In this document: piece by piece, positions 1 through 64,000 of the stretch
How positions within the stretch are numbered: the stretch's first letter is position 1
Layout of the letters: every line of letters begins with the position of its first letter
Assembly: GCA_028284625.1 (NCBI GenBank)
Contig: JANQRH010000008.1
Span: 227,441 to 291,440, forward strand
DNA: 64,000 nucleotides
Direction: 5' to 3'
From: Afifellaceae bacterium
GTDB lineage: Bacteria > Pseudomonadota > Alphaproteobacteria > Rhizobiales > Afifellaceae
Program-made: the position numbers and the translations under genes
Notes under the pieces: generated by a model
The model's input: the letters and a program-made list of their open reading frames with translations, nothing else
Told to the model about the DNA's origin: nothing
The model's database searches: none

Positions 1-915
1 GCCGCGAAGGCGATGTACTTCCCGCGACGCACTTGGCCGGCGCTCATGAAGGTGGTTGCCGGTCAGAGTGGGGTTGAGGCGGAGTTGGGTCGGCTAAAGG
101 CTTGGCTGCCGGGCGGCGCTGTCGACCAGAAGCGCGAAGACGCTCTTGAGATGCTCGCGGCGATGCGGGATGCGCCGGAACGAGCCGCATCGACGGCCAC
201 GGCTTTCCGGTTTGAACAAACGCGCTTCTGGGAGGATCTGGTGAGGCGCGAGGATCAGCGGCCAGTCTCGCCGGGCCTCGATGCCGATCAGGCTGGCGTG
301 CTTGAGGAGCTTCGGCTCCTAGGCCCTTCCGTCTTTCATTCAGTTGCGCGGAACGCTCTTCTGCGCGCACTGGCAGATTCGCCTTCAAGAGGGAGTGCTC
401 CGCTTCCAACCGAGTCAATAAGCGCCGCATCGGTCAGACTGAGAGAAACGCTGGGCCTCTTCACGCGTGAGCAACTCCAGACTTGGATGCTGGAGAACGA
501 TCTCGATCAACCGTCCTTCGACCGCTTGGTGGAGTCGGATGCGCGGCTCGCCATTTTGACGGAGAGCCTCGCCCAGACATCCAGCTCATATCTCTTGGAC
601 GAGATTCGCATATCCGGCCGCTACAAGAGTCTTGTTTGGCGCGCACAAGACAAAGCGGAGAAACTCGCCGGGCCGACTGGCGGCGCGTCCAGCTCAGAAC
701 CGATGCCTAACGGCGCGCAGTTGAGGCTCTGGTATTTCGAGCAGCGCCTGGAGCAATCCGTCCCGGACGATATCGCAGCTTTCACGCGCGCACTCGGATG
801 GGGCGGCGTGGCGGAATTTGACCGTGCGCTGGGCCGGGAATGGATGTATTCTCGGCTCACTGGGAGGAGCCCCGAACAGCGCGCTGAAGACGCCGACCGG
901 GAGCCGACTGCTTAA
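1..915 (+). CDS. hypothetical protein, 5'-truncated by window edge (possibly the C-terminal region of a larger protein; TfuA-like tail is a weak guess)
   Basis: Frame 1 is open from base 1 with no stop before the ATG at 13. It ends at TAA 913-915, 9 nt before the next gene. I see no catalytic motif. The N-terminal stretch YFPRRTWPAL...VDQKREDALEML only vaguely recalls the tails of TfuA-domain proteins, from memory. Confidence 0.5.
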   Translation, partial: AAKAMYFPRRTWPALMKVVAGQSGVEAELGRLKAWLPGGAVDQKREDALEMLAAMRDAPERAASTATAFRFEQTRFWEDLVRREDQRPVSPGLDADQAGVLEELRLLGPSVFHSVARNALLRALADSPSRGSAPLPTESISAASVRLRETLGLFTREQLQTWMLENDLDQPSFDRLVESDARLAILTESLAQTSSSYLLDEIRISGRYKSLVWRAQDKAEKLAGPTGGASSSEPMPNGAQLRLWYFEQRLEQSVPDDIAAFTRALGWGGVAEFDRALGREWMYSRLTGRSPEQRAEDADREPTA

Positions 916-924
916 GGGGCGCGA

Positions 925-2277
925 ATGGACTTTGGCGGCGGGGCGCGCACACGCTTTCGGTTGTTTCCGCAAGCGCCGTTTCTGCATCCGGAGCGGCCGC
1001 CCGAAATTGTCGGGATATCCAGTCCGCCCGGAACAATAGGCCCCGGACCGTCCGACCATCGGCTGTTTGTCATCGCACCGGTTGGCAAGCCCGATTCCTA
1101 CGGTATTGCCGAAGGCCCTTTCAGCACGCCCTATCTCAGCCTGCCGCCTTGGCGTGGTCCGATCCTGCCGCCCGTCAGGCCGGGTCTCGACGGACATTTC
1201 GATCACCTGCCGGTCGGTTCACCGGAGTTTCTGCAGGCGCATCTGTTCGGTGCGATCCGCTTCGTCCTGGAAGTGTGGGAGCGTTACCTCGGCGGCACGA
1301 TCCAATGGCACTTCGCGCGGCATTTCGATCGGCTGGAGGCCCTGATCTACCCGCCGCTCGACAATGCGCGCGTGGGCTACGGATACATGGAGGCGGGGTC
1401 GCACCAGAATGACGATGGGACGATTGCCGATTACGCGCTGAACTTCGACGTCATCGGGCATGAGATCGGCCATCTCATCATCTATTCGCTGATTGGCGTT
1501 CCAAGAGGGATCATCGAGCAGGAGGACTATTTCGGCTTTCAGGAATCCGCGGCCGACACGGCGGCGCTGATTGCGTCGCTGCATTTCGATTCCATGGTGG
1601 ATCAGCTTTTGGCCGACACGCGCGGCAACCTCTACGCAATGAACGAGCTAAACCGCTTCGCCGAGCTCACGACCAATGACCAGATACGGATGGCCAGCAA
1701 CTCGGTGACGATGGCTGAGTTCGCCTTCGGTTGGGACGATGAGCACGATCTTTCCGAACCGCTGACCGGCGCGATCTTCGATCTGCTGGTGGACGTCTTT
1801 CAGGAAATCTTGGTCGAGCGCGGCTTGATAACGCGCCAGATCGCGGAGATGTCCGACGCCATCCGCGAACGTCCCGATTACGAACCGATCATTCAATCGG
1901 CGTTCGACGCAGCGTTCGCCCGCCGGCCGCACCGTTTTCGAGACGCCCTGATTGAGACGCGGGACTATATGGGCGTGGCGATGGCGGAGACCTGGAAACG
2001 GCTGTCGGCGCAGTTCCTGAGCTACGATGATGTCGGCCGGATGCTGATTGCCGTCGATGGCGAGCTCACCGGCGGCCGCTATCGGCAAGAGATATTCGAG
2101 TGCTTCGATTGGCGCGGGATTGGCCGTATTCGCACGGGGCCACGGCTTGCACCGCCCGATGAATCCAGTCATGCCTACTCCACGCGCACGCTTGAACCAG
2201 AGACGGCGCCACGTCTTCCGGCCATGTCGTTCCAGGAGCAGGCTCTGCTTTCCAAGGCGCTGGCAGGCGTCAGATAA
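925..2277 (+). CDS. zinc metallopeptidase-like protein (HExxH ... E-x-x-x-D, gluzincin/thermolysin-like motif arrangement), family not recognised
   Basis: The 450-aa ORF carries HEIGH at 1459-1473 (res. 179-183). FQESAAD follows, with its Glu 24 residues after the second His, like the thermolysin-type NExxSD third-ligand motif. No signal peptide is evident. It is tightly packed between ORF1 (9-nt gap) and ORF3 (15-nt gap). Confidence 0.65.
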   Translation: MDFGGGARTRFRLFPQAPFLHPERPPEIVGISSPPGTIGPGPSDHRLFVIAPVGKPDSYGIAEGPFSTPYLSLPPWRGPILPPVRPGLDGHFDHLPVGSPEFLQAHLFGAIRFVLEVWERYLGGTIQWHFARHFDRLEALIYPPLDNARVGYGYMEAGSHQNDDGTIADYALNFDVIGHEIGHLIIYSLIGVPRGIIEQEDYFGFQESAADTAALIASLHFDSMVDQLLADTRGNLYAMNELNRFAELTTNDQIRMASNSVTMAEFAFGWDDEHDLSEPLTGAIFDLLVDVFQEILVERGLITRQIAEMSDAIRERPDYEPIIQSAFDAAFARRPHRFRDALIETRDYMGVAMAETWKRLSAQFLSYDDVGRMLIAVDGELTGGRYRQEIFECFDWRGIGRIRTGPRLAPPDESSHAYSTRTLEPETAPRLPAMSFQEQALLSKALAGVR

Positions 2278-2292
2278 ACAGGAGGAAATGCC

Positions 2293-2844
2293 ATGGCCAC
2301 ATCGCCAACGCAGTCGCAGCGGACGTCGCCGCCGGAATCATTGCTGACCGGATCAAGCGTCAAGCTTTACGGCCGTGTGGTCACAGGCGTGGCGTTGTCT
2401 GCGCCCGCCGGACCGGAGCTCGGCGACAACAAGTTCCTGCAGGCGCAGCTTAAGCGAAGCGACGCCAGGCTTGCGCGCATCTACGGCTTTGGTTTTGAGG
2501 GCACTTATTACGGCATGCCGCGCCCTGCGATCTTCCTGGTGCATGGCGACGGCCGCGAGGTCGACGTCGTGGATAAAGGCGACAAGCAGGCGGCCGATCT
2601 GAAGATGTGGGAATACGACAAGGCCGACTTCTCCATCCGGCTCGACACGGACACGGGGCCGTTCGAGCAGATCCTGCTTGCTGCGACGCTGACGGGCGGC
2701 GCGACCAGCGGCGCCAATCTTGGCAGCGGTGCCAATCTCGGAAGCGGCGCTAATCTCGGCGCCGGGGCCAATCTTGGCAGCGGAGCGAACCTGAGCAGTG
2801 GCGCCAACCTGACCAGCGGCGCAAACCTCACGGGCCGCCGCTAG
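2293..2844 (+). CDS. 183-aa protein with an unknown ~135-aa N-terminal domain and a C-terminal (S/A)GANL(G/S/T) x7 hexapeptide-repeat tail ending GRR
   Basis: A strong RBS (AGGAGGA, 2280-2286) lies 6 nt upstream of the ATG at 2293. The C-terminus reads SGANLG SGANLG SGANLG AGANLG SGANLS SGANLT SGANLT GRR*. Confidence 0.7.
   Translation: MATSPTQSQRTSPPESLLTGSSVKLYGRVVTGVALSAPAGPELGDNKFLQAQLKRSDARLARIYGFGFEGTYYGMPRPAIFLVHGDGREVDVVDKGDKQAADLKMWEYDKADFSIRLDTDTGPFEQILLAATLTGGATSGANLGSGANLGSGANLGAGANLGSGANLSSGANLTSGANLTGRR
2707..2832 (+). repeat. seven tandem in-frame 18-bp repeats encoding the SGANLx hexapeptide
   Basis: Read directly: agcggcgccaatcttggc / agcggtgccaatctcgga / agcggcgctaatctcggc / gccggggccaatcttggc / agcggagcgaacctgagc / agtggcgccaacctgacc / agcggcgcaaacctcacg. 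Confidence 0.9.
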
Positions 2845-3416
2845 GCTTCGCCGGTCCAGACCATTCTGAGACGCTCTTCGTCGCCGCCGTCATGGCGGAA
2901 GCCGAGCCGTTCGTAAAGCGCCTGGGCCCGGTTGCCTCGAATGACATTGAGGGCCAGCCGTCTCATGGAGGCGGCGGTGCATTCCTGCAGAGCACGAACG
3001 ATTTTCGTGCCGATTCCCCGGTTTCGGTGCCCGGTTATCAAGTGAATTTGATCGATGTGCACTTCTTCATCGGATTCAGACAATTGCAGCCAGCCAATAT
3101 CGCGCGGCGGGGCGGCGAGCATCTGTATCTGGTCCAACCTGAAGCTTTCGGTGAAGCGTGAGACGATCTTCGATTCGTCCCATCGGTCGAGCGCGATAAG
3201 CAGGGGCTTGGTGCTTTCCAGATAGAGTTCCAAGGCGAAATCGAAATCTCCGGCGCGAGAGGGCCGAAAGGACACCCCATCAATCGCGCACGTCTCGCCG
3301 ATCCCGCTCACAATGCTCTTTCTGGCCATCTTTGCTATGTTGATTGCTGCTCCGAATGGCAACCAAGCACCGCTGCTGGTGGCCAGCGAAATTGCTGAAT
3401 CAAGAACGAGCGGCAC
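2841..3416 (-). CDS. GNAT family N-acetyltransferase (start uncertain: GTG 3416 or ATG 3329)
   Basis: GNAT motif A-like HRNRGIGTKIVRAL and a C-terminal ALYERLGF. Starting at ATG 3329 gives a typical 162-aa GNAT. Its stop overlaps the stop of the 2293-2844 gene (CTAG, 2841-2844). Confidence 0.75.
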   Translation of the reverse strand: MPLVLDSAISLATSSGAWLPFGAAINIAKMARKSIVSGIGETCAIDGVSFRPSRAGDFDFALELYLESTKPLLIALDRWDESKIVSRFTESFRLDQIQMLAAPPRDIGWLQLSESDEEVHIDQIHLITGHRNRGIGTKIVRALQECTAASMRRLALNVIRGNRAQALYERLGFRHDGGDEERLRMVWTGEA

Positions 3417-3422
3417 CCTTTC

Positions 3423-5204
3423 ATGAACGAGCCCAGTGGGGAAGCAGAAGGTTTAGATCCGGGTCGTGCCGCGCGACGCCGACTGGCGGCGGTGATGTTT
3501 GCCGACATGGTGGGTTATAGCCGCCAACTGGAACAAGACGAAAGGCGCAACGCTCTCCAGGCGGAACGGTCGGTGGAGCTCTTTCGATCGCTTGTCGGCG
3601 ATTACGGCGGGGCGGTAGCAAATGTCGCCGGCGACGGCATCCTCGCCATCTTTGCGAGCGCGGACGAGGCGGTCCGCTTTGCGATTCAGGTCCAGTCGGA
3701 TTTCCAGGGACAGGCCGTATGGGGTGACGGCCAGCCGATCGAGTTTCGGATCGGCATCAATCTCGGCGAGATCACCGAATCGCAGGGGGATGTGCGCGGC
3801 CACTCGGTGAACGTGGCGGCGAGGCTGCAGCAAATCGCCGAGCCTGGGGCCATCGTCGTCTCCTCCGCCGTTCGCGATGCGGTCGGCGACCAGGCCGAGC
3901 TGTCGCTCCGTTCTCTCGGCCGGCCCACGCTCAAGAACATTCAAACATCTATCGAGGTCTTTTCGGTCGGGCGCGGCGAGCAAGAGCCGGAACTGGTCGT
4001 TCGCGATACGCGCCCAACGCCGACCGTCACGGCGCGACAGCCATCGATCGCCGTCCTGGCGCTGCAGAACCTCTCAGGCGATCCCTCTAACGACCATCTG
4101 TGCGAGGGCGTCGTTGAGGATGTGATTGCGAACCTCACACGGTTTCGCAGTCTTATGGTCATCGCCAGGCATTCGGCGTTTCTGTTCAGCCTCAAGTCCA
4201 GCACGGTGGGCGAGATCGGGCGCCGCTTGGGCGTGCGTTATCTGTTGGCCGGCAGTCTTCGCCGCTCAGGCAAGCGCGTGCGCATCGGCGTCGAGCTCAT
4301 CGACGTTGAAAGCGAAAGCGCGCTTTGGTCCGACGATTACCGCATTGACGTAGAGGAGCTGTTTGACCTGCAGGACGAGATCGCGGGGTCGGTGGCTGCG
4401 CGGCTGGCTGTGCAGATCGACTTTGCAGAGCGCCGGCAGGAATCGCATCATCCGCGCGACCTCTTGGCATATGGCCTTGTGCTTCGCGGCCAGCATCTCG
4501 TCGCCCTCTACACGAAGGAAGGGAACGCCCACGCGCGTCGGCTTTTCGATGAAGCAGCGTCGATCGCGCCCGATTACGGCCGCGTCTACAGTTCGTTGTC
4601 GCGCACGCATAACCTGGACTGGCGATATTCGTGGTCGGCGTCACCCGATGAGTCACTCGACGCCGCCGTAGCGCTTGCGCAGCGCGCCGTGGACCTCGAT
4701 CGGCTGGACGCCCGCGGGTTCAGCGAACTCGGCTTCGCACATCTCTATAAGAAGCAGCACGAAAAGGCGGTGGCGGAATATCGGCGTGCGCTGGCGCTGA
4801 ACCCCAACGACGCCGACATCATCGCCGAATATGCCGATGCGCTCGTTTATGCGGGGCGGCCGGAGGAATCGGTGGAGCTGCTTGAGCGCGCGATGCGGCT
4901 CAATCCGTACTATCCCGACTGGTATTTGTGGTACCTCGCCGACGCTTACATCACGTTGCGACGGCATTCCGATGTGATTGCCACCGTCCAGAAGATGCAG
5001 AAGCCCGACGAAGGTCGCCGCATGCTCGCCGCCAGCTATGCGCATCTCGGCAAGCTCGACGAGGCGCGGGCGGAGGCAGAAGCGGTGCTTCGCCTTCACC
5101 CGGATTTCACGATCAGCCGCTGGCGACAGCGGCCGCCTTATCAAGATGAGGAGGCGCTGGAGCACTTCATCGAAGGCATGCGCATGGCCGGGCTGCCTGA
5201 CTGA
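3423..5204 (+). CDS. class III adenylate/guanylate cyclase domain protein with C-terminal TPR repeats
   Basis: N-terminal cyclase motifs: FADMVGYS, GDGILAIF, RIGINLGE, GHSVNVAARL. The middle region is TolB-N-like (IAVLALQNLSGDP...). C-terminal TPR-like repeats: AVAEYRRALALNPNDA, ELLERAMRLNPYYP, AEAEAVLRLHPDF. Confidence 0.85.
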   Translation: MNEPSGEAEGLDPGRAARRRLAAVMFADMVGYSRQLEQDERRNALQAERSVELFRSLVGDYGGAVANVAGDGILAIFASADEAVRFAIQVQSDFQGQAVWGDGQPIEFRIGINLGEITESQGDVRGHSVNVAARLQQIAEPGAIVVSSAVRDAVGDQAELSLRSLGRPTLKNIQTSIEVFSVGRGEQEPELVVRDTRPTPTVTARQPSIAVLALQNLSGDPSNDHLCEGVVEDVIANLTRFRSLMVIARHSAFLFSLKSSTVGEIGRRLGVRYLLAGSLRRSGKRVRIGVELIDVESESALWSDDYRIDVEELFDLQDEIAGSVAARLAVQIDFAERRQESHHPRDLLAYGLVLRGQHLVALYTKEGNAHARRLFDEAASIAPDYGRVYSSLSRTHNLDWRYSWSASPDESLDAAVALAQRAVDLDRLDARGFSELGFAHLYKKQHEKAVAEYRRALALNPNDADIIAEYADALVYAGRPEESVELLERAMRLNPYYPDWYLWYLADAYITLRRHSDVIATVQKMQKPDEGRRMLAASYAHLGKLDEARAEAEAVLRLHPDFTISRWRQRPPYQDEEALEHFIEGMRMAGLPD

Positions 5205-5267
5205 GCCGTGCTACTTGAAGCGGCTCGGATGCGATCCAATTCCGCTGCACCGCAAGGAGGACTGTAA

Positions 5268-5804
5268 GTGCTTAAATCGTCTCTGATTGCAGCAACGATT
5301 ATCACCTGCAGTGGCCCAATGACGGCCTTAGCCGAAGCCCCAGTTCTTCAGTCGGGCACCCCGGTAATCTACCTGGCCGACAATCTTGATGAGAAAGATA
5401 AGCTTGGGTGGTGCATTGACACCGAAGGTCGAGGATTTGCCGAAACGTTGCAATCGCACTCCTGCAAGCCGGCGTCACCCGGCGGCACGGACACACAATT
5501 TTCCTACGACGACGCGAACGGCCAGATCCGGTCTGTGCCTTTCAATGACAAATGCATGACGCTCAGCGATCCGGACAGTGAGGAGTGGCCCTTTGGCCTC
5601 CTCGATTGCGTGAGCGACGAGCCCTCGCAGACATTCGTTTATGACGTCGCGTCGAAGGAAATCCGGATCGGCGGCGATCCGTCCAAATGCGTTGTCGTCG
5701 CGCCGACGAGCATTGCTGCCGGTCCCTTCATGTCACGCGACCTGATCTACGCCGATTGCGATTCGGTAGAGGAGAAGTTCAAGCAGTGGGTCGTGAAGAA
5801 CTAA
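5268..5804 (+). CDS. secreted ricin-type beta-trefoil lectin-like protein
   Basis: GTG start with RBS AAGGAGGA. Signal peptide MLKSSLIAATIITCSGPMTALAEA. Three internal pseudo-repeats show a C..C..Q(F/W)..D..G(Q/E)IR pattern (WCIDTEG/DTQFSYD/GQIRS; KCMTLSD/SQTFVYD/KEIRIG; KCVVVAP/KQWVV). Confidence 0.55.
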   Translation: MLKSSLIAATIITCSGPMTALAEAPVLQSGTPVIYLADNLDEKDKLGWCIDTEGRGFAETLQSHSCKPASPGGTDTQFSYDDANGQIRSVPFNDKCMTLSDPDSEEWPFGLLDCVSDEPSQTFVYDVASKEIRIGGDPSKCVVVAPTSIAAGPFMSRDLIYADCDSVEEKFKQWVVKN

Positions 5805-5895
5805 GCCGCCTGATGCACGAAGGTCAGGCGAGCCAAGTCCCGACCCCAGCAAGGGCCAATGGTCCTCACGCCTACCCGCGCCGTTTTTCGCGCGC

Positions 5896-6690
5896 TCACA
5901 CAGTGCCGCCGAGCGAGCCCTCCAGCTCCGCCAGTTCCTGACCGCCCGCCATCAGATCCTGCAGCTCGTCCGGCGTGATCTGGCCGCGCTGGGCGGTGCC
6001 TAGCGTCTTGCCGCGGTTCAAGACCGTGAATCGATCACCCACCGCCAGCGCGTGCCGGACGTTATGGGTGATGAACACAACGGCGATATCCTGCTTGCGG
6101 ACCTTATCGACAGTGGCCAGCACATTGGAGGTTTGGCGAACGCCAAGCGCTGAGGTCGGCTCGTCGAGGATCAGCACCTTGGCGCCGAAATGTACAGCAC
6201 GGGCGATGGCAACCGTCTGCCGCTCGCCGCCCGACAGCGTGCCGACCGCCTGGTCCGGGCCACGCAGGTTGATGCCCATCTTGCGCATCTCCTGCATGGT
6301 GATGCGGTCGGCATGCTCCTGATCGTAAAAGGGGATGCCGGCGATGCGCTTTATCGGCTCGTTGCCCATGAAGAAGTTGCGGGCAACGCTCATCAGCGGG
6401 ATCATCGCGAGGTCCTGATAGACGGTCGCGATGCCGGCGGCGATGGCCATGCGCGGGTCGGAGAAGCGCATCGGCTTGCCTTCAAAAAGGATCTCGCCGC
6501 TGGTTGGCTCGTGAACGCCCGACATCGTCTTGATGAAGGTCGATTTGCCGGCGCCATTATCGCCCAGAAGGCAATGGCATTCGCCCGGGTAGACGTCGAG
6601 CGATACGCCGGCGAGTGCGATGACGGAGCCGAAATGCTTCTCGATCTCCCGCATCTGGATGATCGGCTCGTGTTGGGTTCGCGTGTTCAT
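5896..6690 (-). CDS. sugar ABC transporter ATP-binding protein (single NBD)
   Basis: Walker A GDNGAGKST, signature LSGGERQ and Walker B LILDEPT. It is the last gene of the SBP-permease-ATPase operon. Confidence 0.9.
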   Translation of the reverse strand: MNTRTQHEPIIQMREIEKHFGSVIALAGVSLDVYPGECHCLLGDNGAGKSTFIKTMSGVHEPTSGEILFEGKPMRFSDPRMAIAAGIATVYQDLAMIPLMSVARNFFMGNEPIKRIAGIPFYDQEHADRITMQEMRKMGINLRGPDQAVGTLSGGERQTVAIARAVHFGAKVLILDEPTSALGVRQTSNVLATVDKVRKQDIAVVFITHNVRHALAVGDRFTVLNRGKTLGTAQRGQITPDELQDLMAGGQELAELEGSLGGTV

Positions 6691-6691
6691 G

Positions 6692-7816
6692 TCAGCGCTC
6701 CCCGGTGATCATGCGGCGGATATAGGTGTTCAGCACCACCGCGAAGAGCAGGATGACGCCGAGGAACACCCGGAACAGCGAGCTTTCCACGCCGGCGAAG
6801 AACAGGCCCTGCTGCACGACGCCGAAGATCAGCGCGCCAAGGGCGGCGCCGATGACGGAGCCGTAACCGCCGGTCAATAATGCACCGCCGATCACGACGG
6901 CGATGATCGCCTCGAATTCCTTGAGGAGCCCGCGGTCGGCGCCGGCGGAGCCGAATTCCATCACCTGGCAGGTGGCGAAGACGCAGGCGCAGAATGCGGT
7001 GAACATGAACATGAGGACCTTCACCCGGTTCACCGGCACGCCGACATAGCGCGCAGCCTGCGCGTCGCCACCGGCGGCGAATATCCAGTTGCCGAATTGC
7101 GTGCGCGTCAGCAGCAGATGGCCGACCAGCACCAGCACCAGCGCCCAGACGATCAGCATGGGAATGCCGTCGACCACGGGATCGCCGGCGCGCGAACCGC
7201 GCTCGAACGTACCGATGATGCCGGCGTCGCCCATCCATTGGAACAGGCCCTGCAGGATCTTGCCGCCGAATATGGGCGCCAGCCAGTCGCCTTCGGCGAT
7301 GTCGCGGATGCCGCCGATGATCGTCTTACGCTCCAGCGCCTGCGGCAGGTAGATGGTGAAGCCGCGCAGAATGAACAGGGAAGCCAGCGTCACGATGAAG
7401 CTGGGCAGCCCGGTGCGGATGACAATGAAGCCGTTGACTGCGCCAATGGCGATGCAGAGCGCAAAGGTGACGATGATCGCTATCCAGACCGGCCATCCCA
7501 GGGTGACGGAAAAGATCGCGATCATCATGCCGGAGAAGCCGATCATGGAGCCGACGGACAGGTCGAACTCGCCTGCGATCATCAAGAGGCAGGCGCCGAC
7601 GGCAATGATCATGAATTGTGCGGAAACGGTCGACCAGTTCAACACGCCTTGGCTGTTGAACATGCCGGAATCGAACGCAAACACGAAGAAACAGGCAAAA
7701 ACGACGATGGTTCCGCAGATGCCGCCGAGCTCCGGGCGGATCAGTGCCCGGCGGAGTGGCGACATCTCCTTGACGCGTTCGTCGGTTGCGGTTTGTTGCT
7801 GCGTCATCTCCGACAT
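6692..7816 (-). CDS. sugar ABC transporter permease (CUT2/RbsC-like); ORF track extends to a TTG at 7855
   Basis: Polytopic hydrophobic protein typical of ribose/fructose-type permeases. The ATG at 7816 has GGAGGG 7 nt upstream. The TTG at 7855 abuts a stem-loop. Alternative ATGs are at 7834 and 7807. Confidence 0.85.
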   Translation of the reverse strand: MSEMTQQQTATDERVKEMSPLRRALIRPELGGICGTIVVFACFFVFAFDSGMFNSQGVLNWSTVSAQFMIIAVGACLLMIAGEFDLSVGSMIGFSGMMIAIFSVTLGWPVWIAIIVTFALCIAIGAVNGFIVIRTGLPSFIVTLASLFILRGFTIYLPQALERKTIIGGIRDIAEGDWLAPIFGGKILQGLFQWMGDAGIIGTFERGSRAGDPVVDGIPMLIVWALVLVLVGHLLLTRTQFGNWIFAAGGDAQAARYVGVPVNRVKVLMFMFTAFCACVFATCQVMEFGSAGADRGLLKEFEAIIAVVIGGALLTGGYGSVIGAALGALIFGVVQQGLFFAGVESSLFRVFLGVILLFAVVLNTYIRRMITGER

Positions 7817-7855
7817 TAGCCGGCCCTCCGTCATGTCGCAGGAATGAGGATACAA

Positions 7856-7887
7856 GAAGGGCGGCCACCTTCTCGGGGCCGCCCTTC
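7856..7887 (-). terminator. intercistronic GC-rich stem-loop between the binding-protein and permease genes (attenuator / mRNA-stabilising hairpin)
   Basis: A perfect 11-bp stem, gaagggcggcc (7856-7866) paired with ggccgcccttc (7877-7887), with a 10-nt loop. Confidence 0.6.
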
Positions 7888-7895
7888 AGGATGTG

Positions 7896-8843
7896 TCAGC
7901 GGTATTCGCCGGCGAACATCTCAACCTTTTCAAGCCCGTCGGCAGTCACGAAGCCGGGGCCGGAGTTGATGTTGTTGCCAGGCAGCACGCCGTAGCGGTG
8001 ATAATTGGCCATGATCACCACAGGCAGATAGGCCTGCAGGAAGGGCTGCTGGTCGATGCCCCATTTGATCGTGCCCGCCTTGATGGCTTTGACGATCTCC
8101 TCGCCAAGGTCGAACGTGCCGAAGTAAATATCACCGGCCATGCCGTTCTCTTCCAGGGCCTGGATCGTCGGGTCGGCGGAAACCGGGCCGAGTGTCAGAA
8201 CGGCGTCGGTGTCCGGGTTGGTCGACAGGTAGGCCATCACCTTGTTCTTGACTTCGCCCGGGTCGGTGCCGCTGTCGAGCATGGATTCGCCAAGCTCAAC
8301 GCCAAGTCCATCGGCGAAGCCCTGGCAGCGCTCGACCAGCGAGGGCTGCTGGATGGTGTGGTTCACGCACAGGAACGAGGTGATGCCGTCGCCCTTGGCG
8401 CGCAGACCGGCGGCGTAGCCGGCGTCATATTCCGGCTGTCCGACATACATCAGAGCGCCCACTTCGCGGGCCTGATCGGCGGTGCCGGTGTTCATGATGA
8501 TGACGTCGACGCCGGAAGCGACCGCATCCATGATCGGACCGCTCAAGACGTCGTAATCGGCCAGCGTCGTGATGATGCCGTTGGGGCCGCTGGCGGCTGC
8601 CTGCTCGATGATGCGGGCCATGTCGGCGATGTCGCCGGTGGGCGGGTTGCGGTATTCGACCGAAACGCCCACCTGGTCGCCCGCCAGGGCGATGCCGTTC
8701 TTGATCGTGTTCCACCAGCTGTCGCTGTCAGGTGCGTGGCTTACCAGCACGTAGCTGAGGTCGTCCTGGGCCATTGCCGGCGCTGCAACCGGAGCGACAG
8801 CGAGCGCGGCGCCCACCGCCACAGATGCAATCAACGATCTCAT
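7896..8843 (-). CDS. periplasmic sugar-binding protein of ABC transporter (CUT2 type)
   Basis: Signal peptide MRSLIASVAVGAALAVAPVAAPAMA. Periplasmic-binding-protein type I features are present, and it is the first gene of the operon. Confidence 0.9.
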   Translation of the reverse strand: MRSLIASVAVGAALAVAPVAAPAMAQDDLSYVLVSHAPDSDSWWNTIKNGIALAGDQVGVSVEYRNPPTGDIADMARIIEQAAASGPNGIITTLADYDVLSGPIMDAVASGVDVIIMNTGTADQAREVGALMYVGQPEYDAGYAAGLRAKGDGITSFLCVNHTIQQPSLVERCQGFADGLGVELGESMLDSGTDPGEVKNKVMAYLSTNPDTDAVLTLGPVSADPTIQALEENGMAGDIYFGTFDLGEEIVKAIKAGTIKWGIDQQPFLQAYLPVVIMANYHRYGVLPGNNINSGPGFVTADGLEKVEMFAGEYR

Positions 8844-8934
8844 TCGTTCCTCCCGAATGGTGTTCAGTTCAAGTTTGAAGGGGGCGGTTCACCCACCTCT
8901 TCGTATGTAAGGAAACCACAGGTCCGGTTGTATC

Positions 8935-8946
8935 GCAATCGGTTGC
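8935..8946. promoter_or_regulatory. candidate LacI-family operator GCAATCGGTTGC upstream of the ABC operon
   Basis: The semi-palindromic GCAA-nCGn-TTGC core is identical to the cores at 9324-9335 (inverted) and 9396-9407. A LacI-family gene lies at 10708-11703. Confidence 0.4.
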
Positions 8947-9323
8947 GGTGGCGGCCTCAACGATGACGGAAGCATCTCTTTCTTGCTGAGTTCGGCGCTC
9001 TTTTTGGCTCCTGTCGATGTCTGGTCTACGGCTTTGCTGCTCTGTTCCCTACGCGGCGGAAGCGCCCTGGGGCGGTCAGCCCGGTGCTGCTTCGGTAGCT
9101 TTGCTCGCATCTGCGAAAGCCAGGCGCAGTGCCTGTTTCTGCCAACGCTGCCGGCGACGGGGTTCAGTTATCTTTGCCCCTGACCACCTAAGTCGGCGCC
9201 ATATTCGAGCGGGCGGGGTGGGTGGCGCTTTTCACCGAAGCGACTATGCCCTGCCAGCTTGATGGGCGACTGGCTTCTTGTTTCAATCCTCCGGGCCGAA
9301 CCCTTAGGGGATCGGCGGTTCGT

Positions 9324-9335
9324 TTGCAACCGATT
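9324..9335. promoter_or_regulatory. candidate LacI-family operator (TTGCAACCGATT, reverse complement of the 9396 site)
   Basis: Exact 12-bp reverse complement of 9396-9407. It lies in an AT-rich promoter region upstream of the gene starting at 9498. Confidence 0.4.
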
Positions 9336-9395
9336 TCTTTGTTTCGCATCAATGAATGATCTATCTATTTCATATTACTAGATTTATTGTCTAGC

Positions 9396-9407
9396 AATCG
9401 GTTGCAA
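9396..9407. promoter_or_regulatory. candidate LacI-family operator (AATCGGTTGCAA), nested with a second inverted repeat gatctatct/agatagatc (9358-9366 / 9408-9416)
   Basis: Read directly. It sits about 90 nt upstream of the ATG at 9498. Confidence 0.4.
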
Positions 9408-9497
9408 GATAGATCGTCTGCCGGCCCCCAGGGATCATCTGTGATGGGCGCGTGAGGCGGGGCCCGAGGTGGCATCAACGGTGAGGAGGAGCTTGGG

Positions 9498-10685
9498 ATG
9501 TTGGATCACCCAACGGCGTCAGACGCGGTCTGGTTGAACGATCAAGCGTGCGACCTCGCGGCGTTTGAAGCGCATGTAAGCCGCAACACGCAGCCGGCTG
9601 ACTATCCGTTGGCGGCGGAGATTGCGGACAACGTCCCTGTCTATGACGGCGCGACGCTTCGCGAGTGCTTTGCTTCAGAAGCGACGGCGCGGCAGGTCAG
9701 GGCGGAGTTCAATCGTGCGTTCAAGGACGGCCCTGGGATCGTCGTCATCCGCAACGGCCATCCTGATCACGCGTTGCTTGATGATGTGACTGCGGTGCTT
9801 GCCGAGATCATTGCGGAGGAGGAGGCGGGGAATGCCGGTAAAGGCGATCACTTCGCCGCGGCCGGCGCCAACAGCCGCTTGTGGAACGCGCATGAAAAGC
9901 TCTGCGTTCGTGCGCCGGAGCTTTATGCGCGCTACAACGCAAATGAAGTCATCCGTCGCGCCAGCGAGGCGTGGCTCGGACCGAACTACCAGCTCACCAC
10001 GCAGGTGAATGTGGTGCGCCCCGGCGGCAAGGCGCAGACGGCGCATCGCGATTACCACATGGGCTTTCAGACGGCCGACACGCTTGTCGGTTACCCCGCC
10101 TCGGCGCATGCGCTCTCCGCGGCGCTGACTCTGCAAGGCGGCGTGGCGCATTGCGATATGCCGGTGGAGGCGGGGCCGACGAAGCTCCTGCCTTATTCGC
10201 AAAGCTACGTGCCGGGCTACATCGCGGTGCTGCGGCACGAGTTCCGAGACTTCTTCGAGGCGCATTACGTGCAGCTGCCGCTCAACAAGGGCGATCTTCT
10301 GTTCTTCAATCCGGCGACTTTCCATGCCGCGGGGGACAATCGCACGACGGACGTTCAGCGCTTCGCCAACCTGATGCAGATCGGCTCCGGTTATGGGCGT
10401 TCAATTGAGATCGTCGATCGCAGCCGCATGACCAAGGCGGTCTACCCACATCTCCTCCGGTTGTCGGAAAGCGGTAACTTGAGCGCGCGCGAGGTCGACA
10501 ATGTGGTCGCGGCGACGGCGGAGGGTTATCCGTTTCCTGCCAATCTCGACATCGATTCACCCTTGAGCGGCATGGCGCCGCCGAGCCAACAGGACGTGCT
10601 GCGCCAAGCGCTGGCGGAAAGCTGGAGCGAGTCGCGGTTGGCGGCAGCCATCGACGAGCAGGATGGGCGCAAGCGGTCGCATTAG
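9498..10685 (+). CDS. phytanoyl-CoA dioxygenase (PhyH) family Fe(II)/2-oxoglutarate-dependent oxygenase
   Basis: RBS GAGGAGGA. The H-x-D motif (HRDYHMG) and a distal His (FHAAGDNRT) match the facial triad of PhyH-like oxygenases. Confidence 0.7.
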   Translation: MLDHPTASDAVWLNDQACDLAAFEAHVSRNTQPADYPLAAEIADNVPVYDGATLRECFASEATARQVRAEFNRAFKDGPGIVVIRNGHPDHALLDDVTAVLAEIIAEEEAGNAGKGDHFAAAGANSRLWNAHEKLCVRAPELYARYNANEVIRRASEAWLGPNYQLTTQVNVVRPGGKAQTAHRDYHMGFQTADTLVGYPASAHALSAALTLQGGVAHCDMPVEAGPTKLLPYSQSYVPGYIAVLRHEFRDFFEAHYVQLPLNKGDLLFFNPATFHAAGDNRTTDVQRFANLMQIGSGYGRSIEIVDRSRMTKAVYPHLLRLSESGNLSAREVDNVVAATAEGYPFPANLDIDSPLSGMAPPSQQDVLRQALAESWSESRLAAAIDEQDGRKRSH

Positions 10686-10707
10686 CGCAGACGCCTGCGG
10701 GCCATGA

Positions 10708-11703
10708 TCACTCCGACTTAAGCGTGTCGCGGTGAACGACCTCGCAGGGCAGGAGCCGCGTCTCAGGCGTCGCTTCCGGGTCCTTGATGAGCGATTGGAC
10801 GAGGTCGACGGAGGCGGCGATGATTTCGGGAAACGGCTGGCGGATCGTTGTCAGCCGGATGCCGCGCCAGGCCGCCATGTCCATGTCGTTAATGCCCATG
10901 ATGCCGACGTCGTCCGGCACCTTGAGCCCGGCTTTGGCGAGCGCGCTCATGGCGCCAATCGCGACGACGTCGTCGCCGCAGAGATAGGCTTCCGCTAGGT
11001 CGCCTTGGGCGATCAGGCGGGACATCTCCTCGTGTCCGGCATCGTAGCTGTAGGCTTTGGCGAAGCTTCTGGGGTAGTCCGGATCGCGCGGGCGGACGAC
11101 GCTATCGAAGCCGCGGATGCGGTCGGCGGTCGACGTTGCGCCCTTTGGGCCACCCAGGAATCCGATGCGCTTGTAGCCACGCTCAAAGAGCGTGTGCGCG
11201 GCGAGTTCGCCGCAATAAGCGTTGTCGACGCCGACGACGTGGGTGTGCGACTCGCCGGAATAGCGCCCGAAGCTGTGGACGACGGGCAGTCCGGCCTTCC
11301 GAAACGCGACGGCGAAACTCGTCGGCAGCGTGGAGGAGGCGACGATGACGCCGTCTACGGAATATTGCATCAGCATGCGCACCGACGATTCCGGTTCGGT
11401 CTCACCGGAGAGGTTCACCAGGAGGGGGCGAAACCCGCGCTCCTGAATAAGGCGCGTGAAGAGATCGAAGACGACCAGAAAGATCGGATTGCGGAAATTG
11501 TCGGCGACCAGTCCGATCAGCTTGGTGCGCCGCGTGGTCAGGCTGCTGGCCAGAACGTTGGGCCGATAGCCGAGCGCCTCTGCTGCGCGAAGGACCTTCT
11601 TGCGGGTCTTGTCGGAGATGGACGCGCCCTCCGTGAAGGTGCGCGAAACGGCTGAGCGCGACACTCCTGCCTTCGCCGCCACTTCCTTCAGCGTCACGCG
11701 CAC
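10708..11703 (-). CDS. LacI family transcriptional regulator (ORF track over-extends to 12201)
   Basis: The GTG at 11703 gives (M)RVTLKEVAAKAGVSRSAVSRTF, the canonical LacI HTH N-terminus. A periplasmic-binding-protein-like effector domain follows. Confidence 0.85.
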   Translation of the reverse strand: MRVTLKEVAAKAGVSRSAVSRTFTEGASISDKTRKKVLRAAEALGYRPNVLASSLTTRRTKLIGLVADNFRNPIFLVVFDLFTRLIQERGFRPLLVNLSGETEPESSVRMLMQYSVDGVIVASSTLPTSFAVAFRKAGLPVVHSFGRYSGESHTHVVGVDNAYCGELAAHTLFERGYKRIGFLGGPKGATSTADRIRGFDSVVRPRDPDYPRSFAKAYSYDAGHEEMSRLIAQGDLAEAYLCGDDVVAIGAMSALAKAGLKVPDDVGIMGINDMDMAAWRGIRLTTIRQPFPEIIAASVDLVQSLIKDPEATPETRLLPCEVVHRDTLKSE

Positions 11704-11872
11704 GGGTTCGACCAATCCGATAAAGCCCTTGGGAAACCCAGGTTTAGAGGGCGCGGGCCGGGGGTGGCAACAGGCAATCGGGAGATGCGTGCCACGTTGT
11801 CTCTTCTCCGCGAGCGGCAAGCGCTTTAGAGAAAGCGGTGAAGCGCCAGGGCGTAACAACCGGAGGCATCTC

Positions 11873-13324
11873 ATGTTGCAAAAGCTTGAATATAAGCGCG
11901 AAGCCAATCTCATTGGCGGCGAGTGGGTGGGTGCCGACAACGGCGCGACCATCGACGTGAACGATCCCGCGACGGGGGAGACGATCGGTTCGGTTCCCAA
12001 TTGCGGAACGGCGGAGACCCGGCGCGCCATCGAAGCCGCTGAAGCCGCGCAGCCCGGCTGGGCGGCGAAGACGGCCGCGGAACGCGCCGAGATTCTGCAT
12101 CGCCTGGCCGCGCTCATCCGCGAAAACCAGGAAGAGCTTGCCATGCTCCTCACCTTCGAGCAGGGCAAGCCGCTCGCCGAGGCGCGCGGCGAGGTGGGCA
12201 TGGGCGCTGCCTATATTCAGTGGTTCGCGGAAGAGGCGCGGCGCATCTACGGCGACATCATTCCCTCGCCATGGGCGGGACGGCAATTGTTGGTGCAGAA
12301 GCAGCCGGTTGGTGTGGTCGCGGCGATCACGCCATGGAACTTTCCAGCGGCCATGATCGCGCGCAAGCTTGGCCCGGCGCTGGCAGTTGGCTGCACGGTC
12401 GTTGTGAAGCCCGCCTCGCAGACGCCTTACTCGGGGCTCGCTTGGGGCGTGCTCTGCGAGAAGGCCGGCGTTCCGGCGGGCGTGGTCAATGTCGTGACGG
12501 GTTCGGCACGCGAGATCGGCGCTGAGATCTGCGCCAATCCGCTTGTGCGCAAGGTCTCCTTCACCGGCTCCACGGAGGTCGGCAAGGTACTGGTGGAGCA
12601 GGGGGCCGCCACGATGAAGCGCATGTCCATGGAGCTCGGCGGCAACGCGCCCTTCCTGGTGTTCGACGATGCCGACGTGGATGCGGCCGTGGAGGGTGCG
12701 ATGCTCGCCAAGTATCGCAATTCCGGCCAGACATGCGTTTGCACGAACCGGTTCTATGTGCAGACCGGCATCTATGAGGCGTTCGCCGAGAAACTCACCG
12801 ATGCGGTCAAGCGCCTCAAGGTGGGCGACGGGCGCCAGGACGGCGTGCAGCAGGGTCCGCTTATCGACGAACGTGCCGTCGACAAGGTGCAGCAGCATAT
12901 CGATGACGCGGTGAAAAAGGGTGGCACGGTGCTCGCCGGCGGCAAGCGTCATGCGCTCGGCGGCACGTTCTATGAGCCAACCGTTATCCGCGACGCGTCA
13001 CAGGACATGACCGTCGCACAGGAGGAAACGTTCGGTCCGCTCAGCCCGATCTTTCGCTTCGAGACGGAGGAGGAAGCCATCGCACGGGCAAATGACACGG
13101 ACTTTGGTCTGGCCTGTTATTTCTACACGCGCGATCTCGCGCGTGTCTTTCGTGTCTCGCAAGGTTTGAAATACGGGCTCGTCGGTGTGAATGCCGGTTT
13201 TCTGACATCCGAGGTTGCGCCGTTCGGCGGCGTCAAGGAATCCGGCATGGGCCGCGAGGGATCCAAGTACGGCTGCGACGACTATCTCGACATCAAATAT
13301 GTTTGCGTGGCTGGATTGGACTGA
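11873..13324 (+). CDS. gabD: succinate-semialdehyde dehydrogenase (NAD(P)+), aldehyde dehydrogenase family
   Basis: ATG at 11873 with a GGAGG RBS. The protein aligns along its length by eye with E. coli GabD: LIGGEWV..IDV.NPA.G..GSVP, EQGKPLAEA.GE, ITPWNFPAAMI.RK.GPALA.GC, ELGGNAPF.VFDDAD, EETFGPL.P.FRF, GREGSKYG..DYL.IKY. Confidence 0.9.
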   Translation: MLQKLEYKREANLIGGEWVGADNGATIDVNDPATGETIGSVPNCGTAETRRAIEAAEAAQPGWAAKTAAERAEILHRLAALIRENQEELAMLLTFEQGKPLAEARGEVGMGAAYIQWFAEEARRIYGDIIPSPWAGRQLLVQKQPVGVVAAITPWNFPAAMIARKLGPALAVGCTVVVKPASQTPYSGLAWGVLCEKAGVPAGVVNVVTGSAREIGAEICANPLVRKVSFTGSTEVGKVLVEQGAATMKRMSMELGGNAPFLVFDDADVDAAVEGAMLAKYRNSGQTCVCTNRFYVQTGIYEAFAEKLTDAVKRLKVGDGRQDGVQQGPLIDERAVDKVQQHIDDAVKKGGTVLAGGKRHALGGTFYEPTVIRDASQDMTVAQEETFGPLSPIFRFETEEEAIARANDTDFGLACYFYTRDLARVFRVSQGLKYGLVGVNAGFLTSEVAPFGGVKESGMGREGSKYGCDDYLDIKYVCVAGLD

Positions 13325-13345
13325 GTGCGGCAACCGAGTGTGAAG

Positions 13346-14515
13346 ATGAACATACCCTTTGATGCAGACGAACTGGATCGCTTGATGGAGGGGGAGGGGA
13401 TCGATCTCCTCCTCGCCACCTCGAAGCACAATGTCCAATATCTGCTCGGCGGCTATCGTTTCTTCTTCTTCGACTACATGGATGCGATTGGGCTCAGCCG
13501 TTATTTGCCCATTCTTGTCTACCCGCGCGGACGGCCGAATGACGCCGCCTATTTCGCAAATTCCATGGAGCCGATCCGGCCGGAGAACAATGCCGGCTGG
13601 CCGCCGCGCGTCTCAGCTGAGAATTGGGGCACGCAGGACTCCATGGCGCAGGCGATCGCGCACATCGAGAAGCTCGGCGTCGCGCCGCGAAAGATCGGGA
13701 TTGAGTCCGGCTTCCTGCCGACAGATGCCTTCAAGGTGTTGGAGGCGCGTTTCGGCAATACCCGCATTGAGGACGCGGTCGTGGTTCTGGAGCGGCTGCG
13801 CGCGGTGAAGACAGCGGAGGAAATTGCACATCTGCGGAGATCATCAGAAAACGTCGTGGATTCCATGCTGACAGTGTTCGCCGAACATGGGCCGGGCACG
13901 AAGAAATCCGAGCTGATCGATGCTCTACGGCTTGAGGAAACCAAGCGCGGCCTCATCTTCGAGTATTGCCTAGCGACGGTCGGGCGGAGCCTGAACCGCT
14001 CGCCAAACGACGATGTCTGGAACGACGGCGAGATCGCCTCGCTCGATTCAGGCGGCAACTACAAAGGCTATATTGGGGATCTCTGCCGCATGGCGGTGCT
14101 TGGCGAGCCGGACAGCGAGCTGCAGGACCTATTGGCCGAGGTTGACAGCGTGCAGCAAGCGGCGCGCAAGCCGATCCGGCCCGGCACAAATGGCGGCGAC
14201 ATCATCGCAGCCGGCTTGGCGGCGCTTAAGGACTGTCCGCACAAAGAGGTCATGCGTTACGTCGCCCACGGCATGGGGCTCGTAAGCCACGAAGCGCCGA
14301 GGCTAACGTCGCAGACGGACGTTCCGTATCCCGCGAGCGATGCTGACAAACCGCTCCAGGAGGGGATGGTGGTGTCGATTGAGACGACGCTGCCGCATCC
14401 AAAGCGCGGTTTCATCAAGCTGGAGGACACAGTGCTGGTCACCGCCGACGGCTGGGAAGGCCTTGGCGATGATGGTCGCGGCTGGACGGTCGCGGGAACA
14501 CGGGTGGTCGGCTAG
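13346..14515 (+). CDS. M24 family metallopeptidase (Xaa-Pro aminopeptidase / creatinase / ectoine-hydrolase-like)
   Basis: Creatinase-like N-domain plus a pita-bread C-domain (ASLDSGGNYKGYIGDLCR, HGMGLVSHEAP, VVSIETTL). ATG at 13346; the track uses a GTG at 13325. Confidence 0.8.
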   Translation: MNIPFDADELDRLMEGEGIDLLLATSKHNVQYLLGGYRFFFFDYMDAIGLSRYLPILVYPRGRPNDAAYFANSMEPIRPENNAGWPPRVSAENWGTQDSMAQAIAHIEKLGVAPRKIGIESGFLPTDAFKVLEARFGNTRIEDAVVVLERLRAVKTAEEIAHLRRSSENVVDSMLTVFAEHGPGTKKSELIDALRLEETKRGLIFEYCLATVGRSLNRSPNDDVWNDGEIASLDSGGNYKGYIGDLCRMAVLGEPDSELQDLLAEVDSVQQAARKPIRPGTNGGDIIAAGLAALKDCPHKEVMRYVAHGMGLVSHEAPRLTSQTDVPYPASDADKPLQEGMVVSIETTLPHPKRGFIKLEDTVLVTADGWEGLGDDGRGWTVAGTRVVG

Positions 14516-14524
14516 TCCGAGTTT

Positions 14525-14637
14525 GGGGGAGGGGTGGGCCACATTCCTCTAAGGATCAACCCGCTCACCCCCTCCCGAAAACCGCTGCGCAAGCACTTAC
14601 GGTTTTCGACCTCCCCTCAAGGAGGAGGTTGAGCGAA
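14525..14637. repeat. REP/MITE-like intergenic repeat, family 1 (partial left arm plus full right arm)
   Basis: The segment gatcaacccgctcaccccctcccgaaaaccgctgcgcaagcacttacggttttcgacctcccctcaaggaggagg closely matches both arms of the element at 23617-23772. Confidence 0.7.
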
Positions 14638-14677
14638 GCCCGCCGCTAGCGCGGGGCCCCCGATGGCAGCTAGGCGC

Positions 14678-15682
14678 CTAGAGCGCTTCCGCCTTGACCA
14701 GCGAATGGACATCTTCCACGCGCGCGGCGTCGAGGTCGTCCTCGGAGATATCGAAAGTCTCGCCGACGAGGTCCTCAATGCCCTTCACAAGCGCGAGTGC
14801 ATCGAGCCCGTAATAGCGCATCAAATAGGGGCGCGAGCCGCCATGGGCATAGGTGTCCTTCAGCCCCAGGCGGATCAGGCGCTTGCCGATTCCGGCACTG
14901 GCCATCGTCTCGGCGACGAGGCTGCCGATGCCGCCTTCGGTGACGTGATTTTCAAGCGTGATGACGCCATGTTTGACCGACCCGATATGATCGAGAAGCG
15001 ACTTCTCGTCGAAAGGCTTGATGGTGCTGAGGTGGAGATGCCGAATCGACAATCCGGCCTTCGCCAAAGCAGAGCGGGCGCGCATCGCTTCTTCGGTGCA
15101 GATGCCGGCGGTAACGACGAGAATATCGTCGCCGGTTGAGAGCTCGCGCATCTCGCCGACCTTGATCGGGCTGTCAAAGAGCCGCGGGACCGAGCCGCGT
15201 AGGATGCGGCACCAGACGGGGCCGTCGATGGAATCGGCGGCCTCGCAGATCGACTCCACCTCCGTTGCGTCTCCGGTTTCCAGGATGGTCATGTTGGGGA
15301 TGGAGCGCATCACGCTGATGTCCTCGATCGACTGATGGGTCATGCCACCGGGCGTGGTGACACCAGGGAGGAATCCCATCAGCCGCACCTTGCGGCGCGG
15401 ATACGCGATCGAGGCCATCAGCTGATCATACGGGCGGCGGTACATGAACACGCCGAACGTATGAATGAACGGGCGGTAGCCGGCGAGGCCGAGCCCGCCG
15501 GCGAAGCTCAACATGTTTTGCTCCGCCATGCCGAGTGAGACGAACTGGTCGGGATGGCGATCGCGGAAACCGTCGACCTCGCAGCTCGATGTCAAATCGG
15601 CCGAAAGGCACAGCACGTTTGGATGAGCGACGGCGTATTTCTCGAAAGCTGCCGCGTAGGGGCGAGAGACCATCTCAACCAT
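14678..15682 (-). CDS. transketolase, C-terminal (pyrimidine-binding) subunit
   Basis: 334 aa with the Pyr and C-terminal transketolase domains (GMAEQNM, FIHTFGVF). It lies 9 nt downstream of the N-terminal subunit gene. Confidence 0.9.
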   Translation of the reverse strand: MVEMVSRPYAAAFEKYAVAHPNVLCLSADLTSSCEVDGFRDRHPDQFVSLGMAEQNMLSFAGGLGLAGYRPFIHTFGVFMYRRPYDQLMASIAYPRRKVRLMGFLPGVTTPGGMTHQSIEDISVMRSIPNMTILETGDATEVESICEAADSIDGPVWCRILRGSVPRLFDSPIKVGEMRELSTGDDILVVTAGICTEEAMRARSALAKAGLSIRHLHLSTIKPFDEKSLLDHIGSVKHGVITLENHVTEGGIGSLVAETMASAGIGKRLIRLGLKDTYAHGGSRPYLMRYYGLDALALVKGIEDLVGETFDISEDDLDAARVEDVHSLVKAEAL

Positions 15683-15691
15683 ATTCGATCC

Positions 15692-16618
15692 TCAGTGCTG
15701 GTACTCGATAGGCTCAATGCCGAGATCGGCGGCGATGGAGACGTTCATGCGAGCGCGTTCGTCCTCCGACTTGAAGCGAACGTAGTGAAGGCGAGGGAAG
15801 CGCTCCTCAAGGATGCTCATCGCGTTGTACGGAGACGTATGCGCCAGGATGATCAGCGGCTTGCCGGCATGCGTCTCATTCATCGCATCGCGCATGGCGC
15901 TGAGGTCGTGACCGTCGATCTCCACGCAATGGGCGCCGAAGACGCGGAACTTTTCGGCGATGTCGCGGACCTCCATCACCGAGGCCATGGCGCCGTCGCA
16001 TTGCTGCTTGTTGACGTCCATGATGGCGTAGAGGTTGTCGATGCCGTGATGGGCGCAGGCCTGAACCGCCTCCCAGGTCTGGCCCTCCTGCACCTCGCCG
16101 TCGGACATGAACACCCAGGTGCGCCCGGGCTCGCCGCGACGCTTTCGGCCGTATGCGAGGCCCGCGCCGGTCGACAGGCCGATGCCCAGCGTGCCGTTGT
16201 GCACCTCCATGCCGGGGCTGTGCTCCGCCCCGATCATCTCAACGCTGGACCCGTCCTTGTTGAACATGTCCAGCCCTTCAGGTGCCATGCGGCCGACCTC
16301 GATCAGCGTGGCATAGGCGACCAACGCATAATGCGCCGGCGCGATGAACAGTCGGTCGAATTCGGGGGCGGCGGGGCCGTTGTAACCGGCGCCGGTGTGG
16401 TAATCTGTGTTGGTGGGCGAGGGCACGCCAGCGAACGGCGCGGGGATCGGCGGAAGCGTCGGGTCGCCGAGTTTCAGTTCCTCGTTATAGAGCCAGGCCA
16501 GTTGCTCGGCGGCTGAACAGGCCTGCGAAAGGTAGCCGCCATTGTTGCGGATCGAGTGCTCGAACACTCGGCGACGGATCCCAAGTGCGACGTCTTCTGT
16601 TGCCCGCTGGTTTCGCAT
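15692..16618 (-). CDS. transketolase, N-terminal (TPP-binding) subunit (ORF track over-extends to 16813)
   Basis: ATG at 16618 with a GGAG RBS. TPP-binding motif SDGEVQEGQTWEA and the GHSPGMEVHNGTLGIG region. Confidence 0.9.
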   Translation of the reverse strand: MRNQRATEDVALGIRRRVFEHSIRNNGGYLSQACSAAEQLAWLYNEELKLGDPTLPPIPAPFAGVPSPTNTDYHTGAGYNGPAAPEFDRLFIAPAHYALVAYATLIEVGRMAPEGLDMFNKDGSSVEMIGAEHSPGMEVHNGTLGIGLSTGAGLAYGRKRRGEPGRTWVFMSDGEVQEGQTWEAVQACAHHGIDNLYAIMDVNKQQCDGAMASVMEVRDIAEKFRVFGAHCVEIDGHDLSAMRDAMNETHAGKPLIILAHTSPYNAMSILEERFPRLHYVRFKSEDERARMNVSIAADLGIEPIEYQH

Positions 16619-16637
16619 CCGACCGGTCTCCTTCGAT

Positions 16638-16669
16638 GAACATATGACATTTTGTTTTACATATGTAAA
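16638..16669. promoter_or_regulatory. operator site A: GAACATATGACAT-n5-TTTACATATGTAAA, between the divergent transketolase and molybdoenzyme genes
   Basis: TTTACATATGTAAA (16656-16669) is a perfect 14-bp palindrome. The same half-site family recurs at 19194-19226 and 31570-31602. Confidence 0.5.
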
Positions 16670-16710
16670 GGTGGCTGGATGAGGCGCCAATATGTGATAA
16701 GGCTCCGCCC

Positions 16711-19008
16711 ATGGCAAATCGACTGACCGCGGCGCATTGGGGCAGCTACACGATTGCCGGCCGCCCAGACGATCCCGAACTGCAGAACGACCCCAACGAT
16801 CCGGCGCCGTCACGCATCGGGCGCGGCTGGCTGTCGGCGGCGCGCGATTCCAGGCTGCGCATTCGCAATCCGTCCATCCGCAAGGGCTGGCTGGACGGCG
16901 ACAAAGGGGCGGCGCGGAACGACGACAGCTTTGTTGAGGTGTCGTGGGAGAAGGCCTCCGATCTGGCGGCTGAGGAGCTCGCCCGTGTCATCCGTGCGCA
17001 CGGCAATGGTGCGATCTTCGCCGGTTCGTATGGCTGGGCGAGCGCCGGGCGGTTTCATCATGCCCAGTCGCAGCTCAGGCGGTTCTTGAATCTGATCGGC
17101 GGCTATACGGCAGCGCGTGACACCTACTCGCATGCGGCGGCCGAGGTGCTCCTGCCGCATATCGTCGGGATGACCAACAGCGAATACCAGGAGCGCATGA
17201 CGAGCTGGCCGCTGATTGCGGAGCATTGCAGCCTGCTCGTCGCGTTCGGCGGCATATCGGGCCGCACGGCGCAGATCGCGTCGGGTGGAACGTCGGCGCA
17301 TGAGGTTGAGCATTGGCTGAAGCGGGCGGCGGAGAACGGCACGGCGATCGTTAACATCTCGCCGCAGCGCGGCGACATGTCGGCGGTGCCCTCGGCGGAG
17401 TGGCTGGCGATTCGTCCGGGCACCGACACGGCGCTGATGCTTGCGCTGGCCTTCGAGCTCTTGACCAATGGGTGGCACGACGCAGCGTTCTTGGACCGCT
17501 ACACGAGCGGCTGGCCGCAGTTCGAAGCCTATCTGACGGGAACCAGCGACAATCAGCCGAAATCGCCCAATTGGGCATCGCCCATCTGCGACGTGCCGGC
17601 TGATGCAATTCGTAGCTTAGCGGCGCGTATGGCGCGTGAGCGTGTGATGATCACCGCGACATGGGGCCTGCAGCGCAGCGATCATGGCGAGCAACCGCTT
17701 TGGGCAGGGCTGACGCTCGCCGCCATGCTCGGCCAGATCGGCAAGCCGGGCACCGGCTTCGGCTTCGGCTATGGTTCCACCACACCGGTCGGCCGTCCGA
17801 AGCGCTTCATCCGGTGGCCGTCAGTGCCGCAGGGGCGCAATACGGTAGCCGATTTCATCCCGGTGGCGCGGATCGCCGACATGCTTCTGTCGCCGGGCGA
17901 GCCCTACACCTATGACGGGGAGGCGCGGCGCTACCCCGACATCCGGTTGGTCTATTGGGCGGGCGGTAACCCGTTTCATCATCATCAGGATTTGAACCGC
18001 CTGTCGGACGCCTGGACGCGGCCGGAAACGGTGATCGTCAACGACCATAGCTGGACGGCGACGGCGCGCCGCGCCGACATCGTCCTGCCGTCGACGACGC
18101 CGCTGGAGCGCGACGACATCATGATCAATCGCCGCGACCCGGCGCTGATCTATATGAGCCGCGCGATGGCGCCGCTCGGTGGCGCGCGCGACGACCACGC
18201 GATTTTTGGCGCGCTTGCCGAGCGCATGGGCGTCGCTGACGCATTCCACAAGAACCGCAGCGTCGACGAATGGCTGCATTGGCTATGGGCGGGCTGCCAG
18301 GGCGTCGCGCAAGTGGAGGGTTTTGCGCTGCCGGAGTTTGAGCGTTTCCGCGAGATGGGGCGCGTCGACATCCCCGACCAGGATGAAGTCCGCATCCAGA
18401 TGGGGGATTTCGTCGCTGACCCACAGACCAATCGGCTTCGCACCGAAAGCGGCAAGATCACGATCTTCAATGAGCGTATCGCGGCCATGGCGCTTGCCGA
18501 TTGTCCGGGGCATCCGACCTGGATCGCGCCGACGGAATGGCTGGGCGCGGCGCAGCCCGATCAACTGCATCTGATCTCGCCGCAGCCGGACACGCGGCTG
18601 CATGGCCAGTTGGACAACGGGGCTGTGTCGCAGGCGAGCAAGATCAGCGGCCGCGAACCGTGTCTTCTGCATCCAGATACTGCCGCACGCCATGGCCTGG
18701 GCGAGGGCGATGTCCTGCGGATCTTCAATGAACGCGGCGCGTGTCTTGCCGGCGTGCGATTGAGCGAGAGCATCCGGCCGGACTGCATCGCGCTTGCGAC
18801 CGGCGCTTGGTACGATCCGCAGATTGTCGACGGTGCGGCGTTGGAGGTGCACGGCAATCCGAATGTGCTCACCATCGACAAGGGCGCGTCGGGGCTTTCG
18901 CAGGGCAATATCAGTCACACTGCTCTGGTGCGGATTGAGAAATGGCAGGGCCCGCTGCCGCCGCTTCGGGTGAGCGGCCCGCCGGCGATCGTGCCGGCTG
19001 AAAGCTGA
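16711..19008 (+). CDS. bisC: molybdopterin-dependent S-/N-oxide reductase, biotin sulfoxide reductase-like (cytoplasmic, no Tat signal)
   Basis: Extensive by-eye collinearity with E. coli BisC: TAAHWG, SWDEA/SWEKA, IFAGSYGW, GTD.ALMLA...NGWHD.AFL, GEQ..W....LAAMLGQIG.PG.GFG, FHHHQD.NRL..AW..PE, DCPGHP.W..P.EW. Confidence 0.8.
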   Translation: MANRLTAAHWGSYTIAGRPDDPELQNDPNDPAPSRIGRGWLSAARDSRLRIRNPSIRKGWLDGDKGAARNDDSFVEVSWEKASDLAAEELARVIRAHGNGAIFAGSYGWASAGRFHHAQSQLRRFLNLIGGYTAARDTYSHAAAEVLLPHIVGMTNSEYQERMTSWPLIAEHCSLLVAFGGISGRTAQIASGGTSAHEVEHWLKRAAENGTAIVNISPQRGDMSAVPSAEWLAIRPGTDTALMLALAFELLTNGWHDAAFLDRYTSGWPQFEAYLTGTSDNQPKSPNWASPICDVPADAIRSLAARMARERVMITATWGLQRSDHGEQPLWAGLTLAAMLGQIGKPGTGFGFGYGSTTPVGRPKRFIRWPSVPQGRNTVADFIPVARIADMLLSPGEPYTYDGEARRYPDIRLVYWAGGNPFHHHQDLNRLSDAWTRPETVIVNDHSWTATARRADIVLPSTTPLERDDIMINRRDPALIYMSRAMAPLGGARDDHAIFGALAERMGVADAFHKNRSVDEWLHWLWAGCQGVAQVEGFALPEFERFREMGRVDIPDQDEVRIQMGDFVADPQTNRLRTESGKITIFNERIAAMALADCPGHPTWIAPTEWLGAAQPDQLHLISPQPDTRLHGQLDNGAVSQASKISGREPCLLHPDTAARHGLGEGDVLRIFNERGACLAGVRLSESIRPDCIALATGAWYDPQIVDGAALEVHGNPNVLTIDKGASGLSQGNISHTALVRIEKWQGPLPPLRVSGPPAIVPAES

Positions 19009-19034
19009 GGTTTGGGCCGGCGGATTGGCCAATT

Positions 19035-19136
19035 GTCGTCATGCCCGGACTTGATCCGGGCATCCATTCCTGAGCCGCTCGACTTGGCGAAGCGCCAGCG
19101 GAATGGATTGCCGGGTCCAAGCCCGGCAATGACGAC
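19035..19136. repeat. palindromic MITE/REP-like element, family 2 (two ~36-bp inverted arms, each itself a hairpin)
   Basis: Left arm: gtcgtcatgcccggacttgatccgggcatccattcc (19035-19070). It matches the reverse complement of ggaatggattgccgggtccaagcccggcaatgacgac (19100-19136). Confidence 0.6.
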
Positions 19137-19193
19137 AGATATAAGGACCACGCCAATGGGTCCGATGCACGCCGCGGCGACAGGCGGGCTGAA

Positions 19194-19226
19194 TTTACAA
19201 ATGTCAATCATTATGTCATATGTAAC
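19194..19226. promoter_or_regulatory. operator site B: TTTACAAATGTCA-n6-TGTCATATGTAAC, upstream of the kinase/ADH/aldolase/SorC operon
   Basis: Read directly. It lies 24 nt upstream of the start at 19250. Its half-sites match sites A and C. Confidence 0.5.
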
Positions 19227-19249
19227 ACCAACGAAGTAGGGAATACGGC

Positions 19250-20758
19250 GTGGAGGAATTGTGGCTGGGTGTCGATATCGGCACCACGATGATCAAGGCC
19301 GCCGCCTACCGTCCTGACGGCACGCAGGCCGCATATGCGGAGGCGTCGGTCCCGGTTCAGCGGACCGGCGAGGGTTGGGCGGAGCAGGATATGCATGCCG
19401 TGTGGAGCGGCGTGTGCGCCGTCCTGCGCGCCGTGGCTAAAGACGTCGACACGGCCGTGATCAGCAGTATCGGACTCGCCGCTCAAGGCGACGGGCTGTG
19501 GATGCTCGACGATGCCGGGCAGCCCAACGGCCCGGCCATGCTGTGGAACGACACACGCGCCGGCCGCGACGTTGAGGCGCTGATCGCCGACGGTCGCGCA
19601 GCCGCTGTCGGCCGCGCCTGCAACACATCGAACTGGCCGGGCACGAGCGGTAGCCTCTATGGCTGGCTGAAGCGTAACGACCCGGCGCGTGCGGCCAAGA
19701 CGGCGCGTGTTCTCTACTGCGCCGATTGGGTCGGCTATTGCATGACCGGCGTTGTCGCGACGGATCTTGCCGACGCGTCAATCCCGTTTTTCGACCTTCA
19801 GACCAAGAGTTGGTCGGACGCCGCCCTGGCGGCTCTCGACTGCGAAGACTTGAAGGCGAAGCTGCCCAATCCGCAGCCCGCCGATACGATCCTGGGGCGT
19901 GTGACCAAAGACGCGGCAGAGGCGACCGGTCTGCCCGAAGGGCTTCCCGTCTCAACCGGCACGCTCGATCTCGGCGCCATGATCGTCGGCATGGGCATGG
20001 ATCAATCCGGTCAGACGATGATGATCCTGGGCACCACCGCGGTGGTCAACATTCTCACCGACCGGATTGAGCCGGCGGATGCGCCTGTCGGGGCGACGAC
20101 GTTTCATTCCACCGCCGACCTCAAGATCCGCATCCTTGCGCCGTCGACCGGTGCGGCGGCGTTCGATTGGTTCACAGCACTTCACCCGCAGTCGCTCGGC
20201 GGCGACAGTCCCGGCGAAGTTGCCGAGAAGCTGAACGCGCTGGCGCGCGACGTGCCGCCCGGATCGCGCGGCGTTCTGTTCCTGCCTTATCTCAACGGCG
20301 AGCGGGCGCCCTTTGTCGCGCCGTTGGCGCGCGGCTCGTTCCATGGCCTGACCAGCGACACATCGAAAGCGGAGATGGGCCGTGCGGTCATGGAGGGCGC
20401 CGCATTCAGCCTGCGCCACTGCTTTGAAGCTGAGGGCGCGACGCCGAGCGAGCCTGTGCAGCTCACCGGCGGCGGGGCGCGGAACGCGCTTTGGTGCGAC
20501 ATCGTCGCGGACGTGCTCGGCGTGCCGGTGATCGTGAGCCCGCTCAGCGATCACGGCTTATGGGGTGCGGCGTGCATTGGTGCGGCTGCCGCCGGCAAGG
20601 GCAATGCGTGCCGGTTGGCAGCGCGGGACGAGCATGGCTGGACGCATGAGCCGGATGCGGAGCGACACGCCGTCTACAATGGCGCCTTCAAGCGCTACGC
20701 GGCGGTGTCGGAGGCAAGCCGGCCGATCTGGGCGGCCATGCGTGATGAGGACGAGTGA
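19250..20758 (+). CDS. FGGY family carbohydrate kinase (xylulokinase/ribulokinase-like)
   Basis: N-terminal LGVDIGTT motif, then GLAAQGDG, LPYLNGERAP and GGGARN motifs. Confidence 0.85.
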   Translation: MEELWLGVDIGTTMIKAAAYRPDGTQAAYAEASVPVQRTGEGWAEQDMHAVWSGVCAVLRAVAKDVDTAVISSIGLAAQGDGLWMLDDAGQPNGPAMLWNDTRAGRDVEALIADGRAAAVGRACNTSNWPGTSGSLYGWLKRNDPARAAKTARVLYCADWVGYCMTGVVATDLADASIPFFDLQTKSWSDAALAALDCEDLKAKLPNPQPADTILGRVTKDAAEATGLPEGLPVSTGTLDLGAMIVGMGMDQSGQTMMILGTTAVVNILTDRIEPADAPVGATTFHSTADLKIRILAPSTGAAAFDWFTALHPQSLGGDSPGEVAEKLNALARDVPPGSRGVLFLPYLNGERAPFVAPLARGSFHGLTSDTSKAEMGRAVMEGAAFSLRHCFEAEGATPSEPVQLTGGGARNALWCDIVADVLGVPVIVSPLSDHGLWGAACIGAAAAGKGNACRLAARDEHGWTHEPDAERHAVYNGAFKRYAAVSEASRPIWAAMRDEDE

Positions 20759-20764
20759 GGGCAG

Positions 20765-21826
20765 ATGGCCGAAATGATGAAAGCTGCGGTCTATTACGCG
20801 CTTGACGATATCCGCATTGAGGATCGTCCGATCCCCAAGATCGGCCGCGACGAGATGCTCTTGAAGACGCTGGCCTGCGGTCTGTGCGGCGGCGAGACCA
20901 TGGCCTGGTATAAGAAGGCAGAGCCGAAGGTCATCGGGCATGAACCGATCGGCGAGGTGGTCGAGGTCGGCTCGGACGTCAAAGACTACAAGGTCGGCGA
21001 CCGTCTCTTCGTCAACCATCATGTCGGGCGGATCGACAGTCATCTGTCGCGCCGCGGGCATTTCACGCGCGACCCGTTCTATTCGCAGATGAAGCTCGAT
21101 CCCGGCGGCGTCTGCGAGTTCTACCGCGTCACCGCACAGCATCTGCGGATGGACGCGCACAAGCTTCCCGACAGCATCAGCACTGAAGCGGCGGTCACGA
21201 TCGAGCCCTGGTCGTGCGTCATGAGCGGGCTGAAAGTGTGCAACATCCAGCCCGGCGATGCGGTCGCCGTGGTCGGCGCCGGCTTCATGGGGCAGGGGTT
21301 CGTGCATCTGTCATCGCTCTTCGGCGCGGGGAAGGTGGTGGCGCTCGATTTCTCAGACTGGCGGCTGGCGCGCGCACGGGAGTTCGGTGCGACCCATACG
21401 ATCAACCCCAAAAACGAGGATGCCGTTGCCGCCTTGCGTGCGGCCAACAACGGTCGGCTCGCCGATACGGTGATCGTCATCGCGCCGTCGACGGCCGCTT
21501 GGGCGCAAGCTTTGGCGCTTGTGGAGGTCGGCGGCACGCTTCATCTTGGCGCGCCGCTGCCGCCCGACACCGATTGGGTGAGAGACGGCAACGCCGCCTA
21601 CTTCGACCAGATCAGTGTGACCTCGCGGTACAGCTCCGATCACACCGACACCTACAGCTATATCCGCCTGCTTGAGGCCGGCCGCATCAAGGCCGATCAG
21701 GCGATCTCGCACCGCTTCGACATTGCCGACGCGGCCGAGGCGTTCGAGATGCTGGTCAAGGCGGAGAAGTCTTTGAAGATCATCGTCTACCCCCACGGCG
21801 TGCCGGAAGGAGCGGGACATGCTTGA
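20765..21826 (+). CDS. zinc-dependent alcohol/polyol dehydrogenase (MDR superfamily)
   Basis: GHEPIGEVVEVG zinc motif, catalytic Cys (ACGLCGGE) and a Rossmann GAGFMGQG motif. Confidence 0.85.
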   Translation: MAEMMKAAVYYALDDIRIEDRPIPKIGRDEMLLKTLACGLCGGETMAWYKKAEPKVIGHEPIGEVVEVGSDVKDYKVGDRLFVNHHVGRIDSHLSRRGHFTRDPFYSQMKLDPGGVCEFYRVTAQHLRMDAHKLPDSISTEAAVTIEPWSCVMSGLKVCNIQPGDAVAVVGAGFMGQGFVHLSSLFGAGKVVALDFSDWRLARAREFGATHTINPKNEDAVAALRAANNGRLADTVIVIAPSTAAWAQALALVEVGGTLHLGAPLPPDTDWVRDGNAAYFDQISVTSRYSSDHTDTYSYIRLLEAGRIKADQAISHRFDIADAAEAFEMLVKAEKSLKIIVYPHGVPEGAGHA

Positions 21827-22484
21827 GGCGCTGAAGGAAGAAGTTTGCGAGCAGAATCACGAACTCCCGCGCAATGGGCTGGTGGTCGGCTCGGGCGGCA
21901 ACGTCTCAGGGCGTGACCCGGAGAGCGGACTGATCGTGATCAAGCCGTCGGGCGTGAAGTTCGCCAAGCTGACGCCGGACACCATGGTGGTCGTCGACAT
22001 CGACGGCAATGTCGTTGACGGTCATATGAAGCCGTCGGTCGATACCGGCATTCACCTCTACATCTACCGCAAGCGTGACGATGTCTTCGGCATCACGCAC
22101 ACGCACTCTCCCTATGCCACGAGCTTTGCCGCGCGCGGCGAACGCATCCCCGCGGTGCTCACGCCGATCACCCATATGCTGGGGCGCGACATTCCATGCT
22201 CACGTTATGCCACGCCGGGCGAAGTGGATACCGGCGAAGCCATTCTGGAGGCGGCCGACGGCGGGTATGCCGTGCTGGTCAAGGCGCATGGCGTGTTCAC
22301 CATGGGTGGCTCCGCCAAAGAGGCGACCTCGATCGCCATGTATTTGGAAGAGGCGGCGATGACCACGCATCTTGCGATGCTCCATGGGCCGGTGGAGGAG
22401 CTGCCGCAGGAAGAGATCGACCGGTGCTACCGGTGGTTCCGCAAGAATTACGGCCAGTCCGGCGCAAAGGCGGTCAACGCGTGA
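21819..22484 (+). CDS. class II aldolase/adducin family protein (L-ribulose-5-phosphate 4-epimerase-like)
   Basis: GNVSGRD, IKPSG, HTHSPYAT and KAHGVFT motifs. It overlaps the upstream gene by 8 nt. Confidence 0.85.
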   Translation: MLEALKEEVCEQNHELPRNGLVVGSGGNVSGRDPESGLIVIKPSGVKFAKLTPDTMVVVDIDGNVVDGHMKPSVDTGIHLYIYRKRDDVFGITHTHSPYATSFAARGERIPAVLTPITHMLGRDIPCSRYATPGEVDTGEAILEAADGGYAVLVKAHGVFTMGGSAKEATSIAMYLEEAAMTTHLAMLHGPVEELPQEEIDRCYRWFRKNYGQSGAKAVNA

Positions 22485-22581
22485 TGCCATTCGCTCCGGC
22501 CCAAATCATCGGCTAAAACTGTTACCCTGCTCGCCGAATCTCGGCGCGGCGTCGCCTGGATTGAGGCTGGAGACGAAAACA

Positions 22582-23589
22582 ATGGCCGCAAGACCGCGTC
22601 CGGACAACAAACGAAAAAGCGATGCCGATGTTCCGAGCGTCCTGAACCAGCGCGACAGCGTCCTGGCCAATGTCGCACTGCTCTATTACGGCGAGGGCCT
22701 GACCCAGTCGGAAATTGCGAAGCGTATGAAGGTGTCGCGCGCAACGGTGATCAACCAGCTGCGCGAAAGCCGCGAACTCGGCATTGTCGACATCCGCATT
22801 CGCGGCGAAGCGCTTGCCGTGTCGAGCCTGTCGCGGGCGCTGTGTGAGCGGTTCGGGCTGGATGACGCCTATGTCGCCTATGGCGCGGGGAACGGCGCGG
22901 CGCTTCTTCGAAATACGGCGCGCGTTGCGGCCATGGCCGTGCTCGACATCATCGAGCCGGGCGATCAGGTGGGTGTGTCCTGGGGCGAGACGCTGAAGAG
23001 CGTTGCCGACAGTCTGCCGAGCCAGCGGGTCGACGATGTGGCCATCTCGCAGGTTATTGGCTCAATGGACACGGCCCGGCTGCCTGCTGCGGAAACCTGC
23101 GCCATCCGTATCGCCAATCGGCTGCATGCGCATTGCTACACGCTGCACGCGCCGGCGCGGCTTTCAACCGAAGCGCTGGCGAAATCCATCAGCGCCGAAC
23201 CGGCCATCAAGCGTCAGCTGGCGCGTTTCGACAAGCTTGACCTCATTCTCTACTCCATCGGCGACGTCTCCGCGCAGACGCATCTGGTCGCCTCCGACAT
23301 TGCGACGGCGGAGGAACTCAGGCGCGCCATCGACAACGGCGCGTGCGGCATCGCCTGCGGCCGCTACTACGATCGTGGCGGCGCACATGTTTCCGATCCG
23401 CTCGATGATCGGCTGATCGCCATCACGATCAAGCAACTCAAGGCCGTTCCGAAACGATTCCTGGTCGCAGCCGGCCGCAGCAAGCGGACGGCAACGCTGG
23501 CGGCGCTTGCCGGTGGAATGGTCAGCCATCTTTGTGTCGATCAGGAGCTTGCCGAGTGGCTGCTTGAGGCGTTGGTCGAGGAGGTGTGA
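22582..23589 (+). CDS. SorC family sugar-binding transcriptional regulator (ORF track over-extends to 22372)
   Basis: The ATG at 22582 gives an N-terminal HTH (LYYGEGLTQSEIAKRMKVSRATVINQL). A SorC/DeoR-type sugar-binding domain follows. Confidence 0.85.
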   Translation: MAARPRPDNKRKSDADVPSVLNQRDSVLANVALLYYGEGLTQSEIAKRMKVSRATVINQLRESRELGIVDIRIRGEALAVSSLSRALCERFGLDDAYVAYGAGNGAALLRNTARVAAMAVLDIIEPGDQVGVSWGETLKSVADSLPSQRVDDVAISQVIGSMDTARLPAAETCAIRIANRLHAHCYTLHAPARLSTEALAKSISAEPAIKRQLARFDKLDLILYSIGDVSAQTHLVASDIATAEELRRAIDNGACGIACGRYYDRGGAHVSDPLDDRLIAITIKQLKAVPKRFLVAAGRSKRTATLAALAGGMVSHLCVDQELAEWLLEALVEEV

Positions 23590-23616
23590 CGCCGCTCCCG
23601 CGGCGGGCACGGATTA

Positions 23617-23772
23617 ACCTCCCCCTTGAGGGGAGGTCGAAGTTTGCGGAACGTAAGTGCACGCAAACTTCGGGAGGGGGTGAGCGGTTGATCAGCGTAG
23701 GAACGTCGCTCACCCCTCCCCGAAATCGGCTCGCAAAGCTCACCGATTTCGACCCTCCCTCAAGGGGAGGGT
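23617..23772. repeat. REP/MITE-like composite palindrome, family 1 (two ~68-bp inverted arms)
   Basis: Left arm: cctcccccttgaggggaggtcgaagtttgcggaacgtaagtgcacgcaaacttcgggagggggtgagcg. After a loop comes the right arm: cgctcacccctccccgaaatcggctcgcaaagctcaccgatttcgaccctccctcaaggggaggg. It shares the family of 14525-14637. Confidence 0.75.
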
Positions 23773-23812
23773 TAGGCCGAGTCTCGAGCGTGATCTAAAA
23801 CCCGATAGGGCG

Positions 23813-25186
23813 CTATTGCGTGACGATTTCCGGCCCCATGAGGAAGGTCGGCAAGGCCGTCGATAGAGGCGGCACGTAGGTCACCAGGATCAGGAACAGG
23901 AACATGATGCCGACCCAGGGGAGGGCGGCGCGCACGACGCTTGTCACCGACATTTTAGCCACGCCGGCCGTCACGAACAGATTGAGGCCAACCGGTGGCG
24001 TGATCATGCCGATCTCCATGTTCACGACCATGATGATGCCCAGGTGGATCGGATCGATCCCCAACTCCATGGCGATCGGAAACACCAAAGGCGCGACGAT
24101 GACGAGGAGGCCGGATGGCTCCATGAACTGGCCGCCGATCAAAAGCAGCACATTGACCACAACGAGGAACATGATTGGCCCGAGGCCTGCCGCCAGCATG
24201 GCTTCGGTAATCAATTGCGGAATGCGCTCCTCCGTCAGCACGTGCTTTAGAATCAGCGCATTGGCGATGATGAACAGCAGCGTAATGGTCACCATGCCGG
24301 CCTGGATCAGCGTCTCGCGGGTGTCGGAATGGAACCACGCTGTGATCAAGGCTTGCGGCTGCCGCAGCAGCGATTTGGGTTCGCCGTCGGTCGATTTCAG
24401 CGGGCCCATGTCGCGATAGACGAAGTTGGCGATGAAGAACGCATACATGGCCGCGACCGCAGCGGCCTCGGTGGGCGTGAACACGCCGCCATAGATGCCG
24501 CCGAGGATGATGACGATCAGAGCCAGTCCCCAGATGGCGTCACGGGCGGAAGCAAGCACCTCGCGAAACGACGCGCGTGGCTGCGACGGCAGGCCTTTAA
24601 CCAGTGCCACCACCAGGATGCCGGCCATCAGCATCAAGCCGGCGACGATGCCGGGAAAGACGCCGGCCAAGAACATGCGGCCCACGGAGACATCCACCGA
24701 CGCTGCGTAGACGACCATGACGATGGAGGGCGGGATGAGGATGCCCAGCGTGCCAGCGTTACAGATGACACCGGCGGCGAATTCCTTCTTGTATCCGACC
24801 TGCCGCATACCGGCGATGACGATGGTGCCGATGGCGACGACCGTCGCCGGCGACGAGCCGGAGAGCGCAGCAAACAGCATGCAGGCGAAGACGCTGGCGA
24901 TCGCCAGACCGCCGGGGAGGTGTCCGACGGTGGCGATGGCGAAACGGATGATGCGCTGCGCCACGCCGCCGGTCGACATGAAGGCGGAGGCGAGGATGAA
25001 GAAGGGGATCGCCAGCAGCGTGAAGTGGCCGGCGAAGGCGTTGAAGAGCGTCTGTGCGATGGAGGCAAGCGAGGCGTCGGAATAGACGATCAGAAAGATG
25101 ATCGATGACAGGCCGAGGCTGACCGCGATCGGAACGCCGAGGAAAAGAAAGCCGATGATGAGGACGAAGAGGAGAACGACCGACAT
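23813..25186 (-). CDS. dctM: TRAP transporter large permease subunit
   Basis: 457-aa polytopic protein with typical DctM sequence character. It lies downstream of the dctQ-like and dctP-like genes. Confidence 0.9.
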   Translation of the reverse strand: MSVVLLFVLIIGFLFLGVPIAVSLGLSSIIFLIVYSDASLASIAQTLFNAFAGHFTLLAIPFFILASAFMSTGGVAQRIIRFAIATVGHLPGGLAIASVFACMLFAALSGSSPATVVAIGTIVIAGMRQVGYKKEFAAGVICNAGTLGILIPPSIVMVVYAASVDVSVGRMFLAGVFPGIVAGLMLMAGILVVALVKGLPSQPRASFREVLASARDAIWGLALIVIILGGIYGGVFTPTEAAAVAAMYAFFIANFVYRDMGPLKSTDGEPKSLLRQPQALITAWFHSDTRETLIQAGMVTITLLFIIANALILKHVLTEERIPQLITEAMLAAGLGPIMFLVVVNVLLLIGGQFMEPSGLLVIVAPLVFPIAMELGIDPIHLGIIMVVNMEIGMITPPVGLNLFVTAGVAKMSVTSVVRAALPWVGIMFLFLILVTYVPPLSTALPTFLMGPEIVTQ

Positions 25187-25189
25187 GGA

Positions 25190-25858
25190 TCAATCGGCCT
25201 TGTATGAGACTTCGGACAGCTCCTCGAGCGCGTCTTCCGCCTCATGTCCGGCGATGATGCGGTCCTGCCGGCCGGTATAGACGGCCCAGCCGGCCTGGGC
25301 GAAGCGGATGCACAGAAGCGTCATGCCGAGCGGCAGAGCAAAATATGGAATGAAGCGGGGGAGCTTTTCCCATCGTTCGCCCTCGTTCAGCGAGTCCTTC
25401 AGGAACTGTAGGAACTCCGGCATGTAGATGTCGTTGACTTCGTACCAGGCCTGCGGGCCGGCGAATAAGCCCCAATATTGCCAGGAGCCCACGGCGATCA
25501 GGCCGGCATAAGCAAGGCTTGCCGCGACGGCGGCCAGTCCGACAATGCGCCGCGCGGTGTGCGGCAAAGCGGCAATCAGAACGTCGACACCAAGATGAGC
25601 GTTTTTCTTCACCGCATAAGAGGCGCCGATAAGCACAAGCCAGGCGAACAGGAAGACCGTCGCTTCAAGCGCCCACAATATGTTTGAGTTGAAGCCGTAG
25701 CGGACAACGACATTGGCGAAGGTGATCAGCGTCATCAGGCCGAGAAGGATTGCGATCAGCAATTCTTCGACCAGGTCGGTCCACCGTCTTGGCGCTGGCG
25801 TGTCCATGCTCCCCCCGTTGCCCGTCTTTTTAGGGCCGTCTTCTTGTTGCGCGACCAA
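25190..25858 (-). CDS. dctQ: TRAP transporter small permease subunit (start uncertain: TTG 25858 or ATG 25807)
   Basis: Four predicted TM segments and a position between the dctP-like and dctM-like genes. Both candidate starts have a short SD spacing. Confidence 0.8.
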   Translation of the reverse strand: MVAQQEDGPKKTGNGGSMDTPAPRRWTDLVEELLIAILLGLMTLITFANVVVRYGFNSNILWALEATVFLFAWLVLIGASYAVKKNAHLGVDVLIAALPHTARRIVGLAAVAASLAYAGLIAVGSWQYWGLFAGPQAWYEVNDIYMPEFLQFLKDSLNEGERWEKLPRFIPYFALPLGMTLLCIRFAQAGWAVYTGRQDRIIAGHEAEDALEELSEVSYKAD

Positions 25859-25888
25859 TGCCTCCGTTGGTGGGGGCTTAGCGCGATG

Positions 25889-25925
25889 GCCCTGCCGCCG
25901 ATCCGGTTCGTGCCGGCGGCAGGGC
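25889..25925 (-). terminator. intercistronic stem-loop between dctP and dctQ
   Basis: A perfect 12-bp stem, gccctgccgccg (25889-25900) paired with cggcggcagggc (25914-25925), with a 13-nt loop. Confidence 0.6.
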
Positions 25926-25944
25926 TTGTTCGGCGAATGGCCGT

Positions 25945-26949
25945 CTAGTTCATCACATTATAGGACAAAGCGGCTTCGATCACGTCGCGGCCGATATCCT
26001 TTTCGAACTTCTCCCAGACCGGCTGCATGGCCTCAACCCAGGCCTGGCGCTGCTCCGGCGTCAGCTGGCGGATGGTGCCGCCGGCGTCGATGATGAGCTG
26101 CTTGGCTTGGTTGTTGACCGCGGTCGACTCTGCGTTGCGCAGCTCCGTTACCTCGGTGAAGATCGTGGAAAGCTGGCTGCGGACGTCCCCGTCGAGCCCT
26201 TCCCACCAATCGACCGACGTCACGACGAGGTAGTCGAGAATGCCGTGGTTGGTCTCGGTGACGCCGTCCTGCACCTCGAAGAACTTCTTGCCGTAGATGT
26301 TGGACCAGGTGTTCTCCTGGCCGTCGACGACCTTGGTCTGCAGGGCGCCGTAGACCTCCGAAAACGCCATCTTCTGCGGGCTGGCGCCGAGCGCCTCAAA
26401 CTGCGCAACCAGCACATCGGAGGGCTGCACGCGGAACTTCAGGCCCTGAGCGTCCTCAGGCGTCATCAGCGGACGGTTGGCCGACATCTGCTTCATGCCG
26501 TTGTGCCAGAAGCCGAGTCCGAGCAGGCCCTTGCGCTTCATCGAGGTGAGAAGTTTCTGGCCGTCTTCCGATGTCTGGTAGCGATCGACGGCGTCGACAT
26601 CGGTGAACACGAAGGGCAGGTCGAACAGCCGGAACTTCTTGGTGAAGGTCTCGAACTTCGACAGCGACGGCGCCGCCATCTGCACGTCGCCGCGCAGCAT
26701 GGCCTCAAGCACCTGGTCGTCGTTGTAGAGGCTGGAGTTTCCAAACACCTCCACACACGCCTTGCCGTCCATCTCGGCGTTGACGCGCTCGGCGAAAAGC
26801 GAGGCGGCGATGCCCTTGGGGTGCTTGTCGGTGTTGGTGACGTGGCTGAACTTGATGACCGTTTCGCCGGGGTCGCAAGCTGCCTGCGCATTGGCGGCGA
26901 GCGCGCCGACGAGGCCGACAGCAACGGCCAGGGTCTTGATGTGTTTCAT
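25945..26949 (-). CDS. dctP: TRAP transporter substrate-binding protein (C4-dicarboxylate DctP family)
   Basis: ATG at 26949 with a GGAGGA RBS. Signal peptide MKHIKTLAVAVGLVGALAANAQA. DctP-family character throughout. Confidence 0.9.
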   Translation of the reverse strand: MKHIKTLAVAVGLVGALAANAQAACDPGETVIKFSHVTNTDKHPKGIAASLFAERVNAEMDGKACVEVFGNSSLYNDDQVLEAMLRGDVQMAAPSLSKFETFTKKFRLFDLPFVFTDVDAVDRYQTSEDGQKLLTSMKRKGLLGLGFWHNGMKQMSANRPLMTPEDAQGLKFRVQPSDVLVAQFEALGASPQKMAFSEVYGALQTKVVDGQENTWSNIYGKKFFEVQDGVTETNHGILDYLVVTSVDWWEGLDGDVRSQLSTIFTEVTELRNAESTAVNNQAKQLIIDAGGTIRQLTPEQRQAWVEAMQPVWEKFEKDIGRDVIEAALSYNVMN

Positions 26950-27163
26950 GGGTTCCTCCATTCAGCGGTTAATCTCGATCCCGCGCAATTCTTACGGGTT
27001 GCACCTCGCGTCTCACTGGCAGCGCGGAGATGCAATGCAAAAAACGCGGCTGTGCGGCATTATGCGCAGAGACGTTTGCGGGGGTGGGTGGAAAGCGACA
27101 CATCGGCGCGTGTCACGTGGGTCGAACGCGACCCATTTCCGCAGAAATCGCAGCTTTGGCGCT

Positions 27164-28519
27164 TCAGCCGTCCGGTCCGTCGTCGCGGTAATCTTCGCGA
27201 TTAAGGCCGTGCTTGCGCATCTTCTCGTATAGCGATTTGCGCGACAGGCCGAGCGATTTGTAAGTCTCGTTCAGCCGGCCGCTCTGTGCGGCAAGTTCCG
27301 CGACGATGAGGTCGCGCTCAAACGCCTCCATCTTCTGCGCCAACGATCCGGCCTCGTCGCTCTCGTCCTCGACACCGTCGCCGTCGATGCCGAGCCCGAG
27401 CGCAAACCGGTCGGCGGCATTTCTCAGCTCACGGACATTGCCCGGCCAGGCGCGCGTGGCGAGCACGGATAGCGTGCTTGCCGGGATGTCCGGCGGCGCT
27501 TTGTGGGACCGGGCCGCGGCTTCCGCAACAAGTTGCGTGAACAGGCGCGGCACGTCGGCGACGCGCTGCTCCAGGGTCGGCATGCGCAGCGTCACGACGT
27601 TGAGGCAATACAAGAGATCGCTGCGAAAACGGCCTTCGGCCGCCTCTTGCTCAAGGTCAGCCTTGCTTGCGGCAACAAAGCGAACGTCGAGCGGGATCGG
27701 ATCGTTGGAGCCGAGGCGCGTCACGCTGCGCTCCTGCACGACCCGCAAGAGCTTGACCTGCAGATTGATCGGCATGCTCTCAATCTCGTCGAGGAACACC
27801 GTGCCGCCGCGTGCATGCTCAAACTTGCCGTAGCGCCCCTTGGTGGCGCCGAGAAATGCACCGGCCTCATGGCCGAAGAGCTCGTTCTCGATGAGATCGG
27901 CCGGCAGCGCTCCGCAATTGATGGCCACGAACGGCTCGCCGGCCCGCGGGCTTATGGCGTGCAGCGCGCGCGCCGCCACCTCTTTGCCGGTTCCGGTGGC
28001 GCCGACAATGAGAACGTCGGCATCGGTTGGGGCAACGGCCCGAATCTGGCGTCGGAGCTCGACCATGACATCGGTGCGGCCGGTCAGCCGCGCCTCCAAC
28101 TCGTCGCGCCGCGCCACGACGGAGCGCAGCTCGCGGTTCTCCAGCGTTAGGCGCCGCTTGTCGATGGCGCGTCTGACAACGTCGATGAGGTGATCGGAGG
28201 CGAAAGGCTTCTCGATGAAATCGTAGGCGCCGGCGCGCATGGCCTCCACGGCGAGCTGCACGTCGCCGTGGCCGGTCACTAGGACGATCGGAAGCTCCGG
28301 ATCGATGGCAAGAGCGCGCTGCATGAACGCCATACCGTCCAAGTTGGGCATGCGCATGTCGGTGACGAGCACGCCGTCATAGTCGCGATCGAGCAGATCG
28401 AGCACGGCTGATGCGTTTGAGAAGCACTCAGCTTGCAGATCGGCCAGGTCGAAGGCTTGCCTGGCCGCTAGGCGGATGTGCTCTTCATCGTCGATGAAGA
28501 TGACCTGCGCGCTGCTCAT
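27164..28519 (-). CDS. dctD: sigma-54-dependent response regulator (NtrC/DctD family)
   Basis: Receiver domain (VTDMRMP), AAA+ sigma-54 interaction domain (GATGTGKE, GAFLGA GAFTGA-like loop, FLDEIE) and a C-terminal Fis-type HTH. Confidence 0.9.
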   Translation of the reverse strand: MSSAQVIFIDDEEHIRLAARQAFDLADLQAECFSNASAVLDLLDRDYDGVLVTDMRMPNLDGMAFMQRALAIDPELPIVLVTGHGDVQLAVEAMRAGAYDFIEKPFASDHLIDVVRRAIDKRRLTLENRELRSVVARRDELEARLTGRTDVMVELRRQIRAVAPTDADVLIVGATGTGKEVAARALHAISPRAGEPFVAINCGALPADLIENELFGHEAGAFLGATKGRYGKFEHARGGTVFLDEIESMPINLQVKLLRVVQERSVTRLGSNDPIPLDVRFVAASKADLEQEAAEGRFRSDLLYCLNVVTLRMPTLEQRVADVPRLFTQLVAEAAARSHKAPPDIPASTLSVLATRAWPGNVRELRNAADRFALGLGIDGDGVEDESDEAGSLAQKMEAFERDLIVAELAAQSGRLNETYKSLGLSRKSLYEKMRKHGLNREDYRDDGPDG

Positions 28520-30369
28520 TCGGCAGCTTCCACCGCGCGGTCGGCGGCGTTCAGCTCGATCGTGAACTCAGCGCCTCCGCCAGGCCGGTTGGCGGCGTTC
28601 AGAGACCCGCCGAAGTCCTTGATGATGTTGTAGGAGACCGAAAGGCCCAGGCCGAGACCTTCGTTGATCCCCTTGGTGGTGAAGAACGGGTCGAAGATCA
28701 GGTCGAGATGCTCTTCGGCGAGCCCGCGGCCGTTGTCGCTAACAACGATCAAAACGCGATCGTCCTGGCGTTCCGCGCGGATGGTGATCTCCGGCGCCCG
28801 CTCGCTCTCCGGCACGGCGTCAAGCGCGTTGCCGATCAGATTGACCAGCACCTGTTGGAGGCGGACCTGACCGCCGACAACCAAGAGTTCTTCTTCGCCC
28901 AGGTCGACATGCACATTTGCGTCGCCGGAACGAAGCCGGCCGGCGAGAAGCTGCAGCGCGTCGTTGACGGCCGTCGCAACCGCGACTGTGCCGATCCGCT
29001 GCTGCGGCTTGCGTGCAAAGTTGCGGAGGTGGTTGCTGATCTCCGCCATGCGGTCGACCAGCTCCGATATCCGCGTGATGTTGTCCTGCGCCTCGCCGGT
29101 GCGCTGGCGGTCGAGATAGGCGTTGGCGTTCTCCGCATAGGACTTCATGGCGGCGAGCGGCTGATTGAATTCGTGCGACAGGGCGGCCGACATCTGGCCA
29201 AGCGCGGCGAGCTTTCCGGCCTGAACGAGGTCGGCTTGCGACTTGCGAAGGCGTCGCTCCGCGTCCGTGCGCTCACGGATTTCCAGCGTGAGCTGCTTGT
29301 TGGCCGCATCGAGGTCGATGGTTCGTTCGTTGACGCGCTGTTCAAGCTGCGCCTGCGCCTCGCGTTGCGCCTCCAGCCGCTCGTTCAACCGCACGCGCCG
29401 CTGCAAGAGGTAGGCCGCTGCAAGAGCGGCGACCATGATCGTGAGAATGGCCGCGACGAATGCGGAGGTCGCCTGCGCCGTCGCGGCGGCCCTCGGCGTC
29501 AAAAGGTGGATGGTCCACGCGGCCTCCGGCATGTCGAGCTCGGTCATCACGAAAGCTTCTGATGCGCCGGCTGTTTGAACAGTCATGAGGCGTGCCGTGG
29601 CCCCAAGCGCCTCGAAGCCGACGTCAAGGGGCTCCAGGCTCTCCAACGGGTACTGCTTGAACGTCTCGATCGCCTCCAGCGCTGCGGCGTCAAGCGGCGC
29701 AAGCGTCTTAAAATGCCACGCGTCGCGGCTCGACATGAAGATCACGCCGTTCTCGTCGGTGACGATCAGTTGGCTGTCGCCCCAGCGCCAAGCAGCTTCC
29801 AGGTCGTCGACGCTCACCTTCACGGCCACGACACCGACAATCGTGTCGTCGCTGCGGACCGGCGCCGCGAAGTAATAGCCGCGCTTCAGCGATGTCGTGC
29901 CCAGCGCGAAGTAGCGCCCGAGCTCGCCTTCCGCTGCGGCCTGGAAGTAAGGGCGATAGCTGAAAGCACGTCCGATGAAGGAAGTGTCGCTATCGAAATT
30001 GCTGGCGGCGAGGGTCACGCCGGCCGGGTTCATCACATAGATGTCCGAGGCGCCGACATCGGCTGCGATGCGCTTCAGTTCGCGGTTGGTGCGATCGATC
30101 CGATTATCCGACGCCAGCGTGAGGAGCGCTTTGATGTCCATCTTGTCGGCGATCAGGCCGGGCAGCGGCTCGTAGCGCATCAGCGCGCCGCGCAAGCCGG
30201 CGGCAGCCAGTCGCAATGTGCCTTCGCTCTGCTCGGCGGCGCGGTTCAGGAAGAATCGTTCCGTGGCGCCGAAGCCGAACCACCCGGCCAGTGCGAGCAC
30301 AAGCGCTGCCATAAGGAGCGCTGCCCAGAATCTCGACCAACGTCTTTTCACGCAACGATTATCGCGCAA
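28516..30369 (-). CDS. dctB: sensor histidine kinase (DctB-like: periplasmic sensor domain, HisKA, HATPase)
   Basis: Two TM segments flank a ~270-aa periplasmic domain. It has an H-box (SHEFNQPL) plus N, G1 and G2 boxes (GNALDA, DNGRG, GLGLGL). It overlaps dctD by 4 nt. Confidence 0.85.
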   Translation of the reverse strand: MRDNRCVKRRWSRFWAALLMAALVLALAGWFGFGATERFFLNRAAEQSEGTLRLAAAGLRGALMRYEPLPGLIADKMDIKALLTLASDNRIDRTNRELKRIAADVGASDIYVMNPAGVTLAASNFDSDTSFIGRAFSYRPYFQAAAEGELGRYFALGTTSLKRGYYFAAPVRSDDTIVGVVAVKVSVDDLEAAWRWGDSQLIVTDENGVIFMSSRDAWHFKTLAPLDAAALEAIETFKQYPLESLEPLDVGFEALGATARLMTVQTAGASEAFVMTELDMPEAAWTIHLLTPRAAATAQATSAFVAAILTIMVAALAAAYLLQRRVRLNERLEAQREAQAQLEQRVNERTIDLDAANKQLTLEIRERTDAERRLRKSQADLVQAGKLAALGQMSAALSHEFNQPLAAMKSYAENANAYLDRQRTGEAQDNITRISELVDRMAEISNHLRNFARKPQQRIGTVAVATAVNDALQLLAGRLRSGDANVHVDLGEEELLVVGGQVRLQQVLVNLIGNALDAVPESERAPEITIRAERQDDRVLIVVSDNGRGLAEEHLDLIFDPFFTTKGINEGLGLGLSVSYNIIKDFGGSLNAANRPGGGAEFTIELNAADRAVEAAE

Positions 30370-30397
30370 ACAAACGGCGCGGCATAGGTGGGTGTCT

Positions 30398-30477
30398 CAG
30401 AGCCCATTGGAGGCTCTGTTTCTTTATTGGAGCATGATCTTATCCGAAAACCGGTTCCCACTTTTCGGGATCATGCT
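30398..30477. repeat. REP-like palindromic repeat, family 3, abutting the stop codon of the PfkB kinase gene
   Basis: The reverse complement, agcatgatcccgaaaagtgggaaccggttttcggataagatcatgctccaataaagaaacagagcctccaatgggctctg, aligns with 37453-37554. Confidence 0.75.
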
Positions 30478-31421
30478 TAGTCCAGGCGCTCCGCCTGGCG
30501 CATGAATTGTTGCGTCGCGGCAAGGTCCACGACACCGGCGTCAGAGCCGAGGCCGGTGGCGACCAAAGCGGACGTCGCCGTGCCGAGCTCGCAGGCCTCG
30601 CGCACGCCAAGGCCCATCGCCAGCCCGGCAACGAAGCCGCCGCAATAGGAATCGCCGCAGCCCGTCGTGTCCGATACGGCGACCTTGTAGGCTGGCAGCC
30701 GATACTCTTCGTCCGCCGTCTTTACGAACGATCCCTTGGCGCCCCATTTAAAGACGCAGGCGCCGGCGCCCAATTCCATGAAGAAGGCGGCCATGTCGCG
30801 CGGCTCGCTGCGGCCGGAAAGAAACGCCGCTTCCTCCATCGACGGCATGAAGTAGTCGACATGCGGGAGCGTATCCTTCAGCAGCGTCACGGTCTGGTCG
30901 TTGGGGGCGATGAGGTCGAAGGTGACGGTCAGGCCTTTGGCTTTGGCGTGTGCCAGCAAAGCAGCGCTCGGCCCGGCATCCATGGCGTTCATCAGGCCGG
31001 TGCCGCCGTGATGCAGGATGCGCGCATCGCAGACGCGATCGAAGTCAGCTTCTTTCACCTCCAGGAAGTCGGACGCGCCGCGCTGGTGGAGGGCAGGGCG
31101 CTCGCCGTTGGGGCGTATCGTCAGAATGGTGGCGGAGGTCGGTGCGGAATCCGTGCGCTGCACCATGGAGCAATCGATGCCCATGCCGGCATATTGATTG
31201 AGGATGAAATCGCCTTTCTCGTCGTTGCCTACACAGGCGATCGTGGCGGTGCTGATACCGAGCTTGGCGGCATTCATGACGGCGCCCGCCGCAGTTCCGG
31301 CCGGGTTCATGCGGATCTCTTCGATGAACTCCACGCCGCCGCCATCGGGGATCTTCGACACCGGGCGTCCGGCGATATCGAGAATGGTCAGTCCGACGAA
31401 GACGGCATCGAAGTTCGGCAT
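30477..31421 (-). CDS. PfkB family carbohydrate kinase (ribokinase/2-keto-3-deoxygluconate kinase-like)
   Basis: 314 aa with the C-terminal PfkB signature DTTGCGDSYCGGF and an N-terminal GG dipeptide region. Confidence 0.85.
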   Translation of the reverse strand: MPNFDAVFVGLTILDIAGRPVSKIPDGGGVEFIEEIRMNPAGTAAGAVMNAAKLGISTATIACVGNDEKGDFILNQYAGMGIDCSMVQRTDSAPTSATILTIRPNGERPALHQRGASDFLEVKEADFDRVCDARILHHGGTGLMNAMDAGPSAALLAHAKAKGLTVTFDLIAPNDQTVTLLKDTLPHVDYFMPSMEEAAFLSGRSEPRDMAAFFMELGAGACVFKWGAKGSFVKTADEEYRLPAYKVAVSDTTGCGDSYCGGFVAGLAMGLGVREACELGTATSALVATGLGSDAGVVDLAATQQFMRQAERLD

Positions 31422-31569
31422 GGCGGCGCTTCCTTAGTTCTGTCCTTGCTCATGTGCAGCCCGCCTCCTGAACAGGCGGCGTGATCATTCTCTGGCACTC
31501 TCCTCCCGCTGGCGCCAGGCGCTGTGCGGTTTTGTGCGGCCGGCTCCTAAACCGCTATTTGTACGTAGA

Positions 31570-31602
31570 TTTACATATGACGTTCGAATTGACATTTGTA
31601 AA
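31570..31602. promoter_or_regulatory. operator site C: TTTACATATGAC-n7-TTGACATTTGTAAA, between the divergent PfkB kinase gene and the ABC/RLP operon
   Basis: Read directly. The inverted-repeat half-sites match sites A and B. Confidence 0.5.
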
Positions 31603-31672
31603 TCGGGATTTAGGATAGAGACGGGAAGCCGTGCGTGTTCTGTACCGACGACGCGGCGAGATGGAGGAGCTT

Positions 31673-32650
31673 ATGTGGGGAATAGTGAAAGCAGTCGCCG
31701 TCGGAACGCTGGTATCGACCGCGTTCGTCGCGACAGCGCAGGCCGACGGGCATCTGTCGCTTGAAGGCAAGCGGATTGGCGTCGCCGTGGTCGGCACGCA
31801 GCATTTCTGGGATCGCGAAGCGTTTACCGGCGCCATCGAAACGGTGGAGAAGCTTGGCGGCGAGGTCGTTCAGGTGGATGGCGGCCGCGACAACCAAGTG
31901 CACGCCGACAATCACGACGTCCTCTTAGCGAACGAGGTGGACGCGGTGATTTCCATCCTCGGCGATGCCGCTGTGGAACCCAAGTTCGAAGCGCTGAAGA
32001 ACGCCGGGATTCCGGTCTTCACGGTCGACCATCCGTCGCCGCATGCGATCAACAACACGACCTCCGACAATTACTACATGGGCACGACGATCGGCCGCTA
32101 CATGGCGGATGCGATCGGCGGCTCCGGCAAGGTTGCGGTGTTCAACGCCTTTGAAGGCGCGCTGCGCATCTGCGGTATCCGTACGGGCCTGTGGAAATAC
32201 GTGCTGAGCGATTATCCGGAGATTGAGATTCTTCAGCCGGAGCTGGCGGAAGAGTTCGCCAACGCGCCGGAGGATGCACGCAAGCAGACACTCGATCTTC
32301 TCAGCCAATATCCGGAAGGCACGATCGACGCGATCCATGTGGGCTGCTGGGACCAGCCGGCGATCGGCGTGGTGCAGGCGCTTGAAGAGGCCGGCCGCAC
32401 CGATGTCGTGGTGACCGCGCTCGATGGCGGTCCCGATACGCTCGAGATCATGGCTGAAGAGGGGAGCCCCTTCGTCGCCAATGTCGCACAGCAGCCACGA
32501 CTGATCGGGTCGACATCCGCCATGAACGTGGCGCGGCATTTTGCGGGCGAGACCCTGTTGCCGCAGACTTATGTCGATGTCGTGCCGGTCAACGGAGCGG
32601 AGGAGGCGAAAGCCGCCTACCAGAATCTCGGCTACGGGACGCTCGAATAG
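31673..32650 (+). CDS. periplasmic sugar-binding protein of ABC transporter (CUT2 type); track start 31631
   Basis: ATG at 31673 preceded by GGAGGAG. Signal peptide MWGIVKAVAVGTLVSTAFVATAQA. Confidence 0.85.
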   Translation: MWGIVKAVAVGTLVSTAFVATAQADGHLSLEGKRIGVAVVGTQHFWDREAFTGAIETVEKLGGEVVQVDGGRDNQVHADNHDVLLANEVDAVISILGDAAVEPKFEALKNAGIPVFTVDHPSPHAINNTTSDNYYMGTTIGRYMADAIGGSGKVAVFNAFEGALRICGIRTGLWKYVLSDYPEIEILQPELAEEFANAPEDARKQTLDLLSQYPEGTIDAIHVGCWDQPAIGVVQALEEAGRTDVVVTALDGGPDTLEIMAEEGSPFVANVAQQPRLIGSTSAMNVARHFAGETLLPQTYVDVVPVNGAEEAKAAYQNLGYGTLE

Positions 32651-32666
32651 TCCGCCTCAACGATTG

Positions 32667-32692
32667 GAGGGCGCCGGTGCTTCGGCGCCCTC
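32667..32692 (+). terminator. stem-loop just downstream of the binding-protein gene
   Basis: A 10-bp stem, gagggcgccg paired with cggcgccctc, with a 6-nt loop, followed by tctcattt. Confidence 0.55.
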
Positions 32693-32786
32693 TCATTTGG
32701 TGTCGGCGCGTGCCATGATGGCCGGGTTCGCCGGCAATCCACACCGGCAAGACGTGTGAGCTTTTTGGGGAAGGAGCCATTTGGGG

Positions 32787-34328
32787 ATGGCCGGTCCTGT
32801 CTTGCAGATGCGCGACATCGTCAAGACCTTTCCCGGCGTGCGCGCGCTGGATGGCGCTTCCATAAGCGTATCTGAAGGCGAGATTCACGGCCTTGTCGGT
32901 GAGAACGGCGCTGGCAAGTCGACGGTCATCAAAGTGCTCGCCGGCGTCTACGGCGCCGACAGCGGCTCCGTTACGCTGGACGGCCAGCCGCTCACCGCCA
33001 TCACGCCGGCGAATGTCCACGACGCGGGCATCCGCTTCATCCATCAGGACCTTCATCTCGTTCCGCATTTTACGGTCACCGAATCGGTGTTCATGGGGCA
33101 GGAAGTGGCCGGGCGGTTCGGTCTTTCCAAGCGCCAGATGCGCAATATGGCGGAGCGCTTCTTCCGCGAGGTTCTCGACATCGAGATCGGCTGCGGCCGT
33201 CTGATCCGTGATTTGACCACAGCGGAGCGTAAGCTTGTGCAGATTGCGCGTGCGCTCATCGACGACAAGGCGCGACTGGTGGTGTTCGACGAGCCGACTG
33301 CGCCTTTGGCCATCGGCGAGATCGAAAAGGTGTTTGCCGCCATTCGCCGACTGAAGGCGCAGGGCATCGCGATGATCTACGTGTCGCACTATCTTTCCGA
33401 GATCACCGAGATCTGTGATCGCGTCACCGTGTTCCGCAACGGCAAGGACGTCGCGGTCTTCGACAAGATCAGCGACGACAGCGCCGAGGACATCATCAAG
33501 GCCATGGTGGGGCGCGAGCTGGGGCAGCTCTATCCCAACCGCACGCACGCGGCGGGCGAGCCGCTCCTTTCGGTGCGTGGCTTGTCGGACGGGAACCGAT
33601 TCTTCGACGTTGATCTGACGCTGCGGCGCGGTGAGATTCTCGGCATCGCCGGCTTGATCGGCTCGGGCCGCGAGGAACTGGTCGATACGCTTTACGGATT
33701 GCGCAAGGCGAAGTCCGGCACGATCGAGCTCGCCGACTTGCCGCTCAAGCTTTCCAAACCGGCCGATGCCGTCGGCAAGGGCGTGGTGCTGGTGCCGCGC
33801 GACCGCCGCGGCGACGGGTTGGTGCTCGCCATGAACGTGATGGAGAATATCAACCTCGCGTCGCTGGAGGAGGTCTCCAAGCTCGGCTGGGAGATGCGCG
33901 GCGCGGCGCGTAAGCGTGCGGAGAAGCTGATCGGCGACCTCGACATTCGCCCGACTAATCCTGACGCCATCGGGCAGACGCTAAGCGGCGGTAATCAGCA
34001 GAAGGTGGTGCTTGGTCGCTGGCTCGCCATCGATGCGCGGGTGTTCATTCTCGACGAGCCGACAGCGGGCGTGGATGTCGGCGCCAAGGTGGAGATCTAT
34101 CAGCTCATTGAGGATCTCGCCGCCAAGGGCGCCGGCATCGTGGTCTCGTCGTCGGACCCCGGCGAGCTGATCGGCCTCTGCGACCGCATCCTTGTGATGA
34201 TGCGTGGCCGCATCAATCACGAGATCGGAACGCAAGGGCTGAGCATCGACCAACTCGTGGCGATGACCACCGGCGCGGCGGATTTCAGCACGGCAGGGGG
34301 CACGGCGAGGAGCGCTCATGCCGGATAG
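32787..34328 (+). CDS. sugar ABC transporter ATP-binding protein (tandem NBDs, RbsA/MglA-like)
   Basis: Two NBDs. NBD1 has GENGAGKST, a degenerate signature (LTTAERK) and VVFDEPT. NBD2 has a canonical LSGGNQQK and FILDEPT. ATG at 32787; the track uses a TTG at 32781. Confidence 0.9.
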   Translation: MAGPVLQMRDIVKTFPGVRALDGASISVSEGEIHGLVGENGAGKSTVIKVLAGVYGADSGSVTLDGQPLTAITPANVHDAGIRFIHQDLHLVPHFTVTESVFMGQEVAGRFGLSKRQMRNMAERFFREVLDIEIGCGRLIRDLTTAERKLVQIARALIDDKARLVVFDEPTAPLAIGEIEKVFAAIRRLKAQGIAMIYVSHYLSEITEICDRVTVFRNGKDVAVFDKISDDSAEDIIKAMVGRELGQLYPNRTHAAGEPLLSVRGLSDGNRFFDVDLTLRRGEILGIAGLIGSGREELVDTLYGLRKAKSGTIELADLPLKLSKPADAVGKGVVLVPRDRRGDGLVLAMNVMENINLASLEEVSKLGWEMRGAARKRAEKLIGDLDIRPTNPDAIGQTLSGGNQQKVVLGRWLAIDARVFILDEPTAGVDVGAKVEIYQLIEDLAAKGAGIVVSSSDPGELIGLCDRILVMMRGRINHEIGTQGLSIDQLVAMTTGAADFSTAGGTARSAHAG

Positions 34329-35304
34329 CGTCGCGACACGCCCCGGTGGGTTCGATCTGCGCCGCGCGGTCGGCATGGCGCCGGTGGCGATCTTTGTCGC
34401 CATGCTCATCTATATCGGCTTCAACGCGCCGAACTTTCTGACCTGGAGCACGATCCAGCTTGTTCTGAGCCAGAGCGTGCCGGTGGTGGTCGTTTGCCTC
34501 GGGCTTTCGGTCGTCGTCATGGCGGGTGGCGACGATGTCGTCTCCGGCGGTATCGACCTTTCCGTGCCCGCCACGGCGATCCTCTGTGCGGGCATCATCG
34601 CGCAGCAGGTGACGCTGGCCGAGCAGCCGCTCTTCCTGGCGGCGATGCTGGCGTTCGGCGCGGCGCTTATCGTAGGCGCGCTTAACGGCTTTCTCGTCAC
34701 ACGCATCGGCATGACGCCGCTCCTGACGAGCCTGGCGATGTTCGTGGCGGTCGTTGGCGTCAACAATGTCATCACCGCCAGCCGCCGTATCGACATCGAC
34801 GCACCGTTGATTCTGTTCCTGCGCGACGATCGAATCGTCGGGCTGCCGGCCGGTGTGGCGATCGCGCTGGTTCTGTGCGTGGTGTTCGTGTTCGCCATCC
34901 ACCACACGAAGTGGGGGCTGAACCTTCAAGCCGTAGGCGGCAGCCGGGAGGCGGCCGAGGTCTCCGGCCTCCGCCCCAGCCACTTCCTCTTCTGGTCCTT
35001 CGTCATCGCCGCCTTCGCCGGCTTCTTGGCCTCGTTCTTTGTGCTTGCGCGCGGCTCCGGCTCTTCGCCGGGGACGGAGGACAATTTGCTGCTTGAGATG
35101 GTGCTTGCGACGTTTCTCGGCGCATCGTTTTCGCCGCGCCGTGTTGTGACGGTCTGGGGCGCGGTTCTCGGCGCGGTGCTCGTCGCCGCCTTATCGATCG
35201 GCTTCAAGTCGATGGGCGTCAACGTCTTCTGGACCGGGCTCATCAAGGGCTCACTCATCTTGATCGTCGTCGCACTCGGCGCGGCCTCTCAAAGGATGCG
35301 CTGA
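34318..35304 (+). CDS. sugar ABC transporter permease 1 (RbsC-like)
   Basis: Polytopic protein that overlaps the ATPase gene by 11 nt. Confidence 0.85.
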   Translation: MPDSVATRPGGFDLRRAVGMAPVAIFVAMLIYIGFNAPNFLTWSTIQLVLSQSVPVVVVCLGLSVVVMAGGDDVVSGGIDLSVPATAILCAGIIAQQVTLAEQPLFLAAMLAFGAALIVGALNGFLVTRIGMTPLLTSLAMFVAVVGVNNVITASRRIDIDAPLILFLRDDRIVGLPAGVAIALVLCVVFVFAIHHTKWGLNLQAVGGSREAAEVSGLRPSHFLFWSFVIAAFAGFLASFFVLARGSGSSPGTEDNLLLEMVLATFLGASFSPRRVVTVWGAVLGAVLVAALSIGFKSMGVNVFWTGLIKGSLILIVVALGAASQRMR

Positions 35305-36284
35305 TGGCCGATAGCGTCGCCGGATCGGAACAGGCCACGGGTACGCGCTGGACGCTGCCAGTGCGTTACGGCTTTCTCGTCCTTATCGCCGCGTTTGTGG
35401 TGTTCTTCGCCACAATGAACCCGGTCTTCCTCCACGGCGGCAATCTGATGAACATCGTGGAGGGCTCTGCGATCCTTCTGATCGTGGCACTCGGCATGAC
35501 GTTGATCGTCTCCACAGGCGGCATCGATCTTTCTGTGGGGATCGCACTTGATTTCGGCGCCGCCTTCGCCGTCGTCGCGATGAAGGAATTCGGCGTGGAC
35601 TGGTATACGGCCGCGCTGATCGGCATCGCCGGCGGAAGCCTTGTCGGTCTCTTGAATGCCGGCTTGGTGGTCGGCCTGAAGGTCAGCCCGTTTCTGGCAA
35701 CGCTCGGCACCTTCTTCATCGGCTCGTCCGTGCAGCGCATCTTCACCAATGGCGGCGGTCCGATCTCGCATCGCCGTATGCCGCAGGAATATCGCGACCT
35801 GGCAGTCGGCGACATTTTCGGCATTCCGACAGAGGTGGTGATCGCGGGCGTCATCTGCCTCATCTATTTCGTCGTGCTGGAGCGCTCCATCATCGGGCGG
35901 CGCGTGCACGCGCTTGGTATGCAGCGCTCGGCGGCGAACGTCGCCGGCCTGAAAGTGAACCGCTACCTCATCGCCTGCTTCATCGTGGCGTCGATGACTT
36001 GTGCGGTCGGCGGTTTGATCGCATCCGCCAATATCCGCATGTTCACGCCGCTGTCGGGCTTCGCCTATCTGCTTGACGCCATCGCAGCGGTGTTCATCGG
36101 CGCAGCACTGCATCCGCGGGGGCGGCCCAACGTGCCCGGCACCCTCGTTGCGGTGCTGTTCCTGAGCGTCGTCACAAACGGGCTCAATTTGATGGGGCTG
36201 AACTTCAACACCAAGGACGCGCTGTCGGGCATCATCCTCGTCTCGGTCCTGGCGCTGGCCGTGGCGCAGCGCAAGCTGCGTTGA
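35304..36284 (+). CDS. sugar ABC transporter permease 2 (RbsC-like)
   Basis: Polytopic protein. Its start overlaps the previous stop by 1 nt. Confidence 0.85.
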   Translation: MADSVAGSEQATGTRWTLPVRYGFLVLIAAFVVFFATMNPVFLHGGNLMNIVEGSAILLIVALGMTLIVSTGGIDLSVGIALDFGAAFAVVAMKEFGVDWYTAALIGIAGGSLVGLLNAGLVVGLKVSPFLATLGTFFIGSSVQRIFTNGGGPISHRRMPQEYRDLAVGDIFGIPTEVVIAGVICLIYFVVLERSIIGRRVHALGMQRSAANVAGLKVNRYLIACFIVASMTCAVGGLIASANIRMFTPLSGFAYLLDAIAAVFIGAALHPRGRPNVPGTLVAVLFLSVVTNGLNLMGLNFNTKDALSGIILVSVLALAVAQRKLR

Positions 36285-36301
36285 GAAAAGGCGAGGGTTC
36301 T

Positions 36302-37459
36302 ATGACCGAGCGTTTTTCCGTTCTTTACCTCATCTTTGCCGCGAACCGTGCGGAGGCGGAGGCGCGCGCGGAGGGCATTGCGCGGGAGCAGACCGTCGAA
36401 GTGCCGCGCGATGTCGTGCCGGCGGGCTATATAGAAGACGTGATCCTCGGCCAGGTCGCGGCCGTGACCGAGGACGGCGAGGGGACGTTTCGCGCCGAGA
36501 TCACCTATTCGCCGGATTCCGTCGGCACCGACCTGCCGCAGCTCATCAACGTGATCTTTGGCAATTCCTCCATCCAGAAGGGGCTGAAGGTTATCGACTT
36601 CAAGGCGTCGCCGGCATTGAGGACGCTGTTTCCAGGCGCGCGCTTCGGCATCGACGGTATTCGCCGCCTGAGCGGCCGCGAGACCGGCGGCTTCGTCTGC
36701 CCCGTCATCAAGCCGCAGGGATCGACGGCGGAGCGACTGGCGGAGATCAGCTACATGGCGGCGCGCGCCGGCGCCGATATCATCAAGGAGGATCACGGGC
36801 TGTCGAACCAGCCGGCCGCGCCGTTTCGTGAGCGGGTGTCGATCATGGCGCGTGAAGTGGCGCGTGCCAATGCGGAGCGCGCCGAAGCCGGCGACACGGC
36901 GTGCGCTCTCTATTTCGCCAATCTCTGCGGGCCGGGTCTCGCCATCCGCGACTATGCGATGCACGCCAAAGAGGCGGAAGCGCATGGCGTTCTCGTCATG
37001 CCGGGGCTCTTCGGTTTCGACGCGATCAATCAGCTTGCCGCGGATGACGATTTCGGTTTGCCGATCATGGCTCACCCGTCGCATCTGGGGCCCTATGTTC
37101 TGTCGCCCGATACCGGCTATTCCCACGGCGTGATGTTTGGCGCGCTGATGCGGCTGGCCGGCGCCGACATCTCCGTCTTTCCCAATGTCGGCGGCCGCTT
37201 CGGATTCACTGAAGCGGAATGCCTCGACATCACCGACCAGTGCAGGGCCGCTGATGGCTACGGCAGGCCGATCCTGCCGAGCCCCGGGGGCGGCATGACG
37301 ATGGAGCGCATGCCGGACATGATGCGCATGTACGGCCCGGACTGCGTGTATCTGCTCGGCGGTGGCCTGCTGCGCTACGGCGATCGCATCGGCGAGGCCA
37401 TCGGCGATATGCGGCGGGCGCTCGACACCGACATGCCTGGTTCGGCTGCCAGAGCATGA
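36302..37459 (+). CDS. RuBisCO large-subunit family protein, form IV RuBisCO-like protein (RLP)
   Basis: VIKPQGSTAERLAE...AGADIIKEDHGLSNQPAAPFRERV aligns by eye with RuBisCO TIKPKLGLS...[24 protein letters not shown]. ATG at 36302 with a GAGG RBS, 17 nt after the permease stop. Confidence 0.85.
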   Translation: MTERFSVLYLIFAANRAEAEARAEGIAREQTVEVPRDVVPAGYIEDVILGQVAAVTEDGEGTFRAEITYSPDSVGTDLPQLINVIFGNSSIQKGLKVIDFKASPALRTLFPGARFGIDGIRRLSGRETGGFVCPVIKPQGSTAERLAEISYMAARAGADIIKEDHGLSNQPAAPFRERVSIMAREVARANAERAEAGDTACALYFANLCGPGLAIRDYAMHAKEAEAHGVLVMPGLFGFDAINQLAADDDFGLPIMAHPSHLGPYVLSPDTGYSHGVMFGALMRLAGADISVFPNVGGRFGFTEAECLDITDQCRAADGYGRPILPSPGGGMTMERMPDMMRMYGPDCVYLLGGGLLRYGDRIGEAIGDMRRALDTDMPGSAARA

Positions 37460-37554
37460 TCCCGAAAAGTGGACACCATCTTTTCGGGTAAGATCATGCT
37501 CAGACAAAGAGACAGAGCCTCCATTCTGATTCAATCAGAATGGACAAGGCTCTG
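37453..37554. repeat. REP-like palindromic repeat, family 3, overlapping the RLP stop codon
   Basis: The sequence agcatgatcccgaaaagtggacaccatcttttcgggtaagatcatgctcagacaaagagacagagcctccattctgattcaatcagaatggacaaggctctg. Its first 20 nt are identical to the inverted copy at 30398-30477. Confidence 0.75.
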
Positions 37555-37682
37555 GCTGAGGCTGCCTGCGCCGGCCTGATCGCTGCAAACGCGCGGCCAA
37601 CTCGTTTCTCCCGTCATTCTTGTGGCAAAGCATTGCCACGATGTCGTCTATTGTCGGCGGCGATTTAAAGTGGGGGACAGGC

Positions 37683-38849
37683 ATGACAGCGAATGGCGAG
37701 CGGCCGGGTGAGAGCGCCGTGGCGAGCGGGCTGAAGATCACGGACGTCCAGGGGCTCTATCTCCGCCTGCCGGAGATCAAGGCACGCACGGACAGCTCGC
37801 AGGATGCGCTTATCGTGCGCATCGAGACCGATGCCGGCATCACCGGCTGGGGTGAGGTCGACGGTTGTCCTCTGGTGACGAAGGCCGTCATCGACGCGCC
37901 TATGTCTCATAATCTGGTGTCGGGTCTGCGTGTCCTGTTGCTTGGCGAAGACCCGTTCGACATCGCGCGCCTGTGGCGCAAGATGTATGAAAGCACGCTT
38001 TATTTCGGGCGCGAGGGCGCGGTGATCCAGGCCATGGCGGGGATCGACATTGCGCTGTGGGACATCAAGGGCAGGGCGCTCAGCCAACCGATCTGGAAGC
38101 TGCTCGGCGGCGCCTTTCGCGACAAGCTTCGGGTCTATTCCTCCAACATGTTCCAGTTCACGCCAGAGGCGACCGCCGATCGGGTTCGCCAGGCGAAGGA
38201 CGAGGGCTTTACTGCGGCGAAGTTCGGCTGGGAGCCGTTCGGGCGCGACGCGGCGACGGACTGCGCCTATCTCGACGCTCTGCGCAAAGCGGCGGGGGAC
38301 GATTTCGACCTGATGCTCGATGTCGGGCTCGTGTGGGATGCGACGACCACCATCCAGCGCGCCAAGCTGTTTGAGCCCTATGGCCTCTACTGGATCGAAG
38401 AGCCGCTCCACCCCGACGATCTCCGTGGCTATGGCGCGGTCAGTCGCGCCATCTCACAGCGCCTGGCCGCCGGCGAGGAAGAGTGCACCTATCGCGGCTT
38501 CCAACGGCTGATCGATGAGGGCGGCATCGGTCTCGCGCAGATCGACATGACGCGCTGCGGCATCAGCGAGGCGATGAGCATCGCCAGCTATGCGGCGAAG
38601 CGCGGCGTGATGGTCGCCAACCACAACTTCACGACCGACATCAACACGGCCGCGTCGCTGCATTTTCTCGCCGCCGTGCCCAATGCGCTGGTGCTGGAAT
38701 ATTGCGTCGAGCCGTCTGAGATATCGCGCAATCTGGCGCGCAATCCGTTCCGTCAAGAAGACGGGTTCATGCGCGTGCCGGATGCGCCCGGGCTTGGCTT
38801 TGAGCCCAATATGGAGACGATTGAGCGGTTCCTGGTGAGGGACAATTAG
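37683..38849 (+). CDS. enolase superfamily enzyme (mandelate racemase/muconate lactonizing family; acid-sugar dehydratase-like)
   Basis: N-terminal capping domain plus a barrel with metal-ligand contexts (LMLDVGLVWD, YWIEEPL, AAGEEE). The ATG at 37683 is preferred over the track start at 37620. Confidence 0.8.
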   Translation: MTANGERPGESAVASGLKITDVQGLYLRLPEIKARTDSSQDALIVRIETDAGITGWGEVDGCPLVTKAVIDAPMSHNLVSGLRVLLLGEDPFDIARLWRKMYESTLYFGREGAVIQAMAGIDIALWDIKGRALSQPIWKLLGGAFRDKLRVYSSNMFQFTPEATADRVRQAKDEGFTAAKFGWEPFGRDAATDCAYLDALRKAAGDDFDLMLDVGLVWDATTTIQRAKLFEPYGLYWIEEPLHPDDLRGYGAVSRAISQRLAAGEEECTYRGFQRLIDEGGIGLAQIDMTRCGISEAMSIASYAAKRGVMVANHNFTTDINTAASLHFLAAVPNALVLEYCVEPSEISRNLARNPFRQEDGFMRVPDAPGLGFEPNMETIERFLVRDN

Positions 38850-38925
38850 GCGCCGTCTGTTCGATTTAGGCGCGGATCGAGCCCTTCATGATGCCTGACT
38901 CATCGGGTGGCGGCTGTTGTGCGCC

Positions 38926-40824
38926 TCAAATCAGCGTGGCAGCGTATTGGCGCTGAACGTCTTCGCACCAATTTCCGACATTCCACTGGCCGTAGGCGCC
39001 CATCCCGCCGGCGGGCGCGTCGCCGAAATAGACCGGGACGTGGACCAGGCTGAGACCGCGATGCGCTTTGGCTTGCTCCAGGGAGTGGGTGAGGGAGGCG
39101 CGATCGAAACCGCCCGAAAGTGCGAGCACGCCTTTGACGGCGCTGGCGAGCTGGACGTAGTCGACCGCCACATTGTCTGACGTGCGGTGGTCGTGACCAT
39201 ATTGCGCAATCTGCAATTGGCTGATCGCGGCCATGCGTCGGTTGTCGAAGAGCACAATGGTGGCGTGCACGCCGTGCTCCACACCGTCGAGGAGCACTTG
39301 CGGGTTCATCATGAAGGACCCGTCACCGGTGAAAGCGACGGCGTAGCGCCCCTCGTGGGCGATCGCTCCGGCAAGCAGCGCGGAGACGGCAAAGCCCATA
39401 TAGGATGCGCCGGCCTCGGTGAACGTTTCGCCGACCTCATCGTCCTCGACGATCTGAAAGCCGTTGGCCTGAACGTCGCCGGCATCGAAGAATTTCGTCG
39501 CACCGACGCTCTTGCAGAAATCGGCGGCGATCTTGATTGCCTGCGGCTGCGTCAGGACGGGGCGCTGCCAGACCGCATCGACTGGGCGCTCCGCGTCATA
39601 TTGCGCGACCTTGAAGGCGGACCATTCGGTTTTCTTCTCCGCGCAGCGTGTCAGCCATTCCACTTTGGCCGGAGATGGCGCCGACTGTTCGGCGGCGAGA
39701 CGCCCGCTCAGGCGATTGAGGATCACGCCGGCGTCGCCGCGCAAAGCGAGCGTGCGATTGTAATGCTCAACGTCCGTCGGGTCGGCGTTGATGTTGACGA
39801 CGTTCTGCACATTCGGCCAGCCGATCCCGGAGCAGTCGCTTTGGCAGACGGCGCGGCTGCCGACGACGACAAGAAGCTCCGCCTCCTGCATGGCGAAATT
39901 GCCGCTGATCGACCCCTTCGATCCACCGACATGCATGTTTTGCGGATGGGCGTCGGGAAGCACGCCGGTGGAACCGGGGCTGAGCACAACGGCCGCCCCG
40001 CACGCTTCTGCGAAACGTCTGAGCTCCGCGCCGAACGAGCGTGTGCCGCCCCCAGCCTTTATGGCAATTCGATTGTGCTCGGCGAGCAGCGCCGCAGCAT
40101 CGCTGTAGGCTTGCTCATCGGCCGGCACGGCGGGCGACATGCGCGGCGCGCAGGGCAGGGCGTCGATGCGCAGGGTCAGCATTTCAGGCTGCGTGTTGAG
40201 CGGCAGGTTCAGGAAGAACGGCCCCGGCCGCCACGGGTGGAACACGGCCGCCGCGCCTTTGCGCAGCGCGTCACGAACGGCGCCCGGCGTGTGCAGCGTG
40301 TAGGACTGGCCCATGAGCGCGGTGATCTGGCCGAACAGGCCCTGCGCCGGCTTCGGCACCTGCTGCATGTTGTAGCCTTCGCCGTGCGTCGTCTCATCGC
40401 CATAGATGTGATAGACGCCGATCCCGTTGGACGCGGCGGCCAGCGATCCCGCCATCGCCTGCAATGCGCCCGGCCCGATCGAGGTGACCACCGCGCAGGT
40501 CTCGCCATAAACCCAGCGAAGCGCCGTGCCGGCGTGGGCCATCTCCACCTCGTTGCGAAACTGCCAGCTCCGGACAAGGCCGTGCGCCTCGTAGTGCCGC
40601 AGCACTTCGCCGATCGCCGTGGAGCCGTGGCCGAGCACGACCAGATATTTGGTGACGCCCTGCCGCATCAATCCGAGCACCAGCGCCTCGGCGAGCGGCA
40701 GGGTGATCGGCTCGCTCAGGAGGCCGGCTTCGATGGCCGCTTCGAGCCCGCCGGCCTCTTTCAGCCAGGCGGCGCGCGCTGCCGTTGACTGGGGAACCGG
40801 TTGCGCGGGATCGGTTTTAAGCAT
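38926..40824 (-). CDS. thiamine-pyrophosphate-dependent enzyme (acetolactate synthase / IolD-like)
   Basis: TPP-binding motif GDGSFMMNPQ...N and a three-domain length (632 aa). The ATG at 40824 lies 20 nt after the upstream gene's stop at 40844; the track over-extends to 40902. Confidence 0.8.
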   Translation of the reverse strand: MLKTDPAQPVPQSTAARAAWLKEAGGLEAAIEAGLLSEPITLPLAEALVLGLMRQGVTKYLVVLGHGSTAIGEVLRHYEAHGLVRSWQFRNEVEMAHAGTALRWVYGETCAVVTSIGPGALQAMAGSLAAASNGIGVYHIYGDETTHGEGYNMQQVPKPAQGLFGQITALMGQSYTLHTPGAVRDALRKGAAAVFHPWRPGPFFLNLPLNTQPEMLTLRIDALPCAPRMSPAVPADEQAYSDAAALLAEHNRIAIKAGGGTRSFGAELRRFAEACGAAVVLSPGSTGVLPDAHPQNMHVGGSKGSISGNFAMQEAELLVVVGSRAVCQSDCSGIGWPNVQNVVNINADPTDVEHYNRTLALRGDAGVILNRLSGRLAAEQSAPSPAKVEWLTRCAEKKTEWSAFKVAQYDAERPVDAVWQRPVLTQPQAIKIAADFCKSVGATKFFDAGDVQANGFQIVEDDEVGETFTEAGASYMGFAVSALLAGAIAHEGRYAVAFTGDGSFMMNPQVLLDGVEHGVHATIVLFDNRRMAAISQLQIAQYGHDHRTSDNVAVDYVQLASAVKGVLALSGGFDRASLTHSLEQAKAHRGLSLVHVPVYFGDAPAGGMGAYGQWNVGNWCEDVQRQYAATLI

Positions 40825-40843
40825 GCCTGCGGTCAGCTTTCCG

Positions 40844-41917
40844 TCACGCGTCGATCGTGACGGTTTTGCCCGTGCGGGCCGATTCCTCTGCGGCGAGCGC
40901 AAAGCGAAGGACTTGCCGTCCCTCCGCTGCCGTCAGGACCGGCGGGCTGCCGTTGGCGATGGCGTTGAGGAAATGGCGGGTGGAGAGGATGAAGCTTTCC
41001 TCCCAGCCGGTCGGCATCTCATCATAGGTGGTGAAGCTGCCGTCGCGATAGAGCGCGACGGGCGGTGGATTGCCCAGTCGCCCATGGCCGCAATTGATCC
41101 AGAGGACGCCTTTCGAGCCGGTGATCTCGACGCGGTCATCCTGTGCGTAATGCTGGGTCGCGATCTCCAGTTCCGGCGAATAGACGACCTCAAGGTTGCC
41201 GATCCGATTGTCCGGGAAACGGAACGACACGATGGACTGCGCGTCGAGCCACGAGCCGTCATCAAGCGTGGTCTTGCCGATGAAGGCGTGGACGTCGCTC
41301 GGGTTTCCCATGAAGTGCCAGGCCAGCGCGAATTTGTGGTGCCCGTCGTCGAAGACCAGCGGGCCGCCGCCGGATTTCGACCGGTCCTGCCGCCATGCGG
41401 TCGCTCCTTTGGGGATCGCCCAGGCGGTTTGGCTCGTTCCGGCGTTGCTCTTGATCCTGATGGAGAGCGGCGTGCCAATGGCGCCGTCGTCGATTAGTTG
41501 CCGCGCGCGGAGTACTGGCGGGTAGAAGACGAAATTCTCGAAGATCTTGACCGGCCGATCGGCGGCGTCCGCGGCGGCGACAAGCCGGTCCGCCTCGTCC
41601 AGAGACACGCACATCGGCTTCTGCAGCGAGACGATCTTGCCGGCAGCAATCGCCTTCAACGCCGCCTCAAGATGAAGGTGGTGGGGCAGCAGAATCTCCA
41701 CCAGATCGACATCGGGGCGCGCCAACAATTCATCCAGATCGTCGGTGATTGCGACCTCGGTCAGTCCCCAGGCGGCGGCGCGACCTTCGGCCAACGATGC
41801 GTCGCGGTCGCACAACGCCACGATACGCCCGTCGGCGCTTTGCAAATATTCGATGGCGTGGAGGTCGGAGATGCGGCCCGTCCCCACAATGCCGACCCCG
41901 ATGGGCGCGCGGCTCAT
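40844..41917 (-). CDS. Gfo/Idh/MocA family oxidoreductase
   Basis: N-terminal Rossmann IGVGIVGTGRISDLH and an EKP-like motif (LQKPM). Confidence 0.85.
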   Translation of the reverse strand: MSRAPIGVGIVGTGRISDLHAIEYLQSADGRIVALCDRDASLAEGRAAAWGLTEVAITDDLDELLARPDVDLVEILLPHHLHLEAALKAIAAGKIVSLQKPMCVSLDEADRLVAAADAADRPVKIFENFVFYPPVLRARQLIDDGAIGTPLSIRIKSNAGTSQTAWAIPKGATAWRQDRSKSGGGPLVFDDGHHKFALAWHFMGNPSDVHAFIGKTTLDDGSWLDAQSIVSFRFPDNRIGNLEVVYSPELEIATQHYAQDDRVEITGSKGVLWINCGHGRLGNPPPVALYRDGSFTTYDEMPTGWEESFILSTRHFLNAIANGSPPVLTAAEGRQVLRFALAAEESARTGKTVTIDA

Positions 41918-42708
41918 GGGCTGCCTTCCTGCCAGGTATCGTTGGAGACGCCGCGGACGATCTCGCCGAGCTCGGCCAAGCGCTCGTCGTCGATGCGGAC
42001 CGTCGGGCCAGACAGGCCAACGGCAGCGATCATCGCACCCTCCGCGTCATAGATGGGGCGTGCCACGCAGCGGATGCCGGGCGCGAATTCCTCGTCGTCG
42101 ATGGCGTATCCGCGCGCATGTGTGGCGCGCATCTCATCGCGCAGCTTGGCCGGGGAGGTGATGGTTTTTGGCGTGAACGCTTCCAGCGGTTCAACCGACT
42201 CGGCCGCGCCAAAGGCGATGAAGGCTTTGCCCAAGGCCGTGCAATGAAGCGGCGCCAGCGAGCCGATCGGATGGTCGACCTTGAGCGGGCGGGTGGAATC
42301 GATCTTGTCGATGTACCAGACGCGGGACTTCACCAGGACCGCGAGGTGCGAGCATTCGCCCGTCGCATCGACCAGCGTCTCCAGGATTGTGCGCCACGCC
42401 TCTTTGCAGGCGACGATCTCCTCCAACGAATGCTGCTTTCGGCCGGAGGCGAGGACCTTGTCGGTCGCCAAATAACGGCGCCCGGAATCCTGCTCGGCGT
42501 AGCCGGCCGCCACCAGCGTCTTGAGGATGTGAGAGGCGTTGGACTTCTCAACGCCGAGCGCGCCGGCGACGTCCGTCAGCCGCACGGGGGTGCCTTGTTC
42601 GCCCAGATAGTCCAGGGCCGTCAGACCACGGGACAGTGATTGCAGCAGTCGCATTTGGGCGCGTCCTTGTTCCTTGAGTTTACCGATGCTGTATAATTCG
42701 TCCAACAT
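41914..42708 (-). CDS. IclR family transcriptional regulator (start 42708 or 42654)
   Basis: The N-terminal wHTH (LQSLSRGLTALDYL...VRLTDVAGALGVEKSNASHILKTL) is followed by an IclR effector domain. It overlaps the downstream gene by 4 nt. Confidence 0.85.
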   Translation of the reverse strand: MLDELYSIGKLKEQGRAQMRLLQSLSRGLTALDYLGEQGTPVRLTDVAGALGVEKSNASHILKTLVAAGYAEQDSGRRYLATDKVLASGRKQHSLEEIVACKEAWRTILETLVDATGECSHLAVLVKSRVWYIDKIDSTRPLKVDHPIGSLAPLHCTALGKAFIAFGAAESVEPLEAFTPKTITSPAKLRDEMRATHARGYAIDDEEFAPGIRCVARPIYDAEGAMIAAVGLSGPTVRIDDERLAELGEIVRGVSNDTWQEGSP

Positions 42709-42865
42709 AAGTAAACCAAGTGCCCCTCAAAGGGCTCACAACCTGAAATCTTCATATTTTTTTCGATTATGCAATACTTTTTGTTGACTCTCGGCAATGA
42801 TCTGCCAGAGACTGCCTCATCCGGCATCAAAAGTGCAAAATATGCGAACTGTAAGGGAGGAGCAC

Positions 42866-44137
42866 ATGCCCATTCTCAACAGGCGTACCCTGCTTGCGAC
42901 CGCTATCGCCGCCCCGGCGCTCGTGTTGGGAGCGGGGTCGTGGGCGCAGGAGGGCGAGGTCACGATCAGCCACTACTTCACCGGCGATCTCGGCCTCGGC
43001 GGATTGAAAGAGATTTTTGCGACGTTCGAGGCGGAGACCGGCCTCAAGGTGAAGGACAGCCCGATTGGCCATGAGGATTTCAAGACCGGCATTCTCGTGC
43101 GCGCCGCCGGCAACAATCTGCCGGACGTGTTCAGCTATTGGGCCGGCGCACGCACGCAGTTCGTGATCGATTCAAACAGTCTGCAGCCGATCGACGACAT
43201 GTGGAGCGCGGCCGGACTGGACGAGATCGTCGCCAAGTCGGTGGCCGACGGCGCAACGCTCTATGGCGGCAAGCGCTACCTGGTGCCGTTCGGCTATCAT
43301 TATGCGGGAATGTTCTACAACAAGGCCGTCTTCGCCGATGCGGGCATCACCGACATGCCGAAGACCTGGGACGAATTCCTGGCGCTTGCCGAAACGCTGA
43401 AAGGCAAGGGCGTGACGCCGATCGCGCTGGGGTCGAAGGACCGCTGGCCGGCGCAGTTCTGGTTCGACTATCTGCTGCTTCGCACGGCAGGGCCGGATTA
43501 TCGCGCCAAGCTCATGAGCGGCGCGGCGTCCTACGATGATCCTGAGGTCAAGGCCGCGATGGCGCTGTGGAAAGATCTCACCGACAAAGATTATTTCGTG
43601 CCCAACGCCAACGCCGATGGATGGACCGACGCATCCGACAAGGTGGCGCGCGGCGACGCGGCCATGACGCTGATGGGCACATGGATCACCGGCTATTGGA
43701 ACGGCATCGGCCTCAAGCCGGGCGAGGATTACGACTTCTTCCCGTTCCCGGAGATCGAAAGCGGAATCGCCAACGCCGTGGTCGGCCCGGTCGACGGTCT
43801 CGTCGTCTCTGCCAACGCCGCCAACAGCGAAGGAGCGGAGAAGCTTCTCACGTTCATGGTCTCCAATGCCGACGTGCAGGCGAAATGGGCTGGCATCCAG
43901 GGTGCGCTGTCTGCCAACGTGAATGTCGATCCAGCGAACTACACGTCAGTCATGCAGAACGCGCTGGCGACTGTGGCCGCGGCGGATACGTTCGTCTTCA
44001 ATTACGATCTGGCGACGCCCCCGCCGGTGGCGGAAGTGGGGCTTTCGATGTTTGCGCGTTTCATGGATGATCCGAGCAAGATCGACGAGATACTCGCCAA
44101 CGCGGCGGCCGACGCCAAGGAGGCGTTCAACGAATAG
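42866..44137 (+). CDS. extracellular solute-binding protein, CUT1-type ABC transporter
   Basis: ATG at 42866 with a GGGAGGAG RBS. Tat-like signal MPILNRRTLLATAIAAPALVLGAGSWAQ. Confidence 0.85.
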   Translation: MPILNRRTLLATAIAAPALVLGAGSWAQEGEVTISHYFTGDLGLGGLKEIFATFEAETGLKVKDSPIGHEDFKTGILVRAAGNNLPDVFSYWAGARTQFVIDSNSLQPIDDMWSAAGLDEIVAKSVADGATLYGGKRYLVPFGYHYAGMFYNKAVFADAGITDMPKTWDEFLALAETLKGKGVTPIALGSKDRWPAQFWFDYLLLRTAGPDYRAKLMSGAASYDDPEVKAAMALWKDLTDKDYFVPNANADGWTDASDKVARGDAAMTLMGTWITGYWNGIGLKPGEDYDFFPFPEIESGIANAVVGPVDGLVVSANAANSEGAEKLLTFMVSNADVQAKWAGIQGALSANVNVDPANYTSVMQNALATVAAADTFVFNYDLATPPPVAEVGLSMFARFMDDPSKIDEILANAAADAKEAFNE

Positions 44138-44204
44138 CCGTTCGCGCAAGGCGTAAGATACGGGGTCGCCGGGCGTCCGGCGGCCTCCGGTCGGAGGGCG
44201 GTTC

Positions 44205-45086
44205 GTGGAGCGGCAGACGCGTTTTTGGCAGGTCGCGTTACTCGCGCTTCCGCTGACCGTCTTTGCCGTCCTGGTCATCTGGCCGCTGGCCAGTTCGTTC
44301 TATTACGGCTTCACCAATTGGAACGGGTTCAGCTCCGATTACGATTTCGTCGGCCTCGCCAATTTCACGAAAATCTACACCGACGACTTGTTCCGCAACG
44401 CCATCTTCAACACGATCATCTGGATGGTGGCGGCGATCCTGCTGCCGACCTTGCTCGGGCTCGGGTTGGCGCTTCTGATCGACAGCCGCATTCCCGGCGG
44501 AGCAATGTTCAAGTCGATCTTCTATCTGCCGATCTGTCTGTCGGCGATCGTCGTCGGCCAGATCTGGGTGTGGATCTACCAGCCGGATTGGGGGCTCCTG
44601 AATACCGTCATCGCCACGGTTCGCGGCGAGGCGATGAACTTCGCTTGGCTCGCCAAGCCCGACACAGCGCTCGGTTCGGTCATTGTCGCGTGGTCGTGGC
44701 AGCAGACCGGGCTTTCCATGGTGATCTACCTTGCCGGGCTGACGGCGATCTCAGAGGACCTCCTGGAGGTCTGCGAGATGGACGGCGCGTCGACCTGGCA
44801 GCGGCTTCGGCTCGTGGTCATCCCGCTTCTGACGCCGGCGACCGTGGTGGTCGTTGCGCTCAGCGTCATCAACTCACTGAAAGGTTTTGACATCCTCTTC
44901 ATCATGACGGGCGGCGGGCCGTTCAACAGCTCCGATACGCTCGCCATGCATATGTACAACGAGTCGTTCAAGAAGTACCTGATGGGTTATGGCAGCGCGA
45001 TATCGGTCGTTCTCTTCCTCATCGCGCTCACCATCATCAGCATCTATTTCCGGCAGCTCAAACGGGTCGACGAGATCTATGGCTGA
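44205..45086 (+). CDS. CUT1 ABC transporter permease (MalF/UgpA-like)
   Basis: Six TM segments and an EAA-like loop (EVCEMDGASTWQRLRLVVIPLL). Confidence 0.85.
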   Translation: MERQTRFWQVALLALPLTVFAVLVIWPLASSFYYGFTNWNGFSSDYDFVGLANFTKIYTDDLFRNAIFNTIIWMVAAILLPTLLGLGLALLIDSRIPGGAMFKSIFYLPICLSAIVVGQIWVWIYQPDWGLLNTVIATVRGEAMNFAWLAKPDTALGSVIVAWSWQQTGLSMVIYLAGLTAISEDLLEVCEMDGASTWQRLRLVVIPLLTPATVVVVALSVINSLKGFDILFIMTGGGPFNSSDTLAMHMYNESFKKYLMGYGSAISVVLFLIALTIISIYFRQLKRVDEIYG

Positions 45087-45963
45087 CGCGCGCGCCATCT
45101 CGACCCGCGACACCGCCATACCGGATGCGGCGGACAAGCCGTTCGATCCGTGGCCTGTGGTGATCTTCATCGCGCTGGTCTGTCTTGCGGTGCTGTTCTT
45201 GACGCCGACGGTCGGCGTGCTCCTGTCGTCGGTAAAGACGACGCGCGAGATTGCGCTTGGCGAGCTGTGGTCGATCCCGTCCGCGCTTTATCTGGGCAAC
45301 TTCACCGAAGTGCTGAACAACCCGGCGGTTCACCGCTATCTGGTCAACACGCTGCTCGTGACGGCCCCGGCGACGATCGCGTCGATCGCGCTTGGCGTGC
45401 TTGCCGGCTATGTCTTCGCCAAGCTGCCGTTTCGCGGCAGCAATCTGCTTTTCCTGGTGATCGTGTCGGGGATGTTCTTCCCGCCGCAGGTCATCTTGAT
45501 CCCGCTCTTCAGGCTGTTCAATGCGGTCGGTCTGATCGACACGCTGTGGCCGATTATTCTGGTCCACACTGCGCTTGGCATTCCGATTTGCACGTTGTTG
45601 ATGCGGAACTTCTTCGCCACCGTGCCGACGGCGCTCCGCGAAGCGGCTATCATCGAGGGGGCCAACGAGTGGCAGGTGCTGACGAAGGTCGCGCTGCCGA
45701 TCAGCCTGCCGGCGCTAGCAGTCTTGGCGACGCTTCAGTTCACGTGGATCTGGAACGACTTTCTCTGGCCGCTGATCTTCACGCAATCGGACGAGAAGCG
45801 CACCATCATGCTGGGGCTCGTCAATATGAAGGGCCAGTATTCGGTGGCGTGGGGCGTGCAGGGCGCGCTGTCGCTGATCGCCAGCCTGCCGACGCTGATC
45901 GTCTTCCTCTTCTTCCAGCGCTATTTCATCAAGGGCATGACGATGGGCGCGGTGAAGGGCTGA
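45079..45963 (+). CDS. CUT1 ABC transporter permease (MalG/UgpE-like); track over-extends to 44989
   Basis: The ATG at 45079 overlaps the upstream stop (ATGGCTGA). EAA loop EAAIIEGANEWQVLTKVALP. Confidence 0.85.
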   Translation: MADARAISTRDTAIPDAADKPFDPWPVVIFIALVCLAVLFLTPTVGVLLSSVKTTREIALGELWSIPSALYLGNFTEVLNNPAVHRYLVNTLLVTAPATIASIALGVLAGYVFAKLPFRGSNLLFLVIVSGMFFPPQVILIPLFRLFNAVGLIDTLWPIILVHTALGIPICTLLMRNFFATVPTALREAAIIEGANEWQVLTKVALPISLPALAVLATLQFTWIWNDFLWPLIFTQSDEKRTIMLGLVNMKGQYSVAWGVQGALSLIASLPTLIVFLFFQRYFIKGMTMGAVKG

Positions 45964-46011
45964 GACTCACGAGCCGCTGCATGTCGTTGTCGCCGTGACA
46001 TTTTTTGCCGC

Positions 46012-46800
46012 CTATTCCGGCTCGATCGAGAGATTACCGCCCTCCGGCAATATCTGGCCGCCGTCCACGATGATTGTCGTGCCGGTGACATAGGCGCCGA
46101 GATCGGATGCCAGGAACAGGCACGCCTTACCGATGTCATGCGGCGTGCCGAGCCGGCCAAGCGGGATGGAGGCCTCCATCTGCTTGATGAAGGTGTCGCT
46201 GCGTGCTTCCTTCATACCCTCGGTGAGGATGTTGCCCGGCTCAACGCCGTTGACGGTGATTCCCCATTGCGCGAATTCCAGCGCGGCGGCCCGGATGAAC
46301 CCGTTGATGCCGGCCTTTGACGCCGAATAATGCCCGTGTCCGGGGCTGGAGACGCGCGGGCCGGTGATCGATGAGGTGAAGACCATTCGCCCGCCACCGC
46401 GTGAGCGCATGGCCGGCAGGCAGGCCTGCGCGGAGACGAAGCAGCCACGCAGGTTCACCGCGAGCACGTTGTCCCATTCGTCGACGGAGATGTGCTCGAT
46501 CGTCGTCCACGGAAAGATGCCGGCGTTCTGCACCAGGATGTCGACTCCGCCGAACGCGTCTTCGGCTTGCTTCACGGCCGCTTCGCATTGCGCCTTGTCG
46601 GAAACGTCGAGTGCTGCGGATATGTGGTCGGCGCCGAGCCGTGCGGCCGTTTCTTTGGCCTTGTCGCCGTCTCGGTCGGCGACGAGAACACGCGCGCCTG
46701 CTCCGGCAAAGATCTCCGCGATACCGGCGCCGATGCCGCGCGCTGCGCCGATGACGATTGCTGATTTGCCCTTCAGAAGTGCGTCCACGTTTCTGCCCAC
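46012..46800 (-). CDS. SDR family oxidoreductase
   Basis: GAARGIG cofactor motif, NAG and the YSASK catalytic motif. Confidence 0.85.
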   Translation of the reverse strand: MGRNVDALLKGKSAIVIGAARGIGAGIAEIFAGAGARVLVADRDGDKAKETAARLGADHISAALDVSDKAQCEAAVKQAEDAFGGVDILVQNAGIFPWTTIEHISVDEWDNVLAVNLRGCFVSAQACLPAMRSRGGGRMVFTSSITGPRVSSPGHGHYSASKAGINGFIRAAALEFAQWGITVNGVEPGNILTEGMKEARSDTFIKQMEASIPLGRLGTPHDIGKACLFLASDLGAYVTGTTIIVDGGQILPEGGNLSIEPE

Positions 46801-46827
46801 CCGTCTCTTTCTGTCGCTCTTCGTTCG

Positions 46828-48030
46828 TTAGTCAGGCCACGCCAACCGCCGCGCCATGGCGCTTTGCCTTAGCTCGGTGAGCGTTTGCTCGCCAGCGTCT
46901 GATTCTCCGGCGCCTTCGGCCTCCTGCCGCAATCGTTCGGCGACAATCTCCGCTTCGCCCTGATGCAAATTGCAGGGGTCGAGCTCAAAGCAGTTTCGAT
47001 CGAGAAACTCGTTGCGCACGATCACCGGCGGGTCGCCTTGAGCGAGCCGGGCGGCGAATGTCGCAGCCGCATTGCTGTCGCCCTGAAACTCCAGGCGTAA
47101 CCGCTGGATCGGATTGTCGGTCGGGTCGTCGATCAGATGGGTCTTGATGGCGTTGTACGGCGCCACGGCCTCGCGCCAGAGCGTAACCGCATGCTGCTGC
47201 GCGACCCACTCGGCTTGGGCGTCGCGTGTGGCCCAGGCCTCAAGCGCGGCGATTGTGCCGGCGATCCCCTCCTTGCCGACTTTCATGCCACGGCCTATGC
47301 CGGCGCTTTGCAGATAAGCGGCGCGCACCAGCGGCTTCTTGCCGGCAACGATACCACCGGTCATGCCGCCGAGCGCCTTGTGGGCGCTGTAAATCGCAAT
47401 ATCGGCGCCATCGGACAGGAAGCCGCTGAGGTCCATTTCCGCCGCCGCATCCACAATGACCGGCACATTGGCGGCCCGACAGATGCGGACGCATTCGCTG
47501 AGCGGAATCTGGCCGTGCTGGATGGTCTGATGGGAGACGACGAAGAGCATCGCGGCGATGCTTTCATCCAATGCAGCGGTTAGTTGGTCGGGCCGCGCCT
47601 CGTTGACGCTGCCGATCGTTTTGATCCGCGCGCCGGTCAGCCGCACCGCCTGATCGATCGGCGCGCTGTAATGACAAAGGTGCCCGAGTTGAACGACGAC
47701 CATGTCGCGCAATCCGGTTGTGTCGGGGAGAGCCTCAATCGCGGCGAGGTTCGCGCCGGTCATGGCGCCTGCGACGCTGATCGACACACCGGCGGACGCG
47801 CACGCGGTGACGCATCCCGCCTCCGCGCCGGTGGCTTTGGCAATCGCCTGGCTCGCCCGCCGCTGCAGGTCGTCGATCTCGACGAAGTGCGGAAGAATCT
47901 CCGCCACGGCTTCAATCACCTCCGGTTTGGCGATCGAGGCGCCGAGGCTTGTCATGTTTCCGGCGACATTGATGACGCGCCGCACGCCAAGCTTGTCGCG
48001 GGGGTCGGTCGGCGATACGCGAGGTTGCAC
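46828..48030 (-). CDS. SelA-like PLP-dependent enzyme (D-glucosaminate-6-phosphate ammonia-lyase DgaE-like family)
   Basis: RVINVAGNMTSLG, VPVIVDAAAE, the YSAHKALGG lysine motif and GIGRGMKVGKE are typical of the SelA-related family as I recall it. Confidence 0.6.
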   Translation of the reverse strand: MQPRVSPTDPRDKLGVRRVINVAGNMTSLGASIAKPEVIEAVAEILPHFVEIDDLQRRASQAIAKATGAEAGCVTACASAGVSISVAGAMTGANLAAIEALPDTTGLRDMVVVQLGHLCHYSAPIDQAVRLTGARIKTIGSVNEARPDQLTAALDESIAAMLFVVSHQTIQHGQIPLSECVRICRAANVPVIVDAAAEMDLSGFLSDGADIAIYSAHKALGGMTGGIVAGKKPLVRAAYLQSAGIGRGMKVGKEGIAGTIAALEAWATRDAQAEWVAQQHAVTLWREAVAPYNAIKTHLIDDPTDNPIQRLRLEFQGDSNAAATFAARLAQGDPPVIVRNEFLDRNCFELDPCNLHQGEAEIVAERLRQEAEGAGESDAGEQTLTELRQSAMARRLAWPD

Positions 48031-48148
48031 TTGTGCCGTCCTTTCGCTGTCAGTCGTCAGGACATCTTACTTCAAATGCCTGGCAGCGCGCTTTGTAAGA
48101 TGCTCAAATCCCATGTTCGCGTTTGGCCGAGCGGCCGGGGAGGGGAGC

Positions 48149-49570
48149 ATGGACGCCTTTGGTTCGTATGATGCGCTGGGCCTGGCGGCCCTGGTCAAGG
48201 CCGGGGAGGTGACGCCTCTGGAACTGGTCGACATGGCCATTGAGCGTATCGAGGCGATCAATCCGCAGCTCAATGCGGTGGTCCAGAAATATTATGACGA
48301 AGCAAGGCGGCAGGCGGCGGAGGGTGTGCCGGACGGTCCCTTCAAAGGCGTGCCCTATCTCATGAAAGAGGTCGCAACGACCTGGGCCGGCGTGCCGCAG
48401 ACCAATTGCAGTCCGTTCTTCAAGGATAATGTGGCGTCCGCCGATTCTGAGATCGTGGCGCGGATCAGGCGCGCCGGCTTCATCCTTGTCGGCTCCACCA
48501 ACGCGCCGGAGCTTGGCTGGGCTCTGACCAGCGAATGCGATTTGTTCGGGCGGGCGAGCAATCCTTGGCGTGAAGGGATATCGCCGGGCGGCTCAAGCGG
48601 CGGCGCCGCATCGGCGGTCGCTTCGCGCATGGTTCCGCTTGCCGAAGCAAGCGACGGCGCCGGCTCCATTCGCTGTCCGGCGTCGCAGTGCGGTCTGTTC
48701 GGGCTGAAGCCGGCGCGTGGGCGCATGACGGTCGGTCCGGTGAATGCCGATTTCACCTATGGCGGCGTGTACTTTCTTTGCGTGACGCGCACCGTTCGCG
48801 ATAGCGCGGCGTTTCTCGATGCGACGGCAGGTGCGCTGCCGGGCGAGCCCTACAATACGCCGCCGCCGGCTCGGCCCTGGCTGGAGGAGGTCGGCGCCGA
48901 TCCCGGCCGCCTGCGTGTCGGGTTCACAGTGACGGCGCCGCACGGCGTGCACGAAGAGGCGGCGACCGCCGTCAAGAACACCGCGCGGCTTCTTGAAGAG
49001 CTCGGGCATGACGTGGAGGAGCACGACCTTGCCATCGACATTGACGCGGCGTGGCGCGCCTATTCGCAGGTCATTGTCGTGCAGATGGCGGGCTGGCTGA
49101 GCGACCGGGCCGAGGAGCTCGGCCGCGATCCGACCGTGGACGACGTGACGGCGACCACGCTTGCCACGCTTCAGCGCGGCCGGGCGATGAGCGCGGTGGA
49201 ACACGCGCGGGACGTCGAAACGATCCGCCGCTTCTCGCGGGCGATCGCTATGGATCTCTCCGATTACGACGTGTTCCTTACGCCGACCTTGACGCATCCG
49301 CCGAGGCCATTCGGCCATTGGGACATGTCGGAGCCCGACCTTGATCGCTATCACGCCATATGGAGCGACGGCTCGTATCTGTTCCTGTTCAACGTGTCGG
49401 GCCAGCCGGCCATGTCGGTGCCGTTGCATTGGTCGGCGGATGGTCTGCCCGTCGGCGTCCAGTTCGTCGGGCGCCCCTGCGATGAGGCGACGCTGATCCG
49501 TGTCGCGGCGCAGGTGGAGGCGGCACAGCCGTGGATCGACCGGCGGCCGCCGATCTGCGCTTTGCCGTGA
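48149..49570 (+). CDS. amidase (amidase-signature family); track over-extends to 47702
   Basis: ATG at 48149 with a GGGGAGGGGA RBS. AS signature GGSSGGAASAVAS and the catalytic Ser context GSIRCPAS. Confidence 0.85.
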   Translation: MDAFGSYDALGLAALVKAGEVTPLELVDMAIERIEAINPQLNAVVQKYYDEARRQAAEGVPDGPFKGVPYLMKEVATTWAGVPQTNCSPFFKDNVASADSEIVARIRRAGFILVGSTNAPELGWALTSECDLFGRASNPWREGISPGGSSGGAASAVASRMVPLAEASDGAGSIRCPASQCGLFGLKPARGRMTVGPVNADFTYGGVYFLCVTRTVRDSAAFLDATAGALPGEPYNTPPPARPWLEEVGADPGRLRVGFTVTAPHGVHEEAATAVKNTARLLEELGHDVEEHDLAIDIDAAWRAYSQVIVVQMAGWLSDRAEELGRDPTVDDVTATTLATLQRGRAMSAVEHARDVETIRRFSRAIAMDLSDYDVFLTPTLTHPPRPFGHWDMSEPDLDRYHAIWSDGSYLFLFNVSGQPAMSVPLHWSADGLPVGVQFVGRPCDEATLIRVAAQVEAAQPWIDRRPPICALP

Positions 49571-49595
49571 TCAGCGCTGGCTTGGTTGAAGGCCT

Positions 49596-51170
49596 TTAGC
49601 CGAAGGCTGTGTCCGCAACAGCGAAGATTTCGTGTTCGTCGCGGACGTTGCGCAATTTGCGCACGCCAAGGGAGCTGAGGTTAGCCGGCGCGCGGCCGGC
49701 GATCTCACCTGAAAGCAGCAGAGACTGGCCGAGCTCCTTGCATAACGCGCTAAGCCTGGCGGCGACGTTTGCGGCTTGACCTGTGACCGTGAAATCAAGC
49801 CGTCGCGAAGCGCCGACATTGCCGTACATGAGGTCACCGAAATGCACGCCGATGGCGCATTGGACCGAAATCCCGTCGGCGCGCGGCGGAACGGCCGCGA
49901 TTTCGGCAATGATGGCTTCGGCTGCGGCGCGCGCCTTGCTGCAGGCGGAGCAAATGGCATCCTCGCTGGCCTCGGCGTCTTCCAGCGGAAAGATCGCCAG
50001 CACTGCGTCGCCGATGAATTTCAGCACCTCGCCACCACCGGCAAGTACCGGCTCCACTGTGCGCTCAAAGAAGTCGTTGAGGAGCTCCAGATAGTTTTGG
50101 CGCGATAGGGCTTCAGCCAGGGACGTGGAGTCGCGAAGGTCGCAATAGAGCACCGCAGCCCGGATCACCTGACCTGCTCCGCGTTGCGTCCGCCCACCGA
50201 GGACCTGTCGGCCGGTGCGTTCACCGAGATAAGTGTCGAATAGCACGGAGGCGTCGCGCCTCAGTGTCATCACCTCATAGAAGCGACCCAGTACGGGAAA
50301 CGATTCAAACGCCTGACCGAGTTGGGCGGTGGTGAAGCCGTCCGGATGGTCGGTGGCCATGGTCATGGTTTGAAAGCGGCCATCGGAGAAGGGCAGCGGA
50401 ATGGCGACGTAGTCGGTTCCACCGCTGGCGCGAAGCTGTTCAAGGATCGGGAAGCGAAACTCCGGTTCCTCGACGTCCAAACGCTGGCGAACGCCGCCGA
50501 GGCCTTCGCTGACAAAGCGAACCGGACTGTTGCGGTAGGCGGGGCTTTGCAGGATGCCGTGCGGCGTGTCGCTTTCCTCCACCACGCCGGTGTCGCGCGT
50601 CCACGAGAAGCGTTGGCCAGCTATCTCCGGGTGGAGCGTCCAAAGATTGATTGTGAAGCGCCAAAGCGGAACGCCGGCGGCGAGGAGTTGTTTAGCAAAC
50701 TCTGCTGTCAGCTCGGCGGGCGTCTTGCATTGCCACGCCTTCAGCATCAGCCAATCGACCAGCGGCCGCCCGCCCACGAACTCAACCGGGGCCGGCGGCA
50801 GTGGCGGCTCTGCATGGACTTCAGTGAAGCGGTTATCGAAGGTGACATGACCGCCTACGCCTGCCGCTTCCGACAACGGCTTTTCGTAGCTCCAAGCTGC
50901 GTTTTCAATCGTGCCGCCCGGGAGCGTGAGGTGCCAGTGGCTCGCAGTGCCCTTGAAGGGACAGAACGTGCGGTAGTCAGAGGCAACGAGGAGGCCGTCC
51001 GCCACGTCAGATTTGGGGACGTAATAAATCGGAGGAAAATAGGTTTCGCTCAGCAGCATTGCGGCCGAACTGTCGGCGATCGTTTGGCCACCAGCGGTTA
51101 CGCGCACGCGCCGCTCTGCCGGTTTGATGGCGATGCGGTAGTTCTGGTCGTGCTCGCTCGCTCGCTGCAC
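49596..51170 (-). CDS. DUF427 domain - regulatory domain - class III adenylate/guanylate cyclase fusion protein
   Basis: The N-terminus carries DUF427-like motifs (YYVPKSDV, FCPFKGTASHW, AAWSYE). The C-terminal cyclase carries VLYCDLRDST, GDAVLAIFP, IGVHFGDLMYGNVG and FTVTGQAANVAARL. Confidence 0.75.
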   Translation of the reverse strand: MQRASEHDQNYRIAIKPAERRVRVTAGGQTIADSSAAMLLSETYFPPIYYVPKSDVADGLLVASDYRTFCPFKGTASHWHLTLPGGTIENAAWSYEKPLSEAAGVGGHVTFDNRFTEVHAEPPLPPAPVEFVGGRPLVDWLMLKAWQCKTPAELTAEFAKQLLAAGVPLWRFTINLWTLHPEIAGQRFSWTRDTGVVEESDTPHGILQSPAYRNSPVRFVSEGLGGVRQRLDVEEPEFRFPILEQLRASGGTDYVAIPLPFSDGRFQTMTMATDHPDGFTTAQLGQAFESFPVLGRFYEVMTLRRDASVLFDTYLGERTGRQVLGGRTQRGAGQVIRAAVLYCDLRDSTSLAEALSRQNYLELLNDFFERTVEPVLAGGGEVLKFIGDAVLAIFPLEDAEASEDAICSACSKARAAAEAIIAEIAAVPPRADGISVQCAIGVHFGDLMYGNVGASRRLDFTVTGQAANVAARLSALCKELGQSLLLSGEIAGRAPANLSSLGVRKLRNVRDEHEIFAVADTAFG

Positions 51171-51334
51171 GTTGTCCTCAGCCGTCGTCGGAAGCTGATG
51201 CGCTATATGGCGCGCTTCACTGAGATTCCCAACAGAATCTCAACCGATCCGCGACAATCCGACGGAAGCTTTAAGGTTAAGCCCCCAGTTCGTTTGATTA
51301 TTTCGGAAGGAGATGGCTAACCAAAGCAATCCGT

Positions 51335-52597
51335 ATGCGGCGGAGGTGCGACCTGGTGAAGAGCTCTCAACAGGTGGATTGCTTCAATTCCCGACCAGCT
51401 GTGCTGCTGTTGGGAAACTATCGGCCAACATTGGCGATTGCGCGCGCGCTTCAGCCGCTCGGATATTCTATCGTGGTGGCGGGTGAAGGCGGAGAGGGCG
51501 CAGCGGAGCATTCCCGCCACGTCGATCGCATCATGCCGGCCGGCGACCTTGAACGCGGCGCCCTGCCGGCTTGGCTTACCGACGGCGCGAAGCTGTCGAA
51601 GGCTGGCATCGACATGGTGATTCCCGTGACGGAGGCCGCCTCGCGCAAACTCGCAGCAAACGCGTCATCTCTCAGCGCCGATATCACATGGGTGACGCCG
51701 TCGGCGGAGGCCGTGCAGGCGTGCCTCGACAAGCCGGGCATGTTTGCCCGCTGCCAATCGCTGGGCGTACCCACGGAGCCGTTCGCCAACACGACCAGCC
51801 GAGACCTTTCGGACGCAATCGACTCCGTCGGCCTGCCATGCGTCATACGTCCGTTGGATTCTACGCGCCGCATCGGCGGCGAGAAGGCGATCTTCGTTGA
51901 GACGCGCGCCGACCTTGAGGCCGAGGCGCTCAACGCGTTGCCGCCGAGCGAGCCGCTGGTCTTGCAGCGCAAGGCCTCCGGCACGCGCCACAATCTTTAT
52001 TTCGCCTCCGCTGAAGGCCGGTTGGTGGGTGTCTGCGAGGCGCGCATCGACCGCACTGACCGGGCGGATGGAAGCGGGTTGGCGGTTGAGGGCGTCACGC
52101 TTGCGCCCAACGCCGATCTCGTCCGTTGGACAGAGGCGCTGACGCAGTCGCTCGCCTATACCGGGATCGGCTGTGCGCAGTTTCTCGTCGATGCCCGGTC
52201 GGGCGCGACCATGTTTCTGGAAATCAATCCGCGCGTTCCCGGCAACCACGCGATTGCCGAAGCGGCCGGTCTGCCTCTGGCGCGGCTGAGTGTCGATCTG
52301 GCGAGCGGGCGGGCCATGCCGGAGGAGCCGATCGTTGGCCGGGCCGGCCTGCGCTTTGCGTGGACTTATGGCGATCTGCGTGGCTTGCGCGAAGCCATCC
52401 GCAGCCGAAGCATCACCTTCGGTGCGGCGCTCACCTGGCTTGCACGGGCCGGTGCCATGGCGCTTAAGGCCGATATTCACATGACCTGGTCTTGGTCAGA
52501 CCCGCGGCCGACTTTGGTGTTGTTTGCGCGGCAATTGGGCGGCTTGCGGCTGATGTCGCGTCGCAGGGCGGCGCTCATCATGGATGGGGCTCCCTGA
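51335..52597 (+). CDS. ATP-grasp domain protein (carboxylate-amine ligase-like)
   Basis: ATP-grasp hallmarks: PCVIRPLDS, LVLQRKASG and LEINPRVPGNH (E-x-N-x-R). Confidence 0.7.
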   Translation: MRRRCDLVKSSQQVDCFNSRPAVLLLGNYRPTLAIARALQPLGYSIVVAGEGGEGAAEHSRHVDRIMPAGDLERGALPAWLTDGAKLSKAGIDMVIPVTEAASRKLAANASSLSADITWVTPSAEAVQACLDKPGMFARCQSLGVPTEPFANTTSRDLSDAIDSVGLPCVIRPLDSTRRIGGEKAIFVETRADLEAEALNALPPSEPLVLQRKASGTRHNLYFASAEGRLVGVCEARIDRTDRADGSGLAVEGVTLAPNADLVRWTEALTQSLAYTGIGCAQFLVDARSGATMFLEINPRVPGNHAIAEAAGLPLARLSVDLASGRAMPEEPIVGRAGLRFAWTYGDLRGLREAIRSRSITFGAALTWLARAGAMALKADIHMTWSWSDPRPTLVLFARQLGGLRLMSRRRAALIMDGAP

Positions 52598-52599
52598 CC

Positions 52600-53715
52600 A
52601 TGGCCACGGCAACCGCTCCAGCGCTGGTCAGCGACACGTACGACCTGGCGATTCCGGCTGCCAGAGCCGGCGTTGCGCTGACGATCGTGCCGCACGAGAC
52701 CTGGGATAGTGAGCTCTCGCAATTTGCCGACGCAAGCTACGACCAGACGGCTGCCTTCGCGGCGGCCAAGCGGGGCAGTGAGCGCGTGGTTACGTGCCAG
52801 GTTCACCAGCGCGGCACCCTTATCGGCGGTGCGGTGGCGACGCGGTTTGCTCTGCCTGGGCTCCGGACCGGCCTTTACTACGTCAAGTTCGGTCCGGTGT
52901 GGCGTCGCGCCGGCGAAGCGGAATCGTGGACGACCTACACGCACGTTGTCCGCGCCTTGCGCCGTGAGTTTTGCGATCGGCGCGGCAGCCTTCTGACCAT
53001 TGTGCCGCGGCCGAATCCCGAATTTGCTTCTCGCGAAGCGGAGATTCTGGAAGCAGAAGGGTTCAATCGCGATCTCTACGCACCCGACCCCAACCGGTAT
53101 CTGGTCGATCTCAAAGGCCCGCTCGATGCGGCTGCCGGGTTTTCGCAGAAATGGCGGTACAATCTCAAACGCGCTCGCAAGACCGGGCTCAAAGTCGTCG
53201 AGCACGAGGTGAGTGAGGCATACGCGACCTTTGCCGAGTTGCATCGCGTCATGGTGGAGCGGAAGCGCTTTCAGTGTGATGACGCTGTCGAGGCCGTGCC
53301 GCAGCTCGCAGACGTTCTGCCGCGTGCAATGTCTCCCAAGATCTATCTCGCCTATGAGGGTGATCGTGCGGTCGCGGGCGCCGTTATCGGCACGCATGGC
53401 GACATGGCGTGCTACCTCTACGGCGCAAGCAGCGAGGGCGGCGCGGCGCGCAACGCCGGATACCTCCTGCAATGGCATATCATCGAGCAGCTCCGGCAAG
53501 GCGAGCAGCGCTGGTACGATCTCGGCGGTGAAGCGCTCGACCCGGGGCTCCGGCAGTTCAAGCGCGGCCTGGTCGGCCGGCAGGGCGAGATCTTCGCAAC
53601 GCCGGGCGAGTTCAGTTGCTGGACAAGCCCGGTGGCGCGGATGTTCGGCGTCGCGACCTATGCAGCGCGGAGCGCGCGCCTGGCGATGCGGAGCCTTCCA
53701 GGCCGCGGGAAATGA
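52600..53715 (+). CDS. FemAB-family / GNAT-fold aminoacyl(peptidyl)transferase-like protein; track over-extends to 52492
   Basis: The ATG at 52600 lies 2 nt after the upstream stop. FemAB-like features include QKWRYNLKRARKTGLKV, YLAYEGDRAVAGAV and YLYGASS..G....AGYLLQW. Confidence 0.65.
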   Translation: MATATAPALVSDTYDLAIPAARAGVALTIVPHETWDSELSQFADASYDQTAAFAAAKRGSERVVTCQVHQRGTLIGGAVATRFALPGLRTGLYYVKFGPVWRRAGEAESWTTYTHVVRALRREFCDRRGSLLTIVPRPNPEFASREAEILEAEGFNRDLYAPDPNRYLVDLKGPLDAAAGFSQKWRYNLKRARKTGLKVVEHEVSEAYATFAELHRVMVERKRFQCDDAVEAVPQLADVLPRAMSPKIYLAYEGDRAVAGAVIGTHGDMACYLYGASSEGGAARNAGYLLQWHIIEQLRQGEQRWYDLGGEALDPGLRQFKRGLVGRQGEIFATPGEFSCWTSPVARMFGVATYAARSARLAMRSLPGRGK

Positions 53716-55034
53716 ACGGGCTGAAGTCCATCTGGCATCTCGGCAGCCGCGCCGGCTCGCTCTTTTCAGCACGCATGGCCGCGGCCCTGTTTGGAGTCGG
53801 CGTTCAGCTGCTGCTTGCCCGGCTGCTCGGCCCGGAACAGCTCGGTCAGTTCTTTCTTGCGACGAGCCTGGCGACGGTCGGTGCCGTCGTAGCCGCCGGC
53901 GGCTACCCCAACATCGTCCTCAAGATGGTCGCGATGAGCCGCAATGGCGAGTTTCGCGGACGCGCGCTGGCGCGCGTTGCCCTCATCGACAGCGCTGCCG
54001 TCGGCTTTGCGATCGCCATTGTCATGGCGGCCGCTGCCTTATTGTTGTCCGGTCACGCGGCGCTTCTGGCGGCAGCGATTGCGGTTCCGGTGATCGCCTT
54101 CGGCCGGTTGCTGAGCGCCTATGCGATGGCGCGGCGGCACCCGATGATCGCCAATTTGCCGGATCTCTTGACCCGGCCGGTCGTGTTGGCGTCGGGGCTG
54201 GTGGTGCTGCTTCTCACTGGCGTGCGCATCGACGCGACGGACGCCGTGTGGCTCTTCACCGTCGGCGCTGTGCTGACGCTCCTACTGCTGGCGGTTAGCG
54301 TGGTGCGCGCCGGTATCCTGCCGCGCGTTGAGCCCCGCGTCGACCGACGGATACGTCGCCGGTTGCGGCTGACGGCGCTGCCGCTCGTCAGCGTGTCGGT
54401 GCTGTCGGCGTTCTTCGGTGATCTCGCCATCATTGTCTCAAGCCTGTTCCTGTCGCCGGCGGCGCTGGGCGTCTTTGCGCTGTCGCTGAAGATCGCGCTT
54501 CTCGTCGGGTTCGCCATCCAGGCGCTTTATCAGATCGAACTCCCACGCATCGCGGCTGCTCATGGGCGGGCGCTCGGCGATGAGGTCAGGCTCATCATCG
54601 GCCGGCTCAACCGGACTGCCGTTCTGGCAACGGGAGGCGCAGCACTCGTTCTGGCGCCGCTCGCGCCGCAGGTGCTGGCGTTGTTCGGCGATGCCTTTGT
54701 TGCCGGTGCGCCGGTGCTCGCCATCCTTGTCGTCGTGCAGGTCGGGCGCGCGTGCTGTGGCCCGTCCGTCCAGGCCCTGACGCTTCTGTCGGCGCAGCGG
54801 ACGAGCAGCCTCCTGTCGCTCGTGTCTGCGCTGGTGCTGCTTGCCGGCTGCGCTGTGCTCGCCGTCAGTTTCGGTCCAACCGGCGCAGCAATAGCAACGG
54901 GTGTTTCCATGCTGACTTGGTACGGGCTTGCTGCCCATTTCGCCGCGCGCTACGGGCTGGCCACCTTTGGCCTCGGCATTGCGCATAACGAGATCGTCCC
55001 ATGGCGCGCTGCGCTCCGCTGGAGGTCACCATGA
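53712..55034 (+). CDS. polysaccharide/oligosaccharide flippase-like membrane protein (MOP/Wzx superfamily); track over-extends to 53616
   Basis: ATGA start/stop overlap at 53712-53715. The 440-aa protein has about 12 TM segments, and its N-terminus is typical of polysaccharide biosynthesis proteins (LFSARMAAALFGVGVQLLLARLLGPEQLGQF). Confidence 0.65.
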   Translation: MNGLKSIWHLGSRAGSLFSARMAAALFGVGVQLLLARLLGPEQLGQFFLATSLATVGAVVAAGGYPNIVLKMVAMSRNGEFRGRALARVALIDSAAVGFAIAIVMAAAALLLSGHAALLAAAIAVPVIAFGRLLSAYAMARRHPMIANLPDLLTRPVVLASGLVVLLLTGVRIDATDAVWLFTVGAVLTLLLLAVSVVRAGILPRVEPRVDRRIRRRLRLTALPLVSVSVLSAFFGDLAIIVSSLFLSPAALGVFALSLKIALLVGFAIQALYQIELPRIAAAHGRALGDEVRLIIGRLNRTAVLATGGAALVLAPLAPQVLALFGDAFVAGAPVLAILVVVQVGRACCGPSVQALTLLSAQRTSSLLSLVSALVLLAGCAVLAVSFGPTGAAIATGVSMLTWYGLAAHFAARYGLATFGLGIAHNEIVPWRAALRWRSP

Positions 55035-55726
55035 GCTATCCTGGAACCATCCGGACATCCGCAAGCGCCACGACCCCGGATCGCGCGGGCGGTTCAGCTC
55101 AACAAACCGATCGGCCGGCCATGGGTATCGCGATTGCAGTCGGGGTCGGTTTCACGGCCTCGGTCGTTGCGGTCGCCATCGGGTTTGCGCATCTGAAGGG
55201 CATCAGCGTCGCCAATCTGACGCGCGACCCCGCAGCGGTTCTCGGCGGGCCTGCCTATATCGGCTTTGCCTCGCATACAGGCGTGGTGTTGTGGATCGCC
55301 GCGTCGGCCATTGCCTTCTTCGGCGGTCTCCTGGCGTCACAGATGCGTCTGCCGAATAACCGGTTCCTCTATGTCGCTGGTGCTCTGTCGCTGCTTCTTG
55401 GCCTCGACGATCTCATGATGCTGCATGAGGACATCCTGCCGCGTATCGGTATTCCTCAGATGCTGGTGCTTCTGGCTTATGCCAGCTTCGCAATGGTGTT
55501 TGTCTTGCGCTGCTACCGGGAGATTCTGTCGGGGTCGTATGTCCTTTTCTCGCTGGCCGCACTTTGCCTCGGCACATCGTTGCTGATTGATTTGGCGCTC
55601 CCCTACAGCGAACTGGAAGCTGCGGTTGAGGATTGCGCCAAGCTGTTCGGCATCACGTTCTGGTTCCTCTATATCTTGAGCGAAACTACGGCGCTGGTGC
55701 GCCGGGTCCCCAGCGCACGCCAATAA
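55031..55726 (+). CDS. integral membrane protein, unknown function
   Basis: ATGA start/stop overlap at 55031-55034. About 6 TM segments. No family recognised. Confidence 0.55.
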   Translation: MSYPGTIRTSASATTPDRAGGSAQQTDRPAMGIAIAVGVGFTASVVAVAIGFAHLKGISVANLTRDPAAVLGGPAYIGFASHTGVVLWIAASAIAFFGGLLASQMRLPNNRFLYVAGALSLLLGLDDLMMLHEDILPRIGIPQMLVLLAYASFAMVFVLRCYREILSGSYVLFSLAALCLGTSLLIDLALPYSELEAAVEDCAKLFGITFWFLYILSETTALVRRVPSARQ

Positions 55727-55960
55727 CCGGCGGGCCGGCGCCGGACGCCTCAGACAGGTTGCGCCGCGGAAAATTGCGCCGTCGGCGGCCGGCTCTCAGC
55801 CCATGCGTGTGCGGTGCGTTGTGGGTGCTGTCCTTCAGCTCCCCGCAAGAAAGCGGCCATTTTCGGCGATTGCGTTGCATCCGACCGGTCGGCCTGTTAC
55901 TATTTTAGTGTATTCACACAAATAAGAACATTTGAGCTTCACAACCCAAGCTAGGGCGAC

Positions 55961-56755
55961 ATGCTGGAAAAACGGCTTCATGCCAAGCAGCGCGAAGACC
56001 TGATCCTCGACATTCTCAAGACGACGGGATTCGTGACGGTCTCGGAGATCGCCAAGCGAAGCGGCGTGACGGAAATGACCGCGCGGCGCGATCTCGACCA
56101 ACTCGCAACGCGTGACCGCCTCATACGTATCCATGGTGGCGCGCTGCACCCAGACAATCGCGACAGCTCGGAGTTCGCCGCCATTGAACCGGCGGTCAAC
56201 GAGCGTGCCAACATCAATCTCGCCGGCAAGCGGGCGATTGCTCAACGCGCTCTGCAACACGTCGCCGCCGGTGAGATGATCGCGCTTGATCTCGGCTCCA
56301 CGATGCAGACCTTCGCGCAGCTTCTCGGCGATCTCGATGTCAGGGTGATCACGTGCAGCCTGCCGGTCGCCAGCCGGTTGGCGCATTCGCGCACGGAAGT
56401 CTATCTGCCTGGCGGCCGGATTGCCGGACTGGAGCCGTCGGTCTCAGGCCCGATCGCCATTGAGCATCTCAACGAATATTGGATCGACACGTTCTTCCTT
56501 GGTTGCTCGGGCGTCTCGACAGAAGGCTTCTTCGACTATTCGCCGGAAGACACGCAGATCAAGAAGGCACTCATCCGGCGCTCTAAGCGCAAGATCGCGC
56601 TGGTCGATGCGTCCAAGTTCGGGCGCGCGTCGGTCGCCCATATTGCACCGCTTTCCGGCTTTGACGCCATCATTACCGATGCCAATCCCGGCAAGGATCT
56701 TGAGGCACACCTGAAGGCGAACAACGTCGCCCTGGAGATTGCCGCCGGCAGCTAG
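55961..56755 (+). CDS. DeoR family transcriptional regulator
   Basis: The N-terminal HTH (REDLILDILKTTGFVTVSEIAKRSGVTEMTARRDLDQL) is followed by a DeoR C-terminal sensor domain. Confidence 0.85.
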   Translation: MLEKRLHAKQREDLILDILKTTGFVTVSEIAKRSGVTEMTARRDLDQLATRDRLIRIHGGALHPDNRDSSEFAAIEPAVNERANINLAGKRAIAQRALQHVAAGEMIALDLGSTMQTFAQLLGDLDVRVITCSLPVASRLAHSRTEVYLPGGRIAGLEPSVSGPIAIEHLNEYWIDTFFLGCSGVSTEGFFDYSPEDTQIKKALIRRSKRKIALVDASKFGRASVAHIAPLSGFDAIITDANPGKDLEAHLKANNVALEIAAGS

Positions 56756-56818
56756 AGCCGGGCCAAGGTTCATCCTCCCAAGACGCCGCAATCAGCAGCA
56801 AGAGCATGGAGCTTCGAT

Positions 56819-57592
56819 TTGGATGCGCTTGAGAAGTTCAGACTGACGGGGAAGACGGCCGTCGTCACGGGTGGTGCGCGCGGCATCGGATATGCCGTGG
56901 CGGAGCTTTTGGCGGGCGCCGGCGCCGATATCGTGCTTGTCGACCGGGAGGAAGCGCTTGGACGGGAATCCGCTGAGCGGCTTGCCAACGGCGGGCGAAA
57001 GGCCACCTTCCACCATGCCGATCTGACGGACCCGGCAGAGTCGACGCGCGTCGCGGCTGAAGTCGAGAAGGCATCCGGGCCAGCGGGCGTCCTGGTGAAT
57101 TGTGTCGGTATCTGCCCGAACACTGATGTTCTCGACATCCCGCCGGACGAATGGCGCGAGGTCATGGATGTCAACGTCAATGCGCAGTTCTACGTTGCGC
57201 AGGCTTTCGCGCGACAGATGGCGGCGAATGGCGGCGGCGCCATTGTGTGCATCGGATCGAATTCCGGCTTCACGGTGGACCGGCCGCAGCCGCAGGCGCA
57301 TTACAATGCCAGCAAAGCCGCGGTTCATCAGATGGTCCGCTCGCTCGCCGCGGAGCTGGCGCTCAAGAATGTCCGCGTCAACGCGGTGGCGCCTGGGTAC
57401 ACGTTGACGGACATGACCAAGCGCGGGCTGAGCAATCGCGAATGGGCCGAGATCTGGCGCGACATGACGCCGATGCGCCGTTTCGCGGAGCCATCGGAGA
57501 TCGCGCACGCCGTGCTTTATCTGGCGAGCGATGCGGCCAGCTATGTCACCGGCACGGTGCTTCTGGTGGATGGCGGCTATAGCTGCTGGTAA
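56819..57592 (+). CDS. SDR family oxidoreductase
   Basis: TGGARGIG, NCVG and YNASK motifs. Confidence 0.85.
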   Translation: MDALEKFRLTGKTAVVTGGARGIGYAVAELLAGAGADIVLVDREEALGRESAERLANGGRKATFHHADLTDPAESTRVAAEVEKASGPAGVLVNCVGICPNTDVLDIPPDEWREVMDVNVNAQFYVAQAFARQMAANGGGAIVCIGSNSGFTVDRPQPQAHYNASKAAVHQMVRSLAAELALKNVRVNAVAPGYTLTDMTKRGLSNREWAEIWRDMTPMRRFAEPSEIAHAVLYLASDAASYVTGTVLLVDGGYSCW

Positions 57593-57598
57593 GCGCGC

Positions 57599-58663
57599 TC
57601 AGAAAACGTGGGCGTGCGCCAAATCGGGGGCCAAGGCCACACGCTCGCCGACAGCGGCTTTGAAGCCGGGATCGGTCAGCACGCGATAGGCATCGCCCGC
57701 CTCCGATTGGAGGATGATCACCGTTTCCTTGCCGAGATGCTCAACGGCATAGACTTCCATGTTGATGCCGCTTTCGGCGCCGGCTTCAACGATGCGAATG
57801 TGCTGGGGGCGGATGCCGACCGATGTGAGAGCTTCGACCGATCCGTCCAGTTTCGCCCGTAGGGCATCGGGGACGGGGAGGGCGGTGTCGCCGGTGTGGA
57901 ACGTCAGTCGATCGTTCTCCGACTTGAATGCGCCCTCAAAGAAGTTCATCGGCGGCGATCCGATGAAGCCGGCGACGAACTTGGTCTGTGGATTGTTGTA
58001 GATGTCGTCCGGCGAGCCGACCTGTTCGACGTTGGCGTTGTTCATGACAACGATGACGTCGCCCATGGTCATCGCCTCCACCTGGTCGTGGGTGACGAAG
58101 ATGGTGGTGACGTTGAGCGTTTTCTGCAGATGCACGAGCTCGGCGCGGAGCGAGTTGCGAAGCGCCGCGTCGAGCGCGGAAAACGGCTCGTCCATCAGGA
58201 ACACCGAAGGCTCGCGGACGATCGCCTTGGCGAGCGCGACGCGCTGGCGTTCGCCGCCGGAAAGCGCGCTCGGCCGCTTCTCGAGCAAATGGTCGACGCG
58301 CAGCATGCCGACGACGCTGGCAACGCGCGACTTCACCTGATCGGCACTCATGCCGGAATGGCGCAGGCTCATCTCGATATTGGCGCGCGCGCTCAGATGC
58401 GGATAGAGCAGCGCCGACTGGAACACCATCGCGATGTTGCGCGAATGGGGCGGCAGGCTCGTCACGTCGGTGTCGTCAAAGAGCACGCGGCCGCTGGTCG
58501 GTGCCTCCAAACCGGCGATGCAATTGAGCGTCGTGGTCTTGCCGCAACCGGAGGGCCCGAGCAGCACCACGAACTGGCCTTCGGCGACATCGAGCGTCAG
58601 ATCGGCGACGGCGACATGCTGGCCGAACGTCTTCTTGAGATTCTTGAGGTGGATGCTGGCCAT
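57599..58663 (-). CDS. ABC transporter ATP-binding protein (MalK/UgpC-like, with C-terminal regulatory domain)
   Basis: GPSGCGKTT, LSGGERQRVALA and FLMDEPFSALD motifs plus a TOBE-like C-terminus. Confidence 0.9.
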   Translation of the reverse strand: MASIHLKNLKKTFGQHVAVADLTLDVAEGQFVVLLGPSGCGKTTTLNCIAGLEAPTSGRVLFDDTDVTSLPPHSRNIAMVFQSALLYPHLSARANIEMSLRHSGMSADQVKSRVASVVGMLRVDHLLEKRPSALSGGERQRVALAKAIVREPSVFLMDEPFSALDAALRNSLRAELVHLQKTLNVTTIFVTHDQVEAMTMGDVIVVMNNANVEQVGSPDDIYNNPQTKFVAGFIGSPPMNFFEGAFKSENDRLTFHTGDTALPVPDALRAKLDGSVEALTSVGIRPQHIRIVEAGAESGINMEVYAVEHLGKETVIILQSEAGDAYRVLTDPGFKAAVGERVALAPDLAHAHVF

Positions 58664-58672
58664 CGATTGTCC

Positions 58673-59530
58673 CTAGCGAACCGGTTCCACGAGGTTCATT
58701 TCGCCGATATGGCGCTGCAGCAGAAAGGCGACGAGCGCCGGCGGCAGGATCGTCAGCGCCAACGCCGCGGCCATGTGCTGCGGTTCGGGATGCTGAAAAA
58801 GGAAGCCGCTGATGGCGGTCGGCAGCGTGTTGGCCGTGGTGCCGTTCACCAGGATCAGCGCATAGGTGTATTCATTCCACGCGAATAGGAACGCGATGAC
58901 GGCCGCGACCGCCAAGCCACTGCGGCTCATGGGCAGCATGACGTAGACGAAGGTTCCCATCCGCGAGAAGCCGTCGATGCGGGCCAGCCGTTCGATTTGC
59001 GGCAGATTGCGGAAATAGCCGATCAGCATCCACGTGACGAAGGGTATGGTGATCGTCAACGTAACGATCACGAGGCCGAGAATCGTGCCATTCAAGCCCA
59101 GCTGCACATACATCGAATAGAACGGGATCAACGTGGAGACCGGCGGCAGCGCCACGGCCAGGAGAATGGCGAAGAGCAGCTTGTTCTTGTGGGCGAAGTC
59201 GAGCCTGGCGAACACGTAAGCCAGCGGCGCCACAACGAAGAGCGTCAACACCGTCACGATGATGGAGACGATCACAGAGTTCTGCAGGCCGCGAATGATC
59301 TGGTTGGCCTGGCCGGAGGCGCGCCGCGTGATGCCGTTCGACAGCTCATAGTCGAAGCCGAAAATGTTGAAGTAGGCGGCCGGCTGCGGCTCAAGCGGAT
59401 AAAGCGGCGGCGGAAAGCGCGCGATCTCGTCCGGCGTGAGCAGGGAGATTTTCAAGAACCAGTAGATGGGAAGGAGGGTCCAGATCAGGATCACGGCGAG
59501 CGCAATCCGCGACCATATCGTGCCGGTCAT
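58673..59530 (-). CDS. CUT1 ABC transporter permease
   Basis: Six TM segments. It overlaps the upstream permease gene by 4 nt. Confidence 0.85.
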   Translation of the reverse strand: MTGTIWSRIALAVILIWTLLPIYWFLKISLLTPDEIARFPPPLYPLEPQPAAYFNIFGFDYELSNGITRRASGQANQIIRGLQNSVIVSIIVTVLTLFVVAPLAYVFARLDFAHKNKLLFAILLAVALPPVSTLIPFYSMYVQLGLNGTILGLVIVTLTITIPFVTWMLIGYFRNLPQIERLARIDGFSRMGTFVYVMLPMSRSGLAVAAVIAFLFAWNEYTYALILVNGTTANTLPTAISGFLFQHPEPQHMAAALALTILPPALVAFLLQRHIGEMNLVEPVR

Positions 59531-60432
59531 TCGTTGCTCGCCTCCCGGCGTCCCCAGATGAAGTAGAGCAGCAGCGTCGAGCCGAGGATCATGGCGAGCA
59601 GATAGAACGACATGGCCGCGCCATAGCCGAGGTCGAGGTCCTTAAAGCTCTCCTTGTAGATCTGGTAGGTGAGCACCGCCGACGTGGTTCCCGGACCGCC
59701 GCCGGAGAGCACGAAGATGAAGTCGAAGAGCTTCATCGACAACACGGTGGTGATGCAGGTGAAGACGAACAACGTGAAACGCAGCGGCGGCAGCGTGACG
59801 TTGAAGAATGTCTCAAGCGGCGACATGCGGTCGATGGCCGCCAGATCGTAGAGCCGGGTGGGGATGGTCTTCAAATTAGCCAGAAGGAAGAAGGCGACGA
59901 GCGGCGTCATGTTCCAGGCATTGCCGATCGCCAGAACCTGGATGACCCAATCGCGGTTGACGAAGTTGACCGCATCCGTGCCGCCGAGCGCCGCTGCAAT
60001 CGCGGTGCCCAAGCCGGTCTGACCTTTGGCGAGCTGCGAGAACATGATGCCGGTGCCGTAGAGCGACACGCACCAGGGCAGAATGACCAGCGTGCGAACC
60101 AGGCCGGCGAAGCGCATCGGCCGATTCAGGATCAACGCCAGAATAAGCCCCATGACCATGGCCAGCACCACCGACTGCACGGTGAAACTTGCTGTCACGC
60201 GGACCGACTTCCAGAATTTCTTGCTGTCCCAGATGTCGGCGAAATGTTCCAGGCCGACATACTCGGCCTTGTAGCCTCCGAAGAAGCTGATCTCATGCGT
60301 GCTCATCCACAGCGCGTAGCCAAGCGGATAAGCAACCACCAGAAGCAGGAACACCAGAACGGGCAGCGCCAAGATCAGCGCGAAGCTGAAATTGGAGAGC
60401 TCGTTGGTGCGTGCGGACGGAGAGAAAGCCAT
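59527..60432 (-). CDS. CUT1 ABC transporter permease
   Basis: Six TM segments and an EAA-like loop (LAAIDRMSPLETFFNVTLPPL). Confidence 0.85.
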   Translation of the reverse strand: MAFSPSARTNELSNFSFALILALPVLVFLLLVVAYPLGYALWMSTHEISFFGGYKAEYVGLEHFADIWDSKKFWKSVRVTASFTVQSVVLAMVMGLILALILNRPMRFAGLVRTLVILPWCVSLYGTGIMFSQLAKGQTGLGTAIAAALGGTDAVNFVNRDWVIQVLAIGNAWNMTPLVAFFLLANLKTIPTRLYDLAAIDRMSPLETFFNVTLPPLRFTLFVFTCITTVLSMKLFDFIFVLSGGGPGTTSAVLTYQIYKESFKDLDLGYGAAMSFYLLAMILGSTLLLYFIWGRREASNE

Positions 60433-60448
60433 GAGATGCGTCAGGTCA

Positions 60449-60477
60449 GCGGCGCCGGCTTTCTGCGCCGGCGCCGC
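60449..60477 (-). terminator. intercistronic stem-loop between the binding-protein and permease genes
   Basis: A perfect 11-bp stem, gcggcgccggc (60449-60459) paired with gccggcgccgc (60467-60477), with a 7-nt loop. Confidence 0.6.
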
Positions 60478-60486
60478 CTGTCGATC

Positions 60487-61827
60487 TTAGCCGAGGTCGT
60501 ATTTGTCGTTGAGGTCGGTGATCTTCTCGTTGATCTCCTCGATCGTCTCAACGATGTCGCCGTCATCGAGCAGGTAGTTCTGCAGCGTCTCCTTGAGCCA
60601 GGAGTTGAACTCCTCCGCCCAGATCACGTTCCACACGCCCTTCGGATAGGGGGTGGCGGCGTAGACGCCGAGGACAGCTTCGATGTCCTGCTCGCGGGCC
60701 AAGGCGTTGCGCATGCGCTCGGCCGCAGCCTCGCTCTCCATCACCGACTTGTAGCCGGAGAAGAGCATCGATTCCTGCATCCAGCGATTACCGACGAAGA
60801 CGTTGCCCTCGTGGTTCTGATAACCGTACCAGTTGGCGAACCGCTTGACGTCATCGGTGTGCGCATCGGAGCGCTCGCGGCTGGTCATCAGATAGACGGC
60901 GGAGTCCAGGAGGCCCCAGCTCTGGCCCTGATAGGGCAGGAGCGACGCGTAGCCGGCGATTTGCGAGCGGTCTTCGCGGTTGAAGGTCTCCAGATCGTAG
61001 AGCTGCTGCGGGCTGTAGACGTAGCGGCCCGACGCGTAGGCATCGATGTAGCTGCTCTCGTTGTAGGTCAGCACCTCTTCAGGAACGAGACCGTCGTTCC
61101 AGATGCGCTTCCACGCGGCGAGCGTCTTGTAGGCCGGACCGTCCTCGTCCGTCGTCAGGAGCGGTGTATGGGACTCCGCTTCTGCGACTTCGCCGCCGCG
61201 GTTCATCACCTCAAAGACGAACGCCCAGGAAATGCCGTACCATTCGTTGATCCAGTGCGGCAGGAACGGCTGGTCGACGCCTTTTTCCTTCAGCACGTAG
61301 AGGTGATCGTAGAGCTCATCCCAGTTCTTGGGGAAGTCGGCATCGCTCATGCCGTGCTCTTCGTACTTCTTCAGGTTGACGTGCATGACGCCGCGCGTGC
61401 TGACGAAGTAGGAGAGCCCCAGAAGCTTGCCCTTGTAGCTCCACGCCTCAAGGATGTTGGGATACATGTCGGCCTTGATGGCGTCGATGTTCGGCAGCTC
61501 TTCCGCAGGCATGATCCATCCGCCGTCATAGTAGCGACCGGCCTGCGACGGGTTGGCGTAAAGCACATCGAGCTCAGCGCCAGCCATCAGGTTCTGTTCC
61601 ATGATGGCGGGGTAGTCGCCGGTCACCGTGGCGTAGTCGACCTGGCCTTTCTGGCCGGAATTATATTGGTCGACGTTGTCCTGGACGATGTCGGTTTTGT
61701 ACTGCCAGCCGCGGAAGAAGACGGTCTCTCCGCTGGTCGCCATCATATCCTCGGCGATCGCGGTCGACATGAGTGCCGACAGCGCCACCGACGCAACGAG
61801 TGCGGTTGTTAAACGCGTTGATTTCAT
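60487..61827 (-). CDS. extracellular solute-binding protein, CUT1-type ABC transporter; track over-extends to 62217
   Basis: ATG at 61827 with a GGGAGG RBS. Signal peptide MKSTRLTTALVASVALSALMSTAIA. Confidence 0.85.
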   Translation of the reverse strand: MKSTRLTTALVASVALSALMSTAIAEDMMATSGETVFFRGWQYKTDIVQDNVDQYNSGQKGQVDYATVTGDYPAIMEQNLMAGAELDVLYANPSQAGRYYDGGWIMPAEELPNIDAIKADMYPNILEAWSYKGKLLGLSYFVSTRGVMHVNLKKYEEHGMSDADFPKNWDELYDHLYVLKEKGVDQPFLPHWINEWYGISWAFVFEVMNRGGEVAEAESHTPLLTTDEDGPAYKTLAAWKRIWNDGLVPEEVLTYNESSYIDAYASGRYVYSPQQLYDLETFNREDRSQIAGYASLLPYQGQSWGLLDSAVYLMTSRERSDAHTDDVKRFANWYGYQNHEGNVFVGNRWMQESMLFSGYKSVMESEAAAERMRNALAREQDIEAVLGVYAATPYPKGVWNVIWAEEFNSWLKETLQNYLLDDGDIVETIEEINEKITDLNDKYDLG

Positions 61828-61928
61828 TTCATCAAACCTCCCAGGTCTGCTTTGCAACTGAGCGCCCCCTTGGACGCCGACTCTCATGAACTTCCTCAGA
61901 ACTTCGGAACCCCGGATGCCCCGGATTG

Positions 61929-62723
61929 TCACGCCATATAGACTCCTCCGGTGACGTTGATGGCTTGCCCGGTCATGAAACGGGCAGCGTCCGACGCCAG
62001 GAACAGGACGACATCCGCTACGTCGTCCGGTTCGGCCAGGCGGCCAAGCGGCGTCTGGTCGATCCAGGACTGGCGGACGGCGTCGGGCGTCTTGCCGCTG
62101 AGTTCCGCCTCCCAGACGATCTCTCGTGACTGCATGGATGTGCGCACGAATCCCGGGCATACGGCGTTGATGCGGATGCCGTGCGGGGCAACCTCTCGCG
62201 CCAGCGCCTGCGTCCATCCAAGGACGGCGAACTTGCTCGCCGAGTAATGCGCCAGATAAGGCGCACCGACCTTAGAGGCGAGCGAGGCGGTGTTGATCAC
62301 GCAGCCCTTGTTCTTCTCACGCAGGAAGTGCCGCACCGCGACTTGATTGGTCAGGAACACGCCCTTGGCGTTGACGTCGAAATTGAAATCCCAGTCCTCG
62401 TCGGTCAGGTCCAGCGCGTGCTTCATGCTGGAGACGCCGGCATTGGCGACAAGGCAATCGACGCGTCCGAAGGCCTCGATTGCCTGATCGAAAGCGCTCT
62501 CCACCGACTGCCGGTCGCGGACGTCGCAGACGATGGTGATTGTGCGCTCATCAAATTCCGCAGCGGTCTCCGCAAGCGCGTCCGCATCGCGGTCGACCAG
62601 GGCGAGGGTCGCACCCGCTTTGTGAAGCGCCTCAGCTATCGCGCGGCCAATACCGGCCGCGGCGCCCGTTACGAGAACCACTCGATCGCGGAACACGGGG
62701 GTCACCTCTCGTCCGAAATTCAC
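61929..62723 (-). CDS. SDR family oxidoreductase (polyol/sugar dehydrogenase-like)
   Basis: TGAAAGIG, NAG and YSASK motifs. GTG start. Confidence 0.85.
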   Translation of the reverse strand: MNFGREVTPVFRDRVVLVTGAAAGIGRAIAEALHKAGATLALVDRDADALAETAAEFDERTITIVCDVRDRQSVESAFDQAIEAFGRVDCLVANAGVSSMKHALDLTDEDWDFNFDVNAKGVFLTNQVAVRHFLREKNKGCVINTASLASKVGAPYLAHYSASKFAVLGWTQALAREVAPHGIRINAVCPGFVRTSMQSREIVWEAELSGKTPDAVRQSWIDQTPLGRLAEPDDVADVVLFLASDAARFMTGQAINVTGGVYMA

Positions 62724-62734
62724 GACACATTACA

Positions 62735-62746
62735 AACATTAATGTT
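62735..62746. promoter_or_regulatory. perfect 12-bp palindrome AACATTAATGTT in the divergent promoter region (candidate operator)
   Basis: Read directly. It lies in an AT-rich stretch between the SDR gene (minus strand) and the BtpA/SgcQ-like gene (plus strand). Confidence 0.35.
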
Positions 62747-62984
62747 GAAAATGCAACAAGCTGGTGTTTGATTATTTGCGTTTGGTTGCTATTGGAAAAC
62801 CTTAAAAAGGCGCGCCGAGTGCTTGGCGCCAAAGGAGGGGTTGGCGGACGACGGGCCGGGCGCTTGTGCCAAGACGCCCCGCTTGTCGGATCACCATAAA
62901 GGCACCTGGCGCGCGATTGCGACGCGGCCAGAGGGGCAGGCCGGTCGCTTCCTAGTGCGCGCCGGCAGGCGAGAGGATGCTTAA

Positions 62985-63794
62985 ATGTCTGTCGAGTTGC
63001 TTGCCAAGGGAGCCAAGACCATCGTCGCGATGGCGCATATCGGCGCGCTGCCCGGGTCGCCGCTCTACGATGCCGATGGCGGCGTGGAGAAGCTCATCGA
63101 AGGCGTGATGGCGGATATTGAGGCGCTGCAGGCGGGCGGGGTCGACGCTATCATGTTCGGCAACGAGAACGATCGGCCGTACCTGCTGAAGGCGACGCCG
63201 GAGAGCATCGCGGCGATGACGGCCGTCGTTACCGCCACGAAGCCGGCGCTCGATGTGCCCTTCGGGGTGAACTATTTGTGGGACCCGGAAGCCAGTGTGG
63301 CGATTGGCTGTGCCACCGGCGCGTCCTTTGTGCGGGAAATCTTCACTGGCGTCTTCGCATCCGACATGGGGATATGGGCTCCCGATTGCGCGAAGGCCGC
63401 CAGGCTGCGCCGCGATCTCGGGCGGCCCGACATGAAGATGTTGTTCAACATCAACGCGGAATTTGCCCATTCGCTCGATCAGCGGCCGATAGAGCTGAGG
63501 GCGCGGAGCGCTGTGTTCTCGTCGCTTGCCGACGCCATTCTGGTCTCCGGGCCGATCACCGGCCAATCGGCCGACGCCTCCGATCTCAGGAAGGTCTGCG
63601 AGGCGATCCAGGACGTTCCGGTGCTCGCCAATACCGGCACCAATATCGACAACATCCGCGACGTGCTCTCCGTCGCCGATGGCTGCGTCATCGGCACGCA
63701 TTTCAAGGTCGATGGCGATACGTGGAACCCGGTCGACGCGGATCGCGTGAAGCGGTTCATGGATGTCGTCAACGCCATCCGGGCGGCGTCGTGA
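62985..63794 (+). CDS. BtpA/SgcQ family protein
   Basis: The N-terminus IVAMAHIGALPGSPLYD......GVDAIMFGNENDRPY is characteristic of the BtpA/SgcQ TIM-barrel family. Confidence 0.7.
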   Translation: MSVELLAKGAKTIVAMAHIGALPGSPLYDADGGVEKLIEGVMADIEALQAGGVDAIMFGNENDRPYLLKATPESIAAMTAVVTATKPALDVPFGVNYLWDPEASVAIGCATGASFVREIFTGVFASDMGIWAPDCAKAARLRRDLGRPDMKMLFNINAEFAHSLDQRPIELRARSAVFSSLADAILVSGPITGQSADASDLRKVCEAIQDVPVLANTGTNIDNIRDVLSVADGCVIGTHFKVDGDTWNPVDADRVKRFMDVVNAIRAAS

Positions 63795-63842
63795 CCAAGG
63801 CGGTTGGCATGGCGTCGCGGAAACCCGGTCCCGTGTAGCGCC

Positions 63843-64000
63843 ATGGCTTGCTTCCTCGGCGTCGATATCGGCACGACCTCCACAATCGGCATTGTGATCG
63901 CGCTGCCGAATCGCATTCTCGCGACGGCATCGAAGCCAGTAACGTTCTCAGCGCCGCATTCGGGATGGGCGGAAGAGGACCCGCAAGAATGGTGGGACAA
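63843..64000 (+). CDS. FGGY family carbohydrate kinase, 3'-truncated by window edge
   Basis: The ATG at 63843 gives MACFLGVDIGTTSTIGIVIA...HSGWAEEDPQEWWD, a canonical FGGY kinase N-terminus. It is not in the ORF track because it runs off the window. Confidence 0.75.
   Translation, partial: MACFLGVDIGTTSTIGIVIALPNRILATASKPVTFSAPHSGWAEEDPQEWWD

Follow-up and report, generated by a model that had tools for sequence, protein, structure and literature searches.

Four adjacent genes, which we name g1 to g4, are predicted to encode an ATP-grasp ligase, a FemX-type transferase, a Wzx-type flippase and a six-transmembrane (6-TM) protein. We read them, with a probability of about one half, as a self-contained, horizontally mobile cassette for the tailoring and export of a lipid-linked envelope glycoconjugate, the backbone of which would be made by genes located elsewhere in the genome. 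This reading builds on four observations: g1 and g2 have the folds and catalytic motifs of their families, g3 can be assigned to a flippase family, g4 is conserved and has a predicted membrane topology, and the four families repeatedly occur together. The genes are located on a 64,000-nucleotide stretch of DNA from an Afifellaceae bacterium, referred to below as the window:

51255..51355, + strand: conserved, putative leader or promoter region upstream of g1, near-identical in G000 and the sister species G002
51356..52597, + strand: g1, putative ATP-grasp carboxylate-amine ligase, 413 aa from GTG 51356 (420 aa from ATG 51335)
52600..53715, + strand: g2, putative FemX-type double-GNAT aminoacyl transferase, 371 aa (PF13480, PF02388, family profile)
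53712..55034, + strand: g3, putative divergent PST/Wzx-type MOP flippase, 440 aa (profile match to 9g95; homologues match PF01943)
55031..55726, + strand: g4, 231-aa 6-TM membrane protein, D/E/H cluster predicted at its outer face (AF2 model, hydropathy, conservation)

Organization of the cassette

An ORF check of the window confirmed four open reading frames on the + strand (51335-52597, 52600-53715, 53712-55034 and 55031-55726). In agreement with the first-pass annotation of this DNA these are tightly packed, with a 2-nt gap between g1 and g2 (cccTGAccATG at 52595-52602) and ATGA overlaps between g2 and g3 (gaaATGAac at 53712-53715) and between g3 and g4 (accATGAgc at 55031-55034). The g1 reading frame exists as it had been drawn, but its start has to be revised. 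Comparison with the sister species G002 revealed a 1-nt indel between ATG 51335 and GTG 51356, the similarity between the two g1 proteins starts at residue 7, and a GGAGG box is present 9 nt upstream of GTG 51356. Hence, GTG 51356 and not ATG 51335 is probably the true start of g1. The starts chosen for g2, g3 and g4, the latter with a GGAGG box 5 nt upstream of its ATG, give proteins of 371, 440 and 231 aa, which agrees with the lengths of their homologues (371-372, 440 and 226-231 aa). In a copy of the cassette from an ocean metagenome (L011) all three junctions are 4-nt overlaps, a frequent arrangement in bacterial operons. The overlaps support the organization of g1-g4 as an operon. Taken alone they do not show stoichiometric co-production, and to deduce it from them is an over-reading.

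The region 51255..51355 is nearly unchanged between G000 and G002, despite the fact that the flanking genes differ and that the proteins are just 92% identical. An Rfam scan of this leader gave no match, no sigma-70 consensus was found in it, and a promoter and terminator scan returned nothing beyond shuffle expectation.

In the window the cassette is neighboured by genes for an amidase, a DUF427-cyclase and a DeoR regulator, and by a sugar ABC operon. As had been claimed from the first inspection, these neighbours do not include a glycosyltransferase; nor is a glycosyltransferase, priming transferase, polymerase or deacetylase gene present near the cassette, be it here or in most close relatives. 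The presence of the cyclase gene had led to the suggestion of cyclic-nucleotide control. This was rejected because the gene is missing from the 92%-identical sister locus; neither is it found beside any other copy of the cassette. A genus-level empty-site comparison placed the flanking DeoR region in G000 and G002 alone. In G002 genes g1-g3 are intact and g4 is deleted, which indicates that g4 is not indispensable, a point against the pathway proposed below.

g1, g2 and g3 belong to known enzyme and flippase families

The four family assignments of the first-pass annotation hold: PF02786 for g1, FemAB/Acetyltransf_6 for g2, MOP at the profile level for g3, and no family match for g4. The g1 protein matched PF02786 (CPSase_L_D2) in a Pfam scan with 43.4 bits (cut-off 19.8). 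Foldseek matched its AF2 model (pLDDT 89) with biotin carboxylase, PurK, PurT and CPS (probability 1.0, TM 0.55-0.60), so that model, fold search and PF02786 match all show the three-domain ATP-grasp fold. The ATP/Mg-binding residues, a Lys and the E-x-N-x-R motif (FLEINPR in g1), are present as well: K126, E289, N291 and R293 do not vary among 23 homologues. As judged from sequence and model, g1 is an intact ATP-grasp ligase whose substrates are not assignable from its best own matches, which are generic (CPSase_L_D2 and PRK06849). The fold search likewise returned generic carboxylase, PurK and PurT matches alone, which give no clue to the substrate; this counts against the pathway proposed below. 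A g1-type relative in locus L050 shows a weak match to ATPgrasp_ST. At L105-L107, g1-like genes that are more distant and stand alone are flanked by unrelated genes (TldD, PrpF, DUF6065, radical SAM).

The Pfam scan of g2 gave matches to PF13480 (Acetyltransf_6, 51 bits) and PF02388 (FemAB, 48 bits, cut-off 24). The g2 family profile (A7) matched Staphylococcus aureus FemX (6SNR, lipid II:glycine glycyltransferase) with an E value of 5e-17 and Weissella FemX over residues 43-309 with an E value of 1e-12, and the homology to FemX spans the full length of the tandem GNAT domains. Residues F320-K321, which are invariant in 29 homologues, align with F304-K305 of FemX, the catalytic residue of which is Lys305 (PMC12945691); thus, g2 has a candidate catalytic Lys preceded by an aromatic residue. 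By these comparisons g2 is a FemX-type double-GNAT that has retained the catalytic Phe-Lys, with aminoacyl-tRNA as its putative donor. Several g2 homologues are annotated by NCBI as 'lipid II:glycine glycyltransferase FemX', and g2 itself scored 21 bits with the NCBIfam FemX equivalog NF047883 (cut-off 500). A PEP-CTERM locus, one of the known EPS-type loci to which the cassette might have mapped, was rejected: g2 scored 16.7 bits with the XrtA/PEP-CTERM-associated FemAB model TIGR03019, far below its cut-off of 260.35. An MprF-type synthase (LPG synthase C-terminal domain) is absent from the Pfam matches of g2 at E <= 0.1.

The g3 protein on its own gave a weak NCBIfam WZX_like match and no Pfam match at E 0.1 in hmmscan; in a six-frame search it reached 22.5 bits with PF01943 (cut-off 28.2). 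Its homologues carry PF01943 or PF13440: 25/32 match PF01943, as does the 92% orthologue, and the MatE model is also matched by 8/32. The family profile (A2) aligned positions 12-420 with positions 2-408 of the lipid III flippase WzxE (9g95, E 2e-11) and aligned end to end with the teichoic-acid subunit flippase 9xzn (E 2.7e-10), which shows full-length homology of the family to solved Wzx-type flippases; matches to MurJ were much weaker (E 1e-3 and 0.04). At the profile level these results confirm g3 as a MOP flippase, by family a divergent one of the PST/Wzx type; WzxE is the nearest solved structure of its profile, and MurJ and MATE proteins are more distant.

g4 belongs to a large family of 6-TM proteins

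In line with the earlier description of the fourth protein, both the AF2 model (pLDDT 74, six long helices) and hydropathy predict six TM helices for g4. That this protein resembles nothing known is true in so far as neither g4 nor ten members of its family gave a match in Pfam and NCBIfam scans, and a fold search of the model against the PDB gave none below E 0.38, but g4 does belong to a very large family, since its profile (A1) collected 4,241 or more clusters (50% identity). All of 89 members share D126, D127, H132, E200 and K204. The loop charges obey the positive-inside rule, and a periplasmic position is predicted for the invariant D/E/H cluster. By sequence comparison, then, the g4 family is large, strongly conserved, unannotated and so far undescribed.

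Most family members stand alone with unrelated neighbours, which also counts against the pathway proposed below. A tally of neighbours at 'g4-only' loci gave only a slight GT2/GT4 enrichment (9/138). One relative adjoins a Wzy_C gene, which is a link to glycan assembly. Long members of the family are tandem duplications alone, with no other domain fusions.

Membership of g4 in the VanZ/Lipocone superfamily, small membrane enzymes acting on lipid head groups (bioRxiv 10.1101/2025.01.14.632903), was not supported. The g4 profile showed an hhalign probability of 0.1% with VanZ, a crude test based on a poor 8-locus VanZ alignment from relatives; g4 has no Pfam match to VanZ, DUF2238 or DUF2279 and no PDB fold match. 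The likeness is one of concept: a small multi-TM protein, an outer-face polar pocket and a genomic link to MOP flippases, in the case of VanZ also to an ATP-grasp ligase. In its motifs (DD..HE, D, ED..K) and in its arrangement of six TM helices, g4 differs from the H/E/D four-helix signature of that superfamily.

The four families co-occur in several gene orders

The synteny comparison proposed with the first-pass annotation showed that the four genes occur together elsewhere. All four families were found at 11 loci, in at least four gene orders and with unrelated flanks, in Hyphomicrobiales, Rhizobiaceae, Cohaesibacter, Algimonas/Robiginitomaculum and ocean metagenomes. The arrangements observed, including partial ones, were the following:

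g1-g2-g3-g4: this window, ocean-metagenome contig L011, Cohaesibacter L070 and L079
GNAT-g4-g1-g2-g3: L006/L077, L061, L063 (contig end after g1), L086, L087, L095
g4-g1-g3: L047, L055, L103, L104
divergent g2<-g1 / g4->g3: L042-44, L074
g1-g4 alone: L008, L096, L050, L089

The cassette is rare, being present in 4/41 relatives and in 6/401 genomes of the class. In other lineages the g1+g4 pair adjoins WecG/TagA, GT4 and CE4 deacetylase genes; WecG/TagA adjoins cassette genes in L043, L050 and L089, and the order in L050 is GT4 - CE4 deacetylase - x - GT4 - WecG - g1 - g4. The host genome contains, away from the cassette, two PGT+Wzy loci and two further PST flippases, which could act as suppliers of the substrate; WecG was not found in it. 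As there are no glycan genes near the cassette and the host has no WecG, the link to glycans rests on the distant lineages.

Proposed pathway and alternatives

The first-pass annotation had proposed that the four genes build and export an amino-acid- or peptide-modified lipid-linked glycan. The resemblance of the g3 profile to WzxE and the glycan genes adjoining g1 and g4 elsewhere strengthen this interpretation, and the synteny is in agreement with it, so that it is partly supported. From these data we infer a substrate, an order of steps, a tRNA dependence and a role for g4 as follows. At the cytoplasmic face, g2 would attach an aminoacyl group, most likely from aminoacyl-tRNA, to the lipid-linked unit at a free amine. 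Also at this face, g1 would make a second amide bond via an acyl-phosphate intermediate, and thereby extend or cap the substituent or amidate a sugar carboxylate. The decorated unit would then be flipped by g3. At the periplasmic face g4 may act on the flipped product by transferring it, trimming it or freeing it from its carrier; alternatively, it may be a membrane partner of the ATP-grasp enzyme. A bolder proposal, which we regard as speculative and on balance doubtful, is that the g4 family consists of dimeric 6-TM enzymes with a metal- or cation-dependent outer-face site (D66, DD126-127, HE132-133, D187, ED200-201, K204) that transfer or release flipped amine- or peptide-decorated polyprenyl-linked units, and that together with the ATP-grasp enzyme they make up the conserved core of a pathway, so far undescribed, by which Gram-negatives would produce peptide-bearing envelope glycolipids.

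The cassette might instead serve the branching of peptidoglycan precursors, which we consider unlikely. Here g2 would behave like FemX and MurM and extend the diamino acid of lipid II or UDP-MurNAc-pentapeptide by one amino acid, g1 would add a further residue like the ATP-grasp D-aspartate ligase Asl, and g3 would be a dedicated flippase for modified lipid II. The best solved relatives of g2 and the names given by NCBI to its homologues fit this possibility, lipid II is universal so that no glycosyltransferase would be needed in the cassette, and MurJ is itself a MOP flippase. However, the g3 profile is much closer to WzxE and the teichoic-acid flippase than to MurJ, the score of g2 with the FemX equivalog is far below the cut-off, the low frequency of the cassette is that of an accessory element, and its neighbours elsewhere are WecG, GT4 and CE4 genes and not mur/dcw genes.

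About equally improbable is the synthesis of a small soluble peptide or amide (an osmolyte, antimetabolite or signal) by an ATP-grasp enzyme of the L-amino-acid-ligase type and a tRNA-dependent Fem-like enzyme, as in dehydrophos, pacidamycin and streptothricin-type pathways, with export by a MATE-like g3 and/or by g4 as a dimeric small transporter. Fem-like GNATs do operate in natural-product pathways (PMC12945691), the cassette contains no glycan genes, and some g3 relatives match MatE; moreover, the tandem-duplicated fusions of the g4 family are typical for dimeric transporters, and a synthetase with its exporter would be in keeping with g1+g4 as the conserved minimal pair. These points are countered by the PST type of the g3 family, the best structural relatives of which flip lipid-linked glycans, by the location of g1/g4 inside GT4-CE4-WecG operons in L050 and L089, and by the fact that no precursor-supply, immunity or regulator genes accompany the cassette; in addition, two exporters would be redundant for one small product.

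MprF joins a flippase to a FemX-fold, tRNA-dependent synthase. A split version of such a system, in which g2 would act on an amine-bearing lipid head group (PE, ornithine lipid), g1 would add a second acyl or amino-acid group, g3 would flip the lipid outward and g4 would remodel the head group on the outer leaflet, needs no sugar genes and fits the predicted position of the polar cluster of g4 at the level of the outer-leaflet head groups, but is highly improbable given that the Pfam scan found no MprF synthase domain in g2, that phospholipid transport is not known for PST flippases, that hhalign of g4 with VanZ gives a probability of 0.1%, and that the glycosyltransferase associations of g1/g4 favour glycans. 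For other small TM families, head-group chemistry comparable to that required of g4 has been proposed in the Lipocone paper (bioRxiv 10.1101/2025.01.14.632903). Lipid aminoacylation that depends on tRNA is the subject of a review (PMC6103681).

Discussion

The components of the proposed tailoring and export cassette each resemble parts of known systems. Gene product g2 shares with FemX/FemABX (Weissella viridescens FemX 1NE9/4II9; S. aureus FemX 6SNR) both GNAT domains, PF02388 and the catalytic Phe-Lys, whereas it is just ~20% identical to these proteins, falls far below the NCBIfam equivalog cut-off, and is a rare accessory gene of Gram-negative alphaproteobacteria tied to a Wzx-like flippase and not to mur genes. 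The g3 profile aligns end to end with Wzx flippases (Escherichia coli WzxE 9g95; teichoic-acid flippase 9xzn), but g3 itself is below the Pfam cut-off and lies outside any repeat-unit assembly locus. Glucuronamide of the Campylobacter jejuni capsule is formed by ATP-grasp enzymes. Such ATP-grasp amidoligases of surface glycans, and the 'sugar-transfer associated ATP-grasp' proteins, resemble the g1 family as amide-forming enzymes in envelope-glycan contexts, whereas g1 has generic matches (CPSase_L_D2, PRK06849) and carboxylases, PurK and PurT as nearest structures. Mention of amidated glucuronate is made in PMC11800379. Marine EPS decorated with amino acids (PMC4663550) are a precedent for the proposed pathway.

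Another alphaproteobacterial FemX-like GNAT, compared here by description and likewise a precedent, is HfsK of Caulobacter crescentus, a double-GNAT that works with the deacetylase HfsH on the holdfast polysaccharide and is thought to acylate amines of this surface polysaccharide, the chemistry itself being unknown (PMC5362036). Its deacetylase partner recalls the CE4 deacetylase beside g1/g4 in L050. In contrast to the cassette, no ATP-grasp, dedicated flippase or g4-type partner is described for HfsK in that paper (PMC5362036), and HfsK is controlled by c-di-GMP, whereas the cyclase next to the cassette belongs to class III (cAMP/cGMP) and does not travel with it.

Modules that combine an ATP-grasp enzyme, a Fem-like transferase and a flippase are found across phyla, and the product is known for none of them. 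This module type is already recognised bioinformatically and so far unstudied, and the present cassette is a variant without backbone genes. Its compact four-gene form, free of glycan-backbone genes, makes it a tractable entry point: it is small enough for transfer to a laboratory strain or for clean deletion, and the invariant residues of g4 are precise targets for mutagenesis. If the proposed tailoring and export function is true, the cassette would show how bacteria put short non-ribosomal amino-acid substituents on their surface glycans, substituents that change surface charge, phage receptors and adhesion.

Organisation of the cassette

The four plus-strand open reading frames described in the first-pass annotation were borne out, and direct reading confirmed their three junctions as cccTGAccATG (52595-52602), gaaATGAac (53712-53715) and accATGAgc (55031-55034). 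The features of the locus are:

49596-51170, minus strand: DUF427 and class III cyclase gene, missing in the sister species G002 (compare positions 10540-10860 of its cassette locus, L005)
51255-51355: leader of about 100 nt, 5′ of g1
51335/51356-55726, plus strand: cassette of g1 (ATP-grasp ligase), g2 (FemX-type double-GNAT), g3 (predicted Wzx-type flippase) and g4 (6-TM protein)

The internal ATG starts of g2, g3 and g4 give products of 371, 440 and 231 aa, and the corresponding homologues measure 371-372, 440 and 226-231 aa. For g1, a GGAGG box located 9 nt before GTG 51356 indicates that this codon is a likelier start than ATG 51335; the predicted product would then be 413 aa. The host genome and G002 differ by a 1-nt indel between these two codons, and similarity between their g1 proteins starts only at residue 7. 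The leader is nearly 100% identical in the two species, a conservation that exceeds that of the coding regions. It has no match in Rfam and no sigma-70 consensus, and may constitute an operator or a 5′ UTR element.

Overlaps of stop and start codons are commonplace in operons. The stoichiometric co-production deduced earlier from the tight junctions therefore goes too far, as overlaps back co-transcription and not stoichiometry as such. In an ocean-metagenome copy of the cassette (L011) all three junctions are 4-nt overlaps.

Assignment of g1, g2 and g3

The g1 product is an ATP-grasp enzyme. It matches PF02786 with 43 bits, and its structural model, predicted with confidence (pLDDT 89), can be overlaid on biotin carboxylase, PurK, PurT and CPS. 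Its ATP/Mg residues, K126, E289, N291 and R293, do not vary among 23 homologues. These matches are generic and hence carry no statement on the substrates of g1. A helical extension follows the catalytic core at the C-terminus; its terminal stretch is basic and hydrophobic, and membrane association through this extension is possible.

The g2 product is a FemX-type double-GNAT protein that scores above the cut-off for both PF13480 and PF02388. A profile built from 29 homologues matches Staphylococcus aureus FemX (6SNR, E 5e-17) and, over residues 43-309, Weissella FemX (E 1e-12). The invariant pair F320-K321 aligns exactly with F304-K305 of FemX, in which Lys305 is the catalytic residue (PMC12945691); the equivalent Phe-Lys pair is essential in tRNA-dependent DhpH-C (PMC12945691). 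Two narrower assignments of g2 were rejected, namely the true FemX equivalog (21 bits against a cut-off of 500) and the PEP-CTERM FemAB (16.7 bits against a cut-off of 260).

The g3 protein itself has no match in Pfam; its 92% identical orthologue and 25 of 32 homologues match Polysacc_synt. An end-to-end alignment of the family profile was obtained with the lipid III flippase WzxE (9g95, E 2e-11), and a teichoic-acid subunit flippase aligns as well (E 2.7e-10). Matches to MATE transporters (E 4.5e-10 and weaker) rank below the Wzx-type matches, and the one to MurJ is much poorer (E 1e-3). Judged from these profiles, g3 would be a divergent Wzx-type PST flippase.

g4 belongs to a large membrane-protein family

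No match to g4 was found in Pfam or NCBIfam. A word-indexed search returned only ten relatives; with a profile, 4,241 clusters were retrieved from 1.84 billion representatives at E ≤1e-3, of which 1,682 at E ≤1e-30. When ten family members were compared with Pfam nothing significant was obtained: seven had no match and three had matches at chance level (E 0.088 or weaker). The model of g4 (pLDDT 74) consists of six long helices and has no match in the PDB.

Among 89 members from many phyla, residues D126, D127, H132, E200 and K204 are invariant, and conservation is 97% or higher at D66, E133 and D187. Loops with even numbers carry many K and R residues and those with odd numbers are acidic, a charge pattern that predicts an N-terminus inside and a periplasmic location of the conserved D/E/H cluster. 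The long members of the family (e.g. P0134, P0135 and P0177) are tandem duplications within one polypeptide, and in these three each repeat has kept the DD..HE and ED..K motifs. The duplication suggests that a parallel dimer is the working unit.

Synteny and distribution

The cassette is rare: g2 is present in 4 of 41 related genomes and g1 in 6 of 401 genomes of the class. Synteny was analysed in 80 g4-family loci from species representatives and metagenome contigs, and the four families were found to travel together in other lineages, all four being present in eleven loci. Among the neighbours of g4, ATP-grasp genes are the most frequent, with one lying within three genes in 17 of 67 loci. 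No other gene family was found to co-travel with the cassette across lineages. The arrangements are:

g1-g2-g3-g4: this window; L011 (flanked by EamA and Gfo/Idh genes); Cohaesibacter L070 and L079
second GNAT-g4-g1-g2-g3: Hyphomicrobiales and Rhizobiaceae L006/L077, L061, L063 (contig ends after g1), L086, L087 and L095
g4-g1-g3: L047, L055, L103 and L104
g2 and g1 divergent from g4 and g3 (g2<-g1, g4->g3): Algimonas and Robiginitomaculum L042-L044 and L074
g1-g4 alone: gammaproteobacterial and other MAGs L008/L084, L096, L050, L089, L036 and L080

The five-gene version opens with a second Acetyltransf_6 paralogue of 432-487 aa (L006 11382-12719, L061, L063, L086, L087 and L095), in which Tyr-Lys replaces Phe-Lys at the FemX catalytic position; a two-component system often adjoins this version (L006, L095). 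More widely, g2 and g3 occur as a pair without g1 or g4 (L007, L015). In L007 (14324-17206, genome G031) some 3 kb separate this pair from a CHASE2-GGDEF-EAL protein, a proximity that is probably coincidental, and noteworthy since the FemX-like HfsK binds c-di-GMP.

Comparison with the sister species

The adjacent cyclase gene had been taken as a sign of cyclic-nucleotide control. Such control is not indicated, because the gene is absent from the sister locus and from every other copy of the cassette. In G002 the gene next to the conserved g1 leader is that of an amidase, its 3′ end about 100 nt away; the difference reflects either an insertion in the host genome or a deletion in G002.

Genes g1-g3 are intact in G002 (92% identity) and g4 has been lost through a deletion of about 700 bp (window 55031-55760 versus L005 6710-6960). 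The first ~30 nt of g4 are retained, ATGA there reading ATAA, and two short CCGGAC-like repeats meet at the deletion junction, as read by eye since the automatic alignment is imperfect. This remnant shows that g4 is ancestral in the locus and that at least one species can do without it.

The neighbouring region with DeoR and sugar-ABC genes occurs, within the genus, only in these two species. Upstream of the DeoR gene, an AT-rich stretch (55890-55960, TGTTACTATTTTAGTGTATTCACACAAATAAGAACATTT) is identical in both and probably serves this gene as promoter or operator.

Glycan contexts and proposed pathway

The clearest glycan-assembly context of the g1/g4 pair is a MAG operon (L050 1074-8621, also L089) with the order GT4, CE4 polysaccharide deacetylase, unknown 317-aa protein, GT4, WecG/TagA, g1, g4. 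L043 has a WecG/TagA glycosyltransferase gene in line with its g2 and g1 genes, and in L010 (7434-9994) the g4 relative P0008 is flanked by a RimB-like "ATP-dependent zinc protease" (PF05618) and a protein of Wzy_C, the O-antigen ligase/polymerase family. Next to stand-alone g4 genes no families are commoner than GT2 and GT4, yet they account for only 9 of 138 neighbours. WecG is absent from the host genome. The host does contain two loci in which a priming transferase adjoins a Wzy_C gene (contigs 13 and 20) and two more PST flippases besides g3, so that lipid-linked glycan units would be available in trans.

We propose that, at the cytoplasmic face, g2 and g1 equip a polyprenyl-linked sugar unit with a short amide-linked substituent. 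The g2 enzyme would aminoacylate a free amine, probably with aminoacyl-tRNA as donor. The obvious candidate acceptor is a de-N-acetylated amino sugar, as suggested by the CE4 gene of the L050 operon and by the precedent of HfsH and HfsK (PMC5362036). A second amide would be made by g1 via an acyl-phosphate and the product flipped by g3; g4 may work on the outer face or tether g1 to the membrane. We infer the substrate, the step order, the tRNA dependence and what g4 does, and give the glycoconjugate reading as a whole a probability of about 0.5.

The FemX similarity of g2 and a cassette without glycosyltransferase genes would also fit branching of a peptidoglycan precursor, which we consider unlikely in view of the preference of g3 for Wzx over MurJ, the accessory distribution of the cassette and its WecG, GT4 and CE4 neighbours. 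Export of a small peptide is likewise improbable: Fem-like enzymes do occur in natural-product pathways and the duplication of g4 is transporter-like, but the PST identity of g3 and the glycan contexts argue against it. A split MprF-like system for lipid aminoacylation, for which direct support is absent, is very unlikely.

No characterised member was found of modules that combine an ATP-grasp enzyme, a Fem-like enzyme and a flippase. Two features are specific to this locus: the cassette is minimal, with no genes for a glycan backbone, and it includes g4, from a large unannotated membrane-protein family whose motif set, on the outer face according to the predicted topology, is sharply conserved.
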